Below, piece after piece: positions 1 through 64,000 of a stretch of DNA of 64,000 nt. A program made the position numbers and the translations under genes. Source of the stretch: Eledone cirrhosa. Taxonomy: Eukaryota. Positions within the stretch are counted from its first letter, which is position 1. Every line of letters begins with the position of its first letter. The stretch spans positions 256,246,001 through 256,310,000 of the forward strand of contig OZ024740.1 of assembly GCA_964016885.1 (NCBI GenBank). The letters are read 5' to 3'. The notes under the pieces are model-generated. The model ran no database searches, was not told the DNA's origin, and saw only the letters and a program-made list of their open reading frames with translations.

Positions 1-26
1 TAGTCCAGCAGTCGCAAGCGGTGGGA

Positions 27-79
27 GGGACTGCCCTGACGAAGGCCAGTTAAGCCTGAAATGCATAGACGGTTGTCCC
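27..79 (+). ncRNA. Minimal type I hammerhead ribozyme (PLE-type)
   Basis: CTGACGA (36-42), stem II AGGC/GCCT, GAAA (58-61), palindromic stem III ATGCAT, cleavage triplet ATA; imperfect stem I with GGGAC/GTCCC. Confidence 0.7.
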
Positions 80-828
80 CTTTGCTTCTGCTGGACATCA
101 CCAGAGTGCGTTAGCCCCCCGGTGTTTGCATAGCTACGGCTTCCTAAACCTGTATTTCTTTGGAGATACGAAATATTTATACATATTGTATAAAGCTATG
201 TTTGAAGGGAAATCCTATTTCTTTTATATATATTTTTTTGAAATATCCAGTTCTGCGTTTACAGATTGACTTTGTTAGTTTCAGAAGATCCCGTTAAGGG
301 TGAAAGCAGCGATTCTTTGCTTAAACTTTAATCTGTTGTTTTAATAAATATTTGCTCTACGGTTCTTATATATTTGATATATATTTATCCTTATCGAGCC
401 CTCTTTGGATTTTAGTCTTCAAATTTATTATTATTACTATTATATATATATATATATATATTATACATATTTTGCCACATATTTGTTATATTCATTCATT
501 ATGAGAATGAAGTAGAATTAGTCCTGTAACAGTCATTTATTTAATAAATATGTCGACGTTTCAGAGCATGCACGTTTGGGACTAGATGTTGAAATGGAAA
601 AAGCGCAGCCGTCGCGCCCGTACTCTTTATGATACATATATATGTATAAAATATGACGATGCAACAGTATAAGACATTCATATATTTCAGATCTCTAATG
701 TAATTTTGTCAATATCTAGATTGGCGGAAGACAATTCAGAGATAAATCCAATTAGCATATTTCCGGTCTTCGTAGATTTGTAAAGAACATATATAACAAA
801 TAAAGGATCATCAAGGTTTAGCAATTAA

Positions 829-1819
829 TCTATATATATAAAACTGTGGTTGTCTGTCTGTCTATCGATTTTTGGCACACATCTCCTCTTAGAATCTCTC
901 ACGGAATTGCACCGAAATTGCTATACTTGTACATTGAGCCCTAGCGAAGACATCGGAAAAAAAAATTTCAAATTGACCCACCCTATGTGCCGAAATCGAA
1001 TATAATGTATCGATTTTTGAGCGTAAGTTATCAGTTATTTCCCTTTGTTCTGTTTACATTGAGCGTCTTACGTAAAAAATTACGCTGGCTTTCTCAGCGT
1101 TTTGTCGAGCCAGCAAAATATTGACCTTCAAAATTCATCAGTTCGAACACTAAGCTTCCGTTTTGCTTCATTTCCATTTAAAAGCATTTTAAAACAATAT
1201 TTTTACTTGAAAACAAGTCTATTTAAAGACTACGTAAAACAAGCAAATATTTCGTCGTTAGGCGTGCAGACAGACAGTCGCGCAGACAGACAGTCGTGCA
1301 GAGAGGTGATATACGCGTGCAGACAGATAGTCGTGCAGAGAGGTGATATAGGCGTGCAGACAGACAGTCGTGCAGAGAGGTGATATAGGCGTGCAGACAG
1401 ACAGTCGTGCAGAGAGGTGATATAGGCGTGCAGACAGACAGTCGTGCAGAGAGGTGATATAGGCGTGCAGACAGACAGTCGTACAGAGAGGTGATATAGG
1501 CGTGCAGACAGACATAACTGATAATTTGGTTACGCTAATGTTTTTCTCTGCGTTGCAGTGTTTACATTTTCGATCTTTGTTAATAAATAACCAGTGCAGT
1601 TTTTATCCCCAGCATCCTCTTTTGTTATAACATTCGGGTTATCGTTATGTTTTCTTAACTTCATAAGGCATATTGTTGGTTGAGGGAATATTAATCAAAA
1701 ACACCACATGCGAGTCTGCACAGTAGTCACTACAGTTTTTAAGCCAATAAAGAAACTTAACGTTGTAACTTTAACACAGCTACTGAGCGACCCCGAGCAA
1801 CGCCGGGCTTTACTGCTAG
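829..1819 (+). mobile_element. Non-autonomous Helitron
   Basis: Starts A|TC-TATATATATAAA and ends with hairpin CCCG-agcaacgc-CGGG, then CTAG|T at 1816-1820. Inserted in an AT dinucleotide with no TSD; has an internal minisatellite. Confidence 0.8.
1259..1514. repeat. 37-bp minisatellite (about 6-7 units) inside the Helitron
   Basis: Unit taggcgtgcagacagacagtcgtgcagagaggtgata, built from two CGTGCAGA-containing subunits. Confidence 0.95.
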
Positions 1820-2458
1820 TACATTATATATTTGATTTGCATATGTTTAATAATACTGCAAAAAATATAATTGATTCTAATGATTTTTCTACAGATGTAT
1901 TGAGTGGTACATCCTTTGCAGTAGAATGAATATATATACCTGTGTGTGCGTATGCGTGTGTATGTATATATGCACACACACACATAATATATATATATAT
2001 ATATATATATCTCAATTAGAAATTGATTGATATATATATATATATCTAAAATAAGCATATGAAACAATCACAGGGAATAATTTGTAAAAGTGTGTAAGCA
2101 CACATAGCTAGGTAGGTAACTAATTAAAGTTTAACTAGAACTTTAAATATAGATACCTATGAATTGATTAATCTTCCTTGTATATATATCTCATTAAAAA
2201 AATATATTTCCTCATCAATCGACCTTTAATCATAGTAGCCAAATTCCGGATTGTCAAGAAGGGAAGATATTTAACTATCTGTGTTTACACACCAAATCCA
2301 AATCTGCGAATGACTAGCAGCACGCGTTGGATTTTTAAAAAATAGACTCATAGTATCAGCTTCATTCCAGTGGCGTTAATAAGGTTATCGACAACTAGAA
2401 ATAGCAGTCGAGTCCTTTCAACTGAGTTAGTTCTACAATTAAAGGGACGTATATATAT

Positions 2459-2686
2459 CCAAAGTTAAATTAAGGGTGTCATGTCAGAGAGATATGCACC
2501 ATATCCACTGTAGAATATGTTCCAAGATTCCATTTTATATCAATTAGAAATTGATTGACATATATATATGTCAATCAATATCTAATTGATATAAAATGCT
2601 CGGATCTATTCATTAGAATCTTGGAGCATATTTTACAGTGGATATGGCGCATGTCTCTCTGACATGACAACCTTAATTTAATTTTG
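2459..2686. repeat. Fold-back inverted repeat centred on a short (TA)n
   Basis: Arms of about 100 bp mirrored around 2564/2565; small insertion in the right arm; (TA)n on both sides. Confidence 0.9.
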
Positions 2687-2819
2687 TGTATATATATACA
2701 TATATATATATCCAGGGGGTGTAACTAGGAGTTACTGCAGGTTCACCCGAGTGAGCACTCGATGTTTAGGTTCACTCCTGTGATGATGTGTAGAGCTATA
2801 CAGAGTGTAATATATACAA

Positions 2820-3096
2820 AGGATAAAAGGACGGTTGATTATTCCTTCATTGCATTTATTGATAGGTGACGCGCGTTTCGCCACTGATCAGCTCAAGGTT
2901 CGATCTATATCGATCCTACCCGACTCAATAAACCGCAGCTCGACGGACCTTCTTGAAATGCTTTTCAAGAAGGTCCGTCGAGCTGCGGATTATTGAGTCG
3001 GGTAGGATCGATATAGATCGAACCTTGAGCTGATCAGTGGCGAAACGCGCGTCACCTATCAATAAATGCAATGAAGGAATAATCAATCGTCCTTTT

Positions 3097-3101
<5 letters not shown>
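2820..3101. repeat. Near-perfect 282-bp palindrome with a degenerate HHR-like motif in each arm
   Basis: Arms of about 139 bp with a 4-nt loop (2959-2962). GAAAC-GCGC-GTC at 3042-3053 and a possible stem I GGTAGG/CCTATC; the CUGANGA box is not intact. Confidence 0.9.
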
Positions 3102-3189
<88 letters not shown>

Positions 3190-3249
3190 AAAGAACAGGT
3201 TCCTTATATTTAAAAAAATCATCATCTTACGATCGTTTCTGGGATATAC

Positions 3250-3652
3250 ATGTGTATGTTGGTATGTATATCATATTAAAGATCTCAGTAAAAAAATATT
3301 ACAAATTATCAGAGGAGATATACATACCTTCACTTATATATGTTATCTTCAGAAATGATGAAGTATGTTTATTGAAATAAAGTATTAATACAAAAAGTTT
3401 GTTTGGGAACAGGTTTTGAATTGATCAATAGAAATGTTAGAGGTCAAGTTGATAGAATAATCGTAGTAGAAACTTTATGCTAGGAGTGGAGGGATGTAAA
3501 TTTTGGACTCTGTTTTCCTATAATTCTTATCGTTAAATTTTGAATGCATTTTCTCTTTTCATGATATCTTCTATATTTGGATTACATTGAGTTCTTCATG
3601 CGGATTTGACACTACCGTTTATTTTGGTAGATATATCTACACACACACACAT

Positions 3653-3703
<51 letters not shown>

Positions 3704-3870
3704 TATATATATATATATAGATGTATATATATATGTGTATGTTGGTATGTATATCATATTAAAGATCTATGTAAAAAAATTACAAATTATCAGAGGAGAT
3801 ATACATACTTTCACTTATATATGCCATCTTCAGAAATGATGAAGTATGTTTATTGAAATAAAGTATTAAT

Positions 3871-3873
<3 letters not shown>
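3250..3873. repeat. About 140-bp direct repeats (3250-3392 and 3733-3873) between (TA)n tracts
   Basis: Direct sequence match. The minus strand contains CTGAAGA...GAAA but no clear stem I, so it may be a PLE pseudo-LTR remnant. Confidence 0.8.
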
Positions 3874-3917
<44 letters not shown>

Positions 3918-3922
<5 letters not shown>

Positions 3923-4660
3923 GTAATCTGAGTTTTTCGAATATTTATAATAACATTCGATTCGTTTGCAATTATGCAAACAAGCCTCAATTTTATAGCC
4001 ATGTCAGTAGAATGAACACTTCATTCTTGCTCTTGTATTGGCATGCGAACAGAACTGCAGACACTAATGTTTCTGGGTATCACCCTTCATCAGTACAGCT
4101 CACTGTTCACCTTCCAAACTGTCAGAGCTAGTGAAAATATATGCTATTTTCAAAAATAGACAGTGACTGATCGGCCTGATTTGCATATTAGCAGACTGAT
4201 TGATCAGTCAGATCTGCATATTAGCAGATCCACTGATCGGCCAGATTTGCATATCAGCAAATTGGCCAGTCAGTTTCCTGTATACGCGCGATAACGACCG
4301 GCTTTGCCAAATTCAAATAAAAAAGAAAATTTCGCTCTATATGGCTGAATACAATAAATGTAATCTGAGTTTTTCGAATATTAATAATAATATTCGATTT
4401 GTTTGCAATTATGCACACAAGCCTCAATTTTATAGCCATGTCAGTAGAATGAACCCTTCATTCTTGCTCTTGTGTTGGCATGTGAACAGAACTGCAGACA
4501 CTAATGTTTCTGGGTATCACCCTTCATCAGTACAGCTCACTGTTCACCTGACAAACGTCAGAGCTAGTGAAAATATATGGTATATTCAAAAATACACAGT
4601 GACTGATCGGCCTGATTTGCATATTAGCAGACTGGCTGATCAGTCAGATGTGCATTCTAG
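3918..4660. repeat. About 300-bp direct repeat (3918-4228 and 4356-4660) with internal 33-bp subrepeats
   Basis: Direct sequence match; subrepeat ctgatcggcctgatttgcatattagcaga. Confidence 0.85.
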
Positions 4661-4957
4661 CGGTCAAAAATACAGATATAAATATATATATATAGTCTAA
4701 CAAAGTTCTTTCGTTGCACATCTGCAACATCATCAGTGGTACTATTATCATGTTTCCCTACTGTCTTGTATTGTATTGTAATGTCTACGCCATTTTTATT
4801 TTATATAAAATAAAAATGGCGTAGACATTACAATACAATACAATACAGTAGGGGAAACATGATAATAGTACCACTGATGATGTTGCAGATGTGCAACGAA
4901 AGAACTTTGTTAGACTATATATATATATATATATATTTATATTTGTATTTTTGATCG
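4661..4957. repeat. Fold-back palindrome with a hammerhead in each arm
   Basis: Loopless centre at 4804/4805; arms include (TA)n and continue about 20 bp beyond it. Confidence 0.9.
4866..4917 (+). ncRNA. Minimal type I hammerhead (mirror copy on minus strand, 4693-4744)
   Basis: CTGATGA (4874-4880), stem II GTTGCA/TGCAAC, GAAA-G-AA-C-TT, imperfect stem I TACCA/TGTTA. Confidence 0.7.
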
Positions 4958-5172
4958 TTGGTCAGTCAGTGATAAACATTGATGGCCAAATGAATTAACT
5001 ATGGAGATATAAAAGATGCAGAAGCGAAAAAGAAAACCAACCAAACAATGAGTGTGTTGTGTTAATATTTCTGGCAATAGTATTACAACAATATGACCCT
5101 CCCCAAGTATAACAATATTTGTTTCGACTCACGATTTCACATCAAAGACCTCGCAAAACAAATTCATCGCTG

Positions 5173-5223
<51 letters not shown>

Positions 5224-5318
5224 AATGACAGATTAAAGTTTAAGCAAAGTATCGCTGCTTTCAGCCTTAACGGGATCTTCTGAAAAAACACACACACACA
5301 GACACATATATATATATG

Positions 5319-5371
<53 letters not shown>

Positions 5372-5374
<3 letters not shown>

Positions 5375-5851
5375 AGAATACAGGTAAAGAGGCAGGCTGC
5401 ATGGTTACTGTAAACAAAATGTAAGATGGTAATAGGGACGTAAACAAGAGAAGAAAAGTAGCCCTTCATCAGCTGTTAACTGCGGATCATAGATGTTTCG
5501 GCGCTTAAAACAAGACATCGATCGGCAGCGCGTCCGAGGCCTTTTATCCTTCAAAAGGCCACGAGGGAAAGAAATGATAAGAAAGAAAATAAGGGAAAGA
5601 GGAAAAAAACTAAGGGGGAACACAGGACAATGGCTCATGCAAGTGAGTAACCGAGGAGAAAATAGAATAAGGTATAACGTACCGATGGATATAAACCCGT
5701 GGTCATATAACTGCGGAGCAAGGTTTTTTCCGTGGCGATCTCAGTAAAGTGAGTGCAGAGAGAGCGAGAAGGATGGAGAAACCTGAAGTGAGAGGGATAG
5801 TGAGAGAGGGGAGAGAAGGGAAAGGGAGTTAATCCAAAAGGGGTTTACGAC

Positions 5852-5855
<4 letters not shown>
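5372..5855 (-). mobile_element. Non-coding retrozyme-like element, family A (single ribozyme copy)
   Basis: Bounded by (TA)n; pyrimidine-rich minus strand; permuted HHR; shared AACCAYGCAG motif near the 3' end (5397-5406). Confidence 0.55.
5462..5567 (-). ncRNA. Strand-permuted (pseudoknotted) hammerhead-like RNA, family A
   Basis: Minus strand reads GATGT-C-TTGTT-ttaagcgcc-GAA-ACATC-tatgatccgcagtt-AACAG-CTGATGA-aggg; GUC triplet, predicted cut 5514/5513. Confidence 0.75.
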
Positions 5856-5896
<41 letters not shown>

Positions 5897-6074
5897 CATT
5901 CGTTTAAATTTGGTGGTTTACCACAGGGTAGAATTGGTCATTCTGCAATGTTAACCATGACGTAATATTCGACGTTATGCAACTCATCCATCTTCAATGT
6001 TGAATTATGGTGGTGCGGGAAATGTCAGGAGGCCAAATATGTTGAATTTCCTTAATCTTTTATTACTGTAAACA

Positions 6075-6139
6075 CTATGCACATTTCAATGGCCAGGTTG
6101 CGTAAGAAGCCGGTGACCTCATCAGGATTAAATTGCATA
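6075..6139 (-). ncRNA. Candidate degenerate hammerhead
   Basis: CTGATGA, stem II GGTCA/TGGCC, GAAA-TGTGCA-TA; stem I is poorly supported. Confidence 0.35.
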
Positions 6140-6274
6140 ATAGATGTATATTAATGGAATAATGGTAAGCCTTAAGGAAACAAGCAAACAAAAACAAAGA
6201 GGAAAAAGTGTGTGCCATGCTTATGACCCAGAGACGGACGTAGTAGTATGTTGCCACACTGTTCATCCGCCTAT

Positions 6275-6312
<38 letters not shown>

Positions 6313-6342
6313 ACACACACATATATATATTTATATATATAT

Positions 6343-6375
<33 letters not shown>

Positions 6376-6951
6376 CACCCACACACATACACACACATAC
6401 AAATAAATAAATAAATATATATATATGACTGTTAGTATATTGTACGTATTTGTGTGTGATGATGTTTGAATAAATGTGTACGGGGACGGTTTCACTGTAG
6501 AAGCGCGACGTATCTAATAAATTAACTGTCACATCCCCTTTCTTCTCCACACTTCACCATCTTCCTCCTCCGCACCTCACCACCTTCCCCTCCACACCTC
6601 ACCACCTTCCCCTACTCACCACAGCACCCCCCCTCCACATCTCATCATCCTCATCCTACACACCTCAGAACCTTCCTTCCCACCTCACTTACCCACGCTT
6701 TCTACTGGTCGGCCATCTTTAGTGAGTTAACTAACAAAAAGCATCATTATCTGAACATGGCGTCTAATCAGATATGGAGGTGTTCCGTTTAAATTGCACC
6801 TCCTTGCTTTGATAGCTGTCGTTGGCAACAAAGACGCCATTGTTTCAGGGTAGCGCTTTTGCTGACTTCACAGAAAAATCTTGTTTTGAAAGCTAACGCC
6901 ATTTTGAAAAGCAACAACGACTACAAAAACAATAACAACTGGAAGAAGTTG

Positions 6952-7009
6952 AAGAAGAAGAAGAAGAAGAAGAAGAAGAAGAAGAAGAAGAAGAAGAAGA
7001 AGAAGAAGA
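6952..7009. repeat. (GAA)n microsatellite followed by AAC/GAT-rich low-complexity DNA to about 7370
   Basis: Seen directly. Confidence 0.95.
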
Positions 7010-7376
7010 ACTGCTTCGACAACATCAACAGCGACAGGAAAGAGAAGAATAACAACAGTTATTATGACAACAATAACAACAGCAACTATGACAACAACGA
7101 CAACAACTACAACATGAACAGTGACATGAAGGAGAACAACAGCTATGATGACAAAAATAACAACGACGATGACAACACCAATAAGAAAACAATAAAATAA
7201 AGTAAAGCAATATCAATAATATCTTCATCAACAATATTGTTAATGTTGATGATGATGATAATGGTAATGAAGACGAAGATAGTGATGAGGATGATAATGA
7301 TGATGGTGATGGTGTTAATGAGGATGGTGTTCGTGATGATGATGATGGTGTTGGTGGCGGTGGTCGTGATAATAAT

Positions 7377-7561
7377 TGTTTCTACATTTGGCACAAGGCC
7401 AGCAATTACCCAGTGCATTACTGGTACTTTATTTTATCGACCCCGTAAGGATGAAAGGCAAAGTCAACCTCGGTGGGATTTGAACTCAGACCGTAAAGGG
7501 ACGTAACTATGCTGGAAAGCATGGCGTCCGACCCTCTACCGATACTACCAATCCACCGCCC
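7377..7561 (-). mobile_element. tRNA-derived SINE with Deu/Nin-type core
   Basis: A-box TGGTAGTATCGG, B-box GAGTTCAAATCC, core GCCTTTCATCCTTACGGGGTCGATAAAATAAAGTACCAG, tail GGCCTTGTGCC...(ATT)n. Confidence 0.85.
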
Positions 7562-7580
7562 TTATAAATAATAATAATAA

Positions 7581-7790
7581 TGATCTCTGATTTAGGCACA
7601 AGGCCAACAATTTTGGGGTGTGGAAAGTCAATTAAATAGAGATTGGTTGTATTACTGGTACTGTATTTCATCGACCACATAAGGATGAAAGGCAAAGCTA
7701 ACCTCGGCGGGATTTGAACTTAGAAGGTAAAGGTACATAACTCTATGCTGCAAATCATGGTGTCAGATGCTCTACCGATACTGCCAATTC
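7581..7790 (-). mobile_element. Same SINE family, diverged copy
   Basis: Head, core and GGCCTTGTGCC tail match; sits next to (AAT)n. Confidence 0.8.
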
Positions 7791-7916
7791 TAAAAATAAT
7801 AATAATTATTATAATTAATAACGATTTTGGTGTTTAGATGATGATGGCGATGATGATGGTGGTGTTGTTCATGTTCGCGATGAAAAAAAAGAAAAAGAAA
7901 TAATAATAATTATTAT

Positions 7917-7953
7917 TTGGGTAATTGCTGGCCTTGTGCCTAAAGTAGAAACA

Positions 7954-7955
<2 letters not shown>
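7917..7955 (+). mobile_element. SINE 3' tail fragment
   Basis: tgggtaattgctggccttgtgcctaaagtagaaaca followed by (ATT)n. Confidence 0.7.
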
Positions 7956-7984
<29 letters not shown>

Positions 7985-8382
7985 TTATTATTATTATCAT
8001 TACTATTGTTATTCCTGAAATAAAATCAGAGACAGACAGACGGACAGACAAACGGACAGGCAAACGGAAGAGAGAGACAAGAATCAGAGAACTATCCCCA
8101 CCTTAACATCCCTTCGTCATTGTTTTTGTTTATGTGCAGTAATTAATAGGCGACGCGGCACATTACATCCCTTAATGTGCCGCTCACCTTCTCTGTTTCT
8201 TCCCAATCCCCCCTTCTTCCTGTTCTTATCTCTTTTACCATCTTGGCTTATCTCTCATCACTGCTGCTAGTGTTGCTACTACTACTACTACTACTACTAC
8301 TACTATTACTACTACTACTACTACTATTACTACTACTACTACTATTAAAAACAACAACAACAACAACAACAATAATAATAAT

Positions 8383-8540
8383 TGTTTCTACTTTTGGCAC
8401 AAGGCCAGCAATTGCCCAGTACATTACTGGTGCTTTATTTTATCGACCCTTGGAGAGATTTTGAACTCATAACGTAAAGGGACGTAATTCAATACCACAA
8501 AGCATATTGTCCGACGCTCTACCGATTCTACTAATCCACA
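8383..8540 (-). mobile_element. Same SINE family, internally deleted
   Basis: Tail and head match; core shortened; (AAT)n flanks. Confidence 0.75.
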
Positions 8541-8553
8541 ATAACAACAACAC

Positions 8554-8592
<39 letters not shown>

Positions 8593-8594
<2 letters not shown>

Positions 8595-10353
8595 ATTATT
8601 TATTAACCACAAGGGTTTACATAAAGGAAAACATTAAGGACAGTACAGCATTCGGTTACTGAGTGTATAAAAGGAAACACAATAACAATAACAAAATGTG
8701 TAACAAAAACATAGTAACAAAAGCAAATTCCCCAATAAGGGGCAAACCACCGAGCGTTACTCGTGGCGAAGCCCAGCGAAACCACGGTCACCCTGATTGC
8801 TAGGACAAGTATAGAAACAAATCACTATAAGTAACTATAGAATATAGAATAAGAAACAATCAACCACATACTCTCTGAATGCCCAGCTCTAGCCAAAAAA
8901 GAATATATCTACAGGCCTGATAGAGTTGCAAGCATTATGAAATACCAACAGAATAAAGATGGTATAAATACACACCAGAAAAAGTGTCAGCGAATGACAA
9001 AGAAACCATTCTCTGGGATATGCCAATACATACAGACAGAGAGATCAAGGCCAACCAACCAGATATTATAGTCAAAGACCTCCGAGGATAAAAATGCCTT
9101 CAAATAGATATATCTATCCCTACATACGACAATATATCTTCCAAGGAAATAGAGAAACTCTCCAAATAATTAGTTCTTCAGGTTTGATCTGGCTGTTCTA
9201 GTTAGCTCTATTGGGATGGCATCTGTCCCCTCCACACTCACGCATCCCAAGAGCCACCACATATCCAACTGGTGGAATCCTGGGAATGTGGACTCTAACA
9301 GTTCTTTTTCCCATGTGGGAGGGGTACATTATAAACTTGATTTTTTTTCAAGGGGTCATTGCGTGCTTCAAATCGAGGGTTTCTGACTTAAACAGCACCG
9401 AGATGGTGCCGTATTGTCTACCCCTCGCTATGTATTCTCTATCGTCTCTGATGCATCTCAGAGTAGCCGTGATGTCTGCTTGGGGAGAGTTTGTGGCTCT
9501 TTTCGTCTCAGCTGAGATGCATCTGAAGACCAGAGTTCTCCTCTCCACTGCCTCCATGGCCCCTGCCGGGACAGTTAAGTTGGCCCAGGTTTGCTCCTGT
9601 TTGATGAGCTTCCATGCCTGGGTCAACTTGTTTTTCCTTATCCGTCAAGTCCATGCTAAAGCATGGCCTTTTCTTGGCTGCTGTGGCAACGAAAGAGTTT
9701 TTTTCTTTGTTGTCGTTGCCGTTGTTATTGTTTATGGTGCTGTTGTTGATGTTGTCGTGGTTGTTGATGTTGTCGTTGTTGTTGGTGTTGTCACTGTTGT
9801 AGTTGGTGTGTTGCCCTTCTCGGCGCAGATGGTGTTGTTGCTTTCTTCCCTTGTTTCTTTGTTACTGCTGGTGCTGTCGTTATTCATGTTCTTGTTAGTT
9901 GTGTTGTTAATTTCGTTGTTTTTTTGTTGTTGTCTGTGATTTAGTTGTCACTGTTACAGCTGTTAGTGTTATCGTTGTTGCTGTTGTTGCTGTCGTTGTT
10001 CATGTTATTTGTTGTGGCGTTGTTAAATTTGTTACATGTTGTGTTTGTATTAAATATTTGTTTGCTTGTGTTAGCAATGGTGCATGTTGTGTCTGCCGTA
10101 TCCCTCCTCTCAACGTTTAAGCCGCTGTCACACCACAGCAGACTTTAAGTTGGGGGGGGGCTCAGCCATGATTTTTTTAAACAAAGTTCAAATATTTGGG
10201 CCAAAAAGCCTACATATTATAGTTTCTCCTTCACAGGACAAAGTTCAAGGTTATATGTCCCTTTCACGACAACAGAAATTAACAATAAGTTATTCATGAC
10301 AGGTAAATAAAGCAACTTACTGTAGCGAACAAAAATACGTCCGATCGATAGCC
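8593..10353 (-). mobile_element. Tx1-clade LINE copy 1 (3' end about 8593-8810, ORF1/5'UTR about 9170-10353; ORF2 missing)
   Basis: 3' terminus matches copies 4-6. The 5'UTR and MAEP start (10169) match copy 3. Asn/Thr-rich ORF1 N-terminus with the motif RGRQYGTISVLF. Confidence 0.75.
8852..9168 (+). pseudogene. R4/Dong LINE fragment (zinc knuckle and restriction-like endonuclease)
   Basis: Reads ETINHILSECPALA...ILWDMPIHTDREIKANQPDIIVKD...EKLSK, homologous to 27016-27450. Confidence 0.8.
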
Positions 10354-10380
10354 AATAAGGATGATAATAATAATAATAAT

Positions 10381-13300
10381 GGTTTCATTTATTGGCCACG
10401 AGGGCTGGCATATTGGGGACAATACAATAGACATATTGGGTCAGTGGGGCTTTTACACAAAAATCGAGTGAAAAATAGGAAAAACAATAACAATAAGCAA
10501 GAAAAATACAACAATGCTTGACATAAAGTATAATTTTAAGGATTGACATAAAGTATAATTTTAAGCACAGCATAGAACGGTACAGAACGCTACAAATGGA
10601 CATATCTGCGTGTAACCCCCCCCCCCCCCCCAAAAAAAAAACAATAACAAAGGAAGTAACAACAAAAAAATGAAACAAAAGAAAATTCACAATAGGGAGA
10701 AGACCTCCGAGTTCACTCGTAAAGAAAGCCCACAAAAAGCCTCAGTGACCCTCATCACCAGGGCAAGTACTCTACCAGTTTTCCACCTTCAATTTACAGG
10801 TGCATACTCAAAGCAGGCCCACTCAATCGGGCCATGTTCGCCTGTCTCACCTTTCAACAAATTGCTGGGAAGGGAGCACTTACCTCTCCACCCTGATTCC
10901 TTTTCAAATAAAATGTGAAAAAGTTAATCGGGGCATCACCGAAGAGGTAAGGGCTCGTCTTCAACCCTTTCAAACGCGTCCACCACATCACCTCTTTCGC
11001 TATGGCCACCAGGCAGATAAAAATAGCCTGCCCTTCCCGGTTAAAGGAAGGCGGCGGAGCAATCTTCACAATGGACTCAGCTGATAGCCGGATCCGTCCT
11101 ACACGCGGTAGCAAGTGTTCTACATAAACACACATGTCAGCAATGCTCGGACACTGGACGAGTGCGTGCAGGCCCGGCTGACGGTTCTTCCATGGCTGTA
11201 GAGTTTATCCCGAACTGGCAAATCTCGCTGGTATCACTGCCAGGCCAGGGGTTTCTGGAAGTTGTCCGTGGGCCCCGGCCGGAAAGTTCTTCCGAAAAGA
11301 TTGGCTAGTTGATTTTCGTCAACCCCAGAGCCTCCCCAAGGACGTCGTCGCCAAAGTTGAGTTTCCACCGATGGTATCACCCGACTTGTCGAGGGTTGTA
11401 AGCGCCTGAAGATATTCCAGTCTCCAAGCACTTCCTCTCGGTCTTTGCTTGACCCAGGACTGCAGCTCCGTCAAGAAGACGAGCTAGGGAAATACGCGTT
11501 TAGCAAATGGTGACCACACCTGATCACCGCCGAGGAAGAGTTAGAGATGCCGTAGCCAGTGCAGTCAGGCAAGGCTTAGCACAAAGCACGATGGTCGGAT
11601 GTAGTAGATGACAGACGCGTGTACGCGTTCGCCTCCCCTACTCGACCTTTCAGGGATAGCTTCCTCTCGGTCCATTTCTGGGTGAGAGAAGCCACGTCGT
11701 ACTACTTTTTGTTCGTCTGGAGCTCCGGACGTAACCAGAATCCTAGCAATTTAACCGGTCCGTCCGTCCAGCCTTTGACGATGCTGTTGGACGGCATGGA
11801 CCTTCCTCTCCAGGTGCCGAACTGCAGGCCCACCGACTTTTCCTGGTTAATCATTGCTCCTGTCACCGCCTCGTATTCTCTTAGTGTAGTGCCGATCGCC
11901 TGGATGAGTTTGACGCTCTCCACCACTACGGTGATGTCTTCAGCATATATTGTTCCCGCGTCCCAGGTCGCTAGAGACGCCCCTCAACGTATCCAGTGCA
12001 GTAATGATCTCGAGAGTCAATACGTACAACAGGGACGAAAGGGGACATCTGTGGTGGACCGAGCGCATGATGTTGAACGGTTTCGAAAGTCTGGCATGTG
12101 TATGTAAAGCTCGTAGGGCAGACCATCCAAAGCAGGCGATTTACCTAGCGTGCAGTCATTCATTGCTACCCGTACTTCAGTGGTTGTTATCAGCCTTTTG
12201 TAACACTCCGCCTCATTGGCCGAGAGCCACGGCTGTCCGTCGAGGTAGGCGCTAAAGTCCATCCGACCCACCGCTACCCCTAAACAGCTGAGCGAGGTGT
12301 CGCTGAAAACCGCACACATTTGCTCGGGTTCGAGTAACATGCGCCCGTCGTAGTCCTCCAAAGACTGGATCATGTCTTAGTTGCCACGACGCGCCTCCGT
12401 CACTCGGGCGCATCGAAGAGCTTTCGTCTCTTCGTGTCTGAGATAACGTGCCCTAGCTCTGACAACGCAGCCTTCACCTTTGCGTTGAAGAATTGGTCAA
12501 GGGCCATTTTCGTTACTTTAAATCGTGGACAACTTATGCTAGCCATATCTACTTCCCTACACAATACCCTATCTAAATACGAGCTGGATGACCCGATGCG
12601 GTTTGCTCATGTCCACATTGGCACATTCGGATAATCCAGTCTATACCTGTCAAACAGTTCAAAAATTAGAACATAAATTAACAGCTTCACACAATTACGA
12701 TGCAGTGGGGTGTGAGGGTGGTTGATGCTGAGTAGCAGCCATTAGACCAATTATATTTCAAGGGTCCCAAATTATTGCTACTATACATAATAAACAAGGA
12801 ACCCAATGAAAATTTCAGCCTTGCAAGGTTAATTTATCACTATAACGATTATATTAGCATGGGGAGCTTTCTCTAATATAAATCACAAATTCGCTAATCC
12901 GGTCGCTGTAAGCTTTGCGCACCGCGAACGACGCGTTCAGCTTCCAGTAGCCGGGACCTTTCCTATGGAGTCTATCTAAGTCAACTTCACAGATCACAAA
13001 TTTGTGATCCGTGTAGTCGACTTCTTTAAATCGTGGACAACCTACACTAGCCTTATCTGTTTCCCTACAGAATACCCTATCTAGATAGGATCTGCACGAC
13101 CCAATGCAGTTTGTTCATGTCCACATTGGCACATTCGGGTGATACAGTCGGTACCTGTCAGACTGTTGGAAACGTCTGAGTTGGTTAGGCTTTTATACCC
13201 TCCTCTCTTATCTACTAGCCCCACATAATCCCAGCGTGCATCTAAGATACCATTCTAGTCTCCCACTGATAATAGAGTGCCGGACGTTCCTAGGAAGGTC

Positions 13301-15400
13301 TTTAGACGTCTGAAAATATCAGGCCGCCGGGGCATAAAAAGCCACTAACCTGAAAACATAACCTTCGCTGATGGTCACGTCCATCACCACTGACTTTCTG
13401 GGTCCAGGAAGATGGTCCGTATGACGAAATCCGTTCTTTTCCGAAATAATAGCGACTCCGCTTCCAGATTCCGGACGGCTTAGAGATGTGTACACTTCGT
13501 AACCACCGAAAATATGTGTGAAGCTCAGTGCCTCGGAAATTCTTGTCTTGCTGATGGCCACTACATCTAAGTTCATTAACCTGAGGTCGTTGAGCAGCTG
13601 ACCTTGCTTCCATGAGAACCCCAGGCCACGTGTATTTATGCTGCCTATTCTGAGTAAGGCCATGTTAAGTGAGGAATGGGATAGATGACAAAGGATCACT
13701 TACCCTGTTAGCGTAGAGAAGGGGCGGTTGAATCGTCCCTTCTGCTGGTAGTGCGCACCGTTTTGAGAATATCTGTGCATATTCTTTTTGTCAGCGACCC
13801 TCTGAATCCCGAACCACGTTGGGAAATTTACTTTTTAAAACTTGATATTGTTCTAAATCTAGTTCAATTACTTGGCAGTTTTGGGGCATACTTGATTGTG
13901 TTGGTGATGTGTAGTAGTTGCTGTGTGTAATGCTTGTGTGTAATTTTATGTTTCATTAAATCCTCATTGTGTTTATGGTAATATATATTTTATTCGGGAG
14001 GGGTTTTGTTTTGTTGTTTTATTTTGTTGCTGTTGCTGGGTGTGTGTGCTTTGTTGTGTTTGCGATGTTTGGTGCTAGTGGTTACGTTGTTGTTGGTGGT
14101 GATGGTTGTATTAGTGGCGTTGCTGCAAGTCATCTTGTAGCTTCTACTTTTGTTTGGCTTTCCTCGCTTTTGGAGAGCGAAGCTGCGCTGGTTTTACATT
14201 TGTTTTTGTTTTTCTTGGAATCCGTTTTCCACTCCTCTCCACGCCGTCCGACTGAGAGAGGTCGAGGAGGGGTATCAGTTCTACTCTAACATCTGTTGTT
14301 GTTATTAGTGGTGGTGGTGTTGGAGCCTGGTCTACCTTTCTTTGCATAGGTGCAGCTAGTGCGACTGTTTCTGTTGCTGCCACTGTTGCTATTTTTGTTG
14401 TCTGTGGCCTTGGTGTGGGTGCCACAGACGTTGCCTTCCTACTATCCGTGGAAGATCCCGACGTCCTCGCTGCCTGCTCTCTTCCCGATGGCCGCAGTTC
14501 CAGCGTTGGAAGGAGGTGGAACTTCGCCTTTGTGGGCCCACAGTCGTAGCATTTCGGGCACCTTCCTTCCACAGATATGGGAAGTTAGGTGCCATTCCCG
14601 AGGTTTATTACGTCAGGAATACCGCCGATACAGTTCTGGTTGGTTTGGATGAACATCTCCATTCCAATACCGGACCAGTCCTCTCTCCCTATCTTTTGTA
14701 CCTGCAGAGTGGTCGTTCTGTCCTCTGCCCGCAAGGACAGATAGGGCCAGTCAAGGCACGGGTACGTAGGGTGGGACTTGGGTCACCCTGACTTGCAATT
14801 TTTTTTCTCGCAGTAAAAGTGAACTAATTTTATTTCCTCACTCCTTAGGGTTTTCAAGGAGTGAGATTTTGCTTCCTGAGTGGTGGCAAAAAGGACGCAC
14901 ACATTGGCATACTACCTGCCTCGGTTGATGTGGGTTTCGGTGCTCACACATACCTGAAGGCCTTTTGTATTTGAGCATCCGCGGTTCGGTCCACACTACA
15001 TGATTTCGTGTCAAGTGTGCGGTATGACACCGTGCGTTGCTCTTGTTTGCTCTTCCATGAAATCGGCTGGATGCTACAGAGACTGAAAATTCAGTTCTGG
15101 TCACCATGTGACTTGCGGCCGCCATCTTCTTCTCGGTCACCAGGACTGTCTCTACGTTGCGTACCCCCCCCCCCTGGAAAAGAGAAGGGTCTATTCCTCT
15201 CTGCGACATTGTTCTCATTGCTGCTGTTGTTACTTCCGATCTTGTGGTTGTCATTGTTGTAGATACTGTTGTCTTTGATGCATTTGTTGGTGTTGGTGTC
15301 GTTATTGTAGTTCATGTTTTTTGTTCAGTTGTTGCTGTGGTGGTGTTGGTGACAATGGTGTTGGATGTGATATCCGACTTTGTGTTGTGGGGACGGCAGC
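10381..15400 (-). mobile_element. Tx1-clade LINE copy 2, heavily deleted and rearranged
   Basis: ORF2 remnants (LRIGSINTRGLG APE start, RT fragments, VWWTR C-terminus) and ORF1 EGRCPKCYDC. Part of the endonuclease is duplicated at about 12505-12665 and 13020-13170. Confidence 0.9.
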
Positions 15401-15599
15401 AGTCACATTGGTAAATGACATTGTCAATGAAGGGAATTGCAATTCATCTGTAACAAGGGATAATTTCTTTTTTTATTATCGTTGTTGTTGCTCTTGTTGC
15501 TGACAACACTAGCGTTGATGCTGATGGCAGTGGTGGTAGCGTTTATAATTGTCTTGGTTTTATTCAGTTTGAAATTTGAAATAAATTTTGTGAAGCAAA

Positions 15600-17160
15600 T
15601 GGGAAAATACAATGTTTAGGCCAAAGACCTGAACATTATAGACTCATTTTCCTTGAGGGTCAAGTCAGGCACCTCATAAACAGTTTGTGAGAAACAAATG
15701 GCAAAAAAGCCGATAGAAACAGATGAAAAAGCAAAACTTTCAGAAAGCCGAGACGAACCACACCAACAACCTGATTTGAGTATCATGGTTGAAACTCTTA
15801 AAAAGCAGGCCAATAAATTAACCAACTGGAAATCACCAAGCCCAGATGATGTGCCACTATATTGAACCAAAAATATAACATCCTTACACCCCAAACTGAC
15901 AGCCATGTTCAATGACTGTTTGGTGTCGGATGAAGGTACCACATTTCTGGCAAGGAAAGACTGAATCAAGGGTAATGAGGTTACCAATTATAAGCCTATC
16001 ACATGTCTGTCAGTAATATGGAAAACACTAATAAGCATTGTGTCTGAGGAAATCTACTTTCGCCTCCACATAAACAACTTATTGCAGGACGAACAGAAAG
16101 GATGCCGAAAGAACTCCCGTGGTACAAAAGATCAGTTACTTATTGACAAGATGGTAATAAAGAATTGCAAGAGGAGGCATACTGGTCTTGCCTTGGGATG
16201 GATAGATTGCAAGAAGGCATTCGGCATGGTTCGTCATTCTTGGATAACCAAAAAGCCTAGAGATCTTCAAGGTGGCAGATAACAGCAGACAACAATTAAG
16301 TAAAAGTATGACGTCCTGGGAAACAGAGCTAACATCAGGTGGAGAATCCTTGGGAGGAGTGAAGAGTACGAGAGGTATCTTTCAATGAGATTGTTTGTCT
16401 CCCGTGTTGCTTGTCCTTACCGTCATACCCTTGTCGCTCATATTGCGAAAAGTGAAAGCAGGATACAAGCTGGGAAGAGCAGAGCTTACCATCAACCACC
16501 TTCTCTTTATGGACGATCTAAATCTCTTTGGGAAAAGTGAGAGGGAGTTGGATGTACTTTTTAACACTGTCCTTATTTTCAGCTATGATCCATGTATGGG
16601 ATTTGGTGTTAATAAGTGTGGAGTCCTAGTGATGAAGAGGGGTAAATTGAACAGAAGCAACATAATCCTGATACCAACGGGTGAGATGATGAAGGAAATC
16701 GACACTGAATCGATACAGGTATTTGGGTGTTCTGGAGGCAGATGACATAAAGAACAATAAAATGAAAGAATTGATAAGATCTGAATACATAAGGAGAGTA
16801 AGGAACATACTAAAATCGCATCTAAATAGTAGGAATATCATAACTGCAGTAAATTCCCGAGATGTGTCTATTATAAAATACAGTGTGGGAATTCTCAAAT
16901 GGAATGTTACTGAACAAAGAGAAATTGATAGAAAGACTAGGAAGCTAATGACTACCTATATGTTCCACAAGAGGAGTGATGTTGATAGACTCTACTTAAA
17001 GAGATCTGAAGGTGGAAGAGATCTTATCACAAATATGTGTCTGAGAGGCATGCTTGCTGGGAACAGCAAGAATTCTGCGATACGTCCTAAATATCTGAGG
17101 CTGCAGGTAGCGGCTTGATGTTCATTTGAACCTTCCAGTTAAATGACACGAACAAAAAAA
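15600..17160 (+). mobile_element. R4/Dong LINE, degenerate with internal deletion
   Basis: NWKSP, EQKGCR, TKDQLLID, WIDxKKAF, INHLLFMDDL; 3' end matches 57900-58020. Confidence 0.9.
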
Positions 17161-17177
17161 AAGTAACAATAATAAAA

Positions 17178-18372
17178 ATCTTAGCATGGTATGTATTGAC
17201 TACCAAAAGGCATTGGTTAGTGTGCCTAATACATGGTTAACACACTAGCCATGAATAAAGCAACACCAACAATAAGAACTTTTATTGAGCATGCCATGAC
17301 AATGTGGCAAACAATTCTACAAATAGAAACAAAATGTGAAACTATAAAAACTGGACCAATCCCAAACAACAGAGGGATAAGTGATGGGAACTCCCTATCA
17401 CTACTGCTCAGCATTAACACCATTATCTGAGAAACGAAACCAAACCGGACTAGGTTATAAATGTTACAATAGGAAAATTAATCATCTCTTATATATATGC
17501 CGCAAATGAAACACAACTTAAAATACTACTATATACAGTACATGAACTGACAAAAGACATAGACATGAAATTTGGACTAGAAAAATGTGCCAAGCAACTC
17601 CGAAGAGAGGAAAACTGATGGAAAATAGCAATATCATACTAGATAAAAAAAACTGAGATAAGAAAATTAGATCAAACACAGACCTACAAATATTTACGAA
17701 TTAGATAGTGTTCAACATATACAGATGAAAGAGAATATTAGAAAGCAATACTACTGACAAATTAGACTACTACTTAAAACTGACACTAAATGCAAAGAAT
17801 AAAGTAATTAGCGTCAACACCCTAACAATCCCAGTAGTAAGCTACAGCTTATATATTCTGAACTGGACACTAAAAGAAGTAGTTGGAATAAACAGAAAAA
17901 TAAGAAAAATACAACACCCAAAATCAGATGTAGAAAGATTATACCTACCAAGAATACAAGGAAAAAGGGGTCTTATGCAACAAGAAAACTATCATAAAAT
18001 AACTACTGTAGGACTACAAAAATATCTAATGAAGAACAGAGGAAAATTAATAGAAATAGCTACAAAACATGAACAAATCAAAATATTGCACCCAATCTTC
18101 AAGGAAGCCAATAAATACAAAACAGAAACCAAATTAACAGATAGTTGTGAGGAAGATGAAAACAAACAAGAAACAACAGCAGAAATTGCAAAAACTTAAA
18201 ATCCAAACTGAAAACCAACTTCCAGATTGTCATTTTAAAAAGATGGCAAGAAAAGCCCTTACATGGCAATACTTGAAAAAGTTGAATAGAGAGCAGGTAG
18301 ACAAACAAAACACACACAACTGGCTACGAAGCACTGGACTGAAAGCTGAGACAGAGGGATTTCTGGTTGTAG
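17178..18372 (+). mobile_element. R4/Dong LINE fragment, old and degenerate
   Basis: IDYQKA, RGIxxGxSLS, KFGLEKCA, HPKSDVERLYL and GLKAETEGFL motifs across frames. Confidence 0.85.
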
Positions 18373-18540
18373 CCATCATCTCGGCCGGAACGGTTAGATT
18401 GGCCCAGATCCTTTCCCTTTTTATCAATTTCCAGGCCTGGGCCAAAGGTTCTGTTTTATCTGTCAAGTCCATATGGACAAATTGTCTCTTTTTGTCCTAC
18501 TACTGCTGTTGTTATTATTCACGTTGTTGTTGCTGCAGCT
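18373..18540 (-). mobile_element. Tx1 ORF1 fragment
   Basis: AQAWKLIKRERIWANLTVPA matches copy 1 QAWKLIKQEQTWANLTVPA. Confidence 0.7.
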
Positions 18541-18829
18541 AATGTAGTCATTAGTCCTTGGGTCTGCTGGGTTTGACACGGGGGGAAAAGGATGATCCAT
18601 TACTATACTACAAGGGTTCTGAGTCTGATTGGTTAGTCATGGTAGGAAGAGTTGCACCCTAGATCATACTGAAGACTCTTATTCTGATGATTTGGTCATG
18701 GAAGTGAAAGGCACACCCCAACCTGTATTGCAAGGACTCCATATCTCCCTCAAATGACACCTTAGAGTAATGTGGTTGTGGCTTCCTTGCTCTCAGGTTT
18801 GAAATGAAATTAATGAAATTTACTATTCA

Positions 18830-19040
18830 TCCTTGTATAGGTTTAGCTGGCTTCCAAAAAGGTTAGACTTCACAGGAAGTTTACCAATTGTGTTAATGAT
18901 AGAGATTCCAGTCCTATAAAACTAACGTGAAAGGAATCATCTTGCTCAATAATACAACACACTGCCTGGTCCAGAAATCGAACCCGTCACTTCGACCTTA
19001 TGTGAATCCAACAACCTAACAACTAAGTCGCATGCCATCA
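18830..19040 (-). mobile_element. Degenerate tRNA-headed SINE with CORE-like segment
   Basis: B-box-like GGTTCGATTTC followed by a CORE-like GTGTTGTATTATTGAGCAAGA. Confidence 0.5.
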
Positions 19041-20169
19041 CTGAAGGTTGAAATGAGGCTAAAACATCTACAACGACGACGAACACAACAATATCATCTT
19101 CTACAACACCAACAACATATTCAATGTCAACCGCCACAACATCTACAACACCAACAGCAACAACAACAAAGACCACCGCGACACCAATAGTTAACCAGCA
19201 ATACTAGCAGCATCGACAAGGACGACAACAACAACAACATCAACACTAATAGTTAACCACCAACACCACCCGCTACGCTATCAACAGGCAGGTATAGCCT
19301 CAGTCCATGTGTAAGATTTCACCCAAATCACGTGTCAGTGGGGTGTCAACAGAGACAAGCTGTTACTAATTAAAATAAAATACAGTTTAATCAAATCTGG
19401 GATTTATACAAGAGTAACGGCTATAGTGTGTAGAGGGAGGGGGATGAGGGAGAGAAGAGGAGTGGGAGGAAAAGGGGATACAAAAGAAGGAAAAGAAGTA
19501 GTAGAAGAAATTAGAAAAAGAGGGAGAAGAAGCAATGAGAAGAGGGAGGGGGAAAGAGCAAAGCAATACTAACAGTAACAATTACAACAGTGATAACAAA
19601 TAACAGTAATAAGAACAATAAACGTAATAAAATCTTTTACAGCTACAAGGCAACAACTATAACAAATACAATAACACAGAGATACAACAGCTACAATAAC
19701 AAGTACAACAATTATAGCAATAACAGCTACAAAAAACAAGGATAACAACAATAACAGCTTCAACAAGTACAACTACAATAACATATACAACTACGCAATA
19801 AACAATTGCTATGGTTATGTAGTCAATGAATGGTCTCAGCGAATGAGATAGTCACGCCTGGAACGCTAACCAATGATGGCCATACCACAAAAGCGCATTA
19901 CCAATATGCATACAATATTTACACCTTGTGGGGCCCATCCCTTCTCATGTCGGAAACAGTCTATTACTCTCAGAGAGAGAGGAGGGTGAGGGGAGAAAGA
20001 GAAACAGAAAGTGTGCGTGCGTGTGAGTGTGTGTGTGTAAGGGAGAGGATCGGTCCAGTACTGAACTCGGAAGTATTGGAGCTCAGGTTGGAGAGATTTA
20101 AAACAAATACTGTGAAGCATTCTATCCGTCGTTCTAACAACTCTGCCAATTCACCGCCTCTATACTAAC

Positions 20170-20400
20170 ACTCGAAGTCAAGTTTGTCTTTCATTCATTC
20201 CAGGTCGATAAAAAACACCAGTCAAGTACTTGGTTAGATTCTTCCTCTTTATCTCTTCTTTACTTCCATTCTCCCATTCTCTATTTTCTGAAAGAAATCT
20301 GCTGCACTCAGACCTGGAGATGGGCTCCACCAGGTTTTTTAAAAATGACCTATAAGCATCGTATGTCTATAGGGCGCCCTGAGGAGTTACGGGACCATGC
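20170..20400 (+). mobile_element. Old SINE core plus adjoining repeat; an inverted homologue lies at about 23545-23845
   Basis: Core tttcattc...gtcgataaa...ccag. The adjoining ctccaccaggtttttaaaaa...ggcgcccct...gagttacg segment recurs inverted. Confidence 0.55.
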
Positions 20401-20704
20401 ATCTTACCACAATCACTATCATATAACATAAAAAAACGGAAGCTTCTCGGTGGTCACTCACTCATTTTGAGACAGCAGCCAGCCAAAGGTGAGGTAACTT
20501 CACCACCAACAAAGAAATTTGTCAACGAACCTACCAAACAACTTGTATCTCACATCATGGGCAAGCGTCCACGTAGCTGGCTGGAACACGTTTCACGACA
20601 TAATAATCAGGTCCTGTATTGGTACCCCATGGAAAGAAGCGAAGAGGACGTACCAAGATGAACTGGCGGCAGACAATCGACAAAAGTTGGAACGATTCAA
20701 CTGA

Positions 20705-20945
20705 ACGTAATCATTGAAGTTCTTTGGCTGCTTAATACGTCACAAGATACGAGATGTATTGATAGATGCAACTGACAGTTGTCAGTGGAGCACTTTAGCT
20801 GCCTCATATGTCTCAAGACGCGGGCTGTATTGTTTAGAGCACTTTAGCTGCCTTATGTATCTCAAGGCGAGGGGTGTATTGATAGATACAACTGACCTAG
20901 GTCATTAGAGCACTGTGGCTGCCTCATGCGTCTCAAGATTCGGGA
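20705..20945. repeat. Degenerate tandem repeat (3-4 units of gagcactttagctgcctcat...tctcaag)
   Basis: Seen directly. Confidence 0.7.
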
Positions 20946-21059
20946 GCTTCTAAGTCTATGCTAGCCACATCTCCCTCATACCATATCTTACAGTTCTAAA
21001 ACACCTGATGGATTAAAGTGTCGAATAGACAGATTATATTCTAGTAATTGTTAGCCCCC

Positions 21060-21350
21060 ACCATCATTGGCTCTGACGTCGAGTATTCCAGTTGTTCGAT
21101 CAACGGAACAGTATGCTACTGAATTTAACGTGCAAATGTCTGAACATTCCAGTCACATGTGTCCTAAACGAAATTGTCTGGGGGAGTTAGCGTGACTCAG
21201 TGTGTGTGACAAGGTTGAACGTTTGAATTATATGTACAGTCTATCATATATTATTTCACTCGCAAGGCTTGATAAATTATACTTGCCTAAAACACCGTGT
21301 AGTAGGATTGAACCTCGGAACTTACGATTGCGTGACAAATCTTTTTTCCA
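21060..21350 (-). mobile_element. Second SINE family, degenerate (another copy at about 23120-23400)
   Basis: The two copies share gatcaa.ggaacag...gagcattcca...gtgacaagg...cttgcctaa; B-box-like GGTTCAATCC on the minus strand. Confidence 0.55.
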
Positions 21351-24300
21351 ACTGAATGGATTGGAATGACAGAAAATAGCGTGTCTTGTTCAAGGGAATC
21401 GAACTCACGGCAAATTACCTTACCCACAAAGCCAGGTGCCTTCACATAAGAGAGGAACATTAGTAAGAAAAAAAATCAACAGCAACAACAATAATAACAA
21501 TACCAATGGCAATATGGCGCCAGTAAGACAAACAGTGGTAACAACTACAACAAGGAAACAAATAACAGAAACCGCCCCACTCTCACCCCGCCCTACCCCC
21601 ACCCCAGCAACAACAAAAAATATTCCAGATGAACAACAACAGCAGCTACGACAACAGTAACAACATCAACAATGCCAACAATAATACAAGAAGCAAAAGA
21701 AAAAGAAGATAAAATTCACCAAGAAGAACAACCAGCCCTATACTTTTCAAGGTAGCTGACTTGTTTAGCAAATATATTTCACACCTGATTTTAATGAAAA
21801 AAATATCCCGAAATATTACATTTTTTTTCCTTAAGAAACGCGCATCACCTGAATGTACCTCACTGGAAATAAAACCAGGTAACAGCCGTGGAGAGAATGA
21901 ACAAAGACGAAAAATTCGGAGAGAAAGAAATCTCACTAAAACCAGTTTGATTTTTTGGATGTTGTTGGTGTTGTAGTTGTGGCTGTTGCTTGTTCTGGTC
22001 GTGATGGATGTTGTTGTGGTTGTTGTTGGTGTTGCTGTTGTTTTTGTTGGTTGTGTTGTTATGCTTTTTGTTGATTTTGTGGTAGTTGCTGTCGTTGGTC
22101 TTTGTTGGTTTTGTGGTAGTTGCTGTCGTTGGTCTTTGTTGGTTTTGTTGTTGGAGTTGTTTCTGTCAGTTTTGTTGTTGCTCTTGCTGTGGTTATTATT
22201 GCTCTGGTTGTTGTTGTTTTTGGAGTGGTTATTGCTGTCATTGTTGTTGATGATATGGTTTTAGTTGCTGTGGTTGTCATTGTTAATGTTGCTGCTGTGG
22301 TTGTTGTGGTTGTGGTTGTCGTTGATGTTGTTGTTGATGTTGTAGTTGTTGTGGTTGTTTTAGTTGTCGCTGATGTTGTTGCTCTAGTTGTTGTGGTTGC
22401 CGTTGTCATTGACGTTGTTGGTTCCATCTTCAACCATGTGACCATTCCATAAAATAAAAACAAAAATATGACAAAACAAGATCTCTTTCTTCAGAAATTC
22501 ATGTCCCTTTTTGACGTCTCCCTTCTTGCTATATCCGCCCCCCCCCCCCCCCCAAAAAAAAGAAAAGGAGACAATCGTCAGATCGGACCAAGGAAACAAT
22601 GCTTCTATAAGATTTTTCATTGCTGATACAGTCGCAACACCTGGTAGAAAGAAGTGGGATTTGATCTCAGAATGCACAGGGCCATATTAAATACATTTCC
22701 CTGACATCACTTTCTGTTCAACATACCTAGCTCCCACAACTATATTTCCCAAATTTCCCTGAACCATCAACCCCTCTGGGGTCCCAAATAATAGGGGAGT
22801 TGGAATAAGCGGGGTGGGAGTGTGGAAAATCGGTTATTTTTCTAGATTGTCTCCATTGATATTTTAAAAACCAGTATTAGTCGTTAAGTTTACATATTGA
22901 GACCTCAACTCATCCTATTTATTTCATGAGGTTTAGATTTCTAGTAATGTACTTTTTTATGTCATCTATAATGTTTTTTTTAATGTATAAAGAAAACTAA
23001 TTATCGCAGGAATGCTACCACTTAAAATAAACTTCTGCCGGAGTTAGATCAGCAAAATTCAATAAGCGGTAGTGTGTATAGGTGGGGAATCTGAAAATTT
23101 ATGAGTGTTCCTGTTATTGGATCAAGGGAACAGACTGCTCATAAAATTTACAGCCAGTGGCTGAGCATTCCACAGATACATGTATTCTTAATGTAATTCT
23201 CAGAGACATTCAGTGTGATGCATTGTGTAACAAGGCTGACTCTCTTTGGATTACAGGTACAGATAGACAATTTGACAGGTTTTCAAAACAATTTCGTCTA
23301 CTACATTAACTCACAAGGCATTGGTCGATTCAAGGTTCAAATAAATGACACTTGCCTAACACGTCGCGTGATGGAATCGAAACTGAAACCTAATGATTGT
23401 GACCTTCCTAACCCTTCTATCATGCTGGGTTTACAGTATCAAATAATTAAGCAAGAAAATCACACACAGGCACAGAAACAAAATAATCATATTTCTATGC
23501 AACACAAACCACAAAACTAAAGTAAACCACTTTGTTTGCTTTTCTAGTCGTAACTCCTAATGGAGTTGTAGGGGCGCCGTAGAGACATACAGCGTTTCTA
23601 AGCCCTTTTTAAAACCTGGTGGAGTTCATCTCCTCTCCAGATCTGAATGCAGTAGATTTAATTTGAGAGAAAGATAGAGAAAGTGAGAGAGAGGAGTTGA
23701 AAAGGAGATGTAGTAGAAGAATGGATCCGAGTACTTGATTGCCACTTTTTATCGACCTCGAAAGGATGAAAGGCAAAGTTGATTTCAGAACAAATTCTGC
23801 AAAGCCTTCTATCCGACGTTATAATGACTGCTAATTCTCTGCTTTAGTAAAACACTATATGTTGTAATTAACAACATCAACAAGAACGTTAAAAACTCCT
23901 CCGGTCATTGTAATAAATGGGAGAAAACACATGCTTTATAATGGACAAAGCGATTTTGTAATTGTTAATATTTTTATCCTTTAGACGCCAGATATATTTT
24001 GTTAACGAGGTATTACGATGTGTTTCTAAATGTCTAAATGCATATGTTATAAGGATTTCCAGTCAGTCTTATATAGCTATTTGTTACATTGTTATTTAAA
24101 AGGAAGCTTTTATTCGATAAACTAAATTCTTTAGAAATACACAATGTCGACATGAAAGATATGAAGATTCTTAAGAAAATATATAGAGGAAGAGTTTTAT
24201 GTGTTCCTACTAGAATTGTTCTTTTGGTTTATACTGGCTATTTATTACATCGCTATGTATTGTGGAATTTCCAAATGCCAACTGGCTAGCAAATTTTATT

Positions 24301-24926
24301 TCCTACATAATAGATTCGCCATCTCATTAAAAAGGCATACATATTGCTATAACAAACAGCAAAAAATGCCCATCCACTTATTTATCAACAAAAGCTACTG
24401 TCTGTGTTCAGATTTTCTTTCTTCTTCTTACAGAGCTGGAGGAAATATGAAATGTCTTTTCAAATAGTAATGAATAGAGTAAAATGTTACGCGTTTTCTA
24501 CCGTTTATTTTGTTCGGTAAGTAATAAACATTTGATGTATTTTAACCAATTAGATCTTGGTGTGTTTTATATTTTTTCGTATACAAATTGTGATGGTGTG
24601 ATCATTTCTCAATAGTTGTCACAATTACAGAATTGCGGAACAAGTCTTCTTCTTCTTCTTCTTCTTCTTCTTCTTCGACGTCGTCGTCGTCGTCGTCGTC
24701 GTCGCTGCTCACGTATTCCTGGGAGGGTCATGGGACGACAGAGTCCTCAGACATGCCGGCAAGTGGATCCTATCAGAAGTAACCATTTCCAATTGATCTG
24801 GTTGGATTCCCAAGCGAGATTATCCAAGCTGAAGGATGTTATCCAACTAACTTCAAGCATCAGATCCTAATATATATGTATGTATTTCACCGTAGTCTGT
24901 ATCCTTAAGAAGCAGTGTGTTAATAA

Positions 24927-25101
24927 TGGTTTCTGATTTAGACACAAGGCCAACGTTACTGGTACTTTATTTCATCAACCCCATCAGGATGAAAGACATG
25001 TGTAACCTCGGTGGGATTTGAACTCAGCTTAAAGGGACATAACTCTATGCCGTGAAGGATAGCGTCCGACACTCTACCAATAATGCCAATCCACTATCCT
25101 T
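24927..25101 (-). mobile_element. Deu/Nin-core SINE copy
   Basis: Head, core and tail match; (AAT)n flanks. Confidence 0.75.
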
Positions 25102-25148
25102 ACAATAATAATAATAATAATGATAATAATAATAATAATAATAATAAT

Positions 25149-26517
25149 GTAAGGATCAGCTTCTGGTTAACAAAATGATACTGGAAGATTGTCATAATAG
25201 ACACAAAAATCTATCGATTGCTTGGATAGATTATAAAAAAGCATTCGATAGTTTGCCACACAGTTGGATTGAAAAATGTTTAGAGATTTTCAAAATATCC
25301 CCCGTTGTCAGGAGGTTTTTGTCATTCAGTATGAAGACATGGAAAACGACACTCCTTTTGAATAGTGAAACAAAATCACTGGAAGCTGGAGAAGTTAATA
25401 TTAATTGTGGAATTTTTCAGGGTGACTCTTTATCACCGCTTTTATTCTGCATCGCACTTATACCATTAAGTAAAATGCTCAATGAAACAAAACATGGATA
25501 TAAAGTCTATGACAAAACCATTAATCACTTGTTCTACATCGATGACCTGAAACTATTTGCAAAAAATGATGAACAATTGCAAGGGCTATTATCCACTGTG
25601 GGGCAGTTCAGTGATGACATTAAAATGGAGTTTGGACTAGATAAATGCGCCAAAGCAACGTTCACCAGAGGAAAGCTGCTGAAGAGTTCAGACATTAATC
25701 TTGATCGGGGGAACGTGATAAGACAACTTGATCAAGAAAAAACTTACAAATATCTAGGTGTTTGTGAAGGAGACGGAATCAAGCACTCGACAATGAGGGA
25801 AAGGATAAGGAAGGAATGTTACCGCAGAGTAAGAGCAATCTTAAGAACGGAATTGAATGCAAGGAATAGGATCGATGCCATAAACACGCTTGCCATACCA
25901 GTAGTAACCTACAGTTACAATGTCATCAACTGGTCAAGCACAGAGATCCGTAGGCTCGATACAAAAATTCGAAAACTCTTAACCATGCACAGAATGCATC
26001 ACCCTAAATCAGATATAGATAGAATATATCTCCCTAGGAAAGAAGGAGGACGTGGGTTAATCCAGTTAGACATTGCGTTGAAAACTGCAACAATTGGATT
26101 ATCTACATATCTAAGGGAATCACATGATTGGATGATCAAACTCGTTTTGAAACACGAAAGCATCAAAAGATCATATTCCATTACAAAAGATGCACAAAGA
26201 TACAGTAATGGACTACAAATTTCAGAAGTCCCATTTACTGCTGAAATGGAAAACACAGAAAAAGCAAAGCAGGTAAAAGTAACTGCAAAGAAAGAACTGC
26301 TACAGAAACTGGCTAAGAAATGGCAAGAAAAGCCTCTGTATGGAAAATACCCAGAGCGAGCTAACAATCCTGATGTTGACAAAACCTTAACCCACTAAAG
26401 CTGCATGTGTGAGTATGTATGTTCTTTCGTGAACATGGCGGACCTTGTTGTCTCTTGATGTCACTGGTTGTGACTTGGTGATAACTCGTATGAACATAAA
26501 GCAAGATAAATGCAACT

Positions 26518-26519
<2 letters not shown>
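25149..26519 (+). mobile_element. R4/Dong LINE, 5'-truncated, endonuclease deleted
   Basis: Flanked by (AAT)n; after DVDKTLTH the sequence jumps directly to the 3'UTR. Confidence 0.9.
25175..26398 (+). CDS. R4/Dong reverse transcriptase fragment (407 aa open)
   Basis: WIDYKKAFDS, GIFQGDSLSP, HLFYIDDLK, YKYLG, RLYLPRKEGGRG-type motif. Confidence 0.85.
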   Translation: MILEDCHNRHKNLSIAWIDYKKAFDSLPHSWIEKCLEIFKISPVVRRFLSFSMKTWKTTLLLNSETKSLEAGEVNINCGIFQGDSLSPLLFCIALIPLSKMLNETKHGYKVYDKTINHLFYIDDLKLFAKNDEQLQGLLSTVGQFSDDIKMEFGLDKCAKATFTRGKLLKSSDINLDRGNVIRQLDQEKTYKYLGVCEGDGIKHSTMRERIRKECYRRVRAILRTELNARNRIDAINTLAIPVVTYSYNVINWSSTEIRRLDTKIRKLLTMHRMHHPKSDIDRIYLPRKEGGRGLIQLDIALKTATIGLSTYLRESHDWMIKLVLKHESIKRSYSITKDAQRYSNGLQISEVPFTAEMENTEKAKQVKVTAKKELLQKLAKKWQEKPLYGKYPERANNPDVDKTLTH

Positions 26520-26574
<55 letters not shown>

Positions 26575-26577
<3 letters not shown>

Positions 26578-27591
26578 TCACTGGAAGCTGGAGAACTTAA
26601 TATTAATTGTGGAATTTTTCAGGGTGACTCTTTATCACCGCTTTTATTCTGCATCACACTTATACCATTAAGTAAAAAATGCTCAATGAAACAAAACATC
26701 TGTATGGAAAATACCCAGAAAGAGCTAACAATCCTGATGTTGACAAAACTTTAACCCATCAGTGGTTGGTATCCTCTGGACTGAAATCGGAGACTGAAGG
26801 ACTGATTATATCAGCACAAGATCAGTATCTGCCAACAAAAAATTACCAAGCCAACATAATAAAAAATGGATGCAACCCATTATGCCGCGTATGTAAAAAA
26901 CAACCAGAGACCATTCATCATATAATTTCAATGTGCAGTTCTATAGCTTCAACCGAATACCTAAACAGGCACGACAGAACTGCACAATACATACATTAGA
27001 TAATGTGTAAGCATTTTGACCTGCCCCATCAAAAGAATTGGTGGGAGCATCAACCCCCCTCCCATACTTGAAAAAGATCACATCTCAATCTTGTGGAACT
27101 TTAGCATCCAAACAGAAAGAAAAATAGATGCAAATAGACCTGATATAATACTGAAGGACTTTAAAAAGAGGGTATGCCTGCTAATTGATATGTCTGTTCC
27201 AATAGACAAGAATGTATCTATAAAAACATTTGAAAAATTGAGCAAGTATAAGGACCTAGAGATAGAAATTGGAAAAATGTGGGAACTGAGAACTAAAACA
27301 ATACCAGTGGTTGTAGGCGCTCTAGGAATGATACCTAAGGGGTCTAATGATTACTTATCGCAAATCCCAGGAAACCCGCGTATAGGAGAAATACAAAAGA
27401 TAGTACTAATTGGAACTGCCCATATACTAAGGAAGATTCTGTCAATATAAGTACATCACAAGTCTAAACACCTAAAGATGCATGTGTGTGTATGTATGTT
27501 CTTTCTTGAACATGGCGGAACTTGTCTCTTGAGGTCACTGGTTGTGACTTGGTGAAAAATAGTATGAACATAAAGCAAAATAAATGCAACT

Positions 27592-27592
<1 letters not shown>
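26575..27592 (+). mobile_element. R4/Dong LINE of the same family, RT core deleted, endonuclease retained
   Basis: CRVC..ETIHHI..C knuckle, RHD, ANRPDI, EKLSKY, PVVVGALG; same 3'UTR; (AAT)n tail. Confidence 0.9.
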
Positions 27593-27628
<36 letters not shown>

Positions 27629-27926
27629 TTTTATTTATTGGGCACAAGGGCCGACATATAGGGGACAATACAAAAGACTGGAACAGTGGGGTTTAATAGA
27701 AAAATCGAGTAAACAATATGAATAACAATAACAAAGTAACAATATGAATAACAATAACAAAGTAACAATAAGAAAGTAACAATAAAGTAACTATAAAATT
27801 ACAAGACAAAATTCCCCAATAGGGGGGATGACCACCCAGTGTTCGCTCAGGTATCCCACCAATCCTGAACGACCCGTCGCTTCGAGAGCACCTTGGAACG
27901 GCACCTCTCTCCTCAAATTTACCTAC

Positions 27927-30900
27927 CTACAGCCGCATTACCAGAGTAGGCCCACTCACACGGGCCATTCTCGCCACATTCACCCACCTTTCAGCAAATG
28001 TACTGGGGGGCAGCACTTCTCTCTCCACCCTCACCTTCCTTTCCAAGTGGAACTTGAAAAAGTCGATGAGGGATTGGCCGAAGAGAAAAGTGTCTGTCTT
28101 CAGTCCTTTCAACCTCGTCCACCATACAACCTCTTTCGCTACTGCCACCAGACAGAGGAAAATTGCCTGCCCTTCCTGGCCAAAAGATGGCGGCGGGTCG
28201 ATCTTTACTATGGACTCGGCCGATAGCCGGATCCATTCTACACGCGACAACAGCTGTTCAACATGACTCCACAAGTCAGTAATGCACGGACACTGGACGA
28301 GTGCGTGCAGAACGGTTTCGTCGCTCTGCGCGCATCTCGGGCAGGTCCGTCTGACAGCGCTTCCGTGCCTGTAGTGTATTTCTCGAACTGGCAGTGTCCC
28401 CCGGTAGCACTGCCAAGCGAGGGATTTTTGGAAATTATCCATCGTCCCCGTCTCGAAAGTCCTCCGGTACAGACTGGTTAGTTCGACTTCGTTGACTCCC
28501 AGAGCCTCTCCGAGTGCGTCGTCGCACTTGCCCACCACTAATCCTCTATAGAACTCGAGAGTGGAAGTTCTACTGACAGCATTGCCCGCCTGGTAGAGGG
28601 CAGTGAGTGCCTGGCAACATTCCAGATGCCAGTCACCCAGTCTCGGTCTCTTCTTGACCCAGGATTGCAGCTCAGTCAAAGAAACGAGCTGCGGAAAGGC
28701 CCATCTGACAAACGGCGACCACACCTGTTCATCGTTTAGGCAGAATATCTGGAGATGCCGTGCTTCAGCGCGTGCCTGCGTATCATTAGCCACGGCATGC
28801 CCAGCCCTCCACGTAGAGGGTGCTGGCAGCAGATGGACCTCCTCACCGGCGGAACCTGACCCCTGCACAAGAATTTGAAGAGGAGCCGCTCCAAGATGGC
28901 GAGCCGCGAACGGGAGAAAGAGACGACGGTCAGACGGTAGTAGATGACGGATGCGATGTACGCGTTCGCCACCTTCGCCCGACCTTTCAGTGATAGCTTT
29001 ATCCCAGCCCATTTCTGTGTGAGACATTTCTGGGTGACACGGCCCGTCACCTCGTGCCAATTCTTATCCACCTGGAGGTCTGGCCTGAACCAAACCCCTA
29101 GCAACTTTACCGGTCCGTCCGTCCAGCACCTTGCGACGCTGTTGGACGGCATGGACTTGCCTCTCCAGGTGCCGAGTTCCAAGCCCACCGACTTTTCCGG
29201 GTTAAGTTTTGCTCCCGTCAACCTTTCATATTCCTCCAATAAGTTGCCGACCACCTCGATTTCTGAGGTGTCCGACACCATCACGGTGATGTCGTCCGCA
29301 TAAGCCGACACAGCCTTTCCGCGTTCCGGTTCGAGCAGGATGTCCTGCAACAGCTCCAGCTTCCGCAGTAAAGGCTCGAGAGTCAATACATACAGAAGGG
29401 AGGAGAGAGGGCACCCTTGACGGACCGATCGGGAGACCTGAAACGGTTCCGAGAGGTGGCCATTAATTTTGACCATCGAGCGTGTGCCACTGTGCATTGC
29501 AGCGATCCAGCTTCTGAAGACGGGGCCGAAGCCAATCGCATTGAGGACAGCCTCCAGGAACCGATGGTCGACTCTATCGAATGCTTTCGATTGATCTAAA
29601 TTGATCAGAGCCCCACCGAAGCCAGGTTTACACTCTACCCTCTCTATGATGTATCGCATGACGTTGTCGTGTATGGACCTGGTTGGGATTGCGCAAGTTT
29701 GCGCCTCCCCAACCAAATCCCCTACGACAAGCGCCAACCTCTTCGCTAACACCCAGGCCAAAATCTTAAACTCTGTGTTGATCAGAGTTATGGGCCTGAA
29801 ATTGTCTAATGTGTCCCTCTTGTTCTCGTCTTTCCTTATCAGCGTCACTACGTCACAGAACTGGGAATACTCCCGTTTTGCTGCCAGTTGCAGTAGAGGG
29901 CTTCGAGGAGATTGGAGAACAAGTCTGGCATATTTACGTAAAGCTCGTAGGGAAGACCATCCAAACCGCGTGACTTGCGCCTCATGCAGCCGACAAGGGC
30001 ATCCTGAATCTCGGCTGAGGTAATTGGCCTTTCGCAGCGCCCAGCGTCAGCCGTCGAGAGTTGCGGCAAGCCATCGAGGTAGGGACTGAAGTCCGCCACC
30101 ATCTCTGACTCGCCGCTTCCCCCGAACAACCGAGCAAAATGTTGGCGAAAGGCCTCACACATCCGCTTGGAATCGCTCAGCTCTTGTCCGTCTCGGTCCG
30201 TCAAAGACCGAATCGTGGTTTTATTACCACGCTGCGGATCTGCCACGCGGGCCCATCGAACAGCTTTGGTTCCTTCGTTTCTCAGAGCACGCACCTTAGC
30301 TGTAACAATGCAACCTTCGTGTTTCGCATTGAAAAAATGGTCTAATGCCATTCTCGCCGCTAGCACGTCAGTTGCAATGCCACTACCAATAGCCTCGTCT
30401 AACTTATCTACCAACTCCCCCTCCTTTCTATTTTTCTCTAACGCTACTTCTTTGCTAAACTCTATCGACATTACTCTAATCTCTCTTTAGAGAGACTCCC
30501 AACCATCTATTGTTGACGACTCCCCCTGTCAACTTTTTCTTAACTAAATTGTTGTCCTGTAAGCCTTACGCGCCGGAAATGACATGTTTAGCTTCCAGTA
30601 ACCAGGTCCTAACCTACGCGTCTTATCCAGGTCGACCATACAGATGACAAACTTGTTATCTTAATAGGCGACTGTTTCAAAACGTGGACAGCTTGCACTA
30701 TTTCTGTCTATTTTACTAATGAATATCCTGTCTATATACGATCTAGATGACCCTATGCGGTTAGCCCAGGTCCACACTGGCGCATTAGGGAAATCTAATC
30801 GGTACCTGTCAGACAGTTGGAACTGGCTGATCAAGTTCTTGAGGCTTTTGCACCCCCAGGTCCTATCGGCTACTCCCGCGCAGTCCCAGCGTGCGTCTAA

Positions 30901-31335
30901 AATTCCGTTCCAGTTCCCCGCTAACAGTAAAGGGCGAGACGTGCACAGAAAGGCTTCCAGGCGTCTAAAGAAGTCCGGCCGTTCCGCCCCAGTAGGAGCA
31001 TAGACGGCCACCAGTCTAAAGGCACCACCTTCTTTATTGTTCTCGTCCAGGACCACCAACTTCCCGTCCAGGTCCCGGAAGATCGACCTTACCTCGAGAT
31101 CCAGGCCTTTTCTAAACAGCACTGCTACCCCGCCTCCCATTTCCGGCCGGCTAACAGATGCAAAGGTCTGATAGTCGTCGAAAATGGCTGCTAGTGCGCG
31201 CGTGTCGGAAATCCTGGTCTTGCTGACGGCAATTACATCCATTTCTAGAGACCTGAGGTCATTGAGCAGGTGACCCTTCTTCCAGGACGATCCCAGGCCT
31301 CAAACATTTAAACATCCTACTCTTAATACGGCCAT
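27927..31335 (-). pseudogene. Tx1 ORF2 (APE endonuclease, RT, CCHC), frameshifted
   Basis: VYAP, GNWN, SYIDRI, NFRPITL, LDQSKAFDRV, VRQGCPLS, AYADD, CPRC...H...C. Confidence 0.95.
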
Positions 31336-31371
31336 GTTGGCAGGTTAAACAGAGTGAGTGAGAGGAAAGGT

Positions 31372-32830
31372 TTACTTACCTCCGGGCTCTTGTGAAGGTC
31401 GGGTTGTTCGACCTCCATAGTTGGTGGGGTTTCTTTTGGGAACCCCTTTAAAAATCTTGAAGTTGGTTTTGCATTCGGAGTTCCCATGTCCCGAGAAAAG
31501 CTGTCTCGTATTTCTGTCTCTGTTTCTGTTGCTGCAGTTGCCACCACTGGTTTTGTTGTCCGTGGCTTTGGTACGGGTGCCACGGACGTAGTCCGCCTAC
31601 TCTTTGTAGAAGCTCCCGAATTTTCCGCTGACTGCTCTGTTTCTGATGGATGCGGTTCCTGCGTTGGAAGGAGGAGGACCTTGGCCTTTGTTATTTTCTG
31701 TAGACAGAAAGCCCTGAGGTGAGACTTCGATCCACATTTGAAGCACTTGGGCGCCCTCCTTCCACACATATGGGAAGTTGGGAGGCATTCCTGAGGTTTA
31801 TTACGTCGGGAAGAGCGCTGATGCAGTCTTGGTTGGTTTGGATGAGCATCTCCATTCCAAAACCGGACCAGTCCTCTCTCCCCAACTTCTGTACCTGCAG
31901 AATGGTTGTTCTATCCTCGATACCCGCAAGAACAGACACAACGAGCCAAGGCACGGGTACTTAGGGCGGGACGTGGGTTACCCTGACCTTTGCAATTTTT
32001 TTCCCGCAGTAAAACGGGACTAACGTTATGTCATCACTTCGTAGGGTCCTCAGTGCGTGCGATTTTGCTTCCTGGGTGGTAGCAAATAGAATGTCCACAG
32101 TAGCATATTTCTTCTCACGAGTGATGTGGGTTTTCCGTGCCCACACAGTTCCCAAGGCCTTCTTGTCATGGGCCTCCGAGGCTTTCTCCACACGACGCGA
32201 TTTCGTGGCAATCGTGTGGTATGACACTGTGCGTCGCTCTTGTTCATCCAGGAAGTCGGTTGGTGGTTTCAAGGACACTGAAAATTCAGTTCTGGTTACC
32301 ATGTGTCTTGCGACCGCCATCTCTTCCTCTGTGACCAGGACTGTTTCTACGTTGCGAGCCACCTTTTCAAAAGAGATGGTCCCCTTTTCAGTGGCATCAT
32401 TATTGCTGCCGCAACTGGTCTTGCTGTTGGTGCTGTTGCTGTTGCTACAAATGGTGTTGTTGCTATTTGTTTTCATGTTGGTTCTGCTTTTGCTGCCGCC
32501 GTTGTTGTTGTTCTCGGTGCAGTTTGTATTGTTGCTCTTGGTGTTGTCGCTATTTGTTTTCATGTTGGTGGTGTTAATATTGTTGTTGCATTTGTTGTCA
32601 TTTTTTTCTGTTGTCTGTATTTTGGTTGTCGCTGTTATTGCTGTGGTTGGTGTGGTTATTTTTTTTTTAAAGTCAGTGTCCTCAGTGTTGTTGTCATTGC
32701 TGTCTTTGTCCACGTTGTTTGTGGTGGTGTTTGTTGTATCAATTTCTGTGTTCGTCGTAACCCTCCTCTCAACTTTTACGTCGTTGTCACACGACAGCAG
32801 ACATATCGCTGGGGGGCGTGGCTCAGCCAT
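31372..32830 (-). pseudogene. Tx1 ORF1 (gag-like, CX2CX4HX4C), frameshifted with deletion
   Basis: Asn/Thr-rich N-terminus; CFKCGSKSHLRAFC. Confidence 0.9.
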
Positions 32831-33296
32831 GTTTTTTTAACATAATTTTGAAATGTAAAACGTTCAAATATTTGGGCCAAAAGGTCCAAATATTATACTT
32901 TCCCCTTCACAGGGCAAAGCCCAAGGGCTTATGTCCCTTATACGACAACAAAAATTTACAATAAATGATTTATGACAAGTAAATAAAGAAACTTACGGAA
33001 GTGAGCAAAAAGGCGTCCGATCAGACCAACAATAATAATAATAATAATAATAATGTTTTCTTTATTAACCACAAGGGTTTAAATAAAGTAGACATTAAGG
33101 ACAGTACAGGACAATACAGGACGGTACAAATGGGCATTTCTGCGTGTAAAAAACAGAGGATGTAAAAAAATAACAAAGAAAAATTCCCCAATAGGGGGGA
33201 GACTTCCGAGGTACATTTGTGGAGAAAGCCCATTAAAAGACCACAGTGACCCTGACCACCAGGGCAAGTGCCCTCTCCCAGTTTTCCACCTTTAAT

Positions 33297-36200
33297 TTAC
33301 AGACACATACTCAGAGAAGGCCCATTCATTCGGGCCATACTTGCTTCTCTCACCCATCTTTCAACAAAATGCTGGGAAGAGAGCACTTCCCTCTCTACCC
33401 TGATTTTCCTTTTCAAATGAAATTTGAAAAAATTAATCAGGGCATCACCGAAGAGGTAAGTGCTCGTCTTCAGCCCTTTCAAACGTGTCCACCATACTAT
33501 CTCTTTCGCCATGGCCACCAGACAGATAAAAACTGCCTGCCCTTCCCGGGTAAACGAAGAGGGCGGGGCAATCCTCACGATGGACTCAGCTGATAGCTGG
33601 ATCCGTCCTACACGTGACAGCAGGTGTTCGACATAAACCCACAAGTCAGTAATGCTCGGACACTGGATGAGTGCGTGAAGGGCGGTTTCGTCGCCCTGCG
33701 CGCATCTCTGACATGCCCGGCTGACGGCACCTCCATGGCTGTAGAGTTTATCCCGAACTGGCAAAGCACCCCGGTAGCACTGCTAGGCCAGGGATTTCTG
33801 GAAGTTGTCCATAGGCCCCGACCCGAAAGTCCTTCCGAAGAGATTGGCTAGTTGATTTTCGTCGACGCCTAGAGTTTCTCCAAGTACGTCGTCGCTCTTC
33901 CCCTCCGCTAATCATCTATAGAACGCCAAGGTGGAGTTTCCACCGATCACATTGCCCGATTGGTCGACGGCTGTGAGCGCCTGAAGACATTCCAGTCTCC
34001 AAGCACTCCCTCTCAGTCTTTGCTTGACCCAGGACTGCAGCTCCGTCAAGGAGACGAGCTGGGGAAAGACGCGTCTAGCAAGCGGCGACCACACCTGATC
34101 ACCGTCGAGGAAGAGGTGGAGATGTCGTAGCCTGAGCGCGTGTCTGCGCATCATCAGCCACGGCATGCCCAGCCCTCCACGTAGCGGGTGTTGACAGCAG
34201 ATGGACCGCCTGACCATCGGAGCGCGTCCCTTCCACAAAAAGCGAATGAGCAAACGCTCCAGCGCAGTCAGGCACGGCTTAGGACAAGGTACGAAGGTCA
34301 GGCGGTAGTAGATGACGGACGCGATGTACACGTTAGCCACCTCCGCTCGACCTTTCAGGGATAGCTTCCTCTCCGCCCATTTCTGGGTGAGAGAAGCCAC
34401 CCTGCTCGTCACCTCGTCCCAGTTTTTGTCCGTCTGGAAGTCTGGACCGGACCAGACCCAGTAGCAATTTAACCGGTCCGTCCGTCCAGCGCCCGACAAC
34501 GCTGTTGGATGGCATGGACCTGCCTCACCAGGTGCCGAGCTGCAGGCCCACTGACTTTTCCTGGTTGATCATTGCTCCTGTCACCGCCTCGTATTCTCTT
34601 AGTGTCGTGCCGATCGCCTCGATGTGTTTGGCGTTCGACACCACTACGGTGAGATCGTCCGCATATGCTGACACGGATCTTCCGCATCCTAGTTCGTGCG
34701 GGACCCCCCTCAACGTCTCCATTTTGTGCAGTAATTGCTCGAGAGTCAATACGTACAAGAGGGACGAGAGGCGACAACCCTGGCGGACCGAGCGCATGAT
34801 GCTGAACGGCTGCGACAGGTGACAGTTCACCCTCACAACTGAGCAGGTGTCGCTGTACATTGCTGCAATCCAACCCCTGAAAACGGGCCCGAAACCGGCT
34901 GCCTCGAGGACTGCCTCCAGGTACCGATGGTCGACCCTATCGAATGCTTTGGATTGATCCAAGTTGATCAGGGCCCCACCCTTGCCATGTTCCTTAACCA
35001 CCCTCTCTATGATGTATCGCATGAGGTGGAGGTTGTCGTGTATGGATCTTTCCGGAATGGCACATGTCTGCGCCTCTCCCACCAGACCCTTGACGACAAG
35101 CGCCAGCCTCGTTGCTAACACCTTGGCCAAAATCTTGAACTCTTTCTTTAGCAGGGTTATGGGCCTGAAATTATCGATAACATCCCCCTTTTTCGGGTTT
35201 TTTCTTAGCAGCGCCACTGCTCACCGTCTCACAAAACTGGGAATGCTCCCGTTCTGCTGCCAGTTGCAGTAGACGTCTGCCAAGAGGTCACCGAACAAGT
35301 CTGGCATAAATGCATAAAGCTCGTAGAGCAGACCATCTAAACCTGGCGATCTACCCCTTGTGCAGTTAGCTATCGCTTCCCGTATTTCACCGGCTGTTAT
35401 TGGCTTTTCACTGTGCTGCGGTCGTCGAGAGCGGAGGCAGTCCGTCGAGGTATGCACTGAAGTCCATGCCCCGATCGGGGCCGCCGCCGCTCCCGAACAG
35501 TTCAGCAAAGTGCTGCTGAAAAGCTTCACACATCCGCTCTTGTTCGAGCATCACGCACCCGTTTCGGTCAGACAAAGACCGAATTGTGGCTTTGTTGCCA
35601 CGTCGCGCCTCTGCCACCCAGGCCCATTGGACGGCTTTTGTCCCCTCGTGTTTCAGAGGACGCGCTCTAGCTCTGACAACGGAGCCTTCGTGTTTTGCGT
35701 TGAAGAATTGGTCGAGTGCCAATCTCGCCACAAGCATGTCGGTTGCGATGCCTGTCCTAAACGCCTCTTCTTGCTTTCTGACTAGCTCTCCCTCTACTCT
35801 ATTTTCCTCTATCACTACTCCTTTGCTAAACATAATCGACTCTACTTTAATTGCCCTTTTCACCTGTTGTTGACGTCCGCTCCCGTTAACGCCCGCTTAA
35901 CTAAAACGCTAATACCGTCTCTGTAGGCTTTGCGCGCCGGGAAAGTAACCAGGCCCTTGTCTATGAAGTCTGTCTATGTCGATCTCACAGATCACAAATT
36001 TGTGGTCTGTGTAGTCGACTATTTTAAATTGTGGACAACTTATACTAGCCTTATCTAGTTCTCTGCAGAATACGCTATCGAGATACGATCTGGATGACCC
36101 GATGCGGTTTGTCCATGTCCACATTGGCACATTTGGGTGATCCAGTCGATACCTGTCAGACAGTTCAAAACGTCTGAGCAGGTTGGTGAGGCTCTTGCAC

Positions 36201-36886
36201 CCTCCTCCTCTATCCACTATCCCTCACGATCCCAGCGTGCATCCAAGATACCGTTCCAGTCGCCCACTAACACTAAAGAGCGGGACGTTCCAAGAAAGGT
36301 CTCTAGACGTCTGAAGAAATCTGGCCGTCCTGCCCCTGTTGGGGCGTAGACGGCTACTAGCCTGAAAGCATTGCCTTCGCTGCCGGTCTCGTCCAGCACC
36401 ACCGACTTACCTTCTGGGTCCAGGAAGATGGCCCGTATCGCGAGATCCAAGCCTCTCCGAAAAATGACGGCAACCCCTCCCCCCGATCCTGGACGGCTGG
36501 AAGATGCGTATACATCGTAGCCGCCGAAGATCGGTGCGAAGGCCCGTGCTTCGGAGATTCTGGTTTCACTGACGTCCATCACATCTATGTTTAGTGACCT
36601 GAGGTCATTGAGCAGGTGACCCTGCTTCCAAGATGACCCCAGGCCACGTTATTTTATACTGCCTTAGGGCGGTGGATTGGCAGTATCGGTAGAGGGTTGG
36701 ACGCCATGCTTTCCAGCATAGTTACGTACCTTTACGATCTGAGTTCAAATCCCGCCGAGGTTGACTTTGCCTTTCATCCTTACGGGGTCGATAAAATAAA
36801 GTACCAGTAATGCACTGGGTATTTGCTGGCCTTGTGCCTAAAGTAGAAACAGTTATTTTATACTGCCTATTCTGAGTACAGCTATG
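33297..36886 (-). pseudogene. Tx1 ORF2, frameshifted and interrupted by a SINE
   Basis: VSETRI, GDWN, YLD, AYADD, CQRC...H...C. Confidence 0.95.
36666..36851 (+). mobile_element. Deu/Nin-core SINE, full length, 17-bp TSD
   Basis: TSD gttattttatactgcct at 36648-36664 and 36852-36868; A and B boxes intact. Confidence 0.95.
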
Positions 36887-37067
36887 TTGGATGAGAAACG
36901 GGGCAAGTGAGAAAGGGTCACTTACCTTGTTCGTGTGGTGAAGGGACAGTAGAACCGTCCCTTTCGCTGGTCATGGGTGTTTCCAAAAGGATGTCAGTGT
37001 ATATCCTCTTGGTAACCGACGCTCTGAAGTCTCCAACTGCGTTGGGGAATTTTTGTTTTAAAGGTTT

Positions 37068-38813
37068 TTAATGTTCTATTGAGATTTCGATGATACTTAT
37101 GTTTGTCGGGAGAGTTCTTGGTGTTGGTGGGGTGGAGTAGTTTTTTTCTGTGATGTCTGTGTGCTGCTTTATATATTTTATGAGTTCTTTTTTTGCCATG
37201 TTTATGGCTGTGTACTTTTTGGGGGGAGGGGTGATTTTGTTGCTGCTTTCTTCTTGTTGCTGTTTGGTGTGTGTGTCTTGTGTTTGCGTTGTTGGTGTCT
37301 GTGGTGGTGATGGTGGTGGTGTTGCTGCAAGTTTCCTTGCTGCCTTTACCCCTCTATGTATGCCTTCGCTTTTGGAGGGTGAATCTAAGGGGTTTTTCCT
37401 TTTTTGTTTTTTGTGGCAGACCGTTTGCCACTTCACTCCCGCATCAAACGCAATGTCGGATTCTGTGGTGTCTGGGAGGGGTATGTGCTCCACGGCTGTT
37501 GGTGGTGGTAGTGGAGCCCTCTTCGGCAATTTTGTTGCTGGTGTAGCTACTTCAAATGTAGCTATTGGTGTTGCCGCTACTGATGATGCTGCTTTAGTTA
37601 TCCATGGCCTTGGTACGGGTGCTACGGACGTTGCCCTCCTACTCACCGTGGAAGGGGCTTCTTCGTTTGTTGCCTGCCCTGCTCTTGGTAGCAGCAGACC
37701 AGGTATTGGAAGGAGAGGGGCCTTCTTCGCTGTCTTCTGCGGGCAAAAGGCCCTGAGGTGACCTTTCGACCCACAGAGATAACATTTTGGCCATCTTCCT
37801 TCTACACTTATAGGGAGTTGGAGTCCTTCCTCGTTGTCTATGATATCGGGGATAGCCTCGATACATTCCTGGTCAGTTTGTATAAACATTTGCATGCCTA
37901 TACCTGACCAGTTCATTTTCCCTATTTTTTCTACTTGCAGCATGTTCTCGATTCCAGCAAGGACAGACGCGGCCAGCCAAGGTATGGGCACGTCGGGTGG
38001 GACCTGGGTCACTTTGACCCTCACAATTTTCTGCCCGCAGACTATCTCCTCACTCTTTAGGGTTTCCAAAGAGTGAGACTTTGCTTCCTGGGGGGTGGCG
38101 AAAAGTACGTCTACTGTGGCGTACTTTCTGCCTCGGGTGATGTGGGTTTTGCGTGCCCAGACGCACCCCAAGGCCTTTGGGATTTGAGCCTCCGTGGCTC
38201 TCTCCACTCGATGTGAGATTTTGCTTACGGTGCGGTAAGTCACCGTCCATAGCTGCTGGTCCTTGAAAAAATCGGGTGGAGGTTTCAGGGAAACTCTATT
38301 TGCGCTTCTTGTCACCATGGCCCTTGCGACTTCCATCTCCTCCTCTGTGAGTAACACTGTCTTGATATTTCGGGCGACACCTGCAAAAGAAGTGGTCCCT
38401 TTTTCAGCAGCACCACTATTGCTGCCGCTACTGGTCTTACTGGTGGTGCTGAGATCGCTATTACATGTATCGGTGTCATTGTTGTTTTTGGTGTTGTTGT
38501 TGTTGTTTTCGTTGATACTGTTGCTGTTGTTACTGTTATTGTGGCTGTTATTATTGTTGTTTTTGTTGATACTGTTCCTAATATTATTGTTGTTGTGGCT
38601 GTTGTTATTGTCATTTTTATTGTCGTTCTCGACCTTACCGGTGTTATTTTTGTTATTGTCGTTCCCGACCTTACCGCTGTTATTTTTGTTGTTGATGGTG
38701 TTGTTGTTGGTGTTATTGTTGGTGTTGTTTGTGTTAGAAATATTTAATTTTAAATCTGTAACAATCTTTTTTTCCTTTGTAATATTTTCGCTGGAACGCT
38801 GTCTTGTTGACAA
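37068..38813 (-). CDS. Tx1 ORF1 protein (581 aa open; the homologous end continues to about 36918)
   Basis: Poly-Asn N-terminus, TSFAGVA, CYLCGSKGHLRAFC knuckle, Pro/Thr-rich tail. Confidence 0.85.
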   Translation of the reverse strand: MSTRQRSSENITKEKKIVTDLKLNISNTNNTNNNTNNNTINNKNNSGKVGNDNNKNNTGKVENDNKNDNNNSHNNNNIRNSINKNNNNNSHNNSNNSNSINENNNNNTKNNNDTDTCNSDLSTTSKTSSGSNSGAAEKGTTSFAGVARNIKTVLLTEEEMEVARAMVTRSANRVSLKPPPDFFKDQQLWTVTYRTVSKISHRVERATEAQIPKALGCVWARKTHITRGRKYATVDVLFATPQEAKSHSLETLKSEEIVCGQKIVRVKVTQVPPDVPIPWLAASVLAGIENMLQVEKIGKMNWSGIGMQMFIQTDQECIEAIPDIIDNEEGLQLPISVEGRWPKCYLCGSKGHLRAFCPQKTAKKAPLLPIPGLLLPRAGQATNEEAPSTVSRRATSVAPVPRPWITKAASSVAATPIATFEVATPATKLPKRAPLPPPTAVEHIPLPDTTESDIAFDAGVKWQTVCHKKQKRKNPLDSPSKSEGIHRGVKAARKLAATPPPSPPQTPTTQTQDTHTKQQQEESSNKITPPPKKYTAINMAKKELIKYIKQHTDITEKNYSTPPTPRTLPTNISIIEISIEH

Positions 38814-39122
38814 GCTGTAAAAGTCTCCCTCTCTCTGTGTTGTCTGACAGCGCTCTCTCTCTTTCTTGTGTTATCCATGTACAAATTTTTCAAAAAAAAT
38901 ATATTTAGACAAATACGAATACGACACCCCGTAAAGGGGTGTCCTATTATTTACTAGTGAACTCCTGTATTAGGTGGGTCACTTCTTCTAAACTTTTATC
39001 AAATTTAAAACTTGAATAAAAGGTTGAAAACGAGGTAATTTAAAACTTGAATAAACGGTTGAAAACGAGGTAAAACGTTGAAAAAAACTGGAGGAGATAA
39101 GAAGCGTGGCTTCACCAACAAC

Positions 39123-39161
<39 letters not shown>

Positions 39162-39162
<1 letters not shown>

Positions 39163-41975
39163 TTTTCTTTATTAACCACAAGGGTTTACATAAAGTAGAC
39201 ATTAAGGACAGTACAGGACAATACAGGACGGTACAAATGGGCATTTCTGCGTGTAAAAAAACAGAGGTTGAAATAAAATAACAAAGAAAAATTCCCCAAT
39301 AGGGGGGAGACTTCCGAGGGACATTTGTGGAGAAAGCCCATTAAAAGACCACAGTGGCCCTGACCACCAGGGCAAGTGCCCTCTCCCAGTTTTCCACCTT
39401 TAATTTACAGACACATACTCAGAGAAGGCCCATTCATTCGGGCCATACTTGCTTCTCTCACCCATCTTTCAACAAAATGCTGGGAAGAGAGCACTTCCCT
39501 CTCTACCCTGATTTTCCTTTTCAAATGAAATTTGTAAAAGTTAATCAGGGCATCACCGAAGGGGTAAGTGCTCGTCTTCAGCACTTTCAAACGTGTCCAC
39601 CATACTATCTCTTTCGCCATGGCCACCAGACAGATAAAAACTGCCTGCCCTTCCCGGCTAAAGGAGAAGGGCGGGGCAATGCTCACGATGGACTCAGCTG
39701 ATAGCTGGATCCGTCCTACACGTGACAGCAGGTGTTCGACATAAACCCACAAGTCAGCAATGCTCGGAGACTGGACGAGTGCGTGCAGGACGGTTTCGTT
39801 GCCCTGTGCGCATATCGGACATGCCCGGCTGACGGCACCTCCATGCCTGTAGAGTTTATCCCGAACTGGCAAAGCTCCCCGGTAGCACTGCCAGGCCAGG
39901 GATTTCTGGAAGTTGTTCATAGGCCCCGGCCCGAAAGTCCTTCCGAAGAGATTGGCTAGTTGATTTTCGTCGACGCCTAGAGTTTCTCCAAGTACGTCGT
40001 CGCTCTTTCCCTCCACTAATCCCCTATAGAACGCCAAGGTGGAGTTTCCACCGATCACATTGCCCGATTGGTCGACGGCTGTGAGCGCCTGAAGACATTC
40101 CAGTCTCCAAGCGCTCCCTCTCGGTCTTCGCTTGACCCAGGACTGTAGCTCCGTCAAGGAGACGAGCTGGGGAAAAACGTGTCTAGCAAACGGCGACCAC
40201 ACCTGATCGCCGTCGAGGAAGAGGTGGAGATGTCGTAGCCTGAGCGCGTGTCTGCGCATCATCAGCCACGGCATGCCCAGCCCTCCACGTAGCGGGTGTT
40301 GACAGCAGATGAACCGCCTGACCATCGGAGCGCGTCCCTTCCACAAGAAGCGAAAGAGCAAACGCTCCAGCGCAGTCAGACGAGGCTTAGGACAAGGTAC
40401 GACGGTCAAGCGGGAGTAGATGACGGACGCGATGTACACGTTAGCCACCTCCGCTCGACCTTTCAGGGATAGCTTCCTCTCCGCCCATTTCTGGGTGAGA
40501 GAAGCCACCCTGCTCGCCACCTCGTCCCAGTTTTTATCCGTTTGGAGGTCCGGACCGAACCAGACCTCTAGCAATTTAACCGATCCGTCTGTCCAGCGCC
40601 CGATGACGCTGCTGGACGGCATGGACCTGCCTCTCCAGGTGCCGAGCTGCAGGCCCACTGACTTTTCCTGGTTGATCATTGCTCCTGTCACCGCTTCGAA
40701 TTCTCTTAGTGTAGTGCCGATCGCCTCGATGTGTTTGGCGTTCGACACCACTACGGTGAGATCGTCTGCATATGCTGACACGGATCTTCCGCATCATATT
40801 TTGCGCGGAACCCCCCCCCCCCCTCAACGTCTCCAGTTTGTGCAGTAATGGCTCGAGAGTCAATACGTACAAGAGGGACGAGAGGGGACATCCCTGGCGG
40901 ACCGAGCGCATGATGTTGAATGTTTCCGAAAGGTGACCGTTCACTCTCACCACAGAGCAGATGTCGCTGTGCATGGCAGCTATCCAGCCTCTGAAGACGG
41001 GCCCAAAGCCAGCCGCCCTCAGTACTGCCGCTAGGTAACGATGGTCGACCCTATCGAAAGCTTTCGATTGATCTAAATTGATCAAGGACCCACCCGTGCC
41101 AGGTTCCCTAGCTACCCTCTCTACGATGTATCGCATAAGGTGGAGGTTGTCGTGGATGGATCTGTCGGGAATGGCGCACGTCTGCGCCTCTCCCACCAGA
41201 CCACCAACGACAAGCGCCAACCTCTTTGCTAGCACCTTGGCCAAAATCTTGAACTCTGTGTTTAGCAGAGTTATGGACCTAAAATTATCTATGTTATGCC
41301 CCCTTGTTCGGATCCTTTCTCAGCAGCGCCACCGCTCCTCGGTTCACAGAGCTGGGAATTCTCCCGTTCTGTTGCCAGTTGCAGTAGACATCCGCCAAGA
41401 GGCCTCCGAACGAGTCTGGCGTCTGTACGTAAAGTTCATAGGGCAGACCATCCAAACCAGGCGATTTACCCCTTGTGCAGCCAGTCATTGCCTCCCGTAC
41501 TTCAGCGGCTGTTATCGGCTTTTCGCAACACTCCGCCTCAGTTGCCGAGAGCCGCGGCAGTCCGTCGAGGTAGACACTAAAGTCCATCCCTCGATTCGGC
41601 CCGCCGCTGCCCCCGAACAGCTGGGCGAAGTGTCGCTTGAAAGCTCAACACATTTGCCCGGGATCGATAAGCATGCGCCCATCGTGGTTCACCAAAAACC
41701 GGATCGTGGCTTTGTTGCCACGACGCGCCTCCGCCTCTCGGGCCCATTGAAAGGCTTTCGTCCCCTCGTGTCTGAGAGCACGCACCCTAGCTCTGACAAC
41801 GCAGCCTTCGTGCTTTGCATTGAAGAATTGGTCAAGGGCCAATTTCGCCGCAAGTACGTCGGTCGCGATCCCTTTGCTAAGCGCCTCGTCTAATTTTCTA
41901 ACTAATTCTCCCTCTGCTCTATTTTTCTCTATTGCTAAATCCTTACTAAATCTAATGGACTCTATTCTAATTGCT
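39162..41975 (-). mobile_element. Tx1-clade LINE copy 5, 5'-truncated
   Basis: RT and C-terminus (458-aa open segment 39405-40781); 3'UTR nearly identical to copy 4. Confidence 0.95.
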
Positions 41976-42053
41976 ACTGTTATCCTAAGGCCTAACTCAT
42001 TTAGGTAGAAGCTAAGTCTTATATATATATATATTTATTTATATATATATAAA

Positions 42054-42259
42054 GGTAGAACACTTGAAGGTAATATCCATAGTGGTAGAACACGTAGCCC
42101 ATGGGACGAGTTTGGTAGAAGTAGTAACACAACAGTTAGTTCACCATACCGAGAACAATTGTTTCACCTTATATGGATCTTCTGTACGAGCTGAAAATCC
42201 GCATTAGGTGAAACAATTGTTCCCGGTATGGAGAACTAACTTTTGTGTTACTACTTCTA
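42054..42259. mobile_element. Miniature fold-back derivative of the PLE at 43826-45906
   Basis: Inverted arms 42116-42184 and 42187-42259 match the PLE termini, including the HHR; same one-sided extension of about 60 bp; (TA)n flanks. Confidence 0.85.
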
Positions 42260-42377
42260 TATATATATATATTTGTGTGTGTGTCTGCAAGAGATGTCAA
42301 TATGAATGGACCTATTATTTTTATCTAAAGACATTTTTTACAGTTCCAACAAGCTCGTCTCTTTAATCTATTTTATT

Positions 42378-42413
42378 TCTTCTGGTGAAGGACTAGCGTC
42401 CGAAACGTGAAGA
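42378..42413 (+). ncRNA. Degenerate minimal hammerhead
   Basis: TCTT-CTGGTGA-A-GGAC/GTCC-GAAACGT-G-AAGA; two core substitutions, probably inactive. Confidence 0.55.
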
Positions 42414-44288
42414 CCCTCTTCCTGCTATATCAAGCGTTAACCTAATATATACCTTCCATATACTGTACCGATTGTGTTGTTATTTCTGTTTACCTTTTAT
42501 ATATATATAGCTGCCTCCTCTCTAGCCTATTTTCATACACAATCCTTAGAATTTGCTGTATAGAATTCACTTTCAATGCTTGACCGCTCCACCCAATCCC
42601 TCATTGTTCTACAGGCAAGTTCAGCCACCCCCACCTACCACCCACCACCATGAAAGATTTAATTGTGTTTACAAGAAATTTTGACCAATCCTTTTGACAA
42701 TTACAATCTTCCCATATGAGAAATTACCCCTGGAAAATTCGGCTATTTATTTACCACGCTAAAGATTCTAATTTAGTCCAGAAATAGCCGTCGAAACGGC
42801 TTGAGCTCTGCCGTCGGGGTCAAACATTTTCCTATTACCCACTCTACTAGCCTAAGTATTGAGTACTCTGGTGCGTTATGGTCCATCTGGCTCCTTACCG
42901 CACGTTCGTTTTATATATATATATATATAGAGAGAGAGAGGGGGGTGATCAGAGAGAGTGGGAGAGAGATTGAGAGAGAGGTGAGTGTGCGTGAGAGAGA
43001 CAGGTGTGTGTTTAAAATGTAAGATTAAATAAAAATGTTCATTTGTTTCTGTAATGAAGTGGGGAGGTGTGAGCTGGTAATAGCGACTGAAAGAGGCGTT
43101 GCCAACTGTAGTTGATTACACCATAAATTACGACCTATTGCATTAAAAAAAAATCTTTAACCCTTCCATGCTTCTCCTTTCTATGTCTATTTTTACTCTC
43201 TCTCCCTCTCTCACATGCTCTTTTCCCATCTCTCTTTCTCACGCGCGCGCGCGCGTGTGTGTGTGTGTGTGTGTGTGTGTGCAATAGAAGTTGTTTTGGT
43301 AAAAACAGGAGTAAGCAAGTGAAAGCTCTCTACATTCGTAGTGTGTAGTTGCGATGAAAATTCAGCCTGGCCCACAAGAAGAAGGGCATATCTTTCGCCT
43401 GCGGCATATCACAAAATCGGATTTTCGTCTGAAGATACAATTCCCATAACAACAACAAATGCAAGCATCATGGATTGCATAAGGGAACCGCTGAAATGAT
43501 TATAATGAATAAACGTATGTGTATATATATGTATATATATATATATATATAAAATATTTTATAAATATTTGACATAACCAAGGATAATATACCTTAACGG
43601 TTCAAGTTATCATTGGACTATATATGATAGCGTACCAACATTTTGGTACCTTTGAAATATATATAATAGAATAAATATGGTTTTATAAATATAGTTTCCA
43701 TTTGTTTAATATCATTGAATATTATACTCCAGAAAACTTGTCGAATGCTCTAAATCAGTTATAAACATTTATATTTGTTGAATTACCAACAAATTGAATA
43801 TCCCTTCTGCTTATATATATATATAGTGGTGGAACACTGGAAGGTAATATCCGTAGTGGTAGAGCACTCAGTCCAAGGGACGAGTTTGGTAGAAGTGGTT
43901 ACACAACAGTTAGTTCACCATACCGAGAACAATTGTTTCACTTTCGCGGATCTTCAGCTCGGGAAGTGTATGGTTATAGGAACAGGAAGGACAACCGTAC
44001 CAACGCGCATGCGCAGAAACTCGGTCACTTCGCACAGGCAATACGAGACTGCGTACGGGAGGTGTAAGGGAGATAACTGCGAAAGTCCGGAAAGTTTTTA
44101 GGTTGAAAATAAAATAAAAAATAAAAAATAAAATTACAAAGAATCAGTCCGTGTTTAGGCAATCACTATTGCGAAATCTCTTTAGGATAGTTATTCGTTC
44201 GTCAATACATAAGCCACACGTCGGATTTCCCCTTGCGTATGGCTTGGACTTAGTGATGGCTTTGCATTGAAAGCGAAGTTCACACAGT

Positions 44289-45651
44289 TTGACATTGTCG
44301 ATTTTTACCCGTCGATCTCAGAGACCGTTAAACAAAGCGTTGGACTTCGCTACCACTTATACCACCGTTGATGGTTTCGACATGGAAATCATCGCTCACT
44401 GCCGGAAAAAACGCCTCTTCAACTACGGAGTAACCTGGGCAAAGAAGTCTACATCTTCAGACCTGTTCGACGTCTCCATGGGATCGTTTGACAGTGCTGA
44501 CGTATGCGATTTGGTTGGCCTTTTTATCTTAGATATATTACGTGTTAGATTCCCGGACTTCCACACGGGCATATACCGTGACGATGGACTGACTTTATCG
44601 AGCCATAAAAGTGGTCACGACCTCGACCGGTTTAAAAAAGACTTAGCTTCCACCTTCAATGAGTTAGGCCTTAGCATAACAGTAGCCACCAACCTCTCTA
44701 GCGTAGATTTCTTAGACATTAATTTAGACCTTCGCACACACACCCACAGACCCTTCCATAAGCTAAACGAGAAACTAAATTACATTCACAAGGACTCATA
44801 CCACCCTCCCACTGTTTTGAGAAACTTCGTTAAGAATATCAGTACTAGAATCTCAAACCTCTCCTCTAATAAGGCTATCTTTGACAGGGCGGCACCCTAC
44901 TATAACACGGCGTTGGCTAACATCAGCTTCTCACAACCTATCACCTACTCTCCCACTAGCAACAACACCATTAAGAAAAGTAAGCGCATCAATAGACAAA
45001 CTATCTGGTTCTCTCCTCCCTTCTCACTCAACGTTAAAACCAATGTAGGAAAAACATTTCTAGCCCTCTTAGATAGACACTTCCCCATAGGTCATAAATA
45101 CCGCTCCATCTTTAACTGACACAAAGTTAAACTAGGTTACTCCTGCGCTAAGAACATGAAGGCCCACATCACCAGCAGCCCTAGGAGCAACACCCCACCA
45201 GGTGCTCTTGCCGTAAGCCTGAAGCTTGCCCCCTTCAACAGCAATGCAACACACCAGCTGTAATTTATGAAGCTGTGGTCACTTCCAACCGACCAAACGA
45301 ACCACAGGAGGTCAAATCCTATATGGGCATGGCGGAGGACCGATTCAAGGAGCGTTTCCTGAACCCCAGTCTACCTTCAGATACCCGGACAGACGTTCAT
45401 CCACCAAACTCGCGAGCCACGTATGGTCCCTCAAGGACTTAAGTATAAGCTACTTCATTCAAGGGAAAGCCATCACTGAGTCCAAGCAATACGCAAGGGG
45501 AAATCCGACGTGTGGCTTATGTATTGACGAACGAAGAACTATCCTAAAGAGATTACGCAATAGTGATTGCCTAAACACGAGAAGTGAATTTTTCACACGT
45601 TGTCCACACGTCTCCAAACATATATTGCATAAATACAAGACTCCGGACTGA
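44289..45651 (+). pseudogene. PLE RT plus GIY-YIG endonuclease, disrupted
   Basis: FDVSMGSFDSADVCDLVG, GIYRDDGL, FLD, YIHKDSYHPP, WFSPPFS; downstream CSC..CPL...C, VIY...YMG. Confidence 0.9.
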
Positions 45652-45834
45652 TTCTTTGTAATTTTATTTTTAATTTTTTTATTTTATTTTCAACCTAAAA
45701 ACTTCCCAGACTTTCGCAGTTATCTCCCTTACACCTCCCGCACGCAGTCTAGTATTGCCTGTGTGAAGTGACCGAGTTTCTGCGCATGCACGTTCGTACG
45801 GTTGTTCTTTCTGTTCCTATAATCATACACAGCC

Positions 45835-45872
45835 CGAGCTGATGATCTGCGAAGGTGAAACAATTGTTCTCG
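45835..45872 (+). ncRNA. Minimal type I hammerhead in the PLE terminal repeat (mirror copy on minus strand, 43923-43962)
   Basis: CGAG-CTGATGA-tctgcgaaggt-GAAAC-AATT-GTT-CTCG with palindromic stem III. Confidence 0.85.
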
Positions 45873-45919
45873 TTATGGTGAACTAACTGTTGTGTAACCA
45901 CTTCTATATATATATATAA

Positions 45920-46108
45920 TTGTTTCTACTTTAGGCACAAGGCCAGCACATACCCAGTATATTACTGGTACGTTATTTTATCGACTCCCCTAAGGATGAA
46001 AGGCAAAGTTAACCTCGGCGGCATTTGAACTCAGACCATAAAGGGCCGTAACTCTTTGCTGCAAAGCATGGCGTCCTACCCTCTACCGACACTACCAATC
46101 CACCGCCC
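45920..46108 (-). mobile_element. Deu/Nin-core SINE copy
   Basis: Full head, core and tail. Confidence 0.85.
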
Positions 46109-46110
46109 TA

Positions 46111-46160
<50 letters not shown>

Positions 46161-46166
<6 letters not shown>

Positions 46167-46770
46167 AATATGGGGAGAAGATTACTGCATGGTTGCACAT
46201 GGATTACAAGTTATAAAATGAGTCCCTCATCAGTGATTTGCCAACGATCATTGGTATTTCATTGCATTAAAAATCATATACCTCACGTTGGTGCAATAAT
46301 AACTAAAATAAGTTATTAGGACAATTGAAACGCGTAAAGCGAGTGAGACAAGTAAACAACACAGGGGAAAGCTAACCGAAGATAGAAAGAAACACAAGCT
46401 ACATGGTTATTCTGTCAGCATAAGCTGGGTGAATATATGAGCGAGCAAGAAATAGACCTTCCGCTAGTGAATCCGATGTAAGAAAGAAGGAAGATCGTTT
46501 TCGTAGCGAACGGGGGGAAGTGAGAAGGGGAGAAACAGAGAGTGAGTGAGTGGAAGTGCGAGGAAGAGGTCAGTAGAGAGAAAGTGTTAACTGACATGAC
46601 AGAGGGGACGAAAGAAAGTAAGAGAAACAGAGAGAACGAGGGAGCAGTAAGAGAGAAATAGAGAAACACAGAATCGCAGTTTAGGTAAATATATGTGAAA
46701 AATATGGGGAGAAGAATACTGCATGGTTGCACATGGATTACAAGTTATAAAATGAGTCCCTCACCAGTGA
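46161..46770 (-). mobile_element. Non-coding retrozyme-like element, family B (534-bp period, about 75-bp terminal direct repeat)
   Basis: 46161-46236 is repeated at 46695-46770; (TA)n on both sides; permuted HHR. Confidence 0.7.
46222..46322 (-). ncRNA. Strand-permuted hammerhead-like RNA, family B
   Basis: GGTAT-A-TGATTT-ttaatgcaat-GAA-ATACC-aatgatcgttggc-AAATCA-CTGATGA-gggac; predicted cut 46277/46276. Confidence 0.8.
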
Positions 46771-47092
<322 letters not shown>

Positions 47093-47408
47093 TGATGATG
47101 ATGGCTGCCCCCTCGTTATCGAGTATGGCCATTGCACGAGAAAAAAAAAAAAAAAAAGACAAAAAAGAAAAAAAGAAATATATATATATATACATATACA
47201 CACACACATATATATATATACACGCATACATATATATATATACACGCATACATATATATATATACACACATATACATTAATAACAATAACAATAATAATA
47301 ATAATAATAATAACAACAATAATAATAACGACAACAACAATAATAATAATATACATATACATATATATATATACACACACACACACACACGCACACGCAT
47401 AAACATAT

Positions 47409-49565
47409 CTATACACACACGATAGCAACTAACAGCGCAGCGATCGAATGTGGCCCAGCCAATGATCTAAAATGTCTTGCACAGAGTCGGCAACCAAAAT
47501 ATTCACTGGGAATAGTCGGCTGTGGTTGGAGTTCATGTACTTTTGCATGTCGCTTGAGCCCTCCTGCTGATTTACATTCTCTACCACATGCTTGGCAAGC
47601 ACGATGAGTAGCATCCCCAACAGCAACCTGGTAGTCAACCACTGGGCTTACTTTATGACTGCGAAGATGACTTTCGAGTCCAGCTTTGCTTAGGCAGAGT
47701 CTCGCACAGACGCTGCATGTCAGCACCATAGGAGGACCCTCGCCGTCTGGAAGTGCAACAGCAATGCCCTTCCTCACATCCCGCTTTACTTTCTCGTATG
47801 CGATTCGAGATGCCTCAAAGGCAACTTTTCCCTCATATACAGTCTTTCTCCATTTATTACGATCAGCAGCAATATTCTCCCATGTATCAGCAGAGATGTT
47901 AGCGTCTTTCAAAGAGGCTTTCAAGGAATCCTTATACCTCTTTTTTGGTTTATGTGGCGGTCGTTTTCCTTTAACCAACTCTCCATAAAAGAGTTGTTTT
48001 GGTATTCTCGAATCCTTCATCCTGGCAAGGTGACCACTCCAACGGAGTCGTTGCTTAAGCACAAGAGCTTCTATACTGTCACACATAGAGCTTTCCAAAA
48101 TATCGACATCACTGATGTGGTCCCCCCAGTGAACGCCATGGATCCGTCTGAGACACATCTGATGGAAACGCTCCAACTGCTTAAGGTGGTGTCGATATGT
48201 GACCCAGGTCTCGCAGTCATAAAGAAGACAAGAGAGCACACATGCCTTGTACACCTTTACCTTTGTCCTCCTGCATATGTCTCGCCGACCCCAGAGTCGC
48301 CTTTCTAGCTCTCCGAAAGCATCACTTACTTTCCTAATCCTAAGTGAGATTTCACTATCAAGGTTGCTGTATCGATTGACAGTGCTTCCCAGGTAGACAA
48401 ACTGATCAACCACTCCAAGTCGTTTACCGTACACATAGATATTTGGTTCAGTGTACTGCTTACCAGGGGCAGGTTGGTACATGACGACGGTTTTCTTGAG
48501 ACTGACAGTCAATCCTAGGGCAGTGCAAGCGTCAGAAAATGCATTCAAAATGTGCTGCATATCACTCTCTGTATGCGCTACAAGATCGCAATCATCTGCA
48601 TACAAGAGGTCTCTTATGATTGATGTAAATACTTTTGTCTTTGCAGCAAAGCGCCTGATGTTAAATATGCTGCCTGAGGTTCGATATCGGATGTAAACAC
48701 CATGCTCGCAATTCCTGAATGCAATACAGAAAACCATTTTAAAGTATATGGAAAACAGGGTCGGTGCTGGAATATCCCCCTGTTTCACTCCATTCTTTAC
48801 TGAGATAGGCTCCGACATGTTACCTCCGACATTAACCCAAGCCTTCATGTCATCATGGAAAGACCTAACTAAAGTAAGGAACTTATCAGGGCAACCAAGT
48901 TTCTGGAGAACCTTCCATAATGCATCTCTGTTAACAGCATCGAAAGCTTTTGTCAGATCGACAAAAACCTGATACAGATCCAAATCTTGTTCCATGCACT
49001 TCACCTGGAGCTGTCTAGCTGAGACGATCATATCAGTAGTACCGCGTCCAGCACGAAAACCAGATTGACTTTCAGGAAGAACACAATCTGCAATGTGTGT
49101 CAGCAGACGGTCCAGAAGCACCCTACATAAAACTTTCCCTATGACAGAAAGCAATGATATCCTGCCAAACAAAGAGTGAAGATATTGCAGGAATCTCTCA
49201 ACCCCATAATGTAGGAGCTCAGCATGTATGCCATCCATACCTGAAGACCTTCCACTGTTCAGCTTCGAGATAGCCACTGCAACCTCCACAAGCGTCGGAG
49301 GTTCTGCGAGAGCTACTTTCACAGGACTTTCTGGAATGAGATTGAGGAAATCTTCACTGACGACAGACGGCTGATTCAAAAGATCATCAAAGTGCTCTCG
49401 CCACCTTCGTAGAATTCCTTGTGAGTCACGAAGAAGTTCTTTGCCATCCTTGCTGCGAAGCGGTGTCACCAGAGAAGAAGACGGTCCATAAACCTCACGC
49501 AAGAGACTGTACAACAGCTTTGTGTTATTGGAATCTGACGCAGTTTGTATCTCACCAGCCTTCAC
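47409..49565 (-). pseudogene. RTE RT with C-terminal C2H2-like fingers
   Basis: LPESQSGFR, FVDLTKAFD, GVKQG, LLYADD, FVYLGS, RLRWSGH, RIPKQLFYGEL. Confidence 0.9.
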
Positions 49566-50784
49566 TCCACCACTGATCCTTCATCTGAGAAAGACTCCGC
49601 CTAATACGTGATTTTACATTCTTGAGTTCCTCATCCAACGTATTCCTCTCCTGTAGTTTTGACAGAGTACGCCTCCTATCAGCCAACAAGTCTTCTATAT
49701 GTACATCATACTCATTAAACCAGTCCTGATGTTTTCTCTGCACCAATACCAGAACACGCCTGCCTACATCATAAACCGACTTTTTAAGGGTCGGCCAATC
49801 CTCACCAAGATCTGCAGCCTGCATCTCTTCTTCCAATGTCCTCTTCACATTTTTATCCTTAAGACGAGCAGCATTCAATCTTTTGGGCAGGGCAACACCA
49901 GGAGCCCGGATTTTACGTTTAGTGATTAGTTTCACTTTTGCGCGTACCAGGCGGTGGTCCGTCCAGCACTCAGCTCCACGAAGAGCACGAACACACTGCA
50001 CATCCTGTCTGTCACGCATCCTGATTAGGACGTAGTCCAAAAAATGCCATTCCTTAGATGCAGGATGCATCCATGTGGTTTTGAATTTGTTCTTTTGTTG
50101 GAACATGGTGTTGGTAACACACAGACACAGCTCCTCACACATCTGCAGCAAGAGCATACCATTGTTGTTACACTTCTCCACCCCATGCCTTCCGATTACA
50201 TTCCATGTGTTAAAATTCCTACCCACTCTAGCATTAAAGTCACCAAGCACGATGACTTTGTCTGCCTGAGGGATATTTCTTAAAACACCTTTCAAGCCAT
50301 GGTAAAAGGACACTTTTTTTTCATCGATAGAATTCATAGTTGGAGCATACACACTCACCAGGGTCGCATATCTTCCTTTGTCCAGCGGAATTCTCATGGA
50401 CATAAGACGCTCACTAATCCCTACAGGGAATTCTTCTAATTTATTCACAAGAACAGTCTTAACAGCAAATCCTACCCCAGCCTCTCTTCTGGTTCCTTCA
50501 TCTCTTCCTTTCCAGAAGAATGTAGATTCTCCACAAAATTCTGTAAGATGACTATCTCCAGCTAACCTCGTCTCAGATAAAGCCACGATGTCAAGATCGT
50601 AACGTCGAAGCTCCTTTGCAACAAGAGCGGTCCTTCGGTCAGGACGCTCCAAGGAATCCCTGTCAAGCAGCGTCCGTACGTTCCAGCAGCCAAGACTAAA
50701 TGCCTTGTTTGGATCTATTACAAAGGCACGATGACGAGCGGGCCCAGGCTGTGATAACCTGGAGCCCCTGCCCTTATTTTCCAA
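49552..50784 (-). pseudogene. RTE APE endonuclease
   Basis: CWNVRTL, ALSETRL, GVGF, SVYAPT, LGDFNARVG, WHFLDY, TDH. Confidence 0.92.
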
Positions 50785-50905
50785 TTATCTTTTTTGTTCC
50801 AGAACCTAAATTGCCAACTATCTCTTTTATATTGTTCTGGAACATCATTGAATTGGGAAAAAAAAAAAAAAAAGTAATAATAATAGGAACAATAATAAGA
50901 ATAAT

Positions 50906-53900
50906 GCTTTCTTTATTAACCACAAGGGTTTACATAGAGTAGACATTAAGGATAGTACAGGACATTACAGGACGGTAAAAATGGGCATTTCTGCGTATAA
51001 AAAACAAGAAACAGAGGATGTAATAATAGAACAATGAAAAAATTCCCCAATAGGGGGGAGACTTCAGAGAGTTATTCGTGGAGAAAACCCATTAAAAAGC
51101 CACAGTGACCCTTACCACCAAGGCAAGTGCCCTCTCCCAGTTTTGCACCTTTAATTTACAGACACATACTCAGAGTAGGCCTGGCCTATTCACTCGGGCC
51201 GTTCTTGCCTCTCTCACCCATCTTTCAACAAAATGCTGGGAAGAGAGCACTTCCCTCTCTACCCTGATTTTCCTTTAAAATGAAATTTGAAAAAGTTAAT
51301 CAGGGCATCACCTAAGAGGTAAGTGCTCGTCTTCAGCCCTTTCAAACGTGTCCACCATACTATATCTTTCGCCATGGCCACCAGACAGATAAAAACTGCC
51401 TGCCCTTCCCAGCTAAAGGAAGTGGGCGTGGCAATCCTCACGATGGACTCAGCTGGTAGCTGGATCCGTCCTACACGTGACAGCAGGTGTTCGACATAAA
51501 CCCACAAGTCAGCAATGCTCTGACACTGGACGAGTGCGAGAAGGACGGTTCCGTTGCCCTGCGCGCATCTCGGACATGCACCTCCATGCCTGTAGAGTTT
51601 ATGCCGAACTGGCAAAGCTCCTCGGTAGCACTGCCAGGCCAGGGATTTCTGGAAGTTGTCCATAGACCCGGGCCCGAAAGTTCTTCTGAAGAGATTGGTT
51701 AGTTGATTTTCGTCGACGCCTAGAGTTTCACCAAGTACGTCGTCGCTCTTCCCCTCCACTAATCCTCTATAGAACGCCAAGGTGGAGTTTCCACCGATCA
51801 CATTGCCCGATTGGTCGAGGGCTGTAAGCGCCTGAAGAAATTCCAGTCTCCAAGCGCTCCCTCTCGGTCTTCGCTTGACCCAGGACTGCAGCTCCGACAA
51901 GGAGACGAGCTGGGGAAAGACGCGTCTAGCAAACGGCGACCACACCTGATCACCGTCGAGGAAGAGGTAGAGATGTCGTAGTCTGAGCACGTGTCTGCGC
52001 ATCATCAGCCACGGCATGCCCAGCCCTCCACGTAGCGGGTGTTGACAGCAGATGGACCGCCTGACCATCGGAGCGCGTCCCTTCCACATAAAGCGAACGA
52101 ACAAACGCTCCAGCGCAGTCAGGCGGGCTTAGGACAAGGTACGACGGTCAGGCGGTAGTAGATGACGGCCGCGATATACGCGTTAGCCACCTCCGCTCGA
52201 CCTTTCAAGGATAGCTTCCTCTCGTCCCATTTCTGGGTGAGAGAAGCCACCCGTCTCGTCACCTCGTCCCAGTTTTTGTCCGTCTGGAGGTTCGGACCGA
52301 ACCAGACCCCGGTCCGTCCGTCAAGCGCCCGACGACGCTGTTGGACGGCATGGACCTGCCTCTACAGGTGCCGAGCTGCAGGCCCACTGACTTTTCCTGG
52401 TTGATCATTGCTCCTGTAACCGCTTCGTATTCTCTTAGTGTAGTGCCCATCGCCTCGATGTGTTTGGCGTTCGACACCACTACGGTGACATCGTCTGCAT
52501 ATGCTGACACGGATCTTCCGCATCCTAGTTCGCGCCGGACCCCCATCAACGTCTCCAGTTTGTGCAGTAATGGCTCGAGAGTCAATACGTACAATAGGGA
52601 CGAGAGGGGACATCCTTGGCGGACCGAGCGCATGATGTTGAACGGTTCCGAAAGGTGACCGTTCACTCTCACCACAGAGCAGATGTCGCTGTGCATGGCA
52701 GCGATCCAGCATCTTAAGACGGGCCCAACGCCAGCCGCCCTCAGGACTGTCGCTAGGTAACGATGGTCGACCTATCGAAAGCTTTCGACTGATCTAAATT
52801 GATCAAGGGTTCCACCTGTGCCAGGTTCCCTAGCTACCTTCTATACGATGTATCGCATGACGTGGAGGTTGTCGTGGATGGATCTGTCGGGAATGGCGCA
52901 TGGCTGCGCCTCTCCCACCAGACCACCAACGACAAGCGCCAACCTCTTTGCTAGCACCTTGGCCAAAATCTTGAACCCTGCGTTTAGCAGAGTTATGGGC
53001 CTAAAATGATCTGTTTTCCCCCTTGTTCGGATCCTTTCTCAGCAGCGCCACCACTCCTCGGTTCACAGAGCTGTGAATTCTCCCGTTTTGTTGCCAGTTG
53101 CAGTAGACGTCCACCAAGAGGCCTCCGAACAAGTCTGGCATCTGTACGTAAAGTTCATAGGGCAGACCATCCAAACCAGGGGATTTAAACCATGTGCAGC
53201 TAGTCATTGCCTCCCGTACTGTTATCGGCTTTTCGCAACTATCCGCCTCAGTAGCCGAGAGCCGCGGCAGTCCGTCGAGGTAGACACTAAAGTCCATCGC
53301 TCGATCCAGCCCGCCGCTTCCCCCGAACAACTGAGAGAAGTGTCGCTGAAAAGCTTCACACATTTTCCCGGGATCGAGTAGCATGCGCCCGTCGTGGTCC
53401 ACCAAAGACCGGATCGTGGCTTTATCGTCTCGACGCACCTTCGCCACTTGGGCCCATTGAACGGCTTTCGTCCCCTCGTGTCTGAGAGCACGCACCCTAG
53501 CTCTGACAACGCAGCCTTCGTGCTTTGCATTGAAGAATTGGTTAAGGGCCAATTTCGCCGCAAGTACGTCGGTCGCGATGCCTTTGCTAAGCGCCTCGTC
53601 TAATTTTCTAACTAATTCTCCCTCTGCTCTATTTTTCTCTATTGCTAAAGCCTTAACAAACCTAATGGACTCTATTCTAATTGCTCTTTTTAGAGCAAAC
53701 CACCACTTGTTGTTGACGATGGCCTCCGTCAACGCCCGCTTAACTAGTTCGCTAATCCGGTCTCTGTAGGCCTTGCACGCTGGTAAGGACGCGTTTAGCT
53801 TCCAGTAGCCGGGACCTCGTCTATGAAGCCTATCTAAGTGAAGCACACAGATCACGAATTTGTGGTCCATGTAGCTGACTATCTTGAATTGTGGACAGCC

Positions 53901-56746
53901 TATGCTAGACCAATCTATTTCTCTATAAAATACTCTATTTAGATATGATCTGGATCACCATATGCGATTTGTCCAAGTCCACATTGGCACATTCGGGAAA
54001 TCCAATCGGTACCTGTCAGACAGTTCAAAACGCCTGAGCAGGTTGGTGAAGCTCTTTCACCTTCCTCCCATATCCGCTAATCCCACACAGTCCCAGCGTG
54101 CATCTAAGATCCCGTTCCAGTCGACCACTAACACTTAAGAGCGGGACGTTCCAAGAAAGGTCTCCAGACGCCGGAAGAAATCAGCTCGCCCTGCTCCTGT
54201 CGGGGCATAGACGGCCACTAGCCTGAAAGCTTGCCCGTCTCCGCTGGTCACGTCTAGCACCACCAACTTACCTTCTGGGTCCAGGAAGATGGCCCGTATG
54301 GCGAGATCGAAACCTTTCCGAAAAAGCACAGCAACTGCTCCCCCCGATCCCGGACGGCTGGGAGTTGCGTACACATCGTAGCCGCCTTAGATCGGTGCGA
54401 AGGCCCGTGCTTCGGAGATTCTGGTCTCGCTGATGGCCACTACATCTATGTTTAGTGACCTGAGGTCGTTGAGCAGGTGGCCCTGCTTCCATGACGACCC
54501 CAAGCCACGCGCATTTATGCTGCCTATTCTGAGTGAGGTCGTTGAAATGGAGTGGAAAAGATGGGAAAGACCACTTACCTTACTTCTCGTAGAAGAAGGA
54601 TGGATTGTCCATCCTTTTCACTGCTTGTGGCCTCCTCAGGAAGGATGTCCTTATAAATCCTCCTGGAGAGTGCTTGTCGGAAGTCTCCGATGTCTTTGGG
54701 GAATTTTTGTTTTAGTGTCGTGTACTTTTTCTGTGTGATGCGAGTGATTTGTATGTGTGGAGGTGGTGTGAACTTTTGGGTATTTGTGTAGTCTTATTCT
54801 GTGATGCTGGTGTTGTGTTGGATGTAGTGTAATAATTGTTTGTTGTTCAAATTTAATGCTGTGAAGTGTGTATCGTTTTGGTTGTTTTGTTTTGTTTGCG
54901 TTTGTTGTGGGTTTCTTTCTGTTACCCTTTTTGGTGACTTTTATGGTGTTGGTGATGATGGTGTTGGGGTTACTGATGGTGATGGTGTTGGTCTTTGTGG
55001 TGATGGGGTTGGTGATGCTGGTGTGGATGGTGGCATATCTGTCCTAACTTTTTTGTTTCTTAGTTTATTTGTTTCCCTCTGTATTTTGTTTTTGGAGGGG
55101 GAAGGAAGAGAATTTTTTCTTTTTTGGTTTCTTTTTTTCTTTTTGCCTGATACCGTTTCCCACTCCTCGTCGTCACAATCTGTCTCCAGTTGCGATAAGC
55201 CGGGGAGTGGAAAATCCTCCACAGGCGTTCGTTTTGATTGTGGCGTGGTGGATGATGTAGGCGCTGGTGCTAGTTCTGGCGCGTTGGGTGGTGTTGGTGT
55301 TGGTTTTTCTACTGTTGCTGGGGTTGTTGCTGTTACAGTTGCTTCTGTTGTTGCTGCTACAGTTGTTGCTGCGATTTCTGCTGCTGGTGGTGTTGATGGT
55401 TGAGTCACTCGGGTGGGTAAGAGAGGTAGCCTCAACCTTTTAGCCTGAGGACAGAAAGCCCTTAGGTGGGTTCCTTCACCACAAACGACACACCTAGGCC
55501 TTCTGCCCTCGACGATTACGGTGAGGTGGCTGCCGTCAGTGAGGTCTATTACCTCTGGGATCTCCTCAATGACTTTATGGTCCGCTTGGATCAGGAGCTC
55601 CATCCCAGATCCGGACCAGTTCTCCTGCTTTCTTTCGCTATTTCAATTATCTTGGCGTTGGCCTCGATGCCGGCGAGGACGGCAGCCATTAGCCAGGGAA
55701 TTTCGATGGCCGGTGGAACGTGGGTCACCCTGATCTTCACAAGTCTCTGGCTACAATAGCTTGGGACCAGTGTGAAGTCGTCACTTCTTAATGGGACCAT
55801 GGAGTGTTCTCTGGCCTCCTGTGGTGTTTCAAAGAACACGTCCACGGTCCCATATTTCTGCCCACGTCTGATGTGGGTTTTTTTTGCCCACACATGTCCC
55901 AAAGTTTTTGGATTTGGGACTCGATGCCCGTTCCACTCGGCGTGATTTTATGTTAATTGTCCGATAAGACACGTTGCATAGGCGACGATGCTCCATTTTA
56001 TTCGGTGTGATGTGTGTGTGTGGGGGGGGGGGGAGGCTGGCCCTGTACCCATCTTTCTTTACCATTCCTTTGGCTTCTTCTAATTCCTCCTGAGTTACCT
56101 GGATCGCATCGCACGTTTTTGCTACTCTGGCAAAACTCAGGGTAGTTTTCTTAATTTCATTGTTGCTGTTGTTGTTATCGTTATTTTTGTTATTGTTAAT
56201 TTTAGATTCAGTTGTGGTGGTGGTGGCGTCAGTGGTGTTCGGTTTGGAAGAGTTCATTTTGGTTGAATTCATTTCGATATCACGAGTTACTTTATTTTTT
56301 TCTTTTGTTTCTGTTATCGCTGTGGTGGTGTTGGTGGTGGTGGTGGTGGGTGTGGCGGCTTTAACACCTGCAGTCATTGGTAATGGCGGGAAATGAACAT
56401 CTGCCTGAGACAAATTTAAAATATTGCTACTGCTTACATTTACAGTGTTGGCAAAGGTAGCAATATTTACAATGGTGGTGTCAGTGTGAGGTGTTAGATT
56501 GTGAGGAAGGAGTGACTCTGAGTCATCCATGATTTTTCAAAGAAAAAATTTTGTTTGATAATTATAAAAAGTTTAAATTTTGGGCTCAAGGCCCCAATAT
56601 TTTTGAGTGTCCTTTTCAGAAATCAATGTATCTGCACTTATATACAGTTAACAATAAAAACTTTCCATAAATGGCAATTTTAAACAACTGAAAATAACAA
56701 ACATTTGCGGAGCTCACGATGATACGATTTACTACGTAGGTCGCCC
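50906..56746 (-). mobile_element. Tx1-clade LINE copy 6, full length (5.8 kb), degenerate ORFs
   Basis: ORF2 about 51160-54540 (AYADD) and ORF1 about 54570-56530 (CVVCGEGTHLRAFC); (AAT)n at both ends. Confidence 0.95.
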
Positions 56747-56776
56747 ATAATAATAATAATAATAATAATAATAATA

Positions 56777-58023
56777 GGAATTGATAAGATCTGAATACAT
56801 TCGGAGAGTAAGGAGCGTATTAAAGTCACACCTGAACAGTAGGAATGCCATAAGTGCAGTAAATTCCCGAGCTCTGTCTATTATTAGGTACAGTGCGGGA
56901 ATTCTGAGATGGTATGTTGCTGAACAAAAAGAAATGGATAGGAAGACTAGGAAGCTATTGACTATCTACAACATGTTCCACAAGAGGAGTGATGTCGATA
57001 GACTCTACTTACGGAGATCTGAAGGTGGAAGAGGTCTTATCAGCATAGAGGACTGTGTTCAGATGGAGAAAAACAACCTACACAAATACGTGACTGATAG
57101 TAAGGAACCAATGCTCAGAATTGTACTGAAGGAGAGGACAATAGACCAGGGGATGTCCAAGGAGGAAATAACAAGGAGAAAGAGCAGCCTTCGTGAAAAA
57201 TCCCTTCATAGTACCTTCTTTGAGAAAACTGAATTCAGAGATCCATAGACATGGAACTGGTTGAAAAGAGGAGACCTTAAAAAGGCTACAAAAGGAATGC
57301 TAATGGCTGCGCAAGAGCAGGCCCTCAAAACGAAGTGGTTGAAACACCATATTTACAAGGAGGAGGCTAGCCCACTGTGCAGGATCTGTGGAGAGAGAGG
57401 AGACTGTGGCTCACATTGTATCCGAGTGTAAACACCTAGCCCAGACTCACTATAAGGGCTGGAAACATGATGTGATGGGCAGGGTGATCCACTGGCACCT
57501 ATGCAAAGTAAACAATTTACCACATTCTGAGAAGTGGTATGAGCATAAGCCAGAGTCGGTGATAGAAAACGATCAGATGAAGGTGCTGTGTGATTTTAGG
57601 ATACAGACGGACAAGAAACTGGAACACAATAGACCTGACCTGGTGGTTTTGGACAAGGAAAAAAGATCCTGCCTGATTGTGGATGTGGCTTGCCCATTCG
57701 ACACAAGAGTGCAAGAGAAGGAGAGGGAGAAAATCAACCGATACCAGGACTTAAAGTGGGAGGTAAAAAGGATTTGGAACTGCCATGAAGTCAAAGTGGT
57801 CCCGATTATCATAGGCGCACTAGGTACTATCTCAAAAAGTTTCCAGGGACGGTTAAAGAAAATTGGCCCCGCCACGCTTTTTGGAACGCTTCAAAAGCAT
57901 GCTTGCTGGGAACAGCAAGAACCCTCCGATACGTCCTGAATATTTGAGGCTGCAGGTAGTGGCTTGATATTCATTTCAACAAACTTTCCAGTTAACTAAC
58001 ATCAATGACTGAGACTCAAAGAA
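56777..58023 (+). mobile_element. R4/Dong LINE, 5'-truncated
   Basis: RLYLRRSEGGRGL, CRIC..ETVAHIVSEC, HNRPDL, DVACP, EKINRY, PIIIGALG; (AAT)n at both ends. Confidence 0.92.
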
Positions 58024-58580
58024 CAATAATAATAATAATAATAATAATAATACACTATTAATAATTATTAATGCAATCGTGCAATGCCTGTGCGTGACGA
58101 ATATTTTTAAAGTGAGGAAAGACTGTGCACTGAGCCAATCCCACTCTCTGAGCGACAGTAGCTATAACCCGAAAAGAAGAAAAGATCAACATCATCGGTA
58201 ACTACTGAGCCGCAGGTTTTATGTCGGAGTTAAACCAGTTTCCTGAGATACCTTCTGCTAGAAGAATGTCCTGACAAAGGTTAGGAGTTCTTCACTCCCA
58301 GTAGTTTAACTGCGCGATCGGCATCCAGCCCGATTATTTCTATCTCCCCGCGCAAAAAAAGAAAAAAAAAAAAACTCACTTATTGACACTTATACGTACG
58401 ACATACACACACGCGCATACATACGCGCGCACACGCACGCATACACACGCGCGCACACACACGCATACACGCGCGCACACAGCAACACTCATACATACAA
58501 ACAAACACACACACGCTACTCACTTACACACATACACATATATATATATATATATATATATCATTACTGATACAAGATTG

Positions 58581-58770
58581 GACGGTGGATTGGCAGTATC
58601 GGTAGAGGGGCGGACGCCATGCTTTCCAGCATAGTTATGTCCCTTTACGATCTGAGTTCAAATCCCGCCGAGGTTGACTTTGCCTTTCATCCTTACGGGG
58701 TCGATAAAATAAAGTACCAGTAATACACTGGGTACTTGCTAGCCTTGTGCCTAACGTAGAAACAATTATT
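58581..58770 (+). mobile_element. Deu/Nin-core SINE copy (a degenerate second copy follows to about 58915)
   Basis: Near-identical to 36666-36851; ATT tail. Confidence 0.9.
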
Positions 58771-59177
58771 ATAATTGCTTTACAGCGTAGAGCTATGGCT
58801 CTCCACGCTCTGAGCTTAAATCCCTTGCCTTTCATCCCCACGGGGTCAACAAAAGAGAGTACCACTGATGCACTGGCCCAGTCGCTGGATCAGTACCTAA
58901 AGCAGAAAAATTATTAAAGTTGTTTTCTTAAGGCCCGGTCGCTGGTGATGGTGATGGCGGCGGTAGTGGTGGTGGTGGTGGCACTTGATGTTGTTGTGTT
59001 GTGTGCGCGTGTGTGTGTGTTTTGTTATTTTGATTTTTTTCGTTTGTTTGTTGTTTTTTTTATCGTTTGATGCCGCTGTTGTTGTTGTTGTAAATGTTCA
59101 TTTCAATTCATTCTGAAGCTGTTGTTGCTGTAAACATTAGTGCCGGTGTTGTAGATGTTGGGGTTGAAATCTGGTCG

Positions 59178-59236
59178 TTTGACTGAGTGACGTCAGAATT
59201 AGCCGTCGAAACGGCTTGAGCTCAGCCGTCGGGGTC
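59178..59236 (+). ncRNA. Hammerhead-like motif with extended stem III (partial relative at about 42779-42821)
   Basis: Stem II GACG/CGTC, GAAA-CGGCT-tgagctc-AGCCG-TC; CUGANGA box atypical. Confidence 0.5.
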
Positions 59237-59255
59237 TTACTCGTTCCTATCACAT

Positions 59256-59337
<82 letters not shown>

Positions 59338-59569
59338 TCAACAAAGAGTAGAGAGTTTGACAACAGGTCGGTGACTTTACTCTAGATAGGGTAATGACAT
59401 GTGTAAATGTAAATGTGATGGTGGGGAGAGAGTGTAGACGTTATTGAGGTGGCGGGGGACAGTTGAGATGTATCTACATATATATATATAGTGATATGTA
59501 TATACATATATATATATATAAAATAAACGTGCTGCGGGGTTGCTAATGGGTTACATATGAATAAAGTTA

Positions 59570-59671
59570 GTCCTTCATCAGTGATCTTCCAACCATCATT
59601 GGTATTTCATCGCTTTAAAGACCATATACCTCCGGTTGGTGCGAGCAACGGCTAAAAAAAGTCGTTGGGAC
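59570..59671 (-). ncRNA. Strand-permuted hammerhead-like RNA, family C, downstream copy
   Basis: GGTAT-A-TGGTCTT-taaagcgat-GAA-ATACC-aatgatggttgg-AAGATCA-CTGATGA-aggac; predicted cut 59625/59624. Confidence 0.8.
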
Positions 59672-60204
59672 ACGTAAATAAAGGGGACACGAGTGTAAAC
59701 AAACAAAAATGGTGAAGCAACGAAAAGTGAGGAAGAAGGAGTCAAGTCCCAAATTTCTATGAATTTAAATTCGGTGAAATCGTGAACGAGAGAGAATAAA
59801 GACCATCAAACCTGGTTGGAATGTGAGCAAGGAAGGAATTCCGTACAGGTCTAACGGGAGGAAGAAGGGGTCTAGTCTGTGAATTCGGTAACCATAAGTT
59901 CTGTGAAATCGTAGACGAGAGAGAGAAAAAATGCTGACCGGCCTGGCCAAGCATGCGAAAGAAAAGAATTACGCACAGGTCAAACGGGTAGAAGGAGGAG
60001 GAGGAGAGGTAGTAACGGAGAATGAGTGAGTGAAGGGTGAGGAAGAGGCTAACAGAGAGAGTGACTGCTAGAGAGGGTAAAGATACAGAGAAAGAGGAAG
60101 CAGTAAGAACGAAATAGACGGGTCACAGCGGGGGAAAAAATATGTGTAAATATGAGAATAAACGTGCTGCGTGGTTGCAAATGGGTTACATATGAATACA
60201 GTTA

Positions 60205-60305
60205 GTCCTTCATCAGTGATCTTCCAACCATCATTGGTATTTCATCGCTTTAAAGACCATATACCTCCGGTTGGTGCGAACAACGGCTAAAAAAGTCGTT
60301 GGGAC
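60205..60305 (-). ncRNA. Strand-permuted hammerhead-like RNA, family C, upstream copy
   Basis: Same core as 59570-59671; predicted cut 60260/60259. Confidence 0.8.
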
Positions 60306-60380
60306 ACGTAAATAAAGGGGACACGAGAGTGTAAACAAACAAAGATGGTGAAGCAACGAAAAGTATATATATATATATAG

Positions 60381-62175
60381 AAGTAACACAAGAGAAGTAA
60401 CACCACAAGAGCATGAGGATAGAGAAAAAGCCCTCAATGCCCATATGACGATGTGGACAAATATAATGCAGCCCAACCAAAGGACTGCCAACAACTTCCA
60501 GGCCTGGAACAATGACGTGCCAGCGTTGTATGGGCTTCGAAAAGACCATAAAACGAGCAGTGACCCTGTCACAGGACCACCAACACGGCCAGTCTGTGGA
60601 GCTAACATTGCTAGTAACTACAGACTGGCCTACTTCCTCTCCCTGATCATACGCCCTATCATTGAAATGTCACCAGATGTATGTGACAGCACGGAGGACC
60701 TCCTCAGCAGAATCGGCGAGGGTAACCGATCTAGGGACCTAACAAACTGCTTAATAGGTAGTATGGATGTTGTGTCCCTGTATCCATCTACTGACGTGGA
60801 TTTTGCTGTGGAGAAATGCGTAGAAATGATCAGTGAGAGCAATGTTGAATTCCATGGGATTGATACCAGTGAGCTGGGACTCCTACTTAAACTTACCTAT
60901 AGTAATAATTATCTAGACACATATGACCTTAGCAACCTGTGCCCTACAAGACCAGCAAGAGGCAGACCAACTACCATTACCTCAATGGCCAAGAAAACCC
61001 ACACAGATAGATGGAACGGGTGGACCAGATCCATACGGACCCCAGAAAACCACGATGATCTAAAGAAAATGATTGCACATGCGGTGGGTGCCAGCATAAA
61101 ATTAACCCTTAAGGAACATATGTTCAAATTTAATGGAAAAACATATGCCCAAGAGGAGGGAGCAGCCATTGGTGTTAGCATTGCAGGCGACATAACTAAC
61201 CTATTCATGGTATGGTGGGACAGTAGACTTAAACTTAAACTTAAAGAACAATTAGAAGACCCCTTAACCCTGATAATGTACTCCCGCTACGTTGATGATA
61301 TAAACATCGTAGTTAAAACACCCCCACTAGAAACCAGTCAGGAATTAGAGAAAAACACAATGGAAAGCATCCAGCAAATAGCTAACTCCATCCACCAGAG
61401 TATTAGAGTTACTATAGACTACCAAAGCAAACACCCCAACCATCGATTACCTGTACTAGACACAGAGCTCTGGTTAGATACAATTAATAACAAGAAACAA
61501 ATCCTCCATTCCCATTATGCCAAACCCATGATTTCCAAATATCTGATCCACCGAAACTCAGCTGTTTCGGACCATACCAAAATCAACATACTGATTGCGG
61601 ATTTGGTACGGGTGATGAGAAACGTGTCCCGCGTGTGCAACCCCGAAGAACTAGAGAGACACATACAACACTTCATCCACCGTATGCAGTTCTCTGGTTA
61701 CAATCAGAGAGATGAAATCAGAGTATATAGAGGAGCCAGAACCAAATGGGAAAAAATGGTAAATAATGACACAAATGGGACCTGCCCCTTGTATAGGAGC
61801 AAATTTTGGAATAGAATAGAAAGAACTAGGAATAAGGCTAATAGAATAAACTCATGGTATGATAGCAATAAATACCAGAGTGTAATGTTCATCGATACAA
61901 CCCCTAGAGGTGAATTAGCTTACAAATTTAGAAGGGCCCTAGATAAACATAAACTCAATATTAAGATAGTAGAAAGACCAGGTACCTCCGTAAAAACACT
62001 AGCAAGACATACCCTTTTCAAAGACCTCCCTGTATAGTTAAGAAATGTATAATCTGTAAATTAAGCCCCCCTATTAACTGTAAAACTAGAAATGTAGTAT
62101 ATAGCATAAGATGTACTGAAGGACAATGTAGAGATAAAAATATAGTGTACATAGGTGAGACAGCTCGTAATGCTA
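60381..62175 (+). mobile_element. Penelope-like element, truncated at both ends (530-aa open RT segment 60445-62037)
   Basis: RPVCG, GSMDVVSLYPS, QEEGAAIG, YSRYVDD, LPVLD; then CxxC, VVY...YIGETARN (GIY-YIG). Confidence 0.9.
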
Positions 62176-64000
62176 TCTATTGACATCCTACCAGACTTAT
62201 CCGTGGGTAGCATGCCGAGCTACATCAAGGCTATGCAGTCCCACATCACCACCACGAGCGAAATTGCACATCAAACATATGATGGGAGAGAGAAAATCTT
62301 CAACGCTCACATGATGTGGACCGACATCCTAAAGCCAAACAGACGCACTGCCAACAACTTCCAGGCGTCTCACACTGGCATACCACCCTTGTATGGGCTC
62401 CGCAAAGACCACAAGACAGTCGACGACCCGACAACAGGACCACAGACAAGACCTGTATGCGGAGCAAATATAGCTAGCAACTACAGGATCTCCTACTTCC
62501 TCTCAATGGTTATACGCCCCATAATCAAGATGTCCCCAAATGTATGTGACAGTACAGAGGACCTCGTCAGCAGCATTAGTGAGTGCAACAAAAACAGGAA
62601 CCTATCCAACTGCATAATAGGCAGCATGGATGTGGTATCACTGTACCCATCCATTAACATTGATTTTGCTGTGGAAAAATATGTTGAGATGATCATTGAG
62701 AGTGAGGTGGAGTTCTGCGACGTCGACACAGACGAACTGGGCCTCCTACTTAGACTTACCTACGACACTGACTACCTAGACAGCCATGACCTTAGACGCT
62801 TCTGCCCCAGTAGACCCATAAGAGGTAGACCCCCCCCCCCCCACACACACACACACTAACCTCAATGGCTAAAAAGACTCCCATGGGAAGGTGGATTGGG
62901 TGGACCAAAGCTATACGGACCCCGCAAAACAATGATCAGGTAAGAAAAATGGTTGCACATGCAATAGGGGCTAGTATCAAAACTACCCTAAAGGGCCACA
63001 TATTCAAGTTCAACGAGAAGATCTACACCCAAAATGAGGGAGCAGCCATTGGCGTCAGCATAGCTGGTGATGTTGCCAACCTTTTTATGGTATAGTGGGA
63101 AAGCAGACTTAAAGATCTCCTTAATGAGAGCTCCATAGACCTCATCATGTACTCTCGTTACGTAGACGATATCAATATAGTTATAAGAACATCCCCACTA
63201 GAGAGCACTAACAAGTTTGATTTAGAACGTAGCACAATGGAAAGCATCCAGCAGATAGCTAATTCCATACACCAGAGTATAACTGTAACTATCGACTACC
63301 CTTCCAAACACCCCAACAATAGACTGCCTGTATTAGACACGGAATTCTGGATTAACAATATAGACGAGAGAGCCCAAATTCTCCACTCACTCTATTCTAA
63401 ACCCATGGCCTCCAAATACCTGATACTCAAAAACTCAACAATGTCCTGTATTGTTAAGTTTAATATTCTGATCGCAGATTTGGTACGAGTGATGAAGAAT
63501 GTGTCCCGCATGTGCGACCCAACAGAAATGGTAAGACACATCAAACACTTCATCAACCGCATGCAGTTCTCTGGCTACAACCAAAGAGACAGAGTCAGAG
63601 TATACGAAGGAGCCATGGAGAAGTATAAGACCCTCATAGAACTGGATAGGAAAGGAATTTGCCCATTATACAGGAGCAAATCATGGAATAGCTTAGATAG
63701 GGCTAGACATAAGATAGGGAAAGCCACCTCATGGTACGACAACCAGAGATACAAGAGTGTCATGTTTGTGGACGCTACCCCTGGAGGGAAATTAGCTAAC
63801 CAGTGTAGAAAGGCCCTGAGAAAGACCCACTTAAAGATTAAGGTGGTAGAAAAGCCAGGAACCACCATAAAATCCCTGATCAGCAAAACCTACCCTTTTA
63901 AGAAAACCCACTGTACTAATAGGAAATGTATCATATGTAAGGTAAACCCCCGAATAAACTGTAAAACTAGAAACGTAGTCTATAGCATAAGATGTACAGA
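62176..64000 (+). mobile_element. Second, diverged PLE of the same group; runs off the window
   Basis: Same RT motifs with a frameshift and stop; GIY-YIG begins at the window end. Confidence 0.9.

Follow-up and report, generated by a model that had tools for sequence, protein, structure and literature searches.

The window, by which we mean the whole 64,000-nucleotide stretch of Eledone cirrhosa DNA analyzed here, carries four copies of a hammerhead core in the block order S-G-C, in which stem II is split by a four-way junction. On sequence grounds, we consider it probable that this RNA is self-cleaving, that it was inherited from the 3' end of a Naiad retrotransposon, and that it now resides on short non-coding elements mobilized in trans. 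The motif is a real and abundant feature and represents a variant of the non-circularly permuted hammerheads, not a new class; its altered architecture and its host bear on an open question about Naiads.

A sequence-plus-pairing descriptor, which required U16.1-H17, GAAA and CUGANGA to follow the order S-G-C and stems I and III to form, matched the window at exactly four loci, all on the minus strand, against 0.03 matches per window in 100 dinucleotide shuffles. Each locus has the complete core, with U16.1-H17 between stems I and III, five of five pairs in both stems, and stems I and III crossing. These are the loci at which an earlier note on this DNA had located all core residues in a pseudoknotted order outside types I-III, and both statements proved correct. 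Two copies, assigned to family C, belong to a single element: one in its 3' repeat (59570..59671, predicted scissile bond 59625/59624) and one in its 5' repeat, 635 nt upstream (60205..60305, 60260/60259). The other two represent family B (46222..46322, 46277/46276) and family A (5462..5567, 5514/5513). Along the minus strand, the 59570..59671 copy reads X' (59671-59668), hairpin H1 (59667-59646), Y' (59644-59641), E' (59639-59634), the short strand of a putative kink-turn (59633-59631), IIIa (59630-59626), H17 (59625), Ia (59624-59618), a linker, Y (59613-59610), 11.1 (59609), GAA (59608-59606), IIIb (59605-59601), a bulge (59600-59598), GA plus 3b (59597-59595), E (59594-59589), Ib (59588-59582), CUGAUGA (59581-59575), 10.1 (59574) and X (59573-59570). 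Rfam reported no family at gathering level in the window and, at E≤10, chance matches only and no hammerhead model, in line with the partial or absent match that had been anticipated. Since standard descriptors and Rfam miss the motif, thousands of ribozymes per genome may be unannotated.

The order S-G-C is itself already published. Types I, II and III are nested junctions with the orders CGS, GSC and SCG, none of which is seen here. Eckert, Friedrich, Weinberg and Weinberg (2023) split the hammerhead into blocks S, G and C, and their types SGC and CSG cleave in vitro (PMC10085705). Type SGC (HRIMA-1 and variants) shares with the window copies the block order, the crossing of stems I and III, the short linker from stem I to the bases preceding GAAA, and a helix just 5' of the second strand of stem I that ties stems I and II together. 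Helix E, which is 94% paired and has compensatory changes in five of its six pairs, is probably the equivalent of this interaction helix. In type SGC, however, stem II is direct, and the molecule has its ends at stem III and after the interaction helix, whereas the ring found here has no break at that point and is instead opened within the strand of stem II; compared with the published text, the four-way junction and the kink-turn signature are additions. Furthermore, the 583 type SGC sequences come from metatranscriptomes, none being placed there in the genome of a known organism, in contrast to the thousands of genomic copies found in this animal. To match the published SGC pattern, a sequence must contain CGAAA and CUGAUGA(U)G and form a direct stem II, and the authors of that pattern assume that CUGAnGA plus its paired neighbours cannot be interrupted (PMC10085705). 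Among the 126 distinct copies in our sample (from 132 loci plus the window), 10 contain the core words and none passes when the published core-plus-stem-II pattern is emulated. The six-permutation scheme leaves out forms that open within stem II. The shortening of stem II to one pair has been described (PMC3088659), and hammerhead variants "containing additional helices" are cited elsewhere (PMC13725137). The suggestion of an undescribed architecture fell with regard to the block order and stood with regard to the split stem II and the animal setting: in the literature searched, with subscription journals outside its coverage, we found no description of a split-stem-II hammerhead, of a natural hammerhead containing a kink-turn, of this type of motif in an animal genome, or of a permuted hammerhead in Naiads.

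The split of stem II was assessed in an alignment of 24 non-redundant copies of families B/C and relatives, drawn from the 72 copies passing a 5'-edge filter; two fold-back or deleted copies were dropped, redundancy was cut at 93%, and locus L002 was replaced by the two window copies. A model comprising X, H1, Y, E, III, I and one 10.1-11.1 pair was paired in 90.8% of 816 cells, with two-sided changes in 21 of its 34 pairs, so that the pairing and covariation of the helices listed in the earlier note, and the replacement of stem II by a junction, were both borne out. A direct stem II, by comparison, was paired in 35% of cells, no better than its own slid controls, with two columns at 0-1 of 24. 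The score of the junction model was reached by none of 500 shuffles, and slid partners were only 29-49% paired; as the aligned rows are related, the shuffle test overstates significance and these figures are not probabilities. Y/Y' was paired in 93% of cells and X/X' in 83%, the latter value being partly selected by the 5'-edge filter, and the middle X pairs barely vary. Besides those in E, compensatory changes were concentrated in I (five of seven pairs) and H1 (four of seven), with two each in X and Y.

The stem II strands form one 10.1-11.1 pair and then helix Y, which is made with an upstream strand. In the earlier note, the bases before GAA pair with upstream sequence and those after CUGAUGA with the 5' edge; the helices are as described, but in the two GC-poorer families a 10.1-11.1 pair (A-U, G.U, U-A or G-C), present in 65 of the 72 copies, comes first, and this pair is missing from 7 of the 24 aligned rows. 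Likewise, there is indeed a hairpin between the two helices, H1, although it is not the unrelated sequence it was taken for: it belongs to the element and covaries. In the family A copy, which forms the same ring, 11.1 is paired with Y' and not with 10.1; the helix given there as AGCGC/GCGCU exists, yet probably in another register, because two of its bases also take part in the stem III extension and sister copies favour GGCGC/GCGCC.

Sequence and covariation together describe the following layout. The 5' and 3' edges pair with each other as helix X, which closes hairpin H1 plus one long hairpin consisting of helix E and stem III; the loop of the latter contains H17, Ia, Y and GAA, and docks via two crossing helices, stem I and Y, onto the strands carrying CUGAUGA and Y'. 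Because core, X, H1 and Y meet with 0-2 unpaired bases, they make up a four-way junction, which we infer to be stacked, with Y standing in for stem II. The molecule can accordingly be read as an SGC ring in which E' and IIIa are joined and the break falls within the strand of stem II. Its nested part (X, H1, E and III) is the predicted minimum-energy fold in all four window copies, and their folding z-scores are weak (-1.0 to -1.75).

A feature missed by the earlier note, as was the mobile element described below, lies between stem III and helix E. That note had emphasized a conserved AUGAU, a word present in 46 of 80 copies of a sample biased toward it; among copies collected with a pattern that omits AUGAU, it varies freely. 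What stays constant in families B/C and relatives is a bulge of 3 nt and then GA, with (G/U)A opposite to it. The sample covers 80 of 85 copies with intact stem III, selected without the 5'-edge filter; bulge length is 3 nt in all of them by construction of the class, and bulge sequence is variable. G1b.A1n was found in 74 of the 80 and A2b.G2n in 70, with A.U instead at the second pair in 8. A standard kink-turn has the same 3-nt bulge followed by G.A and A.G (PMC4382518; PMC5061560; PMC2790904), and the signature suggests that a kink-turn is formed here. Position 3b.3n was U.U in 35 of the 80 copies, C.U in 17 and U.G in 13; among the window copies, it is U.G at 59570 and 60205 and U.U at 46222. 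Box C/D kink-turns carry U.U at this position. Published work indicates that 3n=G or 3b=C lets a kink-turn fold in ions alone, while box C/D kink-turns need protein (PMC4382518). Family A (30 of 33 copies with stem III) lacks the signature and has Watson-Crick pairs plus a UAU bulge instead; in the 5462..5567 copy, a Watson-Crick GAUC/GAUC helix and a UAU bulge occupy the place of the tandem G.A pairs. A single molecule would require a sharp bend at this point, since the far ends of III and E are connected by both strands and E in addition runs on into stem I. A pairing of AUGAU with stem I was rejected, being possible in some families only.

With regard to abundance, loose core patterns gave 11,822, 18,802 and 17,378 matches in the 3.0-Gb genome, against 17, 34 and 3 in reversed controls. 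The family C carrier is a non-coding mobile element of ~860 nt (59506..60364, minus strand), flanked by (TA)n and made of two ~225-nt direct repeats, 94% identical (60140-60364 and 59506-59728), around a ~410-nt body; among 40 candidates scored, ~40 near-full-length relatives were found at 92-96%. The family B element (46152..46770, minus strand) consists of a 534-nt unit after an 85-nt partial repeat (46686-46770, matching 46152-46236 at 95%), with (TA)n flanks, and that of family A (5373..5854, minus strand; ends read by eye) lies between (TA)n runs. Carriers are 0.5-0.9 kb long and non-coding, with units of 534-635 nt in solo, tandem or inverted arrangement. Pfam recognized no family in four window ORFs, and the window copies have no Naiad-type ORF (N-terminal GIY-YIG, DKA motif and RT). 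Contigs from three runs of unclear kind cover the element, which shows only its existence outside the assembly. In metagenomes, none of the matches listed for a 17-base pattern (at least 119 loci) passed the core test. An older, decayed family retains the same G and C blocks, its 5' parts being mostly lost (loci L084 and L093-L098).

The ends of these insertions are of Penelope type. A 30-40-bp "tail" at one end, partial tandems and inverted copies are published marks of Penelope-like insertion (PMC8557442), and the carriers display all of them together with (TA)n targets. Such traits are, however, common to other Penelope-like clades beside Naiad. Copies in both orientations occur at 17 loci, and at 14 of these the 3' ends are offset by 35-58 nt, an offset that corresponds to the tail. 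Among 133 family B/C matches, of which some represent copies counted twice and 31 have no junction within 140 nt, the 3' end falls 14-17 nt past A9 in 32 and 52-86 nt past it in 59; overall, the motif lies 15-80 nt from insertion ends. The tail region of families A, B and C has in common an AACCAYGCAG-like word, 30-60 nt downstream of CUGAUGA (e.g., 59545-59530), which is possibly an enzyme-binding or priming signal. Two loci (L011, L051) are fold-back insertions with the inversion point inside the ribozyme. The carriers also resemble animal non-LTR retrozymes, which are likewise short and non-coding, contain a single hammerhead in each solo or tandem unit, and have been proposed as non-autonomous Penelope-like derivatives (Cervera and de la Pena 2020, PMC7229834; Li et al., bioRxiv 10.64898/2026.07.22.740005). 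The retrozymes described there, in contrast, have type I hammerheads and units mostly of 170-400 nt, compared with the pseudoknotted permutation and 534-635-nt units found here.

The link to Naiads comes from other species. In the published account, Naiads are reported to be without a canonical hammerhead, and some of their sequences are flagged "HHR_core" or "HHR_half_core" with neither an explanation nor a fold (Craig et al. 2021, PMC8557442). The Naiad elements described there have the same (TA)n targets, partial tandems, inverted copies and tails as the window elements, although they encode protein and the window copies do not, and several consensi, both flagged and unflagged, have the permuted layout at their 3' end. 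Inspecting the consensi by eye, we found every part of the motif, kink-turn words included, at the 3' ends of Naiad_Obim and Naiad_Ovul, with different helix sequences and with the same 8-nt H1 loop as family B. The split layout without a kink-turn was recognized in Amil, Aacu, Anas and EuTe, in one record that is probably Bfor and in one more Naiad consensus; Esco has the same order with weaker X and H1, and two nematode records (Nbra-3 and probably Hpol) read as CSG. Consensi with the layout span octopus, coral, clam shrimp and ctenophore, and the permuted layout occurs in at least 11 of 54 Naiad consensi, a visual count limited to those with CTGATGA or CTGAAGA unbroken on a line.

A computed check on 37 loci encoding Naiad-like proteins (L319-L355), found within prokaryote genome assemblies and most likely representing host contamination, yielded a sense-strand permuted hammerhead in 6, compared with none in 20 rounds of block shuffles. 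L319, where RT only was seen in the ORF, has the same split S-G-C layout as the window copies. The remaining five (L320, L325, L326, L335, L339) encode an N-terminal GIY-YIG, a DKA motif and RT. In two of them, the order is CSG and CUGAUGA is separated from the strand of stem II by two hairpins, which amounts to the same four-way junction in closed form (L325:4900-5050; L335:740-870 and 5300-5430, i.e., twice, in tandem repeats). This recurrence in a second permutation constitutes independent support for the junction. The other three have a plain CSG hammerhead with long stems and an interaction helix, next to the Naiad-type ORF (L320:4371-4440; L326:5159-5235; L339:546-610, lying upstream in the last case). 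Among the 20 loci with at least 500 nt of 3' flank, the motif was found in 5 and was not found in 15. All five CSG loci share the S-to-G-to-C ring of type CSG, for which two metagenomic sequences are in print, their host element not being known there (PMC10085705); that type is opened between IIIb and E, and the window form inside stem II. An antisense CSG-like match in L334, devoid of stem II, was treated as chance. Rfam detected no ribozyme family in 20 fetched loci, and repeats of L321 and L322 contain SECIS elements (Rfam), as in selenoprotein Naiads. No Naiad-like loci were found in viral contigs. Taken at sequence level, the permuted hammerhead is likely the missing self-cutting RNA of Naiads.

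In the E. cirrhosa genome itself, all Naiad matches are broken (longest open frame 298 aa among matches better than 1e-5), in agreement with a remark by Craig et al. on cephalopod Naiads (PMC8557442). No intact motif was found downstream of Naiad remnants (6, 20 and 40 partly overlapping loci), nor was any copy attached to a Naiad reading frame among the remnants examined; descent from Naiads therefore rests on the architecture shared with the Naiads of other species. Since all Naiad frames here are broken, the candidate driver would be a Naiad that escaped detection or a different Penelope-like family that acts in trans. This genome gave no match to a short pattern for the published Octopus Naiad core, and a protein search with an 85-aa Naiad remnant found nothing. 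Two matches were discarded: that of L303 is an antisense truncated family B insertion, and that of L367/L387, inside a coding remnant, was treated as chance.

We propose that the putative kink-turn bends E back along stem III and thereby allows the ring to close within one molecule, possibly with the aid of a host protein of the 15.5K/L7Ae family. Cleavage after AUA, AUC or GUC in each tandem repeat would cut read-through transcripts down to single units of 534-635 nt, a scheme proposed earlier for animal retrozymes and for other Penelope-like elements. The products would stay held by X, Y, E and III, a state in which re-ligation or the formation of circles would be favoured. An Anolis element was able to insert in vitro without hammerhead cleavage (PMC11167929).

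Three other readings were weighed against this one. The same ribozyme might work as a strand-swapped dimer, in which the loop (H17-Ia-Y-GAA) of one repeat docks on the junction (Y', Ib-CUGAUGA) belonging to the adjacent tandem repeat or to a different transcript; a sharp bend would then be unnecessary, and tandem copies would act as the gate for cutting. Copies are often tandem, the nested monomer fold is predicted to be stable even if the crossing helices do not form, family A retains just the 3-nt bulge, and some animal hammerheads cleave efficiently only as dimers (PMC7229834). In Naiad_EuTe, moreover, III (10 bp) and E (5 bp) appear by eye almost continuous, with a one-base bulge between them; a single molecule of this kind could hardly close, which argues for a dimeric fold in at least some lineages. 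On the other hand, a straight dimer would not need the kink-turn signature, which is kept in 70-74 of 80 copies while the adjoining helices vary; bulge and stem I keep a spacing of 9-10 positions in both forms, and many insertions are single-copy. We regard the dimer as unlikely.

The fold could instead be kept without cutting, serving the retrotransposon enzyme as a protein-binding or priming signal or providing a kink-turn platform like that of snoRNAs, a reading that would suit the position of the motif close to insertion ends and the in vitro insertion of hammerhead mutants of the Anolis element (PMC11167929). This we judge quite improbable: all catalytic positions, together with a cleavable NUH triplet, persist in divergent families and in different phyla while the helices covary, H17 is only A or C in all 72 copies, and related permutations cleave (PMC10085705). 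Least probable, and already largely refuted, is the view that this is type SGC (HRIMA-1-like) in its ordinary form, stem II being direct and the upstream pairings incidental. The block order, the short Ia-to-Y linker, the interaction helix and the presence of one direct 10.1-11.1 pair would all agree with it; nevertheless, the 35% pairing of the direct stem II, against 93% for Y/Y' and 83% for X/X', and the failure of all 126 copies to pass the published pattern as emulated do not.

Under the preferred reading, a self-cleaving monomer with a split stem II, the rare SGC and CSG ribozymes gain a host and a likely job, and their known numbers are multiplied. Naiads dominate many invertebrate genomes, and their reported absence of hammerheads and their partial cores now become directly testable. 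By its signature, the motif would also be a natural kink-turn-containing hammerhead that may be protein-gated. As a tentative generalization, non-circularly permuted hammerheads could be more than environmental rarities and serve much of the Naiad clade, ctenophores and octopuses included, as its standard terminal ribozyme. SGC, CSG and the present form would then be different openings of one ring, the present one splitting the supposedly indivisible CUGAnGA-stem II block by means of a four-way junction, and the octopod form would fold via the kink-turn and be switchable by host 15.5K.

Several neighbouring features of the window belong to other elements. A 5'-truncated Penelope-like RT (60352..62037, plus strand), considered and rejected as the carrier, is a separate insertion: full-length members of that family have a minimal type I hammerhead of their own at the end, and the permuted motif was found in none of eight long loci of that family (L043-L050). 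This family (window 60352-63998, plus strand; L032-L050) is a very young Penelope-like one, with a C-terminal GIY-YIG, (TA)n targets, a ~55-nt tail and the type I hammerhead in its terminal repeat, and 79 scored matches, of 30,036 candidates, show 93-96% protein identity. It is a candidate helper for the non-coding elements, and no end sequence shared between the two was seen. A neighbouring protein has its best named relative in Octopus vulgaris (67%). A further Penelope-like RT fragment (44271-45119) lies between 244-nt inverted repeats (window 43890-45906), each with a hammerhead-like core in classical order (43957, minus; 45839, plus). Finally, positions 27900-56500 are occupied by an L1/Tx1-like LINE array with units of 5.4-6.1 kb, and an RTE-like element is located at 47409-50784.
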